NCBI GenBank assembly: GCA_038087875.1
Contig: CM075996.1
Span: forward strand, 4,590,001-4,654,000
Direction of reading: 5' to 3'
Length of the DNA stretch: 64,000 bases
Source: Malacoraja senta
Taxonomy: Eukaryota
In this document: in pieces, positions 1-64,000 of the stretch
Layout of the letters: the number at the start of each line of letters is the position of its first letter
Position numbering within the stretch: position 1 is the first letter of the stretch
Made by a program: the position numbers and the translations under genes
The notes under the pieces: generated by a model
What the model was told of the DNA's origin: nothing
Database searches by the model: none
Seen by the model: the letters and a program-made list of their open reading frames with translations, nothing else

Positions 1-2323
1 TTGTTTAATCTGTACCCACTATCCCCCCCAGTCAATCCTTTTATCAACTAATTTATATTTTAGTTTGTTAATTACTGACCTCTGCTAAGAAAAGGAGGTT
101 TACTCTGTCTAGGGCTTTAATAATTGTACATATTCTTTTCCTCTCCTTTGTTCCCTCAAGTGACCTGTGCCTTGATAGGATTTACTCATGCCGATAATTC
201 TCCACCCTGATAGTCCTCGCATATCTTCTCTGCACATACTGCTTTTGCGATCACACTCTTGCTCTATTTTGGCAGCCAAAACTCTCCTCGGTTCTCCAGC
301 TGTGGGACTATGATCTCTTGCATACCCCCCTGCTCTGTATTCTGTACTTCAGCCTATAAAGGCAAGTATCCCATATTCATCCTTAATCACCTTATCTACC
401 TGTCTTGCTGCCTTCAGGGATTTGTGAAGATGCACGACAAGATCTTGCTGTTCCTCTTAATTTCTCGACCTCTACATTGCATCTTACATTTCTTCGCATT
501 CTTTGCCAAATCCAAGCACACTAGTTCATGCTTTTCCAGGCTGAATTCCACTTAACACTTTATGCCCACCTATCCAGTCCACTGATTTCTTCTCGCACTG
601 TAACTCACTTCCTCATTATCATCTTGGGTATAATCACCAATTTTCTTAATTATAATTAAAAGCAAATCATCCACAAATATCTCAAATATCATAAAAGTCC
701 TCCCGCTGATCTTTGTGGAATCCCATTGCGTACCACTACAGTCACTAAAACTTTCATTGACCATTATCTATTGCTCTGTTGCTGAGCCCACTTTTACACC
801 AAATTGCCACTTTCCCATGGATCCCATGGAACATTTTACGTTCCAAACCTTTTTATTTGACTTTGTCAAACACCATGCTCTGCTATCCGATGGTTTGGCA
901 ATCCCAAAGGTTCTCCATTTGCTTGCTAGGTGCAAAATCCCAGATCCCTTTAAACCTACCAAGACCCACTTCCAATGCTCCCTCTAAAATGCATCAGCTT
1001 TAATTTCCCACATTCCTTTTAAAATCACCATCTTCTGGGTAGCATTTAAAAAAAAAAGAGAATTAAATGTGTGTCATCTTAATGGAGTGAAATCCTATGT
1101 TCTGGAAAATCTACCAGTCTGGCTTAAGTCTTGAGCTAATGGATTATTGGAGTTTTATTGTAAAATACACAAAGTTGTTTACCTCATTGATAGTTCTTGT
1201 AACTGGCACAAAACAAATCAATTTAATTTGGTCAGTCCTGAGATTGCCTTCAGCAAGTCAATGTTGATTTCCCTTCTTTAACAACTCATGTCTCAATATC
1301 CACAACTAATATCGGGCTCAACTGTACTTCTTTCCAATCGAATGTGGCGTTTAAGAGGCTTTTGGATAGGCACATGGATATGCAGGGAATGGGGGAACAT
1401 GGATTAAGTGTGAGCTGATAGGAGTCCGCCTCAACATCATGCTTGACACAGACATTGTGGGCTGAAGGCAGTGCTGCACTGCACTTTGTTCTAATGTGCT
1501 GCAGTCACTGTTTCCAGCGTGGCCTCCACTACTTCGAAGAAACCAAACATAGACTGAGTGATTCCATTGCACTCAGTCAGTAGGAGTGATTCTGAGCTTC
1601 CAGTTGCTTGCCACTTTAATTCACCATCTCTCGCTCTGTCTGTGGCCGCCTACATTGTTATAATAAAGCCTAACACAAGCTTGAGGAAAAATCCCTTCTG
1701 TCTGGGCATGTCGCAGCCTGCAGAACTCAATATTGAATTCTCCAACATTAGATAACTCGCTCCTTCATTCTGTTTGTATGAGAACTGGCCTTTTGTGCCT
1801 GCCAACCTTTCATCTTTTCCATTTTGTTTTGTATAGTCAGATTATACAACATTGCAGCAGACAAAGAAGTTTATCTACTCCATTATTTCTCTATTACTGC
1901 CCCTCCTTTGCCCTCTCTGCTGCCGAGACCAACGTATTTCTTTCGTTCTCAGTTCTAATGAACGGTTCTAGATCTGGAACTTTAACTGATTCTCTTTCCA
2001 CAGATGCTGTGTGTCCTGCTGAGTTTCTCCTGCATTATCTGTTTTTATTTTGTATTTCCAGCTTCTGCAGTTCTCTTTTGGTCCATAGACCTATTTCTAT
2101 CTTCTACTTCAATCAGCAGTATCACTTCAGCAATCTTCCAGTTCCGTATAGCCAAGAAACTTTTGAAAGGTTTGGTCAAATCCTTGCATCTTTTAAGAGC
2201 CAAGGTCAAATCTTATTAATCCACTCTTTAAAATGTTAAACCCCTTAACCTGTCCTTGTACTTTGTTTATCTTTTTCAAAACATCACATTCATCCTCCTT
2301 AATATGATTGCACTGTAGATGTT

Positions 2324-2514
2324 TGAAGTGTGCGCATGTGCGAGGCTTTTCCAGAGTGTGCGCATGTGCGGAGACTTCGGGCGGGAAAGGCCTGCGGAAT
2401 CAGCCATGTTTGCCAGACGTTTCTGAGTTTATGTATTAAAGAAATAAGTTGCTTAAAGCTTAAATAAAGTTAAGTAAATTACGAGTAGTGTAAAGTTTCA
2501 TTTGCCTCACAACA
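2324..2514 (+). repeat. 5' LTR
   Basis: TGAAGTG...CACAACA; aligns without gaps to 5955-6145 with 9 substitutions by my count; AATAAA at 2463-2468. Confidence 0.97.
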
Positions 2515-2515
2515 A

Positions 2516-2528
2516 TTTAAGCAACTTA
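2516..2528 (+). other. Putative self-priming primer-binding site
   Basis: TTTAAGCAACTTA, 1 nt after the LTR, is the exact reverse complement of LTR 2445-2457; no TGG-initiated tRNA PBS here. Confidence 0.75.
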
Positions 2529-2558
2529 ATCTTAGAAGTCAAGCAGTCCGACATCGGG

Positions 2559-5500
2559 ATGGAGAAACTATTGAAACCACAACGCTTGGATCTGGATCCC
2601 AACTCACCTGCTGCTGCAAAGGATTGGAAGCACTGGCTTCGTACACTAAATAACTTCAATGATGCACCAGACAGACTCAAGACATTAATAAGCTCCGTCT
2701 CTTCTGATGTATATGATTACATAGAGAAATGTACAACATGATTCTGCTATTGATGTACTAAGCAGACTCTTCGTTAAGACACCCAATGTGATATTCGCTC
2801 GACACCTCCTTGCTACTCGGAAACAAAATCCTGGTGAGTCACTTGATGAATTTTTACAAGAACTTCAAAGACTTACTAAAGACTGTGCCTTCAAAGCAGT
2901 TACGGCTGATCAATATCGACAGGAACTTATTCGAGACTCTTATCAATGGTTTGGCATCGCCTTTAATACGACAGAGACTATTAGAAAACAAAGCCTTGGA
3001 TTTACAGTCAGCTTACAATCAAGCTTACTCATTAGACTTGGCTCAGAAAAATTCAGATGCTTATGGCTCATCTAATGTGTATTCTGCTGCAACTACTACA
3101 AAATAATTTCACCCAAGTACTAATATGGAGCAAGCTGAAACAATTTCTACTGATAAAGGTGCCCTTGCTGCAGCATATAATTATTCAAAAAGGAAGTGTT
3201 ACTTTTGCAGGGGTAATATTCATAATAGAGAGATATGTCCTGCTCGAGGGGCAACTTGTAATAGTTGTGGCAAGAAGGGACATTATTCTAGTATGCAAGT
3301 CCAAAGCAACTACTAAAATTGTGACTGCTGCCATGTATACGCCTTCTTTATGTGCAATTACAGCTGCATTTCCTTAGAGCTTGTCTCATGCAGCTACAAC
3401 GGTATCCATCAATGGCATACACTTAATGTACTACTTGATTCTGGCAGTTCAGAAAGTTTTATAAGTGAACAAGTTGTGTCTCGACTAAATCTAACTATAA
3501 TTCCTTCAAATAGAGAAATCTCGATGGCTCTGACAACTCTCAATACTCAAATTATTGGATCATGTATTGTAGACTTTATTCTGAACAAAACTAGCTATAA
3601 ATCTATATGTCTTGGTATTTTGAAAAATTTGTGTAGCGATATAATTCTAGGTCAGGATTTTCAGAAACTGCACAGATCACTTCAAATAATGTATGAAGGA
3701 ACTATGCCTGAGCTTGTATTGTGAAAGCCACCAGTATTGTGTGGTTTTTCTGCTGCATCTGTTGAATGTCCTTCATTATTCACTAAGTGCAAGCCAATTG
3801 CTACAAAATCAAGACATTTTAGTAAAGATGATAGGAACTTTATCAACACAGAAGTAACTAATCTTTTACAAGAAGGTATCATAAAACCCAGCTCTTCCCC
3901 TTGGAGGGCACAAGTTGTCATGGTTAAGGACCCTTTGGAGAGACATAGAAAGAGACTCTGCATTGATTACTCTCAAACTATAAACCAGTTCACGGAGCTT
4001 GATGCATATCCATTACCTTGTATAGAAGAGATTATCAATACATTAGCAAAGTATAAGATATTCTCAACTTTTGACAAAAAGTGCTTACTACCAAATTCCT
4101 TTGAAGGAATCAGAGAATAAATACAGTGCGTTTGAAGCAAATGGGACATTATACCACTACTTACTGCAGAGTTCCTTGTGGTGTAACTAATGGCGTGGCT
4201 GTTTTTCAGAGAGAGATGGACAAACTTGTTGAACAGGAAAACCTTAAAGATACTTTCCCTTATCTTGATAATATAACTATTGCAGGAAAATACCAAGCTG
4301 AACATGATGAAAATGTACAACGGTTTTTAGATGTTGTACATTCTAAAAATCTATCATTAAATGAGGCTAAGTCAATAACATCAGTGTCATCAATTCATAT
4401 TCTTGGATGGAAATGATATAATCAAGCCTGATCCAGAAAGACTCAAAGAGATACCTGTTCCAGCTACATTAAACTCTCTATGAAGGGTTCTTGGGACGTT
4501 TGCATATTATGCAAAATGGATACCAAATTTTTCTGACAAAATTCAACCTTTGATTAGAGCAAAATCTTTCCCCCTTGACTCTACAGCAATTGGTGCCTTT
4601 ACTCTTTAAAAAATAAAATTGGAATCTGCGACATTACACGCCATCGATGAGGATCTCCCCCTTTGTTGTTGAATGTGATGCCTCTGATTTAGCAGTATCA
4701 GCAACATTAAATCAAGGAGGACGACCAGTGGCTTTCATGTCTCTTCTCTCCAAGGTTGTGAATTGCACTACCCACCCGTCGAAAAGGAAGCTACAGCAAT
4801 TATTGAAGCAGTGAGAAAATGGAGTCATTTCCTTGCTCCCCAGCACTTCACTTTGATAACAGATCAGCGTTCAGTAGCTTTTATGCTGGATAATCGGAAA
4901 CGAACAAAGATTAAAAACAGTAAAATTCATGAATGGAGGATTGAATTATCTGCATATAGTTATTCAATTGAGTACCGCCCTGGTAAGGATAATGTTGCTC
5001 CGGATACATTAACTCAAGCATTTTGTGCCTCTGTTCATTCTTCTGCACTCACTGATCTTCACAATGGGATGTGTCATCTGGAGTCACTCGTTTGTTACAC
5101 TATGTTCGTTCCAAAAACGTACCTTTCTCTACAGAAGATGTGAAGATGACGTGTGCTTCATGTAGAATCTGTGCTGAATTAAAACCAAGGTTCTTCCGTC
5201 CTGAAGAAGGAAGATTGATCAAAGCTACTCAACCTATGGAACGTAGGAGTATTAACTTCAAAGGGCCTTTACCATCCTCCTCTCAAAATGTTTATATACT
5301 TACCATAGTTGATGAATATTCGAGGTTTCCATTTGCTTTTCCTTGTCCAAATATGTCAGCTGCTATGGTTATCAAATGTTTAGATGAACTGTTTTCATTC
5401 TGTGGATTTCCAAGTTACAGATGCATTACACTCCATCAGATCTCTACTGTCAACTGCTACCAATACTACTTCACATTAGCGGTTCTTTAACTTCAAACGG

Positions 5501-5940
5501 CGTTCTTCTAGCGGTACTTCTCTGCCATCATGGTTGACTAGCCCTGGGCCTGTGTTGCTTCGTCGGTATGTTCGATCAAATAAGAATGAGCCTTTTGTTG
5601 ATGAAGTTGAACTGACTGATTTCAACCCTTCTTATGCAACTATCAAGCATCAGGATGGACGTCAGTCAACTGTCTCACTTCGTGACCTTGCACCATGTCC
5701 ATCTTCTCCATCAGCTCCGTCACTCCTTGATAACACTAATCGAGAACTTCCTCCAACACTCCCATCACCCCCTATGGAAACTTCTTATATAAAATTGTAA
5801 ATCTAAACAACAATATGAGTGAAGTTGATGACCAAGCAATAAATGTACCACCAGCTATAGAAACACCATTATCTCCTGAAGCTCCAGTGCTGCGATGGTC
5901 ATCAAGACGTACTAAATCTCCTGACCGTCTCAACTTATAA
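2559..5940 (+). pseudogene. Disrupted gag-pol polyprotein
   Basis: MEKLLKP start; two Cys/His knuckles (CYFC..H..C, CNSC..GH); protease LLDSGS; RT (IDYSQTIN, YLDN); RNase H (CDAS, EKEA, TDQ); integrase HHCC and FKGPLP. Many stops/frameshifts and an internal deletion in the integrase core near 5418. Confidence 0.93.
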
Positions 5941-5942
5941 AT

Positions 5943-5954
5943 AGGAGGGGAGAA
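5943..5954 (+). other. Polypurine tract
   Basis: AGGAGGGGAGAA abuts the TG of the 3' LTR. Confidence 0.9.
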
Positions 5955-6145
5955 TGAAGTGGGCGCATGTGCGGGGCTCTTCCAGAGTGTGCGCATGTGC
6001 AGAGATTTTGGGCGGGAAAGGCCTGCGGAATCAGCCATGTTTGCCAGACGTTTCTGAGTTTATGTATTAAAGAAATAAATTGCTTAAAGCTTAAATAAAG
6101 TGAAGTAAATTACGAGTAGTGTAAAGTTTCATTTACCTCACAACA
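5955..6145 (+). repeat. 3' LTR
   Basis: Direct repeat of 2324-2514. Confidence 0.97.
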
Positions 6146-6366
6146 GTGTTTGTTTTATTTTGGGAAACAACTCGATTTCATGAAAATAATAGTGGTGGAT
6201 TGTACAGCTTGCTGATCCTTCGCAGATATTTTTTTTAAATTCTGTCCTGTGCAGTGCAACAGGAAGTAGATGTACTACCATGTGCAACGTTAGGATTCCA
6301 ATAAATGCTCACCTCCCACACTAAACAAGGCTGTGAAATTTATTTGTACTTTTTTTTTTAAATTAG

Positions 6367-6587
6367 GTGACTTGGACGCTCTGCCTGGCCAGAGGGAGAA
6401 AGCGACAGCGATACTCCTGGCGTGCCGCCACCTTCCCCTCTCATTTCTTTCCTCTCCGGGTCAGAGAGCGGTCATGCTGGCCGAGGCCGCACGCACACTG
6501 GAGAAACTCGGGGACAAGCGGTCACTCAGCGACTGCCAGCAGGTTATCATGAAGCTGGGCAGTGGCACCACAATCGCAGCAAGCTGA
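6367..6587 (+). CDS. SREBF2: SREBP-2, last coding exon
   Basis: T-rich acceptor ttag|[55 protein letters not shown]...TTIAAS* closely matches the SREBP-2 C-terminus. Confidence 0.95.
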
Positions 6588-8419
6588 AGGAATATGCGAG
6601 GCCGCAGCTTATGGTAGATGCCTTGTATCTTCAGATCAAATCCTACCCTAATGTCCTCATCATCGAGTGGAGGTCCTAACCCCCCCTGTGGGTGTGTGTG
6701 AGTAATCTCCTTCCAAGAAATGACAATTTGGCAAATTCATTAAAATACTTTAATAGTTTTATTTAAACCAAGATTGGAATTGGAACATAATATCTGATAT
6801 TTACTGAAGAGGGCTGTTATCTTGTGTTTGCCTTATTTGTTCCCTTCTCTGAAGGTTATTTACTCAATCCGAGTTAAAATCCACCAAGTTCCCACTCATC
6901 TGATATTCCAAGTAATTTCTTAAATAAGAAACATCCTCACAATCTTAGCTTTTGAACTATGGGAATGTAAGTTATTCTGTATGCATTTGTAAAAGATTTT
7001 TTTCGTTTAAGATTTTATATGTGAAGATACGGCAATTTTGTTTTATAAATAATCAAGGAATTATTGCCTTCTGTCCATATAAACCTAGAGGGTGCAAAGT
7101 GCTAGAGTAACTCAGTGGGTCAGGCAGCATCTCTGGAGAACATGGATAGGTGACGTTTTCAGTTGGGTACCTGCAAAGATCTTTGTGTCCTTTTGTGTAA
7201 ACCAGCATCTGCAGCTCCTTGTTTCGACATATATAAACCTAGAGTTTCATTTGATTGACCTCTCAAACCGACTTACACTCTCGACTATGGTGGGCTTTCC
7301 TCCTAATTTAGCCACAACGTTTGTGCCCATGGTGCTGAAATATTTAACACCATTTAAAGCTGGTATGTTGGGTGAAAGTGTTTTTACAGTGTTGGGTCTC
7401 TGTTATCAGTGTTGACCTTAGTTGAAGGTAGACACAAAATGCTGGAGTAACTCAGCGGGTGAGGTAGCATCTCTGGAGAGAAGGAATGGGCGACGTTTCC
7501 GGTCGAGACCCTTCTTCAGACTGATGTCAGGGGAGGGGGCAGGACAAAGATAGAATGTAGGCAGAGACAGTAAGAATGGTGGGAGAACTAGGAAGGGGAT
7601 GGAGAGCGAAAGCAAGGGCTATCTGAAGTTAGATTGACCTTAGTTGATCAATTCACCTGTTGAGCGGACTTCCTTTGATAATTTTTTACCATAACTATTT
7701 TTATTATAACAACCTGTTCCTGTCCAAGCTCTACTTCCAATTCACATTAAAAGCAGACTGGTGCTGTCCCAACCTGCAGGACATTCCCAATACGTTTCAG
7801 TTTCAAAGACATTTAGAAAACTACAATTGTAGTATTGGTTGGACCTTGCAAAAAATGGTCTTGTCCATAGTCAATAAACAAATGATAAAGCTCGTAACTG
7901 ATGCAAATCTACTCGTTAATGTTCTACTATACTTTAAATAGTGACTGAGTCACAACTGATGGTATAAACTGTAATGGTATAAATCACAGGTCAGCTGGTT
8001 TTAAATCTTTTGGTTTGTTGTGTCTTTTAAAAAAATAACTCGAGCATAAAATGAATATTGCCATAAAAATGTGTTGTAAAGGACTTGTCATGTAAGAATG
8101 TTACCTGTTTTATCCAAGATAGCAACATAAATTAAGTATGAAGATTATTTGCTACCACAATTTATGAAAATGTACAGTGGAGCTATCTTAACTTTTTATA
8201 AACATACACGGGAATGATGCATTAGCTGGGTATAGTGCTGAAGGCTGCTCAGATTCATCAGGCTTTTGGCGCATCTGTAAATATTTAAGTGAAAGCCTGT
8301 CATTTCTCTTCTGAGTTGGGTATGTAAAGATATTTTTGTTTCAGTAATAATTGGTGTTTTATTTAAATATGCAATGTAATGGATGCGTAGGAAGATCTAA
8401 AGGAATTTTATGCTAAAAT

Positions 8420-8425
8420 AATAAA
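8420..8425 (+). terminator. Candidate SREBF2 poly(A) signal
   Basis: AATAAA after a long AT-rich stretch, followed by GT/T-rich sequence; other AATAAA hexamers exist upstream. Confidence 0.4.
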
Positions 8426-9339
8426 CTACTTTAGTGCTGAATCGTTTATTTGCCTGGCGTGTTTATTGTATGGCTGAAACAGTAAATATTTTGTGGTATT
8501 TGCTAGTTAATCCAGGATTGTCATCGTCTCAAATCCCCAGCTCTAGACCCAACCAGTCTGTCCCTCACCTTATTCCAAATAATGATCTTCCTATGGATCT
8601 GGTGGTCTTCATTTCCACTTCTCGCAAGCATGAAGGAATGCTGGAGAGTTTTTGGCAGAATGTCCAATCTCTTGGATTTTCCGTAACACAAAAGCAGTCG
8701 TATCTAAAGGAAGTCAAAAATGCCATTTGAGAGTGACCATTCTTAGTGCACAACTCAGAACCTTCCAAATGTAATGTTAAAGATATGCTGGCATTTATAC
8801 AATCCAAAGACTTGCGGGTTTATAAAATTGCCCCGAATGTGCAGGGAGTGGATGAAAATGAAAATAACATCGAACCAGTGTGAACAGGAGTCAATGATGA
8901 AGCTACCTGGCATGTTTCCAAATGCTTTCTAATTTTACTTCACTGAATCACAGAATGATTACAGCAGGTAGGAGGCAATTGGGCCCATTGTTGCTGGACC
9001 AACTCAATGCAAGACCAATTAAGCTAATCACACTCCTCTGTTCTCCTCTGATAACCCCCAAATACCTTTCCTTTTGTGTACTTATCCACTCCCTTTGAAA
9101 GATATCAATGCCTCTACTGGCACTGAGTTCCAAATCCTAATTGGTGTGAAAAATTCCCTTCACCCGCCTTCCCCATCTAGTAGGAACTGTTTCTATCTTC
9201 CTTTCATTGTGGTCATGGAGCCATACTGCACGAAAACAAGTCCATCAGTCCAACTCGTCCATGCCGACCAAGATATCTATCTACGTTAGTCCCATTTGCC
9301 TGTGTTTGATCCATACCCTTCAAAACCTTTCCTGTTCCT

Positions 9340-9834
9340 ATGTACTCGCTAGAATTTAGAAGATTGAGGGGGGATCTTATAGAATCTTACAAAATTCTTA
9401 AGGGGTTGGACAGGCTAGATGCAGGAAGATTGTTCCCGATGTTGGGGAAGTCCAGAACAAGGGATCACAGTTTAAGGATCAGGGGGAAGTCTTTTAGGAC
9501 CGAGATGAGAAAAACATTTTTCACACAGAGAGTGGTGAATCTGTGGAATTCTCTGCCACAGAAGGTAGTTCAGGCCAGTTCATTGGCTATATTTAAGAGG
9601 GAGTAAGATGTGGCCCTTGTGGCTAAAGGGATAAGGGGTATGGAGAGAAGGCAGGTACGGGATACTGAGTTGGATGATCAGCCATGATCATATTGAATGC
9701 CGGTGCAGGCTCGAAGGGCCGAATGGCCTACTCATGCACCTATTTTCTATGTTTCTATGTTTCTATGATCATATTGAATGGCGGTGCAGGCTCGAAGGGC
9801 CGAATGGCCTACTCCTGCACCTATTTTCTATGTT
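9340..9834 (+). mobile_element. 5'-truncated CR1/HER1-type LINE with duplicated 3' tail
   Basis: YSLEFRRLRGDLIE...FFTQRVVNLWNSLP ORF2 C-terminus; (TTTCTATG)n tail; 3' UTR unit present twice. Confidence 0.88.
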
Positions 9835-10399
9835 TTTATTCATGTACCTGTCCAAATGTATTTTAAATATTGTTATAGTAACTGCTGCAACCACTTTCTT
9901 TGGCCGCTTGTTCCATGAATGTACCGCCCTTTTAAATTTTAAATCCTCTGTCTGATCAGCTTTCTCTGTTCTAAGGATAATCACCCCGGCTACTCCAGTG
10001 AATCTACATGAATAAACTGCTTTTTCTCTGGAAACATGGTATCTTTTCTGCACCCTCATATTTCCCCTAAAAAGTGTGGACACAATGCTCTTATTGTGGC
10101 CAAGCCAAAGTTTTATAAATATTCAATTGTGCCTTTCTTACTCGTGTACTATATCTAGGGTTAAGGACTCTGTGTGCTTTTTCAGCCAATTTTCTCAATC
10201 TGCCCTGCCACTTTCAATGAACTATGAACACAATTCCCCCAGATCTGTTCATAATGCGTCTTCAATAATGGCTTTAGACTTTAGAGATAACAGCGCAGAA
10301 ACAACCTCAACCTCTTACCGACCTCAGCTACTTCATATGATAGCAAATCCAACATTCTACTCTTTGGGTTGGGGTGGGGTGGGGTGGGGTGGGGAGAAA

Positions 10400-10745
10400 A
10401 CAATAGACAATAGGTGCAGGAGTAGGCCATTTGGCCCTTCGAGGCCATTCAATATGATCATGGCTGATCATCCCCAATCAGTACCCCGTTCCTGCCTTCA
10501 CCCCAAATCCCCTGACTCCGCTATTTTTAAGAACCCTATCTAGCTCTCTCTTGAAAGCATCCAGGGAACCCGCCTCCACCGCCCTCTGAGGCAGAGAATT
10601 CCACAGTCTCACCACTCTCTGTGAGAAAAAGTGTTTCCTCGTCTCCGTTCTAAATGGCTTACTCCTTATTCTTAAACTGGCCCCTGGTTCTGGACTCCCC
10701 CAACATCGGGAACATGTTTCCTGCCTCTAGCGTGTCCAAACCCCC
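10400..10745 (-). mobile_element. CR1/HER1-type LINE 3' fragment
   Basis: Reverse complement of the same ORF2 end and tail (ATTGTCT subtype). Confidence 0.82.
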
Positions 10746-11217
10746 TAAAACAAATTCCCCTAAATTCAGATTTACTGGTGATTGTCTGATAGTTAAAACC
10801 TTTGACTTTTTCCTCCCCTTACAAATAGTAAAATCTTCTTATACATTTACTCTTTCAAATCCTTCACTATCTTAAGTGAGTTAACCCGACTCATTCGGAT
10901 GTTGATTAATATTGAGCAACAATTACAAATATATAGAGAATGATTAAAATGTATTAGTTCATAAGTTGTTCTAAATACAAAACTTGTAAATAAATTGGAC
11001 CAAATTAGTTATTTGTCACAGCACCAGTGAGAAATCTTGATGTATATGAAGAGATGATGTCATTTTTTATGTCACAAAAATTGCTATTTTGATGTCATAA
11101 TGATTCATCATTTTACATAATTGTTATCTCTTGAGTACTGTTATATTAATGATCTGCTGTTGGTAAGACATCGTGACGGAGAGTTGTACTTGAACCAAAT
11201 TGTCAATTGAAGAGAAG

Positions 11218-11631
11218 ATGTCAGACTGGAAGAACTACATCAACAGTATCCTGAAGGATAAGAACGTGGAAGATGTCGCCATTGTGGGCCACGTCAACAA
11301 CAAGGCCGTCTGGGCGTCCAAGCCCGGTGGTATACTGGCCGCCATCTCCCCTCAAGAGGTCAGCATGTTAATTGGGCAGGATCGCAAGGCTTTCTTGCAA
11401 ACGGGCATCACCATCGGAGGGAAGAAATGCTCCGTCATCAGGGACAACCTGCTGGTCAACAACGATGGAGTGATGGACGTTCGGATGAAAGGCGGACAAT
11501 GCAAGAGCATCTGCATCGGCAAAACCATCAAGACCATGGTGTTTGTAATGGGCAAAAGAGGGGTCCACGGTGGAGTCCTCAACAAGAAGGTCCATGAGAT
11601 GGCCAGCTATCTGAAGCAGAAGGGCATCTAA
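11218..11631 (+). CDS. PFN3: Intronless profilin-3-like protein, 137 aa
   Basis: MSDWKNYINSILKD..VAIVGH..VWASKPGGILAAISPQEV..CSVIRD..VMGKRGVHGGVLNK; collinear with mammalian PFN3, same length, single exon; AATAAA at 11686-11691. Orthology versus paralogy not established. Confidence 0.88.
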   Translation: MSDWKNYINSILKDKNVEDVAIVGHVNNKAVWASKPGGILAAISPQEVSMLIGQDRKAFLQTGITIGGKKCSVIRDNLLVNNDGVMDVRMKGGQCKSICIGKTIKTMVFVMGKRGVHGGVLNKKVHEMASYLKQKGI

Positions 11632-13190
11632 AAGAGAAAGGGTCGCTTGGGATTATTCTTTGACCATAAGAATTTCTAAGTTAATAATAAATTCTACTTG
11701 AATAATCTTTACTTTCTCAGTTTTTAATTTTACGATAATAAACCTGCTTCAGTCGCAAATGTTCTTCCAACCTTGAGTGTTGGTGAATGGAACATGCTTT
11801 ATGTGGGTTCAGATCAGAAGCAGATATTGGGACGTTCTTTCTTTGCCAAAAAAAAGAGTAATACTTAACGTGAGGAATGCGAGGCATTCTATTTTTGAAA
11901 ACAATGACAGGATCGTACACTATGGGTGCTATCTGTGCGGTGTTGCTACGTTTTCCCTTTTCTCCCACATTCCAAAGACGTGCAGGTTTGTAGGTTAATT
12001 GGTAATTAATTGTTAATTACCCCTACTGTGTCTTGGTGCATAAAGTCATACATCACGGAAACAGTCCCTTCAGCCCAACCTGTCCCTGCTGCTGACCAAG
12101 ATGTTGTTCAGCCTCCATTCTTTCCTCTTGCATGTCCGGTTTTGTCCTACTTCTCATCCCTTGTCGCTGACGCCCTAAGATCTGGAATCCCTTCCCCTAA
12201 ATCTCTGCCCCTTAAAGGTTGCAGCTTTGGTCATATTTTATATTGCTATCAAATTTTGTCGCAATAAACATCTTAATTAATAAGATATGTTCAGGATTGT
12301 TTTTAATCCATTCAATTTCAAATATAGAAAAGAACGGGCAGTGACAGATTTAATTGCAGGGAATAATTCTGGGCAGGCAGAAGGAATAGCAGATTGTGAG
12401 AGGATTTTCAAAAATAAATCATAATTTAGTTAAGATACGTTAATGGATCCACAATCTTTAAAACACTCCAATTATCTTGACATCAGTAGTCTTTAAGGTT
12501 TAAGAACGTGAGATTTAGTCTATTCGGCCCCTAAAGCCTACCTCACCATTCAATATGATCATATCTGAACTGCCCCAGGTTATCAGTGGCAAGACAGCAG
12601 GAACCCCAGAATGCCTTATCCCTTACCCTTGCCAATCAATGACACTCCAATCCCCACCCCAGAACGATCCATTCAAAATCCATGGGATAAATACATTGAT
12701 TTCCACCAGTTTTTTTGACAATCTCCCGGTTGCCAAACATTTTAACTCCTCTTCCATTCCCACACTGACCTTTCTATCCTGGGCCTCCTCCCTTGTTAGA
12801 GCGAGGCCAAACGCAAGTTGGTTTGGTCATATTTTGCTTGGGCAGCTTACAACCCAGCAGTATGAATATTGATTTCTCTAACTTCAAGTAACCCTTGCAT
12901 TCCCTCTCTCATCCCGTCCCTCCCTCGCCCAAGTCGTGCTATTGGTTTCAATGTTGTCCTGCATAGTTTCACTGTTTGCATTCACCTTTGCTGGAGCCCA
13001 CAATGGTCCATTGTTGATGATAACGAGCGAATACAAACATTGCTGGCTTTGATTTCTCCCTTTGCATACCTTTTATCCATTTGCTCTTTGTACCTAATCA
13101 TACCTCTAGTTTCCCTCTCCCCTGACTCTCAGTGTGACGAAGGATCTCAACCCGAAATGTCACCTATTCCTCTGATCCGCTGAGTTACTC

Positions 13191-13500
13191 AGGGTGGAAG
13201 ATTGCAAATTTCACCTGTTTCGACTAATGCAATCAACTCGACGTGCACAAACGGAAGATCAAATAGAACAAGTTGTCCTACAACTTTAGGCTGTGCGTGC
13301 CACATGAAATATTGCTATATTTAAGAGGGAGTTAGATGTGGCCCTTGTGGCTAAAGGGATCAGGGGATATGGAGAGAAGGCAGGTACAGGATACTGAGTT
13401 GGATGATCAGCCATGATCATATTGAATGGCGGTGCAGGCTCGAAGGGCCGAATGGCCTACTACTCCACCTATTTTCTATGTTTCTATGAAAGAAGAAGAA
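13191..13500 (+). mobile_element. (GAA)n-tailed retroposon containing a nested CR1 3' end, itself inserted in a Penelope-derived repeat
   Basis: Flanked by duplicated GCTGAGTTACTC (13179-13190, 13501-13512); CR1 tail at ~13310-13488. Confidence 0.7.
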
Positions 13501-13745
13501 GCTGAGTTACTCCAACATCCTGTGCCCATCTTCGGTGGAGAGCCAGCATCTGCAGTTCCTTCCCGCACCCACATTCACCAGCAAGCCGGGTGGGGTGGGG
13601 TGGGGGGGGGGGAAGTGGAACGTTTGTGCGGGGAGCGGGGGGTCAGCTGCCAGGCCCCGGGAGCTTCTGACTGTTGCACATAGCAACGTGCGGCACGGCC
13701 GCCGGGGGAAAAGAAGGTCAGCAGCACAACGCAGCGAGGCGGGCG

Positions 13746-13819
13746 ATGGCGCGGAGGAATGGCGGCGGCGGTCGGCGCCGGGAGCGCTGCGTGCTGACCT
13801 TCAATGAGGAGGATAGGAG
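13746..13819 (+). CDS. NOL12: Nucleolar protein 12 exon 1
   Basis: CpG-rich context; MARRNGGGGRRRERCVLTFNEEDR, donor AG|gtgagg; resembles LVLSFDEEKRR of NOL12. Confidence 0.85.
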
Positions 13820-14907
13820 GTGAGGGAGGAGGGAGGATGGCTGTGGTCTAGTCCGGCGGCTCCTGGGTGGAAGGCGAGCCCGGGGCGTGAGGCAGAACCG
13901 ACCGAGATGCCCCGGTTCACAGCCGAGGCCTTCGCCCTGTGATTCAAGGGCCCGCCGAGCCCAGTCAGTGGATGTGAAGATACAAAACTCAAGATACACT
14001 AAAACAACATTTAACTACAGACTAAGAAACAACAAAGAGAGAAAGGGACGAGGCACTGTTGGCGAGGCCGCGCCACCCGGTGCAATCTTTCCTATCCATC
14101 ATGTACCTGTCAAGGGAGTTTCCTCATCCTGACCATCCTCAGCTGTCTCATGCTGGTCTTGCTTCATGGGCCACTTGTTGAAGAGCTGCTAATTGTTTAG
14201 GAAACATCTCTGACCTGATGATGGATGGAACATTTTTTTGATCATTTGATTTGGACTTCGCACTTGTGGATGAATGGACTCTTGTCTTCCCCCTCTCCAC
14301 ATTCCTCCTGTTCATCACTCGACGCTCTCCTGTGATAATTTCACAGATGAGCATAACTCCTATCTTTGTTTCCTCGGCAGTCTGGTCCCAAAACCATCTT
14401 TCAAATGTCTACGTTTCTACGTTCTACCAATGGAATGAGGCCATGGAGAAAAGACCTTTGTGGCAGCCCTTCCATGGCTGGTCAGTACTGGAATGTCCAA
14501 ACCCAAAGCCCTTGCAGAAAGAGCTGCTTCCTCACAGTGCCAGAGGCCCGAGTTCAATCCTGACCTTGGGTGCTGTCTGTGTGGAGTTTACCCGTTCTCC
14601 CTGGGACAGCGTGGGTTTCTTCCGGTGCTCCGGTTTTCACCCACATCTTAAAGACATGCAGGTTTGTGGGTTAATTGGTCTCTAAATTGCCCCAATGTGC
14701 AGGAATGGGTGTGAAACTAGAATAACATGAACAGGTCGGTGATAGACGGTGTGTGGATTCTGTTGCCGAAGGGCATGTTCCATTCTGTATCTACAAACTA
14801 AACTAAACAAAAACGGGCGCTACACACTGCTTATTTTACACATTTGTAAATTAGTTTCAATTTTTAGACCCTTGTTTTTTATCATTCTTTTCTATTTTGT
14901 TTCGCAG

Positions 14908-15014
14908 GGAGTTTTCTGACTGGCTTTCACAAGCGGAAGGTGGAGAGAAGAAAGAAGGCTTTGGAAGAAATTAAAACAAAACTGAAGGAGGAACAAAAAC
15001 GTGTGAAGGAGGAG
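14908..15014 (+). CDS. NOL12: NOL12 exon 2 (apparent +1 T at 14912-14915)
   Basis: [33 protein letters not shown]; cag| acceptor, |gtgaga donor. Confidence 0.92.
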
Positions 15015-15822
15015 GTGAGAGACACTAATTAGCAGTGGTAGACAAAATGCTGGCAGCATCTATGGAGATAATAGACAATAGGTGCAGGAGTAGGCACAGT
15101 GATCATGGCTGATCATCCCCAATCAGTACCCCGTTCTGCCTTCTCCCATATCCCCTGACTCCGCTATCATTAAGGGTCTCACCTCGACAATTCCTTCTCT
15201 CCATAGATGCTGCCTCACCCGCTGAGTTTCTCCAGCATTTTGTGTCTACCTTCGATTTTACCAGCATCTGCAATTCTTTCTTAAACATTGATTAGCACTG
15301 GGCAGGCACAAGTACTCAAGAACAGAGATGTTGAACAATTTGGTTTAACGTTCCCCTTCGATGCATTCTATTGAATCCTGTGGCCAAAGTGTAATAATAT
15401 CAAAACTTTGGAGTCAAGTAGTATTGTTTTAATGCTGAACCTGCAATGCTTAACTAAAATCTGACACCGATTCATACAAATAAACATCCTATTTCCAGGG
15501 TTTACTGCATGACCCAAATCCACCAAGTTGTTAAAGAAGAATATCCAGAGTTTGGCCTTAGGAGGCTGAATGCATGGCAGCCACTGATGATGAACGTAGA
15601 AAAATAGGAGCAAGAGTAGGCCATTCGGCCCTTCAAGCCAGCACCGCCATTCAATATGATCATGGCTGATCATCTAAAATCAGTACCCCGTTCCTGCTCT
15701 TTCCCCATATCCCTTGATTCCTTCAGCGCTAACAGTTAAATCTAATTCTCTCTTGAAGCAGCAAAGGTTGGGGATTCACGAAACTATGCTGCAGTATTTC
15801 CTAATCATTTTTTGATTTGCAG

Positions 15823-15870
15823 AGACGCAAAGAATATGTGAAGATGTTCAAAGAAAGGCAAGAAGCATGG
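15823..15870 (+). CDS. NOL12: NOL12 exon 3 (apparently 1 nt short)
   Basis: RRKEYVKMFKERQEA; gcag| and |gtaatt. Confidence 0.88.
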
Positions 15871-16647
15871 GTAATTTGCATCTTTTAATCAAACTAGCTG
15901 CAGATTTGATTTATTCTTGAACTGGACAGCCAGTTTTATTTTGTCTTGGATAGACACAGAAAGCTGAGTATTTCAGTGGGTCAGGCAGTATCTCTGGAGA
16001 AAAGGAATAGATGACGTTTTGGGTCGAGACCCTCCTTCAGACTGGTCTACCTTAGAGTATTAGTTACACAAACCAAAATGGGCCTTTCAGACCCAAAACG
16101 TCGCTATTCCTTTTCTCTGGAGATGTTGCCTGACACACTGAGTTACTCCATCTTTTGTGTCTATCTTCAGTGTAAACCAGCATCTGCAGTTCCTTCCTGC
16201 GCATTTATTCTGCCTTATTTTGCTCCTATGTAAAGCTTGGGATATTTTATCAGGTTTAAGACACTATATAAATCTAAATGCAGATTTTGGATATTAATGT
16301 CCTAAACATGCTGATTCTAATTACGTGCTCTCCATTCATCCATTCCAGACGTACAGTGCTTCAAATTGATGACATTGTTTCATAGATACATAGATAACAG
16401 GTGCAGGAGTAGGCCATTCGACCCTTCGAGCCAGCACCGCCATTCAATGTGATCATGGCTGATCATCCACAATCAGTACCCCGTTCCTGCCTTCTCCCCA
16501 TACCCTTGATTCCGCTAGCCCTAAGAGCTCACTCTAACTATCTTTTGAATGCATCCGCTGATTCGTCCTCCACTGCCTCTGAGCAGAAAATTCCACAAAT
16601 CACAACTCTCTGGGTGAAAATGTTTTTCCTCATGTTGTTTTCTGCAG

Positions 16648-16790
16648 AGGAAGCTGACGAGTTGGATCGACTGACAACGTCCAAGAGAGAGTGCGTTCAG
16701 TACGACCATCCAAACCACACAGTCACCGTGACAACAATCAGCAGCATAGATCTGGGCCGCACCAACCTGTTCTTCGATGGTGCCAAACAG
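16648..16790 (+). CDS. NOL12: NOL12 exon 4
   Basis: [31 protein letters not shown] signature; canonical splice sites. Confidence 0.95.
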
Positions 16791-18127
16791 GTGACTAAAT
16801 AGTTGAAACTGATGGCTAGCAAAGGCAAGATAATATTGCCCTACATGGCAACAATAGTTTAGAAAACATATTGAGTACTTTGGCAAAAATGGATAATTCG
16901 TCACTTTGTCATCATGCATTTGCCCCCTTCGTGATGTCGGTCTTAATGAAGGGTGCTCATCTGACACTGTCCAGAGACTGGAATTATTCCTTGCTGGTGT
17001 TACTCTTCATTCCCCTGGTCCACTGGTAGAGTTGTGATCTTGCTCTGGTCCATTGCATCAGTTTTAGAGGATGGATAATTTCCTTCCATATACCAAAGAC
17101 TTGTGGGTTGGTAGGTTAATAGACCTCTGTAAATTCCCCTTAGTGTGTAAGTGGTAAAATCTGGAGATACTGGGTAGGAATGTGAAGGTTTAAAATGGGA
17201 TAAGTCGAAGTAGATGCTTGATCTTCAGTGCTGACCTGCTGGGCCTAAAGGACCATTTTCTGTGCTATATAACTCTATTAAGAACTGTTAAATCTAATGT
17301 ATGTAAAGTAAATGTGGAGGCTCGGGTTGTGGACAGAGAATGTCTGTTTATTCACATCTGCCAGGAAGAACTTTGATTTTAGATATTGTGTGTGCATAGG
17401 CTTTAACACATCTCACGTAGTAAAATGGCCCAGGGCACTTTCCAGAGGTGACATCAAATAAAATTTGAAATTGGGAGGTGTGAGGATGAATGACTCCAAG
17501 TTTAGTGGAAGAAGTTGGTTTAAAAAAATAGAGTGAAATAGAGCTTCAGTGAGGAAATGGATGTCTGGGTGGACGAGTGGGTCTAAGGCGCCAGACTCAA
17601 GGAGTCCTTCCGTTGGAGCACGGGTGTTCTTTGATTAGTACGGGGGCCAAGGGTTATGGGGAGAAGGCAGGAGAATGGGGTTAGGAGGGAGAGATAGATC
17701 AGCCATGCTTGAAAGACAGATGGGCTGAATGGCCTAATTCTGCTCCTATCATTTGCTCCTATTATGACCGTATGAAATTATAGAGCATTGAGATCTACTT
17801 CTCCAACTTGTAAGATGCTCAATTTTTTTTGGTAGTAGCTGCTTTTGTAGATTGGTATCAAATTTTGATAACTTGCTATGTGCCTGAGTTCTATATTATT
17901 CCAGAGTTGTTATAAGAAGTTGTTTTTTTATGCTCTGCATGCTATAATCTGCTTCAAATTTTGTGTGGAAATTAACTCGGTCTGAGCAGCTACTTCATTC
18001 TACGAGCTGAGAACTGAAGAGTTTACAGTGCCAGAGGTTCTGATTTGCACTCGGTTGCAATGGACCCTGCACACTGGGGCTGATGTCATTGTGCTTGTGT
18101 GAAAGTGGATTTATTTTCTCATTTTAG

Positions 18128-18242
18128 GAGTCGGCAGAAGTTAAGGAAGAGCAGCAGCAGAGAATGGTGAGGAAGAGGAAATGCCTGTGAAAAGTGACAA
18201 CCCATTACCGAGGAAAAGAACTGAACCCATTATGTCTGCAAA
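18128..18242 (+). CDS. NOL12: NOL12 exon 5 (apparent -1 near 18149)
   Basis: Acidic segment then LPRKRTEPIMSAK (cf. LPRKSRDPLLSQR); ttag| and |gtaagt. Confidence 0.85.
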
Positions 18243-18368
18243 GTAAGTGGAATATTAGGGGATGTTATCGGTTTGGAAACTTTTACAAGATTCAGCGGTC
18301 AGGTGCATCTGGACTGAATCTGTGATGTCTTTTAAATGGAGGATCCGTTGATAGTCCACCATCTAGGG

Positions 18369-18787
18369 CAGGGGTGGGGAACCTTTTCATGTTGGAATGC
18401 CGCATTAAGTTAGCTGTAATCTAATAAGGCCGCATCCAAGAAACTTGAATTAGATATACTTCACGACATTTATCTTGAAGGTTGTTGAAAAAATCTATTC
18501 CTCGTGTTCTACCGTAAGAGTGCCCAAAGCGAGTAACTCTTCGTGGCAATAAATTAGCCCTCATGACTTACTAATGTTTTAATTGTGGCCGTCAGTCGGG
18601 AGGATTATTTTGTTGAATCTTCTTTTACTCTTTGGTATTTTAAATAGTTCATTTTAAGATTAAAATAAAAATAATAAAAGACGAACAAAAACATATTAAT
18701 AAAAATAAAAGGATTTGTTCTACAAAATTTGGATTCATTCAAAAGGCCGCACTTAATGGCTCGAAGGCTGCAGGTTCCCCACCCCTG
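18369..18787. mobile_element. hAT (Charlie/Buster-like) MITE
   Basis: TIR CAGGGGTGGGGAACCT at both ends; perfect 8-bp TSD ATCTAGGG. Confidence 0.92.
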
Positions 18788-19326
18788 ATCTAGGGGGATA
18801 TCACAGAGTTGGTCTTTTCATGCCTTGTAATGTCATGGGTCAAAATGCCCAGCAAGTCTGTCAAGCCACCAGCACTGTTTGACAGGCTAGGCCTCTGGCA
18901 AACCCCCATCACTCATCCATGCATGGGATATCAATATCATATCGATGTATAATACCACACATATCAATGCCGGGGACAGGCTGTGGCGTGCACTGTGGGT
19001 TCCTCTCTGGTGAATGACAGGGAAATGCTTGGGAAATGGTTTATTACGGTTCCTTTTGGGATACAGAGCACCTCGTTCCCCTCATCACACAGCTGAGAGA
19101 CATCACGTCAATCGCACGGGGGGGAAAGTATAGCTTAGGGTTAACGCAGGTTGTAAGTTTTGTTTTTTATATGGATGCAAATATATACAATGCATCACTA
19201 TCCACCCTTCATCATAAGATCGAGGCTTGCACTGTTTTCCGTCTCGGGCTCCTCTTCTGAGTTGACATTGGGTCGGAGGCCTCTTGCATCTGTGGCCTGG
19301 GGGGTTGTTCTTAACACACAATGAAG

Positions 19327-19712
19327 CAAGATCCTATAGCGAGCAAGATAGACCACTCGACGAAAAAGACGTAGTACAGCCATGGGCAGATTCATGGGTA
19401 ATTCTCGGCCCCATTTCCGTAACCGGATTCCGTCTCCGCACCAAAGATCCCAAAGATACTAGTGCGGGGACAGAAGCCGGTTATGGAAACATCCTCGTAA
19501 AAATCAAAGTTCTTTGGTAAAAATCTTCTCATTTTCAGAATTATAATTTATTAACACAAACTGTCCCCACTGCGAGAGGGATACCCAAAGTCGGGTCGGG
19601 TTACTGAAATGGATTTTATTTTAAAGGCCCACGTTTCCGTTCCGTTGCATACTACACGTCAGCCCATTGCATTTAGCAGGAGTGGTCAATCTTGCTCTGC
19701 TATAGGATCTTG
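19327..19712. mobile_element. P-element-like MITE (386 bp)
   Basis: ~24-bp TIR CAAGATCCTATAGC(A)GAGCAAGAT; perfect 8-bp TSD CAATGAAG; internal inverted repeat ~19414-19489. Superfamily inferred from termini and TSD length. Confidence 0.75.
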
Positions 19713-19856
19713 CAATGAAGGGTCTTATTTCCTGGCCAGCAGTTCCATCCACAGATGCTGCTTGACCCGCTGAGTTTCTCCCACAGTTTGTGTTTCCTAT
19801 TTTATAACACAATGTTCCGGACTTTGAAACAATTGCCACTCTTTTTGTTTCGCTAG

Positions 19857-20001
19857 GATTTCTTCACTGACATCTGCGCTGCACTCGGCCAGTAAGACAA
19901 AACAAAAAGGAAAGAAGCGGAAGATCAAACCCCTCCCCAAAGGCAAAACGACAAAATCACAGAGGAGAAAACGGACAGGAAAGCCAGGGTGTGAGATATG
20001 A
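19857..20001 (+). CDS. NOL12: NOL12 exon 6 (terminal)
   Basis: ISSLTSALHSASK...TKSQRRKRTGKPGCEI*; ctag| acceptor. Confidence 0.92.
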
Positions 20002-22569
20002 ATCTCAGAACACTTTCTCTTGGGCTTTTCTACGTTCCAAGTTGCAAGATGGCTTAGCAACATCGATGCTTAAACTGAGCAATCAAATCCCAGGACATAC
20101 AAATGGAGGCAGTTTGGCCAGGAAAAAGTCGACCATAGTTTGCTAGACTTGGATGTTGTCAGATCAATCCTATGTAAGGACCAGTCAAAGTGTAGAAATA
20201 AGGAATTGCAGGTGCTGGTTTACAAAAAGAGGGCACAATGTGCTGGTGAAAAATCCCAACCAGAAACGTCACCTCTCCATGTTCTCCTGAGATGCGATCT
20301 GACCCGCTGATCTCCAGCACTCTGTATTTTCTTACACATGTATATCTGTTTTGGAACTGTTTGTTTGTAGGACCGGACTGTTCTTCATCTACAAATTCTT
20401 TAATATTCTTTTGTTATGATATTTGTGTAATCTACTAATGTGGCTTGGGTACATCTTACAGTAGACACAAGGAAACGCATATGTTGTTTACAAAAAACAC
20501 AAATTGCTGGACTTGAGTCCGAAGGAGGGGCCGACCCGAAACATCAGCTATCCATGTCCTGCAGAGCTGCTGCCTGTCCCGCTGAGTTACTCTTGCACTT
20601 TGTGTGTGTTTTTTTTAACATCTCAGAGGACTTGGACACCTCTTTGTCACTTGCTTAAAGTCTAAAGTCAGTGTGGAAAGGCCATTAAGTCCCTGCCTGC
20701 ACTGCTCAGAATTAGGAGTGTTCTGAGATGGATCTTATCATCCGGTGCAGGTAGTGAAATGGGTCCCATTAATAACTTTCTATCCTTTTTTACATTGTAT
20801 GTACATTTAGCTCACATTTAAAGATGCCCAATTAAACCTGAGAACCAATTACTGTGTTGGGTCGGTGGGGGGGATGGATTCTGATTTTTTAAGGCACCGC
20901 CTTAAGAATTTAGAGTTTCGTTGTTGACCTGCTGCGGAATGTGCAGGTTACTATGTTTGACCTGATCTGAATCATCCATTTTTTTTCAAATTAAATTCTG
21001 TTCTTACATTTTGTAAACATGTTTATTGGCTTGTCAGAAACGAAGTAAGATTTTTCTGTGACTTGACTCCGTGAGCTTTATATCTTCAGATGTGCACTGT
21101 GTCTCCTGTGACTTTATGCATTGGTGTTGCCGGTGTCAGTTGGGATATCCTTGAAGCTGAACAGCTGTGAGGCGTCAACTCCCTTCAGCTGCCTCCTGCA
21201 TTCCGCCTCCAATAGTTGTTCTGTTGTTCAACTGAACTTGATCTTTCCGCGACTATTTCAACAATGCGAGTTGCAGCGTCAAACAAACCTATGGATTACA
21301 TTCAACATGGAATCAGCTGCAGTAGTTGCCAGCAGTTGTGTTCGCAGGACAAAAATATGTGGAATTATCTTCCAGAAGGTGGAGTTTTGAAAGTGATAGG
21401 GGTGGATATTCCTTTCACTTCATACAGTGCTGCACCAGGACTTGCTTTGATTGCTACTGAATTCTAAGAAAAACTACACACCATGCTGTGTGAAATTGTC
21501 CAAAATATCCCTGCCAGTGTGGCACTGAATCATTAAGTCCCTACAATTTTCTTTCGACGGTGGGAATTTTCCTCGCCAAAAAGAAATGTAGTTCTTGAAT
21601 TATTAACGTCAGTCCTGATGGTCTCGGCCAAGTACATACCTGAAGAGCTTTTTGTTTGCAAGAATCAGTATGTGGTGATTGTGTTGAACCTTGAAATATC
21701 CAAAACACTTTGCTGCCAATTCAGAATTTTTGAAATGTGTCCACCATTGTCATGGAATAGTGTAGAAGTCAAAGTGGTAGGGTTCCACAAGAAAAAAAGC
21801 ATGAAGTAGCAAACTGATAATTTTCTCTTTTATCAAAAAGTGATGCAAGCCTAAACATTGGCCCGGAATTCAGGGGGACCTTCCTGCCCTTTAAATAGTA
21901 CCTTGGGATCACCTGAGTTCGCCGAGAAGGCAAGGAGTTAGTTTGGCATCCAACACAGAAAATAGCCCCTCGAACAGTGCAGTTACACTGTAGTTAATTA
22001 CTGCAGCGGTCAGTCAGGAATGTGCTTCCGAGCCTCCAGTGTTCAAAGGATAATTGATAATGGAAACACAATCACCACATACTGAAGAAGGGTAAATGAA
22101 GATTAGGGGACGGAGGTGGTCTCTACGGTAAAACCAGAGGGGGGGGGGGGGCTATTGTGATAATACTTCCCTCCCCTCCCTTCCTGCAGCTTCTTGAGCT
22201 TTTCTCTCCCACTTCTGACGAAGGTTCTTCACTTGAAACATTAAGTCCGTTTCTCTTCCCACAGACCTGCTGAGTATTTCACGCATCTTCTGTTTTAACT
22301 TGCCATTTGATTGAGTTGAAAGATGTGCTTTCTGATTACTGATACATTTTCTAACATTGCTGCATAGGGTTGTTGCAGTCCAGGACAACTAATGCGCGGT
22401 ATGTTTTGAAAATTGGCGGCAATCCACAATATCTGGGTCCGTGAAGCTACGGAATGGCTTTTTGGACTTCCGATTGTAGTTGCCGCATGCACGCACAACC
22501 TTGGGCCTGCATGGGGGCCAGTTGGCACGAAGAATCATTGTCAGCTCCCTGGAAAATATCCAGGTATGG

Positions 22570-22968
22570 CAACATGGTGGCGCAGTTGGTAGAGCTGCTG
22601 CCTGAGACCAGAGTTCGATTCTGAGCCCAGGTGCTGTCTGTGTGGAGTTTGCACGTTCTCCTCGTGACCGCATGGGTATCCTCCCACATCCCAAAGAAGT
22701 GCGGGTTTGTAGGTTAATGAATGAATTAATACGTTTATTGGCCAAGAATTCACATACAAGGAATTTGCCTTGGTGCTCTACCCGCAAGTGACAACATGAC
22801 ATACAGTGACAGTTAGGAATGACACATAATACATTATCGATTAACGGGGCTCTGTAGGAAGTGGATGAGAAAATGGGATAATATGGCACCAATGTGAATG
22901 GGTGATCAATGTTCAGCTTGGACTAGGTGGGCCGAAGGGTCTATTTTTAATGTATAAACTAAACAAAA
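22570..22968 (+). mobile_element. tRNA-derived V-SINE (HE1-like), interrupted by a LINE tail; related copies near 14510-14810, 26277-26555, 35437-35757, 38940-39400, 48710-49020
   Basis: A-box GGTGGCGCAGTTGG, B-box-like GAGTTCGATTC, core TGTCTGTGTGGAGTTTGCACGTTCTC, TAAAC-type tail. Boundaries approximate. Confidence 0.75.
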
Positions 22969-24816
22969 GAGCATCTTTGTGCATTCATCCTTTTATAAGT
23001 CTCCAAAATAAAACATTACTGATGTAGGGAATTGTTTTTTTACCTTATGAAACGTGGTTAATTTTTTAGATAGACCTTTCATCAGAACCTCTTCTAACAG
23101 AAATAACGAGAACTAGAAGACAGGTTTAAGGTGAGGGGGGGGGGGGGGGAGAGATTTAATAGGTAACTTTTTACACAAAGGGTGGTGAGGGTATGAAACG
23201 AACTGCCGGAGGAGGTAGTTGAGGCACGTACTATCGCAACGTTTAAGATACATTTAAACAGGTACATGGATAGGTTAGGTGTATAGGGATATGGGCCATA
23301 GTGTTGTTGGGACATGTTCGGAAGTGTGGGCAAGTTGGGTCGAAGGGCCTGTTTCCACGCTGTATGACTGACTAATCCTAGGAAGGAAGAAAAATCAATG
23401 ATGACCTGGGATTAATGTATGAATGAATTAATAAGTTTATTGGCCAGGTATTCACATACAAAGAATTTGCCTTGGTGCTCCGCCCGCAAGTGACAACGAC
23501 ATACAGTGACCGTTAGGAATGACACATAAAACAGTAAACATTAATAGTAAAACATTATTGATTAAACATGTGAATTAAATAAAATACCAGAGCAAAAGGA
23601 GGCTACAGATTTTTGGTTATTGAGTAGAGCTACTACTCGTGGGAAAAGGGTAGTTTCCAAATACACAGGACAAGATGTTAAGAATCCAAAGTGCCAAATG
23701 TCAACTTGCTCCCGGTGGTGATGGGAGCCTTCATGCACTCACCTATGCTGGCACAGACTGTGGGCTGGTGGTCTAGTTTCCCTGCTGTATTTCTACCGCT
23801 CGGACATCTTCTGAAAGGTCTTTGAGCTGAAACAGGTGTCGCAGATGGCGTTTCAGTACTGTACAGTAACAAATTATGGCTACTTTGCTTGCAGGGCTAG
23901 GAATTTTCAATTAGTTGTTTGTTTGTGGGATCTTTTGCAGAAATGACTATTATAGTGGTCACGGTGCACAATTGGAGACCTGGAGCAGTGAGAGTAATTG
24001 TTTTAACGTAAAATGTAACCCCCCCCCCACCCATTTCCCCTCCCTCCCTGAAAGTGATTCGCCGCTCGATGTGTTGTTCGACATGCGCTTCCCCACCGTA
24101 ATTGACAGCACAAACCACCAACGAGGATCTGCTCGGCGTTCCCGCTTCCCAATTGTAAGGCTGGGTGAATAATAGGCGCTGATGGAGGAGCCGCACCAGC
24201 AGGTACGATGTGTAGTATCCGGGCAGCTGCGACTTTATGTCAAGATTGCAACTTCTTAAACCTGTCCAAAAAAAAAAAAAAAAACCCTGAAGGAAGGAGC
24301 CGCGGGCAAGTTTGCCTCAAAATGTACTGGAAAGCTGTGACAGAGGCAATCAGTTTGGAGAGCTGTAAGAATGCTTGCTGAAATAAATTTGGCGGAAAAA
24401 AACCCAACACCCCATCTCCACCACGGACTTTGACACAGCGTCACGAAATAGACATGAATAACATGCATTTTGAAAAGCAGCTTTTTAAAATGCAGGGGAT
24501 TTGTTGGCGAGAGTGTGGAGTGTTGCCCCTTTGGGAGTTGTGCAGACATGCACCCGGGACGTGTGCTGCATCGGGGTTTCCACAGAGTTGCTGCATTTCT
24601 TGGCAAGTGTTTCCACAGTTGAGTCTCGGCTGCAACTTATGTAACTAACTGGCCGGACCGCGGGGAGTTCTGCTCGTTTGGTCCCCCCCACCCCGGCTGG
24701 CTGCAGGCAGCATGCAAAGCCCCACCAAGTCTGCAAGGGTGAAATGAAGCAATTTGTCTCTCTTTTTTTGAGGCAACTCCAACTTTTACTCGATGGCTCC
24801 CAGTGAGTTTTCGGGG

Positions 24817-24945
24817 ATGATTTTTGTCGTCCGTCCACGGGCTTGCTTGAAGTTCCAGGCAAATGTCTTTGACAGGAGCAGGTGCCAGAACTGCTTCAAG
24901 CCCTTTGATCTCCATCGACAAGACTGCGGTCGCGATGACAACCAG
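24817..24945 (+). CDS. TRIOBP: First coding exon of a TRIOBP/MPRIP-family gene (alternative in-frame ATG at 24793)
   Basis: CLKFQANVFDRSRCQNCFKPFDLH...NQ|gtgata matches MPRIP exon 1 (CRKFQANIFNKSKCQNCFKPRESH); position after NOL12 favours TRIOBP. Confidence 0.72.
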
Positions 24946-25100
24946 GTGATACACGAGTCGAGCTTTAATCATTCATGTTTTATGTTGTATATTTTCAAAG
25001 AGCTCCAGTGATCAGCATGCAGGAGGTTCAAAGGGGCCCTCTAGTCTCTGGATCTGAAAATAAATGATAATAGTGATTGGGAAATAATAATGGTGCAACA

Positions 25101-25551
25101 AGGTTAATTCCCGGATGGCGGGACTCTCATATGCTGAGAGAATGGAGCAGCTGGGCTTGTACACACTGGAGTTTAGAAGGATGAGAGGGCATCTCATTGA
25201 AACATATAAATTGTTAAGGGCTTGGACACGCTAGAGGCAGGAAACATGTTCCCGATGTTGGGGGAGTCCAGAACCAGGGGCCACAGTTTAATAATAAGGA
25301 TTTAGCCATTTAGAACAGAGATGAGGAAACACCTTTTCTCACAGAGAGTGGTGAGTCTGTGGAATTCTCTGCCTCAGAGGGCGGTGGAGGCGGGTTCTCT
25401 GGATGCTTTCAAGAGAGAGCTAGATAGGGAGTATTAAAAATAGCGGAGTCAGGGGATATGGGGAGAAGGCAGGAACGGGGTACTGATTGGGGATGATCAG
25501 CCATGATCACATTGAATGGCCTACTCCTGCACCTATTGTCTATTGTCTATT
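25101..25551 (+). mobile_element. CR1/HER1-type LINE 3' fragment
   Basis: ORF2 C-terminal remnant and (ATTGTCT)n tail; near-identical to 28918-29311. Confidence 0.85.
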
Positions 25552-25990
25552 TATTATATTCTTTGTTTATCAAAGTCCTACCACATTGGGAAGAAGTTTC
25601 TCAAACTATGAGACATCGGTAGGGTAGAGAGTTAGAATCTTTGTCGCAGGTTGGAAATGTCAGATATTAGAGCACATAGTTTTAAGGGGAGAGGCAGAAT
25701 GTTTAATATTGTTTGAGTTGTCTTTAATCTAACTTTATCTTGCAATGAATGTTGCACCCTTCATCCTTCATCTGTGTATTGTGAACGGCTTGATTGTTGT
25801 CAGGGGTAGTCTTTGACTGGATAGCACGCAAACAAGCTTTTCACTGTACGTCGGTACATGTGATTAAAATAAAATAAAATGAACTAAATCTGCACTAAAA
25901 TGTGTCAGGCAAGTTATTCTCTACACAGTGGTAGCCACCTGAAACACAGTGCCAGGGAAGGCAGTAGAGGCAGATACAATGGCAATGTTT

Positions 25991-26120
25991 AAGGTAGACA
26001 AAAATGCTGGAGAAACTCAGCGGGTGAGGCAGCATCTATAGATGCTGCCTCACCCGCTGAGTTTCCCCAGCATTTTTGTCTACCTTCGATTTTTCCAGCA
26101 TCTGCAGTTCCTTCTTAAAC
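25991..26120. repeat. Penelope-derived fold-back element with a 96-bp spacerless palindrome
   Basis: 25991-26086 is self-complementary about CTATAG with one mismatch. Confidence 0.85.
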
Positions 26121-26994
26121 ATAGCAACGTTTAAGGTGATTTTTTTGACAGACACTTAAGCAGGCAGGGGACAGAGGGAGATAGAACATGTGCTAGCATC
26201 GTGGACAGTCCAGATATGGTGGGTTCAAGTGCCAGTTGCCGTGTGGTATCGTTCCGTGTTACCAAACTTTGCTGAGTGGCACACTGGCGCAGCGGTAGAG
26301 ACCTGGGTTCAATCCTGGCCTCGGGTGCCGTCTGTGTGGAGTTTGTCCGTTTTCCCTGTGACCGCAGTGTTCTCCTCTGGGTGCTCCGGTTTCCTCCCAC
26401 ATTCCAAAGATGTGTGGATTTGTATAGTTAACCGGGATCTGTAAATGATTCCCAACGTGTAAATGAGTAGATGGAAATGTGAGATAACTTTGACCTAGTG
26501 TGCGAATGGGTGATTGGTGGGTGGCGAGGACTCTATGGGCCAATGGGCCTTTTTCATAGAAACATAGAAAATAGGTGCAGGAGGAGGCCATTCGGCCCTT
26601 CGAGCCAGCACCGCCATTCATTGTGATCATGGCTGATCGTCCCCTATCAATAACCCGTGCCTGCCTTCTCCCCATATCCCTTGACTCCACTAGCCCCCTA
26701 GAGCTCTATCTAACTCTCTCTTAAATCCATCCAGTGACTTGGCCTCCACTGCCCTCTGTGGCAGGGAATTCCATAAATTCACAACTCTCTGGGTGAAAAC
26801 GTTTTTCTCACCTCAGTCTTAAATGACCTCCCCTTTATTCTAAGACTGCGGCCCCATTCAGTATCTTTCAATCAATCAATAAATATTCTAAGAAATGTTG
26901 TAACATTGCTTATAGCCCTGTGGAGTGTGAAGTTGCAGCAATGCAGGGGATGAAGCAACTCATGATCCAAGCTGGTATTTATGTTTTTCTCATT

Positions 26995-27300
26995 ACTACT
27001 CTCCTCTCCACTCCGAAATCAAACCTCTGCACTTTTGGAGGCAGAGCCTTCTCCAGGGCAGCTCCCAGGCTCTGGAATTTCCTCGCACAACTGATCTGAA
27101 ATTCTGAGTCCCTCACCATCTTCCAGTCCCGCCTCAAGACCCATCTCTTCACCTCTGCATACCCTTAGTCCCATGCCCCCCTCCCCTTTGCATCTCTGTC
27201 TTACTGCTCTATTTTGTTTTGTTTATTCTTGACTCTCAATGTAAAGCGACTTTGAGTCCTTGAAAAGCGCTATATAAATAAAATATTATTATTATTATTA
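26995..27300 (+). mobile_element. L2-type LINE 3' fragment
   Basis: GGRAFSRAAPRLWN..LKTHLF remnant and (ATT)n tail. Confidence 0.75.
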
Positions 27301-27910
27301 CTGTTGATCTAAAGTCATCAGGCAGCCTCGCGATCGTTTCCCTCTTAAACTTTTACTTAAATGTACTAACTTCTATGAACGCACATAATGCAATGTAAAC
27401 CACTCTCTGGGTAAATAAATCCCCTGAAGAGACCTCTGGATTTATTGGTGATCTTCCCACCTCCTCTTGTGTCACCCATCTCCCGCAACCTGACATGCTC
27501 CAGAGAAAACGATCTAAGTTTATCCAACCTCCTTATAGCTATTACCCTCCATTCTGGTGAAATGGAGAAACAAGGAGCTGGTTTACAAAAAAGTGCTGGA
27601 GTAACTGAGCGGGTCAGGCAGCATCTGTGGAGAACATGGATAGGTGACGATATGGGTCGGGACCCTTCTTCAGACTGACTGTGTTGGCCCATCTTGCCCA
27701 TGCCAACCAAGATGTTCCATCAACGCTGGTCGCACTTGTCTGCGTTGGCCCCATATTCCTCTAAACCTCTCACATCCATGTACATGTCTAATAAATGTTG
27801 TTATTGTACGTTGGTTGTGACATATTGCTGGGGCAATAGAGCTGTGTTCTGTTGCGTTTTATTTGTATGACTGACTTGGCAAATGAAATTCCTCGCATGT
27901 TGCAAAACAT

Positions 27911-28340
27911 ATACTCGCTAGAATTTAGGAGATTGAGAGGGGATCTTATAGAAACGTACAAAATTCTTATGGGGTTGGACAGGCTAGATGCAGGAAGATT
28001 GTTCCCGATGTTGGGGAAGTCCAGGACAAGGGGTCGCAGCTTAAGGATAAGGGGGAAATCCTTTAAGACCGAGATGAGGAAAAACTTTTTCACACAGAGA
28101 GTGGTGAATCTCTGGAACTCTCTGCCACAGAGGGTAGTTGAGGCCAGTTCATTGGCTATATTTAAGAGGGAGTTAGATGTGGCCCTTGTGGCTAAAGGGA
28201 TCAGGGGGTATGGATAGAAGGCAGGTACAGGATACTGAGTTGGATGATCAGCCATGATCATATTGAATGGCGGTGCAGGCTCGAAGGGCCGAATGGCCTA
28301 CTCCTGCACCTATTTTCTATGTATCTATGTATCTATGTAT
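27911..28340 (+). mobile_element. CR1/HER1-type LINE 3' fragment
   Basis: Open ORF2 C-terminus YSLEFRRLRGDLIETYK...GIRGYG plus tail. Confidence 0.88.
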
Positions 28341-28917
28341 ACTTGGCTAATAAAGTATTATTGTATTGTCACATGTCGCCTGGTGTTCTTAGAGTAACTT
28401 TGCAAAGTAAACTGAATTCCAAAGAATGCCACTGTGGAGGGAAGGAAATAAATAACCAACTTATTTTTTGTAAATAAATGAACTTAAATTGAAGACCCAA
28501 GAGACTGCAGATGTTGAAATCTTGAACGAAGAGTTGGATGAACCTAGCAGGTCAGGCAACATCTGTGAGGGAGAAATGGATAGACGACGTTTTGGGTCGA
28601 GACCCTTCCGCAAGGATCCGCATGTTTGATTTGCGATGAGTGTGTAGAACTTTGTACAACTCTCTGACTCTTGGGAATCCAGGGCCTAATCCAGGTGGAG
28701 AAGAAGCATTCGGGATGGTCTTGGGAACCTCGAGTCCATGCGTTGAGAGTGACCAGAAGCTCTGCCTACATGGCATCTCAGAAACTGCAAATCCACCCAA
28801 CCTCTCTGCCTGCTCATTCCCTCACTGGCCTCATCATCTAGCTCAGGCCCCACGGAACCCATGAAGAAGGAAACCGTCCTCCACTCCAAGGGACTGCCCG
28901 AGACGGAAGCAAGAAGA

Positions 28918-29311
28918 TTAGAAGGATGAGAGGGGATCTCATTGAAACATATAAGATTGTTAAGGGCTTGGACACGCTAGAGGCAGGAAACATGTTCCCG
29001 ATGTTGGGGGAGTCCAGAACCAGGGGCCACAGTTTAAGAATAATGAGTAAGCCATTTAGAATGGAGATGAAGAAACACTTTTTCTCACAGAGAGTGGAAT
29101 TCTCTGCCTCAGAGGGCGGTGGAGGCCGGTTCTCTGAATGCTTTCAAGAGAGAGCTAGATAGGGCTCTTAAAAATAGCGGAGTCGGGGGATATGTGGAGA
29201 AGGCAGGAACGGGGTACTGATTGGGGATGATCAGCCATGATCACATTGAATGGCGGTGCTGGCTCTAAGGGCCAAATGGCCTACTCCTGCACCTATTGTC
29301 TATTGTCTATT
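28918..29311 (+). mobile_element. CR1/HER1-type LINE 3' fragment
   Basis: MRGDLIETYKIVKGLD ORF2 remnant and tail. Confidence 0.85.
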
Positions 29312-31313
29312 TCAGTTTACCAGCTGTGATGAGGCAAAGTGCTTGAGGAGTCGACTACCCCATGTGCAAAGATTGCGAGACAAAGTCCTAGCTGGGTGAA
29401 GGGTTTGAGCAAGGACATTGAGTAAGCCGAATGGTGACAATGAGACCGCGATGTCGTTTGCCGGAGGAAAATATCTTTGACGGGAAATTGAATTTAAAGG
29501 AAACTGTCGCCAGGAATTCTGAGCTAAGAAAATATTACTGTATTGGTGAGACTGAGTTGGGGAGAGGAAGTTTCTGATGAGTGGAATGTATGATGCACAA
29601 AGACAGTTGTCCCTTCACCGAGTGATTTCAGAGAGCCAGTTGCAACCTCACACCATCATTGGATCAAATATCAAAGTAACCAGCTTTGCGCAAAATGTAA
29701 ATATTATGGGACGCGATCGCTGTGCAGAATGTTGAATTGGCTGCAACATTCTTCAGATGCCGCAAATGTACACTCTTTTACCCCGGGTAGGAGGAATCAA
29801 ATACAAGTGGGCACATGTTTAAGGGTGAGAGAGGGGCAAGATTTAACGCGAGCCCAAGGGGCAACGTTATCACTCGGAGGGTGGTGGGTTAATGGGACGA
29901 GCTGCCAGAGGAGGTAGTTGAGGCAGATGCTGCAACAGCATTTCAAAGACATATGTGCAGGTAGATAGACAGGAAAGGTATAGAGGGATATATGGGCCAA
30001 GAGCGGGCAAATGGGACTAGCTTAGATGGGGCATCTTGGTTGGCATGGACGAAGGGACTGTTTCTGTTCTGCATGAGTCTATGACTAAATCAAATGCTGA
30101 CAAGCTGACGAGTCTTTGTGATTCTGAAGGAGTTCATTAGAACGATTTGATTGTGTTCCTTTGTAAGTCGCCTTCCCTAATTCCCCATTGAGATCTGGCA
30201 GGGGGTGCATGGGGTTATTTTTTAAAAATCTTAGAGTGTGCCACTCATTGTATGTTGAATGTATAGACAACTATTTGCAGCTTTGTCTGAGATTTGCGTG
30301 GAGCTGTGCTCTTGCTCACTCAAAGGAACAAACAAATTAATAAGGCTTCCCTGGACAGATTCAGAAGAAAGTCTCACAGTGCGAGCTAGCGTATTGTGCT
30401 TGAACATGCGCCAACTCGGGTTTAAGATGTTTATGTAAAAGGATTAAATACTAATTACTTTCGCAAAGCCAGTGGTGGTATTTGGCTGGGGAATTGAAAT
30501 CTTGAAAAGCAAACAGTAGTCTGGTGGAATTCAAGATTCAACAGAAACCACATTAGGACCGTAAATTGGATGAAATGCACCTCATATTCCGCTTGGGCAG
30601 TCTACATCCTGGGGCTTGAACATTGAATTCTCCCAATTCTGCTAGCCCTTGCTGTCCCCTCCCCTTCATCAGCCCTCTGGTTGTCTCCTCCCCTCCCCCA
30701 GCCCTCGGGCTCCTCCTCCGCCTTTTTCCTTTTTTCCTTTCTGCTCCCCACCCCCTATCAGTCTGAAGAAGGGTTTCGGCCCGAAACGTTGCCTATTTCC
30801 TTCGCTCCATACATGCTGCTGCACCCGCTGAGTTTCTCCAGCATTTTTGTGTACCCACATTAGGACTTATTGGCCCAATGTGCTTTGATGCAAGCTGTTA
30901 TTAATGCGCAATTTCTGCCTGCAAATTTAGAGGATTATAAGCAATTACATTGTCAGCCTTCAGATTGATTCATTCTATTTGCTTTCCACAAACCGAATGT
31001 TGCCATTTTTGCCTCGCTGTGTTTTATTTAAAAAACTTGCTTCATTGTGTATTAATTGTATAATAATTCCCTATTAAATTAAGGTTAGGACTTGCTCTTA
31101 GTGTCGTAAGCGCCCTCGTAATCCTGTGATAATTAATGCACTGCCAATCGAACGCGGACGGGAAAAGTTTAACTCGTGGAAGCTCTTTGCTGCGAGTCTC
31201 AGATTATTCTTAGAAATGTCAAACATGGCACCAGTATGGTACATGAGAGGAGTTGGGGGGGGGGGGGGGGGGGGCTACCTGGACCCTTGCATTCACGCTG
31301 GCTTCTAGTAGAG

Positions 31314-31534
31314 CTGGGGTTCCCAACCTTTTTTGTTCCGTTTACCCCCTGGCAACTTTTCGAAAGTAAGTTTACCCTCACGCTGTTTTGTTCAGTAATT
31401 TGAGTTTACACTTCTTACTATAATAAAGCAACCGGCAAAGGGGACATTTTAAAATACTGTTTTTAACAAATCCAGAATCAACAAATTTACCCCCTGGGTA
31501 GGTGACATTTACCCCCCCTGGTTGGGAACCCTTG
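31314..31534. mobile_element. Older hAT MITE
   Basis: TIRs CTGGGGTTCCCAACC / GGTTGGGAACCCTTG; degenerate 8-bp flanks TAGTAGAG / TTGTCGAG. Confidence 0.7.
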
Positions 31535-32860
31535 TTGTCGAGCAATCCAGTGTGTGGGGGAAATCATTGTACACTATTTGATATTGTAGACGGCTATTTC
31601 TATTGTTCAGATTGCAATGGAGAACAGAAATGGGATGAATGTAGGGCTGGTGTAAACAGCTGTCTGATGGTCGGCACAGATCCAATGGGCCGAAAAGGCT
31701 TGTTTCTGTGCTGTATCTTTCAATGAATGGTGTCCCACCGCTCGAGTCTCTCCGCTGAGTATGAGATAGAGGAGCAGACTTTTTCCAGGGTGCAAATGTC
31801 AAAGGTCGGAGAGCGGAGCTTTACGGTGAAAGGGGCAAAGTTCAAAGGAGAAATGCGGGTCAGATTTTTTTTTTCCAGACAGAGTGGTGGGGGTGTGGAA
31901 CACGCTGCCTGGTGTGGTGGTGGAGGCAGATACGATAGTGGCATATCGAAAGCCTTTGCGTAGCCACATGGATATGCAGGGAATATGGATCACGTGCAGG
32001 CAGAGGCGATTGATTTAACTTGACATAGTGTTCGGCACGGACATTGTGGGCCGAACAGACTGTTCCTGTGCTGTTCTGCGTAATATGGAGGTTGGAATGG
32101 AAAGGGGAAATGCTGGCCAGTGTCCACAAACTGCTTGGCTGGTGCTGAAGATAGACACAAAATGCTGGAGTAACTCAGCGGGACACAGGCAGCATCTCTG
32201 GACAGAAGGAATGGGTGACGTTTCGGGTCGAGACCTTTCTTCAGACTTGGCTGGTACTTGTGCAGATCTGAGCTGTCACGTTATAACACACAGACTGGTC
32301 ATAAAGGGTTGTTTTTATTCACACCAGCACCAAAACACAGCGTCCATCTTGTCTGAATGAATGCAAGCCTTGTTCTCCACTAATGACTATGTAGGCTCCT
32401 GTACGGAGTTTGTATGTTCTCCCTGTGACCACGTGGGCTTTTCTCCCAGTGCTCTGGCTTCCTCCCAGATTCTAAAGATTCAAGAGATTCAAGAGAGTTT
32501 ATTGTCATGTGTCCCAGAGAGGACAATGAAATTCTTGCTTTGCTTCAGCACAACAGAACATAGTAGGCATGAATAAATACAGAACAGATCAGTGTGTCCA
32601 TGGACTTGCAAGTTTGTATGTTTGTTGGTCTATTGGCAGAAAAACTGTCCCTAGTGTGCAGGATAGAACTAGTGAATGGTCGATCGTTGGCTTGTTTCCA
32701 CACTGTATCTCCAAACTAAACATTTAAACCAAGCTAGGCACTGTGTGACAGGTGCTTAACTTCACTTGACCCTGCTTCTGAGTTTTAAGTTTACGATGTT
32801 AATTTATAATCTCTAAAGCAGCTGCTAGCTAGCATGACTAGTTTTGGAGGTAAGTTTTAA

Positions 32861-32893
<33 letters not shown>

Positions 32894-33759
32894 CATTTTA
32901 TTTACTGGCGCCTTTCTAAAACCCAAGGACACCTTACAATGCATAGAATCACAAAAAAAAAAATACAAAACACATAATCGGAATAAATTAAATATAAAAA
33001 CACCACAGTACACAAATCAAGGACAGAATTCAATTTCAAGAGCACCAAAAGAAAATAAGAAACACAATTTGAGGAGAGAGCAGCGGCGACCAATTCGCGC
33101 CAGCGTCCACTCTCCCCTCCGACCGCCATCTTGTACACGGACTAACAGGCACAGGACTAAATAGCGCTGGTGCAGTTCGGATGGAGCTCCACATCGCAAC
33201 GTGTTCTATCTGTACATCGCAACATGTTTCATCTTGCTGCGTGTGTAAAGCATCCGTGCGCAGTGATACCTGAGGCTCGCTATTGAGTGAACCAAAAATA
33301 AATCAGTCTGAAGAAGGGTTTCGGCCCGAAACGTTGCCTATTTCCTTCGCTCCAAAGATGCTGCCGCACCCGCTGAGTTTCTCCAGCATTTTTTGTCTAC
33401 CTTCGAATTTCCAGCATCTGCAGTTCCTTCTTGAATAAATTGGAACTAATGGCCCAAATCTTGCCCGAAGGTGAACGCTGTCACAGTCCTTTAGCTCGAA
33501 GGCATTTTTGCCCTGTGACTTGCTGGGAATCCAAGCTGCTAAAGCAACACCAAGTTAATGAGTAACTTGATGCTCCAGTTATAATGGTGTATCTGGAAGC
33601 CAGTTTGTACTCATCCACGGTTGCCTTTGGGAAGGAAGTGATGAAGCACCCTAGTCTTCTGGTGATGGTGATGGTGATGGTGATGGGTGGGCCCTGCTGC
33701 ACTATTGGGTACAGCACCAAAACACGGCATCCATTTGCCTGCATGAATGCCTACTTCTA

Positions 33760-34345
33760 GATCCTTGCACCTCCTCCAACCTCATCTACTCTATCCCTCG
33801 TTCAAGATGTGGACTCGCATACTTCGACCAAACGTAGACTGGGCGATCATTTCGGTGAACACCTTCGCTCAGCCCGCCTGATCCTACCTAATCTCCCGGT
33901 TGCTAAACACTTTAATTCTCCTTCCCATTCCCACGCTGACCTTTCTGTCCTCGGCCTCCTCCATTGTCAGAGTGAGGCTAAACGCAAGTTGGAGGAACAG
34001 CACCTCATATTTCACTTGGCAGCTTATAGCCCAGTGGTATGAATATTCATTTCTCTAACTTCAAGTAACCCCGGCATTCCCTCTCTCTCCGTCCCTCCCC
34101 CACCCAAGTCGCACCAGCTTCTCATTTTCACCCAACACACAGCTAACAATGGCCTGTTTCCTTTATCATCATTACTATTTTGCATATCTTTCATTCATTG
34201 TTCTTTATCTCTCTGCATCATCGTCTATATCTCTCGTTTCCCTTTCCTGTGACCGTCAGTCTGAAGAAGGGCCTCGACCCGAAACGTCACCCATCCCTTC
34301 TCTCCAGAGATGCTGCCTCTCCCGCTGAGTTACTCCAGCTTTTAC
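33760..34345 (+). mobile_element. Penelope-like element 3' end (GIY-YIG remnant, pyrimidine-rich UTR, terminal repeat); similar remnants near 1550-2070, 12715-13190, 30570-30855, 62630-63145
   Basis: TSSNLIY..TKRRLGDHFGEHLRS..LPVAKHFNS..H..RKLEEQHLIF is typical of the PLE endonuclease region. Confidence 0.82.
34256..34292 (+). ncRNA. Minimal hammerhead ribozyme-like motif in PLE terminal repeat
   Basis: CTGAAGA-A-GGG..CCC-GAAA-C-GTC; helix I is weak. Confidence 0.5.
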
Positions 34346-34499
34346 CCAAATGTTTTTTTTAATGTTGTGGAAGTACCTGCCTCAACTACCTCCTCCGGCA
34401 GCTTTGTGTAAAAAGAAAGTTGCCTTCCAGGTGCCTATTAAATTCCCCCCCCCCCCCCCCCTCTCACTCTCACCTTAAACCTAACTTATGTCCACTGGT

Positions 34500-34743
34500 G
34501 TTTAAGAAGGAACTGCAGATGCTGGAAAATCGAAGGTAGACAAAAGTGCTGGAGAAACTCAGCGGGTGCAGCAGCATCTATGGAGCGAAGGAAATAGGCA
34601 ACGTTTCGGCCCGAAACCCTTCTGGAAATAGGCAACGTTTCTGACCGAAACCCTTCCGGGTTTCGGCCCGAAACGTTGCCTATTTCCTTCGCTCCATAGA
34701 TGCTGCTGCACCCGCTGAGTTTCTCCAGCACTTTTGTCTACCT
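34500..34743. repeat. Penelope-derived fold-back element
   Basis: Long inverted arms around repeated GGGTTTCGGCCCGAAACGTT units; flanks TATGTCCACTGGT / TATGTTCACTGGT. Confidence 0.8.
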
Positions 34744-36304
34744 ATGTTCACTGGTACTTGGTTCGCCCACCCTGGGGGAGAAGATCTATTCCCTTGAGAA
34801 GGTGGGATGGGCTGACACTTGAAGATGACGTTCCTGGGATCTGCTGAGCAGGAGCTTACGCGATCCAGGCTGCGTGAGAATAAAGAAGCCTTGTCGGGTC
34901 TCCAAGCCGGGGAGGTAATGGAGGACTTATAAAATAGTCATGACCTACATCAGAGTTGGCTCCGAGCGTATTGGATTACAACGTTGTTCAAAGTGAGATA
35001 TCATGGGTTAGTGTGGGACAATGGAAGCTGTTGAGCGATATGTAACAGGTTAGTGCTTCTGATATTCTGGGCAAACTGGATTGTGATGAGTAGAGGGCTA
35101 CATGCCGGAGTCTTTGAGTGCAACTGAAATATGTAAGGGGGGGGTGGGGCAGGTCTGTCTATTTTTAGAACAGACAAGTTTAGTTAGAACTGAGATGCAG
35201 TGTTTCAGAAAATAGACACAAAAAGCTGGAGTAACTCTCCGGAGTGTCACCCGCTGAGTTACTCCAGCTTTTTGTGTCTATCTTCGGTGTAAACCGGCAT
35301 CTGCAGTTCCTTCCTACCTGTGCTGTGTTTCGGATGCGCGTTTTAGCAAAAAATATCTACCTTGTTTCTTCACCCTGCCTCAGTTTAATGTGCGTTGTTT
35401 AAACCTTCCTTTTGTGTTGGCATACCTTTGTGTTTGGGCAGCACGGTGGAGCAGCGGCAGAGCTTACAGCAACAGGGTTTGATCCTGACTATGGGTACTG
35501 CCTGGATGAAGTCTCTACCATCTACTTGTGTGCTCTGGTTTTCTCCCACATTCCATAGACGTGCGGGTTTGTAGATCAACAGGCCCTTGTACATTGTCTC
35601 TAGTTCACAAGTTATAGGAGTAGAATTAGGCCATTCGGCCCATCGAGTCTACTCCGCAGTATGTAGGATATAACTAGTTTGTGGTCGGTGGAAAATCCGT
35701 GGGCCGAAGGGCCTGTTTCCACACTGTATCTCTCTAAACTGAATTAAGCTAAACTAAAAGGCCAGTGTACCACCAACCCCCTCTCTAAGGATAGAGGTTC
35801 AGGTTAGGGCCCAGTAATGCCCTTGTTTTCGGTGCTCGGAGTGAGATTGAGCCTGAAAAAGGGTCTCGACCGGAAACGTCACCCATTCCTTCTCTCCAGA
35901 GATGCTGCCTGTCCCGCTGAGTTACTCCAGCATTTAATGTCTATCTTGAGTGAAATCGAGTGAGGTTCATTTATGCCGTCCTGCCTCTCATCGCCTGTGG
36001 TGCGATGAGAGGCAGGAGCCGTCTCATACTGCTTGCTTCTCGAGCTGTGATTATGTGTCTTGAACAGAGTAGTCGCTGCCTCAAAAAGGCTGGCAGCATC
36101 ATCAAGGACCCACACCATCCTGGCCACACACTCATCTCTCCGCTACCTTCAGGTAGAAGGTACAGGAGCCTGAAGACTGCAACGACCAGGTTCAGGAATA
36201 GCTACTTCCCCACAGCCATCAGGCTATTAAACTCAACTGAAACCAATATCTGAACATTAATAGACCATTATCTGTTTATTTGCACTTTATCAGCTTATTT
36301 ATTG

Positions 36305-37452
36305 ATACATAGATACATAGAAAATAGGCGCAGGAGTAGGCCATTCGGCCCTTCGAGCCTGCACTGCCATTCAATATGATCATGGCTGATCATCCAACTC
36401 AGTATCCCATACCTGCCTTCTCTCCATACCCCCTGATCCCTTTAGCCACAAGGGCCACATCTAACTCCCTCTTAAATATAGCCAAGGAACTGGCCTCAAC
36501 TACCCACTGTGGCAGAGAATTCCAGAGATTCACCACTCTCTGTGTGAAAACGTTTTTCCTCATCTCGGTCTTAAAGGATTTCCCCCTTATCCTTAAGCTG
36601 TGACCCCTTGTCTTGGACTTCCCCAACATCGGGAACAATCTTCCTGCATCTAGCCTGTCCAACCCCATAAGAATTTTGTACGTTTCTATAAGATCCCCTC
36701 ACAATCTCCTAAATTCTAGCGAGTATAAGCCAAGTGTATCCAGTCTTTCTTCATATGAAAGTCCTGACATCCAGGAATCAGTCTGGTGAACCTTCTCTGC
36801 ACTCCCTCTATGGCTATAATGTCCTTCCTCAGATTTGGAGACCAAAACTGTATGCAATATTCCAGGTGTGGTCTCACCAAGACCCTGTACAACTGCAGTA
36901 GAACCTCCCTGCTCCTATACTCAAATACTTTTGCTATGAAAGCTAACATACCATTCGCTTTCTTCACTGCCTGCTACACCTGCATGCCTACTTTCAATGA
37001 CTGGTGTACCATGACACCCAGGTCTCGCTGCATCTCCCCATTTCCTAATCGGCCACCATTTAGATAATAGTCTACTTTCCTGTTTTTTGCCACCAAAGTG
37101 GATAACCTCACATTTATCCACATTAAACTGCATCTGCCAAACATTTGCCCACTCACCCAGCCTATCCAAGTCACCTTGCAGTCTCCTAGCATCCTCCTCA
37201 CAGCTAACACTGCCCCCAGCTTAGTGTCATCCGCAAACTTGGAGATGTTGCCTTCAATTCCCTCGTCCAGCTCATTAATATAAATTGTAAATAGCTGGGG
37301 TCCCAGCACTGAGCCTTGCGGTACCCCACTAGTCACTGCCTGCCATTGTGAAAAGGACCAGTTTACTCCTACTCTTTGCTTCCTGTTTGCCAGCCAGTTC
37401 TCTATCCACATCAATACTGAACCCCAATACCGTGTGCTTTAAGTTTGTAAAG
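36305..37452 (-). mobile_element. 5'-truncated CR1/HER1-type LINE (~1.15 kb)
   Basis: GVPQGSVLGP, KFADDTKL, VRPHLEYC, VVNLWNSLP in frameshifted pieces. Confidence 0.93.
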
Positions 37453-37523
37453 CACACGGTGTGTATATATTCATATAATGGTATATGGACACACTGATCT
37501 TTTCTGTAGTCATGCCTACTATG

Positions 37524-37721
37524 GTACACAAAAATGCTGGAGAAACTCAGCGGGTGCAGCAGCATCTATGGAGCGAAGGAAATAGGCAACGTTTCGGGCC
37601 GAAACCCTTCTTCAGACCTTCAGTCCTTCGCTCCATAGATGCTGCTGCACCCGCTGAGTTTCTCCAGCATTTTTGTGTACCTTCGATTTTCCAGCATCTG
37701 CAGTTCCTTCTTTAACACAAC
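37524..37721. mobile_element. Penelope-derived fold-back element with 15-bp TSD
   Basis: GTCATGCCTACTATG at 37509-37523 and 37722-37736; inverted arms. Confidence 0.82.
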
Positions 37722-39596
37722 GTCATGCCTACTATGTTCTGTTGTGCTGAAGCAAAGCAAGAATTTCATTGTCCTATCTGGGACACATGACAATAAACTC
37801 TCTTGACTTGACTTGACCCTTAGTGATGAGCCTGGCACAAAGGAGTGTTGCACATATCCCAGCTCCAGTCTGAACGAGGCACGATGTTGATCGTGGCTGG
37901 CACTGGCTTTGGCACCTCGCCCGGCTCCGACCTTGTGGCAGCTGTGACTGCACCAGATAGAATCCCTCAGCGAGGATGTTCCTATTCCGGAGCAGACACG
38001 GTGTGCATCTCTGCAGTGAGGACAGGGGGGCATTCCAGCCAGAAACTCCTGAGTATCTCACCACTCAGAAACCCGCTTTGCACTGCACCTCCTCCTCTCC
38101 CATCCCGCACGCTCCTCCTTTCAACAGCTTCTCATGTTATGCCTGGTTGCTCCCAGTCACGGTACATTGCGAGGGATTGCGAGGGTGCCACTGCATCATG
38201 CATGCATGCATGGGAATTGCACCCCACAGAATCCATGCTGGTGTGTGCATTGGTGCGGGGTTGTAACGAGCTGGACATAATCTCACGCTGATGTAATGCC
38301 AGCGGCACTCAACCCACCAAATAATTTCCCCGTAAACTTGCTCAACTCAGCAGAGCAGGAAAACCTCTCCAGCCCAGCTCCCTCCACCATTCCCCAATGC
38401 TGCTTGGACACGTCGATGGGGATTTAATTTTTTTAAATTTTTTTTAACGTTTATTTTATTAGAAGCAATTGTACAAGAATAAAGCAATCGGCATGACAAT
38501 TATACAATTTCCGTACAGCTTTATTTAAAAAATATTTTATAAATGGATACATAAATCAAGACGAATAAGTTGGTACATAAATCGAGAAAAAGAGCAAAAA
38601 GGAAAGAATGAAGAAAAAGAAGAAAGATACAAAAAAGAGAGAAGAAAAGACCCCTAAACTGCCAAAGAAGTGCAAGAAAAAGAAAACCGAGAAGAAGAAA
38701 AACGGAAGAAGGGTTTCGGCCCGAAACGTTACCTATTTCCTTCGCTCCATAGATGCTGCTGCACCCGCTGAGTTTCTCAGCATTTTTGTGTACCTCAGAA
38801 GAAAAACGGAGATACGTCCCACTGTCCAGTGAATGGAGCCCATGTTTTGGAGAATTGGTCTGCTTTATCAGCCAAAACAAAGCCTAATTATTTCTAAATG
38901 AAGTGTCTCGGTCATTTATCTATGGGATTTGACCCCGTTAAAGGTGGTGCAGCTGGTAGAGCTGCTGCCTCACAGCACCAGAGGCTCGGGTTCGATCCTG
39001 ACCTCGAAGGCTGTTTGTGTGGAGTTTCCTCCGGGTGCTCCAGTTTCATAGAACATGGAACAGTACAGCCAAGGAATGTTGGCGCTGACGTGAAATAAAC
39101 GAAACGATGCTAAAGTTAAACTGATCTAATTTGCTTGTACATAATCCACATCCCTCTATTCCTTGTGCCTGTCTAAACACCTGTTAAATGTCACCATTGT
39201 ATCTGCCTTCATCAATACCCTGGCAGTGTGTTCTACCCTGAGAGAAAGGTTCTGGCTCTCTACCCTATCTCCGCCTCTAATAATTTTATATACATCTATC
39301 AACTGTCCCCTCAGCCTCCGACATCCCATACCCCAAATATATACGGGTTTGCAGGTCAATTAGCCCTGTAAAATTGCCCCTAATGTGTAGGGAGTGAACA
39401 ATAGACAATAGGTGCCATTTGGTCCTTCGAGCCAGCACCGCCATTCAATGTGATCATGGCTGATTATCCACAATCTTTACCCTGTTCCTGCCTTCTCCCC
39501 ATATCCCCTGACTCCAGTATCTTTAAGAGCCCTATCTAGCTCTCTCTAGAAAGTATCCGGAGAACCGGCCTCCACCGCCCTCTGAGGCAGAGAATT

Positions 39597-39796
39597 NNNN
39601 NNNNNNNNNNNNNNNNNNNNNNNNNNNNNNNNNNNNNNNNNNNNNNNNNNNNNNNNNNNNNNNNNNNNNNNNNNNNNNNNNNNNNNNNNNNNNNNNNNNN
39701 NNNNNNNNNNNNNNNNNNNNNNNNNNNNNNNNNNNNNNNNNNNNNNNNNNNNNNNNNNNNNNNNNNNNNNNNNNNNNNNNNNNNNNNNNNNNNNNN
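39597..39796. other. Assembly gap
   Basis: Exactly 200 N. Confidence 1.
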
Positions 39797-40144
39797 AAAT
39801 GGTAAGGGGGAAATTTAAAAACCACCCGACGGAAATAGATGTTTAACAAAAAAAGGGGGGGGCAGCGATCGCTCCGTGTCCATGTCGGAGGGAAGGGGGG
39901 GCGGGGGGAGGATTGCTTGAGTGGGAGCAGGATTTTCTGGAGCTCCTTCCAAATGGCAATATTTTGTACTAGACTGTTCACATGGGAGGGCTGGTCCCCC
40001 AACGCAATATTCCATCTCCACCAATTCCAATATTAGTGGCCGGGGGGGGGGGGGGGGGGGGCTTTCTGGAGCGCTAGTATAGGTGTGAGCTGAAGGACTG
40101 GTTTCCAGAGGGCTAGTATGGACATTGTGGGGCGAATGGATTCT

Positions 40145-40400
40145 TGGGCTGGCAGCTCAGTCACTCAGGCCTGGTGGGCTGGCAGCTCAGTCATTCAGGT
40201 CTGGTGGGCTGGCAGCTCAGTCACTCAGGTCTGGTGGGCTGGCAGCTCAGTCACTCAGGCCTGGTGGGCTGGCAGCTCAGTCACTCAGGCCTGGTGGGCT
40301 GGCAGCTCAGTCACTCAGGCCTGGTGGGCTGGCAGCTCAGTCACTCAAGCCTGGTGGGCTGGCAGCTCAGTCACTCAGGCCTGGTGGGATGGCAGCTCAG
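40145..40400. repeat. 30-bp minisatellite, ~8.5 copies
   Basis: Unit CTGGTGGGCTGGCAGCTCAGTCACTCAGGC, head-to-tail, no spacers. Confidence 0.98.
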
Positions 40401-40819
40401 GAACTGCTAGAAATGCTGCCCAAATAAGGTGAGAGACTCTGAGAGAGAAAGGGGAGAGGGTGGAGAATCAATTTTAGACATTTTTCATCTTTTTCTGCAG
40501 ATCACAGCAATGAAGGAGGAAAGTCTATCCTGGCCTGAAGCTCACAGGGAGCCAATGAAGGGAGGGAGAAAAATACTGGGGTGAGTTTAATACTTGCAGG
40601 GGGAATACTGGGCCGAAGGGACTCCTTCTGGGCTAATACAGGGCTGATGGGCCGAAGGGGTTCTTTAAAAACAAATCTCAGTGAAAGGCACTTTTTCTGG
40701 ACCTGGCCTGGCACGGGCCTTTTGGGCCAAAATGCTCCTCCTGGGTTAATGCGGGCATTTTGGGAAAAGGGGACTGGTTTCTCGGCTAATAGGGGCCTTT
40801 GGGCTGAAATTAGTGGCTT

Positions 40820-41165
40820 CAGGCAGGCTAAACAACTCATTTCATTTCCATTTCAAATTCAAGCACAGGGCAGACCAAACAGCTCATTGCATTTTCATTT
40901 CATTTCCATTTCCATTGCACTTTCAAGCACAGGGCAGGCCGAACAGCTCATTGCATTTTCATTTCACTTCCATTGCCATTGCAGTTTCAAGCACAGGGCA
41001 GGCCAAGCCTAACAACTCATTGCATTTTCATTTCACTTCCATTGCCATTGCAGTTTCAAGCACAGGGCAGGCCATGCCAAACAGCTCATTGCATTTTCAT
41101 TTCACTTCCATTGGCATTGTAGTTTCAAGCACAGGGCAGGCCAAACAACTCATTTCATTTTCATT
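40820..41165. repeat. ~60-70-bp tandem repeat, ~5 copies
   Basis: Recurring CAAGCACAGGGCAGGCC..AACAGCTCATTGCATTTTCATTTCA. Confidence 0.93.
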
Positions 41166-41653
41166 AAGGGCTAGCAAATCATTTATTGCAAATACATTGC
41201 AGACTCACAGTTCAGTTGATTCACAGCTTAGAATGTGAGTCGAGGCCTCTCCCTCGCAATCTTGCAGAGTGACTGAGTCATGTCCAGGCATTCAAGGTTT
41301 TATAGTCCCTCCCCCCAGAAGGGTCGTTACCTTCATCGCGGTGATTGACAGGCGAGAGGTTCTCAAGGTTTTTTAAACACTCATAACTTTTTTTATTTTT
41401 CATCGAAGGGAAAAATCCTCGGGGCCTGCTCAGCAGAGGAGGATTGTGAATAAAATGGCCAAAAATCATAGCGATATATGGTAGCGTTTTTTCTAAAATC
41501 AATATACAGCGCAGACAGGAAGTGGTCAAGATGAGACTTTTAATTATATAGATGTTCAAAGTTAATAAGGAGGACTAGGCAGGAATATGAAAATGATCAC
41601 CTGCAGCTGAGAAACAAAAAGATGATTTGTGCATGAAGAAGCCATGACCAAAG

Positions 41654-41769
41654 CAAAGATACTAGAGCGGAGACGGAAGCCGGTTATGGAAATGGTGCTG
41701 AAGATTACCCATGATCCTACTACGGGTTTTTCGTCGAGTGGACTATCTTGCTCCGCTATAGGATCTTTG
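41654..41769. mobile_element. Short P-like MITE (116 bp), same family as 19327-19712
   Basis: CAAAGATACTAGAGCGGAG...CTCCGCTATAGGATCTTTG (17/19 TIR match); resembles the reverse complement of the left arm of the 19.3-kb copy; no TSD. Confidence 0.75.
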
Positions 41770-42167
41770 GTTTCCAGTCTCCATGAGATGGAGAGTGGAG
41801 GAAAGTGGCGCTGTAAGGGCAGTCCACGTCTTTCACCAGCTCATTGGAACTTTTCCCAATTCCATAATGACTGTCTAAGAACTTGGCCCTCATCAGACCT
41901 GGTGTCTCTCCGCCATAAACGGAGTTCACCTGGACGCTCAACTCGTAGACCACCCGCTCCTTCCTGAAGCGGATATCAAACAGCTGTAAACCGCTGGTGG
42001 GACTGTGGCGGAACACAAACTCCCAGTCAAAGTAGCGAACGTGGTTGTTTACAACGTGGTATCTTGGTCCACGTGGCTCGAACTGGAGGGTTGGTTTGAA
42101 ACTTCTGGCGAGGTCCCAGCGAGGCGTAGTTGGGATCCGAATACGTCCTTTGGATCTTTTGGATCTC
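41770..42167 (-). pseudogene. Copper amine oxidase (AOC2/AOC3-like) gene fragment
   Basis: YASLGPR / LQFEPRGPRYHVVNNHVRYFDWEFVFRHSPTSGLQLFDIRFRKERVVYELSVQ..SVYGG..FLD..GIG..ELVKDVDCPYSATF; frameshift near 42090, missing codon after SVQ, truncated at both ends. Confidence 0.85.
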
Positions 42168-42717
42168 TCTCGCTCTCACTCCCTCTCACTCACCCTCTCG
42201 CCTCGGCATTCCCGGAATAATTTGCCGTTTTGTGGGGACGGCTGCAACTGCGGTTCCTTCCTGTTGGGGAGTGGGGGGAACCCTGGCCCGTGGCGGCTCC
42301 TGGTCCGTTCCCTCCGCGGGTGCCGCCTGGCCCACTGAGTTCCTCCAGCACTCTGTGTTTTTTGTTTGGTTCTGTAGTTGAAGGTGGACACGGAGGGGGG
42401 GGGGGGGGGGCTGGGGTGGCTCAACGGGACGGGTGGCGGCTCTGGGGAGTGGGTGGCATTTCGGGTCGAGACCCTTCTGCAGACAATCACAAGTACTCTC
42501 ACCGACGAGAGTTCAGTTCAGTCTGAAGAAGGGTCTTCTCTCCAGAGTCGCCTGTCCCGCTGAGTTACTCCAGCTTTATCTCTAACTTCAATTTCAAGAG
42601 TTAAATAAAAAACATGGAATGCTGGAGGAACTCAGCGGCTAGGCTGCATCTGTGGAGGGAATGGATTAGGAGTTGTTTCAGGCCAGCGTTCCTCTTCAAT
42701 AGTAAGGAACTGCAGAT

Positions 42718-42749
42718 CAAAGATAACTGAGCGGATACTAGTATCTTTG
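42718..42749. mobile_element. 32-bp remnant of two P-like termini (possible excision footprint)
   Basis: CAAAGATAACTGAGCGG + ATACTAGTATCTTTG between CTGCAGAT and CAGCAGAT. Confidence 0.65.
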
Positions 42750-42776
42750 CAGCAGATCAGGCATGATATTCTGGCA

Positions 42777-42970
42777 GCCAATCAACCGCTGTCTCTAAGG
42801 GGGTTGCGTCCAATCACCGACCAACTTCCCTTAACATTCCCGTCCAATCAACAAATCGGTCTCCGGCCAATCAGCCGCTGTCTCCAAGGGAATTGTGTCC
42901 AATCACATAATGTGCTGGTCACTCGGCGGCCAATCAGACACAGTCTCCGAGGGGCCTTTTGATCAATCAC
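42777..42970 (+). promoter_or_regulatory. Array of six CCAATCA boxes (NF-Y-type)
   Basis: CCAAT at 42778, 42810, 42844, 42867, 42899, 42930 and degenerate TCAATCA at 42963. Confidence 0.65.
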
Positions 42971-43015
42971 CGACCTGCTTCCCTCACCGAAGCAGACAAT
43001 GGCTGCAGCCAACAA

Positions 43016-43046
<31 letters not shown>

Positions 43047-43698
43047 AGTGAAATGCAAGAAAGCAGCTATGACATATAATACACAATAAACTATATTATA
43101 AATACACAATAAACATGTTATGCATTCTTGTACTCTTACATGGGTATGACTGCACACAACTCCCCCCTCCCCCCCTTCTCAGCCTCACCGACCTTAGAGT
43201 ACCCCTAGTTTCTAAAACCCATTTCCATCACTGGATGAACTGTCAGATTTTCTGGATTGTTGAATATTACTCTCATTGATATTACAGTCTTTTAATTCAC
43301 ATTATTCAGTCGTCATACAGTGCAGTAGTATAATAAATTTTCTAGTGAACCAGGTAAAGTTCAAGCGATTACTAGAAAAAAGAACCAGGATCCCAGTGAG
43401 CTTCAGGCCATGCAGGAATGGGGAGGGGTGACTTTAAAGAGAGAGTGGGAACTAAAGCCCCACCGGTTTGGAGGGATTGTTGGAATTGGTACACCAGTGA
43501 GTCAATTGCCAAACCATGACTTTTAACTGAGATTAGGGAAAAATAAAGGTTATTCTGTTCCTAATTACATTGCTTTTGAAATGCATTTTATTATTCTTAA
43601 ATTGGCTCACCAAAGTAGTTGTTGATGCAAGAATATGAGAACGATTTGTGGGTAGGTTATTTACAGGTCCAACCAACAGAGCTGATGTTTTTTTTCAG

Positions 43699-43772
43699 TT
43701 CTTGTGCTTCTCACTGAGGAATTTAAGGCAGATGAGTTTGTATGCTGCGTGCTGGATCAATGCCAAAAACAG
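43699..43772 (+). CDS. MEI1: MEI1 internal exon (first visible)
   Basis: LVLLTEEFKADEFVCCVLDQCQKQ (cf. [24 protein letters not shown]); canonical sites; in phase with next exon. Confidence 0.8.
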
Positions 43773-44666
43773 GTAGTTATTCCAAAGATGAGATATAATG
43801 CAATATTTTCATAATGGTGATAATTCATCCAGAAATGTATTAAATTAGTAAGCAACATATTCTATTGAGAAATGTAATTTTTATTTACTTCGCTAAGCTT
43901 CAGACCATTTAGATGCAAAAAAGGACACAAAGTGCTGGAAGAACTTAGCATGCCAGACAGCATCACTGAGAACATAGATCGGTGATAGGTCGGGTCAAGA
44001 CCTTTCTTTAGATTGAGAGATGATATTTTGCAGAATGAGCCGTATTGACTTGGTTTGATTGCTGCAATGAAAGTGCAAATTGCTTTAGTGCAGACTCAGC
44101 TTATTACCGTCATATTTGAAATTTTCATTGCACCGATTGTGCTGGATATTCCAACAGTTTAAAATCTATTCGCCGATATATTTTACAAGAATTGCAGTGG
44201 CTTCACAGTTCACACAAATGCTGTCCTCTTGCCAGAGTTCTTGCTGTTGCTTGTCAGGTAACCAGTCTGCACTCTGCTGCCCTTCACAACAGAATGCAAC
44301 TTGCCATATCAACTCCAAGCTGTTTGCAGTTGTTCTTGTGTGCCATTTGCAGCCGCTCCCATTGAAATTCAGCAATGTTCATCAACTCTGCTTACATTGC
44401 ATAAAATAACAATCAAAAGAACATCTGGTCGCTCAGCTACAGGAAGGATATCATTAAGTTGGAAAGGGTTCAGAATAGATTCTCCATAATGATACCTAGA
44501 CTTGCAAGTTTGAGAATAAAGAGTGGATGTGGAGAGGATGTTTCCACTAGTGGGAGAGTCAAGGACTAGAGATCATAGCCTCAGAATTAAAGGGCGTTCG
44601 TTTAGGAAGGAGATGAGGAATTTCTTTAGTCGGAGGGTGTTGATATCCTATTTATTCTTTTACCAG

Positions 44667-44772
44667 TTGTCAGAAAAAAGCAGTATGAGGAAAACTTTAC
44701 CAGTTTTTACATTGATGGGGAAACTGTTGATCACAATCCCATTCCTTGCAGAGAAGTTGATCCACAAATATC
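44667..44772 (+). CDS. MEI1: MEI1 exon
   Basis: LSEKSSMRKTLPVFTLMGKLLITIPFLAEKLIHKY; ccag| and |gtgagt. Confidence 0.88.
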
Positions 44773-44933
44773 GTGAGTATTTGGAGGAATATAAATATCA
44801 AAATGAGATATTAGCATGTGAAAAAGAACACACTTCCAGGAACTGGCACATATATTGTGCCAGTTCCTAGAGCAGACAGACGACTGGACAGTTTCATTTG
44901 TATCAATGTATCATTGTATTTAATGTTTAGAAT

Positions 44934-46066
44934 TTTTTGACTTCTCAAGCGCCTTCAACACAATTCAGCCCCGACTGCTAGGGGAGAAGATGGAGAAGAT
45001 GAAAGTGGATCCATCACTGGTACTGTGGTGTTTGGATTACCTTTCCCTCAGACCACAGTACGTGCGCCTACAGAACAATGTCTCAAGCACCATCTTGAGC
45101 AGCACAGGGGCTCCACAAGGAACTGTGCTGGTTCCATTCCTGTTTACCATCTACACAGCGGATCTCCAATATAACACCAACAGCTGCTTTTTGCAGAAAT
45201 TTTCGGATGACACAGCTGTTGTCGGCCTCATTAAAGGGGGCAATGAGGAGGAGTATAGAGACATAATAAGTAACTTTGTGGAGTGGAGTGCACACAATAA
45301 CCTCCATCTTAACACCACAAAAACCAAGGAGATAGTTGTGGACTTCAGGAGGGGGAGGAGGAGGACTCGAGCAACACCAATCACCATTAAGGGCACTGAG
45401 GTGGAGGTGGTCGCTAACCACAGGTACCTTGGTGTGCAGCTTGACAGTGAGCTGGACTGGAAGTGTCATATGGAGGCGGTGTACAGGAAGGGACAAAGCC
45501 GACTGTATTTTTTAAGGAGACTGAGGTCATTTAACATCTGCCAACCCCTACTGTGCAGTGTCTACCATTCAGTGGTGGCCAGTGCTCTGTTTTTTGCTGT
45601 GGCCTGTTGGGGAGATGGCGCCCGCATAGCGGACAAAAACAGACTGGACAAGCTGATCAGGAAGGCCGGCTCAGTGGTCGGGGCTGAGCAACGAACGGTC
45701 CAGCAGGTGGCAGAGGCCAGAACTCTGAACAAACTGGGTTCAATAATAACCAACCCCACTCACCCACTCCATGCCCTGAAGGTGATCAAGAGCAGCATCT
45801 TCAGTCAGAGACTGATTGCACCAATGTGCAAAACTGAGAGACATAGGAAGTCCTGTTTACCAGCTGCTATAAGGTTATATAATGCGCATAAATAACTGCA
45901 CTTTTTTTCCCTTTTTTTTTCTTCATTAATTGTATTTTAACTTGTATTTTAACTTGTTAAGTATGGAAGCTATTTGAGGAAATGTGTGGTGTTATGTCTG
46001 TCTTGAAGCTGTCGTGGCACTGTAATTTCCTGTAAAGGATTATTAAAGGTATATCTATCTATCTAT
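44934..46066 (+). mobile_element. 5'-truncated Rex1/Babar-type LINE with uninterrupted RT C-terminal ORF
   Basis: FDFSSAFNTIQP, GAPQGTVL, KFSDDT, QSRLYFLRRLRSF, HPLH; (ATCT)n tail. Confidence 0.9.
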
Positions 46067-47365
46067 TAGCTGGAAAAACAGACTTTCAAAAATGTCTCAT
46101 TGTTTAGTATTAATTGGTTAAAAGTTAAGGGTTTTTTTAACCAATAAATCATTTATTAAAAAGGTTTGAGATCCTCACAAATAATCTGGAATGGTTAATA
46201 ACTGAACAGACTTTCACTTACGACACAGTTGGTGACAGAGACACTAGAGCAAATTTTAAATTTTGCAAGCTGTCTTTTGGAAAGCTGTATGGTCACTAGT
46301 TTCGTGAAATAGGTACTTTGCATGCACATTAGCATTCAAAACTTGCATATGACTCTCACTTAAATTTGACAGCTGCTTAGGCATTCCCTGCATTATTTAT
46401 GCTTTGCTTTATTTCATCTACAGTGTAGCTAAAGAGATACCAAATGGAAAACATTACAATTATTTTCCAGTGGTCAAGAAAGTCATTTGGGCTCCAGTAT
46501 GTTCTTGCAGTACTGAACACACTTGACCTCGTTTCCTCCCTTTGAGACCTCCAGAATTGGCTGATTAATATTCTCTTAGCAAGGTCGATGCCACTGATGA
46601 AGCAGCTGCAACTATATATTAATGTCTTTGCTTCTTCATCTAGTATGTAGTCTTGTGCCATTCCCTTTACTGTATTGTGCTTCAGACCATTTCTTGATAA
46701 TCACATTAAGTGAATCAAATTTATAAAAGACTGGATTCTCTAACATTCAGGATTCTTGGGAAGTCAAAATGGATCATCTATTTCACATTGCTAACTGAAA
46801 ATATTTGCAGATGCTTCAGCTTTGTTGACACCTTTTCAGCTGAGCAACAGGTGTTTTCCATGACACATATTGGGACAGTCTGCCAAATAGGCTCATGCAA
46901 GAGTCTCCAACTCTCCTTCGCCTGACCTATTCAACATATCCCCGTGTTCCTTACTATTTTCTGGTTTGTAGTCTGCCAGCTATTGGATCTACTACTTTTT
47001 CACTGACTTCATGTTCTAATATTTGTCATGAATCTGCTGTGGTAACGTATCAAATGCATTTAGGAAATCCAAATGCATTACATCTACTGCATTCTTTATG
47101 TGTCCTTTGGTTACATCGTTTCCTGCCCTCCCTTCTCAAGATTCCAAAGGGACCAAGAATGGTGAAGCATTTTTAAATATGATTCATCCTTACATGAAAA
47201 CCCCAAACAATTGCAAATGCTGGGAATCTGAAATTAGAAAGCTTGTAAAGCATAATAGGATGATTTACCTAAAATTACGTTAAATGTTAAAACCATGTTG
47301 AACTAATGAATGTTATTTCAGAAACAATCATTTAAAAAAACATTGTATTTTTCTTCATATATCAG

Positions 47366-47569
47366 CAATGCTGCTGGAACATATGAGGCTAGCACTGGCT
47401 TACCCTGATGAAGCAGTGAGAGCATCGGTCTGCTATATTTTTTGTGCCATGTACAGTTATCCTCCTGTAGTGGAGAAGCTTTCTATGTACTTCAGTGAGA
47501 GACTTTGTAAGCTCATTATTTCAATTATGGAGGCAGCACAGACCAAAGAACTGCAAATAAACACCCTTG
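47366..47569 (+). CDS. MEI1: MEI1 exon
   Basis: LLEHMRLALAYPDEAVRASVCYIF...AQTKELQINTL|gtaag. Confidence 0.95.
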
Positions 47570-49548
47570 GTAAGTTTGAAATATATAATGTTTCATGTGT
47601 TCTGTGTGATATTTTAGTTCCACAAAATAGTTTTGTTTATTAGTTTTCATATAACTGTTTTTAGTTGGAAGCTTCGTCTGATCAAAGAGTCATTAAACAA
47701 ATGCAGCACACAAACAGTGCCATCTGTCCGTCCCTCCTTGTCCATGCCAAACTAGGTGGCATACTAGGTTCATCCCATTTGTCTGCATTTGGCCCAAACT
47801 GCAAACAAATGCACTCTAAACCTTTTCTATGCAGCTATCTATCCTTTAAAAGTCATAAATGTATCAATTGGTACTGTCAAATGTTGTCCTTGTGGTCCCT
47901 TAAATATTTCCCTTTGAGCCTATGCCCTCTAGTTTTAGAATCCTCTATCTTGGGTGAAAAAGACTATTGTTATCTTTAGTTTCTATACCTCAAAGACTGC
48001 ATGTAGCAATAGAAGTAACGATTAGCACAAAAACAAGAGAAGCCTGATAAACCAGTCAATACTTTCTCATTGTTTTACCTAGATAGCTGCATTAAATACA
48101 GATATACTCAAATGTTAATTATTTTTATGCCTAGGTTTATTTTGAGATTTTAGTGACCCAACTCAAAATTCAGATTTTTCTGGCAAAATATCAGACATGT
48201 TGATAATGCCAGGTACAGGTGATCCCCAGGTTACAACAAGGTTCTGTTCTTGTGATCTGTTTGTAACCTGGATCATTCGCAAGTTGGAAATGTAACCGTG
48301 AACTGAGTTCCCACGTGAAAATACCTGCAGAAGTGGGTTGTTTTATAGGATTAGATAGTATGGAGAAAAATGTTAAATCTTTCCTATTCTTAATAATAAA
48401 GCTGATACCAACAAATTTAGCCCAAGCATAACTAGGGCAGCTGAGGTTTTAAATACTATTTTAAAAAAATACAACTGTTGGCCTGGATGGCATGTCTCTG
48501 GATAACATTCACAAAATGGAAGAAATCAATTCTTCCTGGGTTAAATTCCAGCTGGTGCCAAGAACCTGCAGCCCCACAACAGCCAATAAACTATTCTGAC
48601 AATCTCCCAAATGGTCGTTCTTATGTATGGCTGTACATAAGTTGGGAGGATGTGTACTTGGATAAGATACTGCATATAAGATAGTTGTGCAAAGAGATCC
48701 TAATTGGGTGGCATGGTGGCGCAACAGTCGAGTTGGTGCTTTGCAGCACCAGAGACCCGGGTTTGATCCTGACTATGGGTGCTCACTGTACGGAGTTCAT
48801 ACGTTCTCTCGTGACCTGCATGGGTTTTCTCCGAGGGATCTTCGGTTTCCTCTCACACTCCAAAGACACAGGTTTGTAGGTTAATTGGCTTGGTATAAAT
48901 GTAAATTGTTCCCAGTGTGTGTGCAATAGTGTTAATGTGCGGGGATCACTGGTCGGAGAGGATTCGGAGGGCTAAAGGGCCTGTTTCAGCACTATATCTG
49001 TAAACTAAAACTAAACTAAATTGTCACAAGAAACTACTAATATCAATTTTTTTTAAATGGTGGAAATAGTAGATCAGACATTATTAGTGGAAAAGCAGAG
49101 TTAATTCCCAGTTATTGTTGTCTACCCTTTTGTGTATCATGGACTGTAGTGGTGAGAAGTTGAAGATGTCTCTGAAAACTGAAGCTAGTTGGTCTGTGCA
49201 GGTTTTAAAAACGCAGCCAGGTATACCATCAATGCAGGATGCTTTCAGAGGGTTCACCCTGAGGAAAGATCTTCTGATATTGACCACTGTGCTTGAGAAC
49301 ACAGTGTCATCAGGGGATGTGGGGGCTTGTGAAGGTACATTGCTGTTCTCCCTTTCAAAATGAGGGTAGACAGCGTTGAGTTTGTCCGGGAGTTGATGTG
49401 TTGCGGAAACTTGAGCTACTCGGTTTCAAGGTAATCTTGTGTTAATGGTTAAAATCATTGATTTGTTCATAATTTGTTCAAAGTTCATAATTTATTAAAA
49501 ATCAAAATTAAAATTACTTCACATTATTTTTTCTACACACTAATATAG

Positions 49549-49650
49549 GTCTTCTCAAGCACCTTCTGCAGTTTAGACAGTTTGTGACTGTGATGATGAG
49601 TTCATATGGAACAGAAGGAGTTAACCCAGAAGATGAAGTTGTTCCGCAGG
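49549..49650 (+). CDS. MEI1: MEI1 exon
   Basis: GLLKHLLQFRQFVTVMM; donor G|gtacag keeps phase with the next micro-exon. Confidence 0.82.
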
Positions 49651-50433
49651 GTACAGTACCACAAGGTTATTGGATTATTATAGTCTTTTAAAGTGAAATG
49701 GTGGGAGGGGGTGAATAACGTGAATGATGGCAGAGCTAAAAGGGCACTTGCTGAGGTCGGCAGACTTACGTGACAATGGTGGAAGTTATACTTGATGCAT
49801 TGCTTGATAAAATGGAAAGTATGCCTAAACGTTCACAGGTTGTAACCAATGAGTCAGAACAGTCCTTTTTCACCTTTACTTTAGTTTAATGCTGAGGCAA
49901 GAACCCAATTTTTCCATTCTGGAAAGGCTGGTTAATTTTAGTCGGCAAATTGGAACTGACATTATGCAGTTTCCATGACTAAGGTTAATTTTGAAATGCA
50001 GTCAATGCATGGAAGGGAAAGTTCTGCACTGTCAGGTCGGTAGCTTCCATTGTACTGCATGCTATAGAATAGCAAATTGCTGTCATGGTGCTTAGGATTC
50101 TTTGATTGAAAAGTGCTTGCAGAACATCTCTGGTCAGAAATTTCTCCTTCAACTCCGTTGTTTCGAACTAACTAACTGCTAGTCATGTATCCATGTCTGT
50201 AGTCAAGCATGCGTTCTCATTAAAGCAATGTCGCATTGCTCAGTGGCTCCCTGCTCTTTGTAAGAAACAGTTATTAGTCTTGTTCCTCTGATATTACCAC
50301 AAATATCAGAAAACCTATTAAAATATTTATATTATGCTATCAAATCAGAAACATAATTCTACATCAATTATTGATTGTTGATTAAGTTTCTAGCTTTGAC
50401 TGCATATTTGTGAGCATAATTCTACATCAATTA

Positions 50434-53160
50434 ATTTCGTTCGCTTGTGTGTCAGACAACATTCTGCCATCACTTTGCCACAGCCAGTGCCACATCTGTG
50501 CCTCTGCGGAGACCGTCCGCAGTGCATGCCTCTGCCACAAGTCAGTAGGTGGGCCATTGTCAGTACCTCTCCACAGTTGCACTTGTCAGAGTTCGAGAGG
50601 CCCCACTTCTTCAGGTTGAGCCCGCAACGTCCCACTCCAGTGCGGAGGTGGTTTAGGGCTTTCCAGGTAGTATAAGGCAGGTGGTATCCTGGTGCCATCT
50701 GTTGTTTGGTTTTGGTGCCTGGCATGAAGCTGTTCCGACTCTTCAAGCGTTTCTTGGCATGTTGGTGATTGTGCAAGAGGTGGCGGGGGTCTGTGTCCGC
50801 ATTGAAGCGTTCTACTGCAGCTGACTGATCACGTCTTCGAGATGGTTCGTCGATGCCTGCCCGCTCATAAAGGTGTTCAACCTTTGCCGGCTTCAGGCAT
50901 CCTGTGGTTTTCCTGCAGGCAGTGTTCAATGCAGAGTCCACCTTGTGTGCCTGTTTAGAGCGGCTCCAGACAGGGCTTGCATATTCTGCCACTGAGAAAC
51001 AGAGTGCCAGGGTTGCAGTGCGGATTGTTGTTGGGTCACTTCCAAATGAGCTTTTGCCAATTTTTCGATGACATTGTTCCGGGTGTTGACCTTTGACTTG
51101 GTTTTCTCAACATGTTGGCGATATGATAGCGTGCGATTGAGGTACTTTGGGGCTTTGCAGTGTTCCAACAGGACATCATTCCATCGCACCTGCAGTTGAC
51201 GTTTCGCATCCTGGTTCCAGAGGTGGAAAGCTACGCTTTGAGTTTTTGTTGGGTTTGGGCGCAGGGAGTTCTGTTGGTAGTATGTTGTCATATTCTGCAG
51301 AGCAGCCTCTAGTACGGTCTCAATCTGGCTGAAGTCTGAGGATTGCGTTGCGATGCATGTCATTAGCATACAGAAACGACCTAGTTTTCGGGGTGATGGG
51401 TTGATCATTGGTGTTTATGTTGAACAATGTTGGGGCAAGGACACTGCCCTGTGGTAGACCAATCTTTTGGTATCTCCAACGGCTGTTCTGACCATTCAGG
51501 CGTACGAAGAAGCGGCGGTTCTTCATCATTGTCATGATGAACTGGATAAGATGAGAGTCCTGTAGTGTTTGTTGCAGTTTGGCTTTCATGGTACGCTGGT
51601 TCACAGTGTCATATGCTGCGGACAAGTCAACAATACTGCACCTGTGATCAGCTTCCACTCGAAGCCATCTTCAATGTGTTGAGTGAGGTTCAGCAGTGGT
51701 CCTGTTGTTGACCCACCCTGTTCAGGTATCAAGACATTGTCTACATCCAGCGTGATGCGGTTCAGATGCATCTTTCCATCAGTTTGTATGGGTGGCACAG
51801 CAGGGATATAGGCCGGTAGCTGCTGGGAAGATTGGCACCTTGGCCTGGTTTTGGTAAATCAACAACCTTAGATTTCCGCCAGACTCGTGGAATGGAGTTG
51901 GTTGCTATGCAGATGTTAAACACCTCCAGCAGCCATTCTCGTGCTCTGGGACCCAGATTTTGCAGCATCTCAGTTCTGATGTTGTCTAAGCCAGCTGCCT
52001 TGTTAGGTTTCATCACATTCAGGGCTTTGTTGAGTTCGTCCATGGTGAAAGGTTGGATGTACCATCCGTCGTTTGGGTTGTTGCCATCAACAACCTTTGG
52101 GGGTGGAGGTTTCTTACCACTACTCTTGCCGTTTAGCAACAACTGTTGGCAACCTGGTTAGCAGTCACATTTCCACGTGGTTTACTGTGGGTGGGGTCAT
52201 TACAGAGACGTCTCAGTGTCGCCCATGCCTTCCTGCTGCTGTGTCGTAGGTCTCCTGTTTCTATTAGCTCCTGCCATTGTCTGCGGTTTGCTTCATTGTG
52301 TGCATCTGTGAGCTGTTTCCCTATCTCAGCTATTTTGTCTGCGAATGGGTCTTCATCGAATAGTTCATCGTACATAGAGAGTAAGTCAGCAGTTTCAGCA
52401 TCCACGCCTGCAATGTAGTTAAGCTGGCAGCCCCGCGGAATGGTCTTGCGTGCTGCTGTGTGGATCGCATCAACAAACTGGTTGTGGTTATGTGATTAAC
52501 TTTCTATATATTGCACAAGTTCATCAGTAGCCTTAGCAAAAGCCTCTCAGTCCGCTTTTTGAAATTGAATCACCGTTGGAATATGGGAGGGTGTTTTGGG
52601 ATCACTGCGGCCATGATGCGGATCCCAATTGGTCGATGTTGAGACCCTGGAATTGGCTGTTCAAGCGTTTTGTGGCAATTGGTGATATTTCTTGTGAAGA
52701 TCAGGTCAGGATTGTAGCTTTTCTTCCATCTACAGCTGTTGAACGATTTTGGTAGTTTAGCATCATGAAGCAGCGTCAGTCTGCCAGTTTCCGCCCGCGT
52801 GCTAGCTGCCTCACCATCTTCATTGTTTTCGTTGTAGTCCCATTGGGTGTGGTGGCAGTTAAAGTCACCAATCCAGATTTGGGATGCAGCAGTTGAGACA
52901 TTCGCTGGAGATGGCAGATTCAGTTGCTTTTGCAGTGGTTTGTATACTGATGTGATGGCCACCGATGTGAAGCTTAATGTGATGGTCTCAATACCTCCTT
53001 CCTCGGAGACAGAGGTGCTTAGTAGCTCTTGATTGAGGACTGTTCTAATGTAGACAGCACTTCCATGTTTGTCGTGTTTGCGTTCTGCAACAAGTAGCAT
53101 ACCTGGTATTGTTGGTCGTCGGTGTTTCGGTCCTCGGTGCGTTTCCTGTAGACTGAACAT
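50434..53160 (-). mobile_element. Nearly full-length decayed non-LTR retrotransposon, Vingi/Ingi-like
   Basis: APE (QETH, GDFN, YNPDL, SQH), RT (YRPISLL, DLSAAYD, GLPQGSVLAP), C-terminal Cys/His motif, no visible RNase H, ~2.7 kb. Clade from recalled motifs. Confidence 0.8.
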
Positions 53161-53538
53161 CCCAATTTCCTTCAGAAACTATCTTCCCTATTAGTGTAGC
53201 AATTTTTGATTGTTGATTAAGTTTCTAGCTTTGACTGCATATTTGTGAGCATAGTGGGGCCACTGGTTTGTGAGATGCCATCAAAAAAACGTTGTTTAAT
53301 CGCTGCAGTGAATCTTGTAGATCCTACAGATCCCACCCATGGTGTGGGTGATGGTAAAATTAGCCAGTACCACATTTATGGGTATTTGTTTGTAAATAGA
53401 ACTCAAGCAGGAGACTCCAATCACAATAAATATAGTGTTACTTCAGATACCTTTAAATCTGAGCAATGTATAATTTTTATTTCACCCTGATTATGTTAAT
53501 CATTGATAATCATTAATAAAGGTGCGCATATTTTTCAG

Positions 53539-53570
53539 GTGGAAATTCACTGTGGTTACTATTGAAAAAG
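53539..53570 (+). CDS. MEI1: MEI1 32-nt micro-exon
   Basis: tttttcag|GT GGA AAT TCA CTG TGG TTA CTA TTG AAA AAG|gtaatg = GGNSLWLLLKK (cf. GNTSLPLVLKK). Confidence 0.82.
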
Positions 53571-54759
53571 GTAATGCCCCTTCAGCTTATTTTCCGATTT
53601 TATTTATGTCGTATTTGAAGGTGTTGATCAAAATATAGTTATGAATCTGTCTTCATGGGTCATTGTTACCAGGCCAGAAATTATCTTGTGGATGCAGGGA
53701 ATTACAGACGTTGGTTTACAAAAAAAACACAAAGTGCTGGAGTAATTCAGCGGGTCATGCAACATCTGTGGAGTACGTGATTAGGTGACGTTTCAGGTTG
53801 TGACCCTTCTTCAGACTCTTTAGAGATGCTACCTGACCTATTGAGTTACTCCCACACTTGGTATCAGAAATGATCTTGTTATTTGATCAAGCATTGTCCA
53901 GAGTGAAAGTTTCTTCCAAGGGCAGGGAGATCAAAACACAATGCAATAATCTAAATGAGGATTTGCAAAGATTCTAATATTGCAAGCCTGGATTGAACTG
54001 AATTTCGAGAACCACAAGATAGAATAGTAGTTTTCTTAAATGGTGAAAGATTGTACAATGTTCAGAGATCTTGGTGGCCTTGGCACGATACTAAAAGCTC
54101 ATTTTCAAGCATTTTTCTCCAATTCTGATGAAGAAGAGGAATATTTCCTAGTGCACTATTATCTGAGGCCAGGTGATGTGTGTAGAACCCCGAAACAAGA
54201 AGTCATTTAGCAATGACACTCTAAATCTATCTGATGGATACTAAGAGTAAAGGGTGCATTCTGCTGCTGGACATTTAACTAACTATGCAAGTTTGAGATA
54301 GCACATTGAATTTCTAAATAGGAGTGTAGACTTTAAATTAAATTTACCCAAACTGTTGATGATGTTAAAATGAAATTTTCATCATTAACGTCTGGAGCAG
54401 GAATCCAGTAATCCTGCAGCAACTATATTTAAACTTCATTTACAGTATGTCAAAACCACCAAGAAAACTTACATATATTTACTGCCAGTTCTTAATTGCA
54501 ATTGAGGAGGTGATGATGAGCTCATGCATTTCGGTGATAGTCCGAAAATGTTATTGGAAAGGGAGTTCCATGATTTGGACTCATTGGCTCACATGCTGTG
54601 CTTTTGGATGTCTCAACTTTGATCTGTTTTTAAAGTTACAGCTTCAGTTTAAACTAATTCACTTCTGATTGGTGACTTTAATATCATTGGTCAGTTGGCA
54701 CAATTGAATTGTTGGAAGCTAAACCATAATAAATATTACATTTTACTCTTTTCTTGCAG

Positions 54760-54874
54760 TTGCTGCTCAACAAAGATGAAACACTGCAAATTATAAGTGT
54801 ACAATGTATGACTTCCATACTCGTCCACTCTCCAGTGCAGTATGCTCCTACACTTGTATATGCAGACATTCCAG
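54760..54874 (+). CDS. MEI1: MEI1 exon
   Basis: LLLNKDETLQIISVQCMTSILVHSPVQYAPTLVYADIP. Confidence 0.95.
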
Positions 54875-56328
54875 GTGATTTTTATTTATTAAAAATGTGC
54901 AACTATTTTTTATAATATATTTTGATGCTGCCTTTGCACATGGAATACACAAGACTTGTCTTTGAAGCTTGCCTGCATTTAATTTCACCAGAATGCCCAA
55001 GGAACCTATATCTTGCAGAGTATAAGAAGGATTTAGAGCGTAATAGCGTGGTGTAGTATTGGAAGGTGATAGTTTAATAGCATGGTGTCAAGACAATCTC
55101 CCTCAATGTCAGCAAAACAAAGGAGCTAGTCTGACTTCTGGAAGCACAGTGGAAGTGATGTACACATCTAAATCTATATCAGTGGTGCTGGGGAGGAGGT
55201 CAAGAACTTCAAGTCTGTAGGTATAATTATCACCACATTCATGTTATAGCCAAGAAAGCATACCTATGTCTACTTCCTCAGGATAATTAAATTTGGCATG
55301 TCTCCAACAACTCACAAATTTCTATAGATTCTCTACAGAAAGCATCTTATCCGGATATAATGCAGCTTGGCACAGTAACTGCTCTGCCAAATACTGCAAG
55401 AAATTGCAGAGAGTTGTAAATGCTGCCCAGTCCAGCATGCAAGACAGCCTTCTGTCCCCATCACCCTCCACTCATCCCTCGACTCCACCTATACATCAGG
55501 CTGCCTTGAGGAAGCAGCCAGCATGATAAAGGAGCACTTGTATTCAATCACTATCTCTTCTCCTCCTGGGGGAGAAGGTACAAATGCTTGAGAGCAGATA
55601 CCATCAGATTGAAGAATGGGTTCCTCCTCGCTGTCCTCCAGACTCTAGAATAGCCCTCTCATGCTAAAGACGAATTCCCAATTTTCCAATCTACCTTTTT
55701 GTAGCCTTGCACTTTTTTATATTTGCACTTTCTCTTTCTCTGTGACATTATGTTCTGCACTCTTTTTACCTTCTCTTTTGTATCCAGGCAAATCATAGAC
55801 ATATATTCATGAACAAAATTATTTGCCAGGACATCAAGTTTTTCATTTTACTTCGGTGCACGTGACAACAATAAAATAATATTGATATCAATATTTGGGA
55901 TACCTGCCCCTCTCACCTGTATTCCTTTTAACTGCCTCCAAAAAAATATGGGATTGTAAACTTATGTGACAAAACTTATGTGACAAAACTTTTTTTCATA
56001 AAGTGCTTGATGTTTGAAGAGTCTACTTTAAGAGTCTAATTTGTGTTATAAAATTGGAATCAATGTTAATACAAGCAGAATTACAATGTTAATAGTAGCA
56101 ACTGAGAATTACAAGAAGTTGTAGCCAATTAATTGAGATGAAAGGTCATGGACTGGCATCATAGAATGTAGGGAGCAACACCTTTGATTATCATCCTTCA
56201 TGTCATCAGATAACAATTGAAGTTCTTGCAGATTACCCTCAAACTCAATTTCCTCTGGATTATAAATCAGTCTTTGTACTGAGATTGCTTGTTGAATGTG
56301 AATATTCTGCCTTTTATTTTCTTCATAG

Positions 56329-56445
56329 AATTTCTGTTTGAACGACTCTCCAGTGCAGATGAGATCTTAGTCTGGTCAATCTACAGTTGTCTTCTTTTGC
56401 TAACCGAGGAGAAACTTTTCTTTTCGAAGTGCCACTCCGTTTACG
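56329..56445 (+). CDS. MEI1: MEI1 exon
   Basis: [38 protein letters not shown]. Confidence 0.95.
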
Positions 56446-56806
56446 GTAAGTAGAATTGAAGATTGTTATCCAGGAATGTCATTTTGACTAAGATAACACA
56501 GTTGCACTGTCTGAATCAGAATGGTCAGTTTAGCTATTTAGGCTCTGTCAAGCAGGTGAATTTAACTACTTAAAACGAGCACTTAATCGCTTCTTAGCTA
56601 ATGAGAGAAGTGAGAAACATTGATATAAATTATAGAATACACATGAATGGATTATAATATTTTGATCTCATGTAATCTTTATTTCATTTCAGAAGCTAAG
56701 GAAAGGCATCAGATAATATCTTCAATTATTGTTTAGTGGTGCAATATGGTGTTAGTGATAAATCCATGATTAAACAGCAGAAATTCACATTTTAAAATAT
56801 TTACAG

Positions 56807-56906
56807 GTATAGAATCCTTGGTTCGAAGCTTGAAAGAGACAATGAAGGTGAACAATATTGAAGTGCAGAAGCAAGGTCTGCTACTGTTTGGTGAGATTTT
56901 AAAAAG
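56807..56906 (+). CDS. MEI1: MEI1 exon
   Basis: [32 protein letters not shown]. Confidence 0.95.
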
Positions 56907-58494
56907 GTAAATATTGTAAATTGTTTAGACTTATGATCCACTTTTAATTGCTCGGATAGTTGTACGGTAAAATTCCAATAATTCCATTATTTACAAATTT
57001 GGCATTTGACTCACGAAGCACACATTCCCACACCCCCTTTAAAATCACCAGGCCACATTTCCCATGCTACTTTAAACTTGCCAGTTCACTGAAAACTTTA
57101 TGACATTATCCGTAACATCTTGGAAAAAAATGAGTAAAAGTGTGTATTAATAGTAATAATATCCAGTAGTCTGGAAATCTATCTGTCTGGCACCAGTGAA
57201 ATCGCCAGAGTACCAGATAAAAATCATTGTGTCATAAGGCATGGAAACAGGCCCTATGGCCTAACTTGGCCATGTTGACCAAGTTTTATAGCTCGGCTAT
57301 TCCCATTTGTCTGGCCCATTTTCTCAAATCCTTTCCTATCTGTCACTTTGTCCACCCAACCGCTCCCCTCCCCACCGCCGTCGTCTCCTCCTTTTCCCCT
57401 GGAGTCACGACATCTTTCAAGGTGGCGAAAGACGAAAAGCACTGAAACCCGTTGAAGAATACCTTCATTTCTTCCCATTCTAATTCACATTACCCTAAAT
57501 GTAAGACACTTCCAATTTTGTACCTTGATACTCATGGAAACGACACATGAATAAAAGATTAGTTGTACCATTTCTTAACAGTTACCATTGAATTGATTTT
57601 TTCCAAACCTGTTGCAATTTAGCTTTTCTTCAGCCTTTTGATTCCCATAAGGTTTTGTACATTTGAGGTTTTTTCATATAGGCATCAGAATGGGTTTCCC
57701 AGTGGAAAGTTTATGACAAATTTGCAGCTGCAAGAAGGGAATCAAATCTAGAGAAACAGTGCAGCTCTGACAGTCTAACAGATAGAAATGTTTCTACATA
57801 TAGATGTTCTGTTGACAGCTCAATTTCTGAAATAAATGGAGAAGCAGGCTCCTGTTAGAATCACTTTGTACTCTAATCACAGCACGTTATATTTTTAACA
57901 GCACAATTTGAAAATCGAATGTCAAGATGATTTTATAGAGCCTTATTAGCTACACCTAACTTTTTATTGACTCAGCCTCATTGAGGCTGGCAACCACATT
58001 TGAACAATCTAAAGCTTGACTGCATCTCAGTAGACGCCGACCTAAGAGGTCTTACCATGTTATGGAATGTAAGATGAGTCTCGGGCAGCACTGTCTTGAA
58101 TTCAGCTATTAAACTGTTGCTGGACTGGTCTGGTCTTATCTGCAGCAATATTACTGGATTTAGGATTACCTCTCTCTTCATCTGTGCTTTTATCATTGTA
58201 AATCATTAGCTTTGCTGCTTTGTCAAAGTCTGCCGAAAGATTGAAATATCCTTTGTGTGTCACCAGCATTGAGAAATTTCAACCAGCTTTTGTAAAATCT
58301 AATTTCTATCCCGTATCTTTAACATTTGTTAATTAGAATTTTCTGGAATCTTTATACGTAAATCCAAAACTGCACCTATAACTATGCTACTTACCTCAAA
58401 AACCTGGTTATAAATACATTGTAATATTTCTGTGTCCAAAACCTGATAATTGCCTCTTCATCTATTATAGCTTGGAAAAGTTATTGTTTCAATA

Positions 58495-58885
58495 TACAAT
58501 ACAATAGAACTTTATTTATCCCAGGAGGGATTTATATGACTGCCAACAGTCATAGAACACATGAAACATGAAATTAAAGTGACGAGTGGAAAGTCCAGGA
58601 TTGGGGATGTGCAAAGATTGGGGGGGGGGGGGGAAGGGGAGTCGGTCTACCCCACAACAGAAGGGGGAGGAGTTGGACAGGTTGATAGCCACAGGGAAAA
58701 GTGGGGTTCTGTGCTGCATTTTGGTGGAACCGGCCTGTTGCTGAAGGTTGACCAGTGTGTCATGGAAGGGGTAAGCAGTATTGTCCAAGATGCTCTGCAG
58801 TTTGAGGAGCATCCTGGCCTCCAAGACCACCTCCAGTGAATCAAACTCCATCCCCAGGACAGAGCCAACCTTCCTGATGAGCTTG
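58495..58885 (-). mobile_element. Rex1-type LINE 3' fragment
   Basis: LIRKVGSVLG..ILDNTAYPFH..FPVAINL remnant with ATTGT tail; boundaries approximate. Confidence 0.7.
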
Positions 58886-59177
58886 TTAGATATGTCCCAT
58901 CAATCTACTGTATTTTGCTCAGGTCACTTCTTAAGACCAAGCTGGTCTTTTCTAAGTTTGTTGCCTCCAGCTTGGTCTTCAGACTCTGGAATCATAAATG
59001 GATATACTTTAAGATGAAAGTACTATCTTAACAGTTCCTCTTTCAAGAGGAGCATTGACATTCGAGCAGAATTGTATGCATTGTGCTGTATTTTACATCT
59101 TATACTTCAATGTGTTCACAATGATTTATTTTAAATGTGTAAATACAAATTAAAAAAGGTAAATGTATATTTTACAG

Positions 59178-59312
59178 ACAGCCATCAGGAATACAGCTGT
59201 TTATGAATGTTTCCATTTGGCATGAAGCTATTGTTGTTTTACAAGAAGCAGTGACCAGTTCCAGTCTTGAAGTTGTGACAGAAGCAGCCAATGCTGTGGC
59301 AGCCTTCCTTCG
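59178..59312 (+). CDS. MEI1: MEI1 exon
   Basis: QPSGIQLF...LQEAVTSSSLEVVTEAANAVAAFL. Confidence 0.93.
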
Positions 59313-60032
59313 GTGAGTAGAAGCATGTTTGTTATTAGTGATGACCTAATAGCGAGAGGTTTGTTTCAAGTAAAGGAAGATAAGTGGAATTTGTCATCAG
59401 GATAGGAATTGTGAATGCAATCTTTTGATTCTGATTTTGGCTGATGTCTTCCTCTTTCCATGCAATCTGCAGCTTCTTCCCCTCTATCAAGCTTCTGTTC
59501 AGTCCTTCCATAAGACAGGCTGCTATTCTATTCATCCCTACCCCATTACAGACATTGGACTTTATCTCTGGAAATAGTGCGCCTCAATGCTGCGAACTAT
59601 ATTCTGTACTCTGTATCTATCACTTTGCTCTATTATTGTACTGAGCTTGGCATTGATTGCATTTATGTATATATTATGATTTGATTGGATAGGATACAAA
59701 AAAAAGCCTTTCACTGTACCTCGGTACATGTGACAATAATAAATCTAAACCTACTCTTTAATCCAATTTACCACTTTCCCAATCAATCTGACATTAGGAA
59801 TGTCAAAAATTTAGGGACGTGGAAAAATATCTTTATAGTTTAATTGGCTGGAATGATCAAGCAAGTAGGTGAGAGGTGAGCCGAGGAGCAAAATTTACGG
59901 GCCCATTTTGATGAACCAGCTTCACATTTGATGCTTAGTATTATATTGAATAGTGAATCTATATAGAATGACATGGGTGGAATGTAACAAATATGCACCA
60001 TAGTTTTATTAATGTTTTTTTTTAATACTCAG

Positions 60033-60138
60033 GAAGGAACATCTGGCAGTACCTGTACAGTACCAGGAATTGCAAAAGCTCATTGAAGCAATGTTAATGC
60101 GCTGTGCAGATCTTCCTGACACTATTAGGAGTAAAGAG
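60033..60138 (+). CDS. MEI1: MEI1 exon
   Basis: KEHLAVPVQYQELQKLIEAMLMRCAD. Confidence 0.92.
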
Positions 60139-60559
60139 GTAATGTGAGATTTTTAAATTAATATTACATACATGTATTGCTTACAACAGGTAGTTCTGCT
60201 ATAATGTGATTGTTGCGTTCCTAAGAAACCTTGTGTTATAGGGAGGATTAGATCGGATAGATGCACAGAGTCTCTTACCCAGAGTAGGGGAATTGAGAAC
60301 CAGAGGACATGGGTTTAAGGTGGGGGGAGGGAGGGGGGGTGGGGGAAGAAGATTTAATAAGAACCTGAGGGGTTACTTTTTTCACGCAGAGGGTGGTAGG
60401 TGTATGGAACTATCGCAATGTTTAAGAAACATTTGGTCAGGTACATGGATAGGACAGGTTTTAGAGGGATATGGGCCAAATGCAGGCAGGTGTGACGAGT
60501 GAAAATGACATGTTGGCTGGTGTGGGCAAGTTGGGCCGAAGGGCCTGTTTCCACGTTGT

Positions 60560-61520
60560 AAGTCAAGTCAAGTCACATTTATTTATATAGCGCATTTAAA
60601 AAACAACTCTCGTTGGCCAAAGTGCTTTACATTTGTTATAAGAATAGCACAAACAAAACAAACTACATACATATATACACGTAGCCCTCACTCAGAGGAC
60701 GTCAGGAAAGGCTTGGGAGTATAGATAAGTCTTTAGTCTTGACTTAAAAGAGTCGATGGAGGGGGAAGTTCTGATGGGAAAGGGGATGCTGTTCCACAGT
60801 CTAGGGGCTGCAACCGCAAAGGCGCGGTCGCCCCTGAGCTTATGCCTAGACCGTGGGATATTCAGCAACCCCAAGTCGGCCGATCTGAGGGGCCTGGAGG
60901 TGGAGTGGTGGGTGAGAAGACTTTTTATGTAGGTGGGGGCAAGCCCATTGAGGGCTTTGTAGACATGGAGGAGGATCTTGAAGTTTATACGGAACCGCAC
61001 AGGGAGCCAGTGGAGAGAGGCCAGGATCGGGGTGATGTGGTCCCTTTTTCAGGTGCCCGTCAGGAATCTCGCTGCGGCGTTTTGGACCAGTTGCAGGCGG
61101 GACAGGGAAGATTGGCTGATGCCAGTGCAAAGGGAGTTGCAGTAATCTAGGCGGGAGGAGATGAATGTGTGGATGATCTTTTCGAGGTCATCAAACTGGA
61201 GGAATTGTTTTATTTTAGCTATCGTCCGAAGCTGAAAGAAGCTAGCTTTTACCACGGCATTGACTTGTTCGTCAAATTTCAGTGCTGAGTCAAATATCAC
61301 GCCAAGGTTTTTGACGTGAGGTTTGAGTAGTGGGGTAAGGCTTCCAAGGCTGCCTGCTATCATTTTGATTGAGTCCGAGGGGCCGAGAAGGATGACCTCA
61401 GACTTTCTCTCGTTTAGTTGGAGGAATTTCTGGGCCATCCAACACTTTATATCCTCGAGGCAGTGGGTAAGGTTAAGCAGATTTGATTGTTTTTTGGGCT
61501 TCAGGGGGAGATAGAGTTGT
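60560..61520 (-). mobile_element. 5'-truncated L2-type LINE
   Basis: FLQLNERKSE, KNLGVIFD, SRLDYCN, LQLVQNAAAR, GDRAFAVAAPRLWNS; (TTGAC)n tail. Confidence 0.92.
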
Positions 61521-63227
61521 GTAACTCCATGACTCGATAGAGATAGAGTTGTGTATCTTCAAGACTCCATGACTCGAGAATATCACTTAATAAAAACAAT
61601 TGTATCAATGGGGAAAAGGAGGTTAGGGGCTGGAGAGTTTCAGACTCACATTCACAATGCTATTTTTCTCTGCTGGATTTTCAAAAACAAAGACCGAGCA
61701 TGTGGACTTTGAAAATGGCGCCAAAACCTGGTTACTCTTGTATGCTGTATCTGTGGACTATTACTATACACTTGGTACTATTGGGGATTGAACTTTACTG
61801 CACTGTATGTAAAAAAAAGAATTTCACTGTACCTCTGTACATGTGATAGTAAAGAATCATTGAACCACTGCCTAGAATCAGCACCCCTTTTATGCCAGGG
61901 CTCTTCTTGATGAATTCTGCAAAAGGTTAAATGCAACTTACAAACATGACAGAGGAGAGTGGGCAATCTTAATTGGGAGGTTTATTGTTTACCAGAGATT
62001 GCCACGATCTGAAATATTTATTTCTAGAATAGGTCACACTTGCATGAAAAAAAAATGCTGTAGGAGATACAGCCAGTTCTGGAACAATTTTTCAGTTTAC
62101 ATTATTCATACATGTAATCACACGGGAAAGATGCACACCTACAAATAAGTACATTAATGTAAGACCTCCAGACTGCCTGCAGTTTGCAGATTTCATTGTC
62201 AAAGGTTTCGTTAGGCAATGAGTGTCGAAAGTGAGGTCCAAGAGTACTCTTCAGTTGTAATAGCTTTGGAGCACAGGAGATAATTGGTGTAAGGTGTGCT
62301 GATGTCAGTTTAGTTACACATTCTTTTTATACTTTTATATTTATAATTTATGTGGTATGTTTACATTTATAATGGCAACTAACTGAAAATTTGCCACATT
62401 CTGATTGGCATACTGGAGTGCCTTCATGTAACATTTCACAATAGAAAAAGCTGACAGGAGCTATAAATGTTTAATATTCTCCTATTTAGGCTCTTCAAGA
62501 CAAAATCTATTTACATATGAAAAGTTGAGATGCAGTAATATGTATTTTCTGTGTCTATTAGTCAAGTTTTTCAGCTAGTCTTTTTCCTTAAGCGGGACTG
62601 CAAATTGCATTTTCTTCAGTTTGCCCAGGCCTGCCAGGTTGCCAACCATTTTAACTCCCCTTCCCATTCCCATGTGTTCCGTCATGGGACATCTCCATTG
62701 CCAGAGTGAAGAGTGGGTAGATTACAACCTAACGGTATAAACATTCATTTTTGATAACAACCCCCTGCCCCCCATTCCCCTCTTCCCTACGTCGCACTCA
62801 GGTGCGCAGCCATTTCACCCTCTATCCTGACCATTATTTCCCTTTCCACCACCACCCCTGTCCCTATCCACCTGTATCCCTTCTTCTGGCTTCACAATTC
62901 ACTCCTTCCTTATCTTACATCCATTCGTCTCCTTTTCATCTCTAGCCTTTGTGCACCCATCTGCAATCAACACCCCCCCACCCCCCACCTCTATTCACCT
63001 ATCACTTGCCAGGCTTTGTCCCACCCCCACCTCTTTTTCAGCTTTCTCCCCTACTTCATTCGTTCGGAAGAAGGGTCCTAACCTGAAATGTCACCTATTC
63101 ACGTCCTTTGGAGATGCTGCCCGACCCACTGAGTTACTCAAGCCCTTTATGTAATTTTTACTTTAATGACGATTGTTATTGCAGTCCCATGTTTCACATT
63201 TAATCACCATCTCTTGTTTCCTTTCAG

Positions 63228-63319
63228 AGTCAGCCTATGAGAAAAGAACGAAACAAAAACTTTTCAAGACAAGGACAGTTGCTGTATAGCAATTTAGAAG
63301 CATTTCTTAATGCTTGCAG
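63228..63319 (+). CDS. MEI1: MEI1 exon (last in window)
   Basis: SQPMRKERNKNFSRQGQLLYSNLEAFLNAC (cf. RGKFLLSTLEGFRSACR). Confidence 0.88.
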
Positions 63320-64000
63320 GTACTTCATGTAAAAAAAAATCAGTTGTGATGAACAAGGCCATTTCAATATTATGTTGGGAAATTATCTGACATGATGAGC
63401 ATTTGATGAATCTTGATTTTTACATATGATGGTGACAGTTATAAAGACCTATGCAATGACCAGATGATCGACTTACAGTATGTTAGACATTTAAATGGGA
63501 AATCTTAATATAAAAGCAAAGGCAAAAATAGTCATATTAAGAAATATATTTTATGGATAGGGTGGCACATACTGTGTACATGTTTTTATGTAGTTCTGGC
63601 ATGGTGTCACATGAATAAATAGAATGGAGGGAGAGAAATAGTTAAGAATATGGGAAGAAAATGGGATGAAGAGAAGGAGAATGGAAAAGGAACAATGGGA
63701 GAAAAGTTTAAAGGGGATAGAGATATGGGGAAGCAAGATTATAGGTGGAGTGGAGGGAAACTAAGGAGTGCTGGTGGGTGGGAAGGATTGATAGATAGCA
63801 CTGTGAAGGATATGGGACATGTGGGTTGGTTATGTGTGACATGATCAATGAAATTGCTGCCTGGCACCAAGATCCAGATGTTCCAATAATGGCACCTGAA
63901 ACTGTTAACACACAAAATATACACGTTAGATTATATAATTTTTGTTGACATGATCAAAAATCCAGCATCCTATCATCAGTGCAAGCACTGCTAAAATTGG

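Follow-up and report, generated by a model that had tools for sequence, protein, structure and literature searches.

RESULTS

A dead copy of a compact Gypsy element in Malacoraja senta

The DNA under study, hereafter the window, is a stretch of 64,000 nucleotides from Malacoraja senta, and a Gypsy element spans its positions 2324-6145. As listed in Table 1, the element has the features by which Ty3/Gypsy retrotransposons are recognized, including LTRs of the TG...CA type, a target-site duplication, a polypurine tract and the domain order gag-PR-RT-RH-IN, and the Gag-Pol of Ty3 is its best match among solved structures. The two LTRs differ at 9 positions, and the insertion is flanked by a 5-bp duplication (ATGTT/GTGTT); 5-bp duplications were also found at nine other copies, with 4-5 of the 5 bases matching. 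Several stops and frameshifts interrupt the gag-pol frame, and the integrase core carries a deletion. The window element is a dead copy of a compact, single-ORF lineage of animal Gypsy elements. An Rfam search of positions 2200-2700 gave no meaningful match.

Table 1. Features of the Gypsy element, in window coordinates
Feature	Position	Strand	Remarks
5' LTR (TG...CA)	2324..2514	+	191 nt; 95% identity to 3' LTR
Predicted self-primer	2445..2457	+	TAAGTTGCTTAAA; conserved 11-nt core 2447-2457
Short hairpin directly 3' of the primer	2458..2475	+	AATAAA (2463-2468) in loop; predicted cut site 2457/2458
One-base unpaired spacer between LTR end and primer-binding site	2515	+	A in the window
Primer-binding site complementary to own LTR, without TGG	2516..2528	+	TTTAAGCAACTTA
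Single gag-pol frame, decayed (CA-NC, PR, RT, RH, IN)	2559..5938	+	no chromodomain
Twin CCHC zinc-knuckle region of Gag	3197..3297 (about)	+	second knuckle interrupted in window copy
Polypurine tract	5940..5954	+	
3' LTR	5955..6145	+	191 nt; primer copy 6076-6088 carries one change

The U3 region contains a tandem GTGCGCATGTGCG-type repeat (window 2324-2370) whose copy number differs among copies. It resembles an NRF1-type site and could serve as a TATA-less promoter. Elsewhere in the window, an uninterrupted profilin ORF lies at 11194-11631 (PF00235, E 7e-30), and a large inverted structure at 9402-10743 is built from a short interspersed repeat, present in two copies that are inverted and partly duplicated. 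ORFs at 44924-45895 (+) and 50390-53178 (-) look by eye like fragments of the RT and endonuclease domains of non-LTR retrotransposons.

The primer-binding site pairs with the element's own LTR

The initial annotation had proposed that this element lacks a tRNA-binding site and carries in its place 13 nt complementary to its own LTR. Both observations were reproduced: no TGG follows the LTR until the ATGG at the start of gag (2560), and LTR positions 2445-2457 recur as their exact reverse complement at 2516-2528. The LTR segment pairs with its 3' end beside the LTR boundary, in the orientation of a primer, and the flanking TATTAAA (2434-2440) and AATAAA motifs were both found. Pairing at 13 of 13 positions is confined to the 5' LTR, the segment in the 3' LTR having changed at 6079. 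Across the window, a complement of at least 13 nt within the 190 nt upstream occurred at 19 of 9096 sampled positions (0.2%). Folding of 2440-2562 yielded the primer/site duplex stacked on the hairpin that follows the primer (z -2.4), and the site forms a duplex of -15.0 kcal/mol with its own primer versus -9.8 kcal/mol with the best host tRNA.

TATTAAA is unlikely to be the TATA box. It lies 5 nt before the primer, too close for this role, it reads TATTATA, TATTACA or TAGTAAA in other copies, and relatives do not retain it.

Variation within the window family

A DNA search for further copies of the window family returned 362 candidates, 40 of which were scored, and 30 loci entered the within-family comparison. 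All three copies with G at the position of 2446 have C at that of 2527; among the 27 copies with A at 2446, position 2527 is T in 23, C in three and A in one. The G/A and C/T changes are present as well in RNA reads of another organism. The paired change probably arose as one event that was inherited several times. The three discordant A/C copies fit recombination between co-packaged RNAs, and one of them, L031, has a leader of the G-subfamily type together with an A in each LTR. Some copies pair further upstream of the primer core, at 16-18 of 19 positions, with 18 of 19 in one G copy.

Thirteen near-identical copies (L017-L019 and L021-L030) have a common mismatch at site position 2. Together with L046 and L048, they lie on small contigs of the same genome and share their flanks, the mismatch and a 9-nt deletion in the leader; segmental duplication, and not transposition, is the apparent source of these copies. 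In protein searches of the same genome, the top matches appear to be the window family alone.

LTR/site pairing is a covarying feature of an animal-wide clade

A homology search returned 650 proteins of at least 1120 aa, of which the best 120 were examined. These are mostly single ORFs near 1200 aa (range, 1120-1350 aa), and the named members come from crustaceans, a nematode, an ascidian, a cnidarian, an insect and a ray, so the vertebrate lineage of the initial annotation has to give way to a pan-animal one. Sixty-six of the 120 proteins were aligned, and 88 loci were collected (80 from metagenomes and 8 from genomes). The Gag start was located in 37 of the 88; with L060 and L063 (short upstream sequence) and L138 left out, 34 loci could be scored. 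When the 260 nt preceding gag were searched for inverted repeats, the longest one was perfect and 10-19 nt long in 28 of these loci, versus about 7 nt in shuffled sequences. Where a full second LTR was available (14 loci), the right arm begins 1-3 nt past the LTR end. The six misses comprise L076 and L100, which are decayed and retain a partial or 3'-LTR match, and four loci without a second LTR. Clade members L132-L139 occur in bacterial MAG assemblies, most likely through host contamination.

Addition of L116, L128 and the window gave a set that collapses to 21 families, all of them selected for the repeat. The match to the own LTR averages 12.8 nt in these families versus 5.4 nt over 420 cross-family pairs, 21 of which reach 10 nt. 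At each of primer positions 6-9, three to four different Watson-Crick pair types occur; at position 8, for instance, T-A is found 15 times, C-G three times, G-C twice and A-T once. Position 13 is paired in 18 of the 21 families, and position 14 in 13 of them. The spacer base after the LTR is A in 27 of 31 rows and T in four, one of the latter being L090, which is mis-anchored and was left out of the motif and hairpin tests described below, leaving 20 families. Loops of 24-77 nt separate the two arms, and in most relatives the duplex lies 13-44 nt before the gag start. Selecting rows by the repeat inflates the fraction of cells that pair; it affects neither the range of pair types nor the anchoring of the repeat at the LTR end. 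Compensatory change, for which the initial annotation had proposed a test, is thus seen both across the 21 families and inside the window family. These data indicated that the LTR/site pairing is a real, conserved and covarying feature of the whole clade.

A short hairpin and a poly(A) hexamer at the end of the predicted primer

A Watson-Crick stem of at least 3 bp, two bases after the primer, is present in 14 of the 20 families (3.8 expected; 0 of 5000 shuffles), as judged by a strict measure that was chosen after a looser, G-U-permissive one had proved not significant in the same families (p 0.29). In 11 of the 20 families, AATAAA or ATTAAA forms the end of the primer segment itself, and most of the remaining families have a related hexamer there. 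The AATAAA of the window family stands outside the duplex, downstream of the segment, with a GT-rich stretch after it. Located 5-40 nt upstream of the primer in L052, L054, L100, L108, L118 and L128, tracts rich in pyrimidines that terminate in AG resemble, by eye, splice or trans-splice acceptors.

Comparison with host tRNAs

The host tRNA set, which is incomplete, held 69 distinct sequences with 22 anticodon labels, and no 3' end among them fits the window site. The best complement to the site in this set is 5 nt long (8 nt with G-U pairs). In the same genome, control elements of the Mag type match the 3' ends of tRNA-Ser and tRNA-Leu over 10 and 11 nt, and control elements of the sushi type show a 10-nt match to their own LTR.

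An internal tRNA segment did resemble the primer. With a weight matrix built from the 20 families over the primer and two further bases, nt 12-26 of tRNA-Thr(AGT) scored 22.5 bits in what was a post hoc test with a single tRNA-Thr gene, from this host. This score lies within the range of the families themselves (5-25); the next tRNA reached 7.9, and none of 2000 shuffles reached 22.5. The tail probability is 1.6e-5 over 50 tRNAs and rises to about 1e-3 when the 3-5 closest families are removed. Of the 15 motif columns, 14 have as their commonest letter the one found in the tRNA, whose nt 24 corresponds to the primer 3' end. With G-U pairs allowed, the site pairs with nt 12-24 of tRNA-Thr(AGU) at 9-13 of 13 positions in all 20 families, at 13 of 13 in three of them and at 11 of 13 in the window. 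There are 61 cells in which LTR and tRNA deviate; the site follows the LTR in 58 of these and the tRNA in three, which argues against present-day priming by the tRNA, and 29 of the 61 are still G-U compatible with it.

A longer homology to tRNA-Thr was considered and rejected. Upstream columns mismatch, the downstream signal is unspecific (z 2.3 for Thr and 5.1 for Phe), and a long alignment is limited to L118, one of the 20 families.

Lineage of the clade

Control elements from the same genome were typed by their features, without named references: Mag-type by twin knuckles or a tRNA-Ser/Leu site, Gmr1-type by an IN preceding RT, and sushi-type as the third class. The Pfam domains Chromo and SH3_Tf2-1 were detected in none of the 12 clade proteins or ORFs tested and in both sushi-type controls. 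An RT-RH tree was then built from 39 rows, including 27 of the clade (with L048 and L036 standing for the window family), four of the Mag type and five of the sushi type. The 27 clade rows form one group (100/100) on a stem of 1.32, outside both the Mag-type and the sushi-type rows. Grouping of the clade with the Mag type (91/84) is weakly supported, with long-branch warnings and a thin sampling of Mag diversity, and sisterhood with the sushi type is not rejected (p-AU 0.218). Of the claim that the element is not a Tf1-type chromovirus, non-membership therefore stands, on the lack of a chromodomain and the position outside the sushi-type group, and an independent origin does not follow, given this p-AU value.

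Over CA-NC, the Gag of the clade is homologous to Mag-type Gag (profile E value of 5e-26 against a Mag-type element) and barely so to the sushi type (6e-4 or worse against three ORFs). The twin-knuckle Gag of the initial annotation exists as a region, and the CCHC pair is intact in 103 of the best 120 of the 650 homologous proteins; in the window copy, the second knuckle is broken by a frameshift. The label Mag-like thus applies to the Gag alone. By its RT, the lineage is a separate clade on a long stem, and tRNA sites are what the Mag-type elements in this genome use.

DISCUSSION

Self-priming and its alternatives

We consider it highly probable that Tf1-like self-priming is the best explanation of the LTR/site pairing. 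The compensatory change, both among and within families, and the lack of pairing to any sampled tRNA 3' end support this reading, which the initial annotation had put forward. Transcription would start at about 2442-2447, and the first 11-13 bases of the RNA (up to about 19) would fold onto 2516-2528, closing the loop of 24-77 nt. By analogy with Tf1, a cut at 2457/2458, just before the hairpin, would probably be made by the RNase H of the element and would leave a 3'-OH one base from the LTR end. The primer would then be copied back in plus-strand synthesis, such that changes in the LTR reach the binding site, and this copying would account for the lock-step variation of site and LTR. In the 11 of 20 families with a poly(A) hexamer at the primer's end, the duplex would also hide this hexamer in the 5' LTR. 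One raw RNA run from another organism yielded 15 and 16 reads whose ends did not pile up, too thin a sample to locate the RNA start. A search of viral contigs gave nothing relevant.

The primer could instead come from the 5' part of tRNA-Thr(AGU), as a fragment that stops at about nt 24, with the LTR segment acting as a regulatory decoy over the site. The lead of tRNA-Thr(AGT) over the next tRNA and over the shuffles, the G-U compatibility of 29 of the 61 deviating cells and the complete pairing in three families all favor such a primer, as does the half-tRNA priming predicted for some plant copia lineages in the available text of PMC6317226. A fixed tRNA, however, should reset the site to its own complement, and the site tracks the LTR; the window site has two true mismatches to the tRNA and none to its own LTR, pairing extends to 16-19 nt with LTR letters that the tRNA lacks, and G-U compatibility is also expected of transitions from a tRNA-like start. 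Moreover, the D-loop of tRNA carries dihydrouridines, which are poor at pairing. We regard priming by this fragment as improbable. Very improbable, in our estimate, is a primer supplied by the genomic RNA's 3' end, i.e., the segment copy of the 3' LTR, terminated or trimmed at ...TAAA. DNA copies alone cannot show which LTR supplied the primer, and the hexamer at the segment end, exact in 11 of 20 families and related in most others, would suit such an origin. Against it, poly(A) cleavage normally falls 10-30 nt past the hexamer and not at it, the AATAAA downstream of the segment and the GT-rich stretch in the window place the RNA 3' end beyond the segment, and the 5' half of the motif looks like an initiator.

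A duplex whose sole role is to cover the poly(A) signal of the 5' LTR, or to aid packaging or translation, with priming by another route, would agree with the hexamer being covered in 11 of 20 families and with the short distance to the gag start in most relatives. This explanation leaves the fixed register one base past the CA of the LTR, with A in 27 of 31 rows, and the absence of a TGG site unaccounted for, and the AATAAA of the window family lies outside the duplex; we rate it as the most remote of the alternatives. The tRNA-Thr match may reflect ancestry, mimicry or the convergence of an initiator-like motif joined to a poly(A) hexamer, and the self-primer may be a captured tRNA fragment. 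In a fuller scenario, which we offer as possible, yet unlikely, self-priming would have arisen independently of Tf1 when a D-loop fragment of tRNA-Thr(AGU) was captured by the LTR: an ancestor would have used a 5' tRNA fragment with its end near nt 24 as primer and would have come to carry a copy of this primer itself, which later became an initiator joined to a poly(A) signal, with the cut at a tRNA-like helix junction.

Relation to known systems

To our knowledge, self-priming has been shown experimentally only for Tf1 and its chromovirus kin. The primer of Tf1 is reportedly 11 nt long, equal to the primer core of the clade. Tf1 and Tf2 of S. pombe, Tj1 and the Tf1/sushi group share with the clade an LTR-complementary site and lack a tRNA site; the available text of PMC4600332 and PMC10085805 places this site just past the 5' LTR. 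The clade differs from Tf1/sushi in several respects, as it lacks SH3_Tf2-1 and the chromodomain at the integrase C-terminus, shares 30-33% RT-RH identity with that group and falls outside the sushi-type rows, has a Mag-like Gag, and carries a hairpin after the primer. The Tf1 "pretzel" contains three duplexes; the one tested in the clade, downstream of the primer-binding site, showed no enrichment (116 versus 125 in shuffles). Loop sizes differ as well. In the M. senta genome, L223-L229 are sushi-type chromoviruses with Chromo and SH3_Tf2-1, whose 10-nt match to their own LTR lies about 212-219 nt upstream of the LTR end, in contrast to the loop of 24-77 nt in the clade. Judged from sequence, two unrelated-looking self-priming architectures would therefore coexist in one genome.

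The Mag lineage (A, B and C, including Mag and SURL) resembles the clade in its twin CCHC motif, CA-NC Gag, short LTRs ending in ...AACA and 5-bp target-site duplications. It differs in RT-RH (26-29% identity, with long stems of 1.13 and 1.32) and in its primer-binding sites, which are complementary to tRNA-Leu, -Ser or -Arg according to the available text of PMC3286476 and to the own LTR in the clade. The lineage described here is neither a chromovirus nor a tRNA-primed Mag lineage, and it probably has a variant of Tf1-type self-priming. Cigr-1 of Ciona has one ORF of about 1210 codons, short LTRs, a SURL-like Gag and a different RT, which fits the single ORFs of 1120-1350 aa in the clade, the ascidian member included. 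The clade may be the Cigr clade. The main texts of PMC6238403 and PMC8556966, which report Cigr elements in molluscs and annelids, make no mention of a primer-binding site. Membership in Saci2/lennie was rejected, since that group has a tRNA-Leu site, a 4-bp duplication and a flatworm-specific Gag (available text of PMC4558846 and PMC12471100), none of which is found in the clade.

Predicted self-priming outside Tf1 is already in print. Complementarity between LTR and site, of the same kind as in the clade, has led to such a prediction for the plant TAR copia elements (Houba and Osr-1), which belong to another superfamily, and for Tcn1, a chromovirus (available text of PMC6317226). Across the available portions of PMC3601003, PMC6934838, PMC6238403, PMC4558846, PMC4600332, PMC13524379, PMC10085805, PMC5443660, PMC6317226, PMC3286476, PMC8556966 and PMC12471100, self-priming is tied to Tf1/sushi, Tcn1 and plant TAR copia. 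Our literature search, with subscription journals, GyDB, Repbase (where a note is possible) and supplements outside its scope, including the primer-binding site tables of PMC13524379 and PMC6317226 that could bear on the matter, found no report of self-priming in a non-chromovirus animal clade or of a tRNA-Thr-like primer. New here are the likeness of the primer motif to nt 12-26 of tRNA-Thr(AGU) and the short hairpin after the primer.

A widespread non-chromovirus animal lineage with self-priming and an RNA architecture unlike that of Tf1 would mean that independence from tRNA arose more than once in Gypsy elements or predates the chromoviruses. Self-primed elements are missed by annotation that relies on tRNA-based primer-binding sites, and silencing that targets the primer site through 3' tRNA fragments would not reach them. 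The 24-nt loop of the shortest members offers a minimal substrate for the study of primer release. Finally, the resemblance to tRNA-Thr provides a concrete route between tRNA priming and self-priming, in either direction; tRNA priming has been argued to have come late (available text of PMC3601003).
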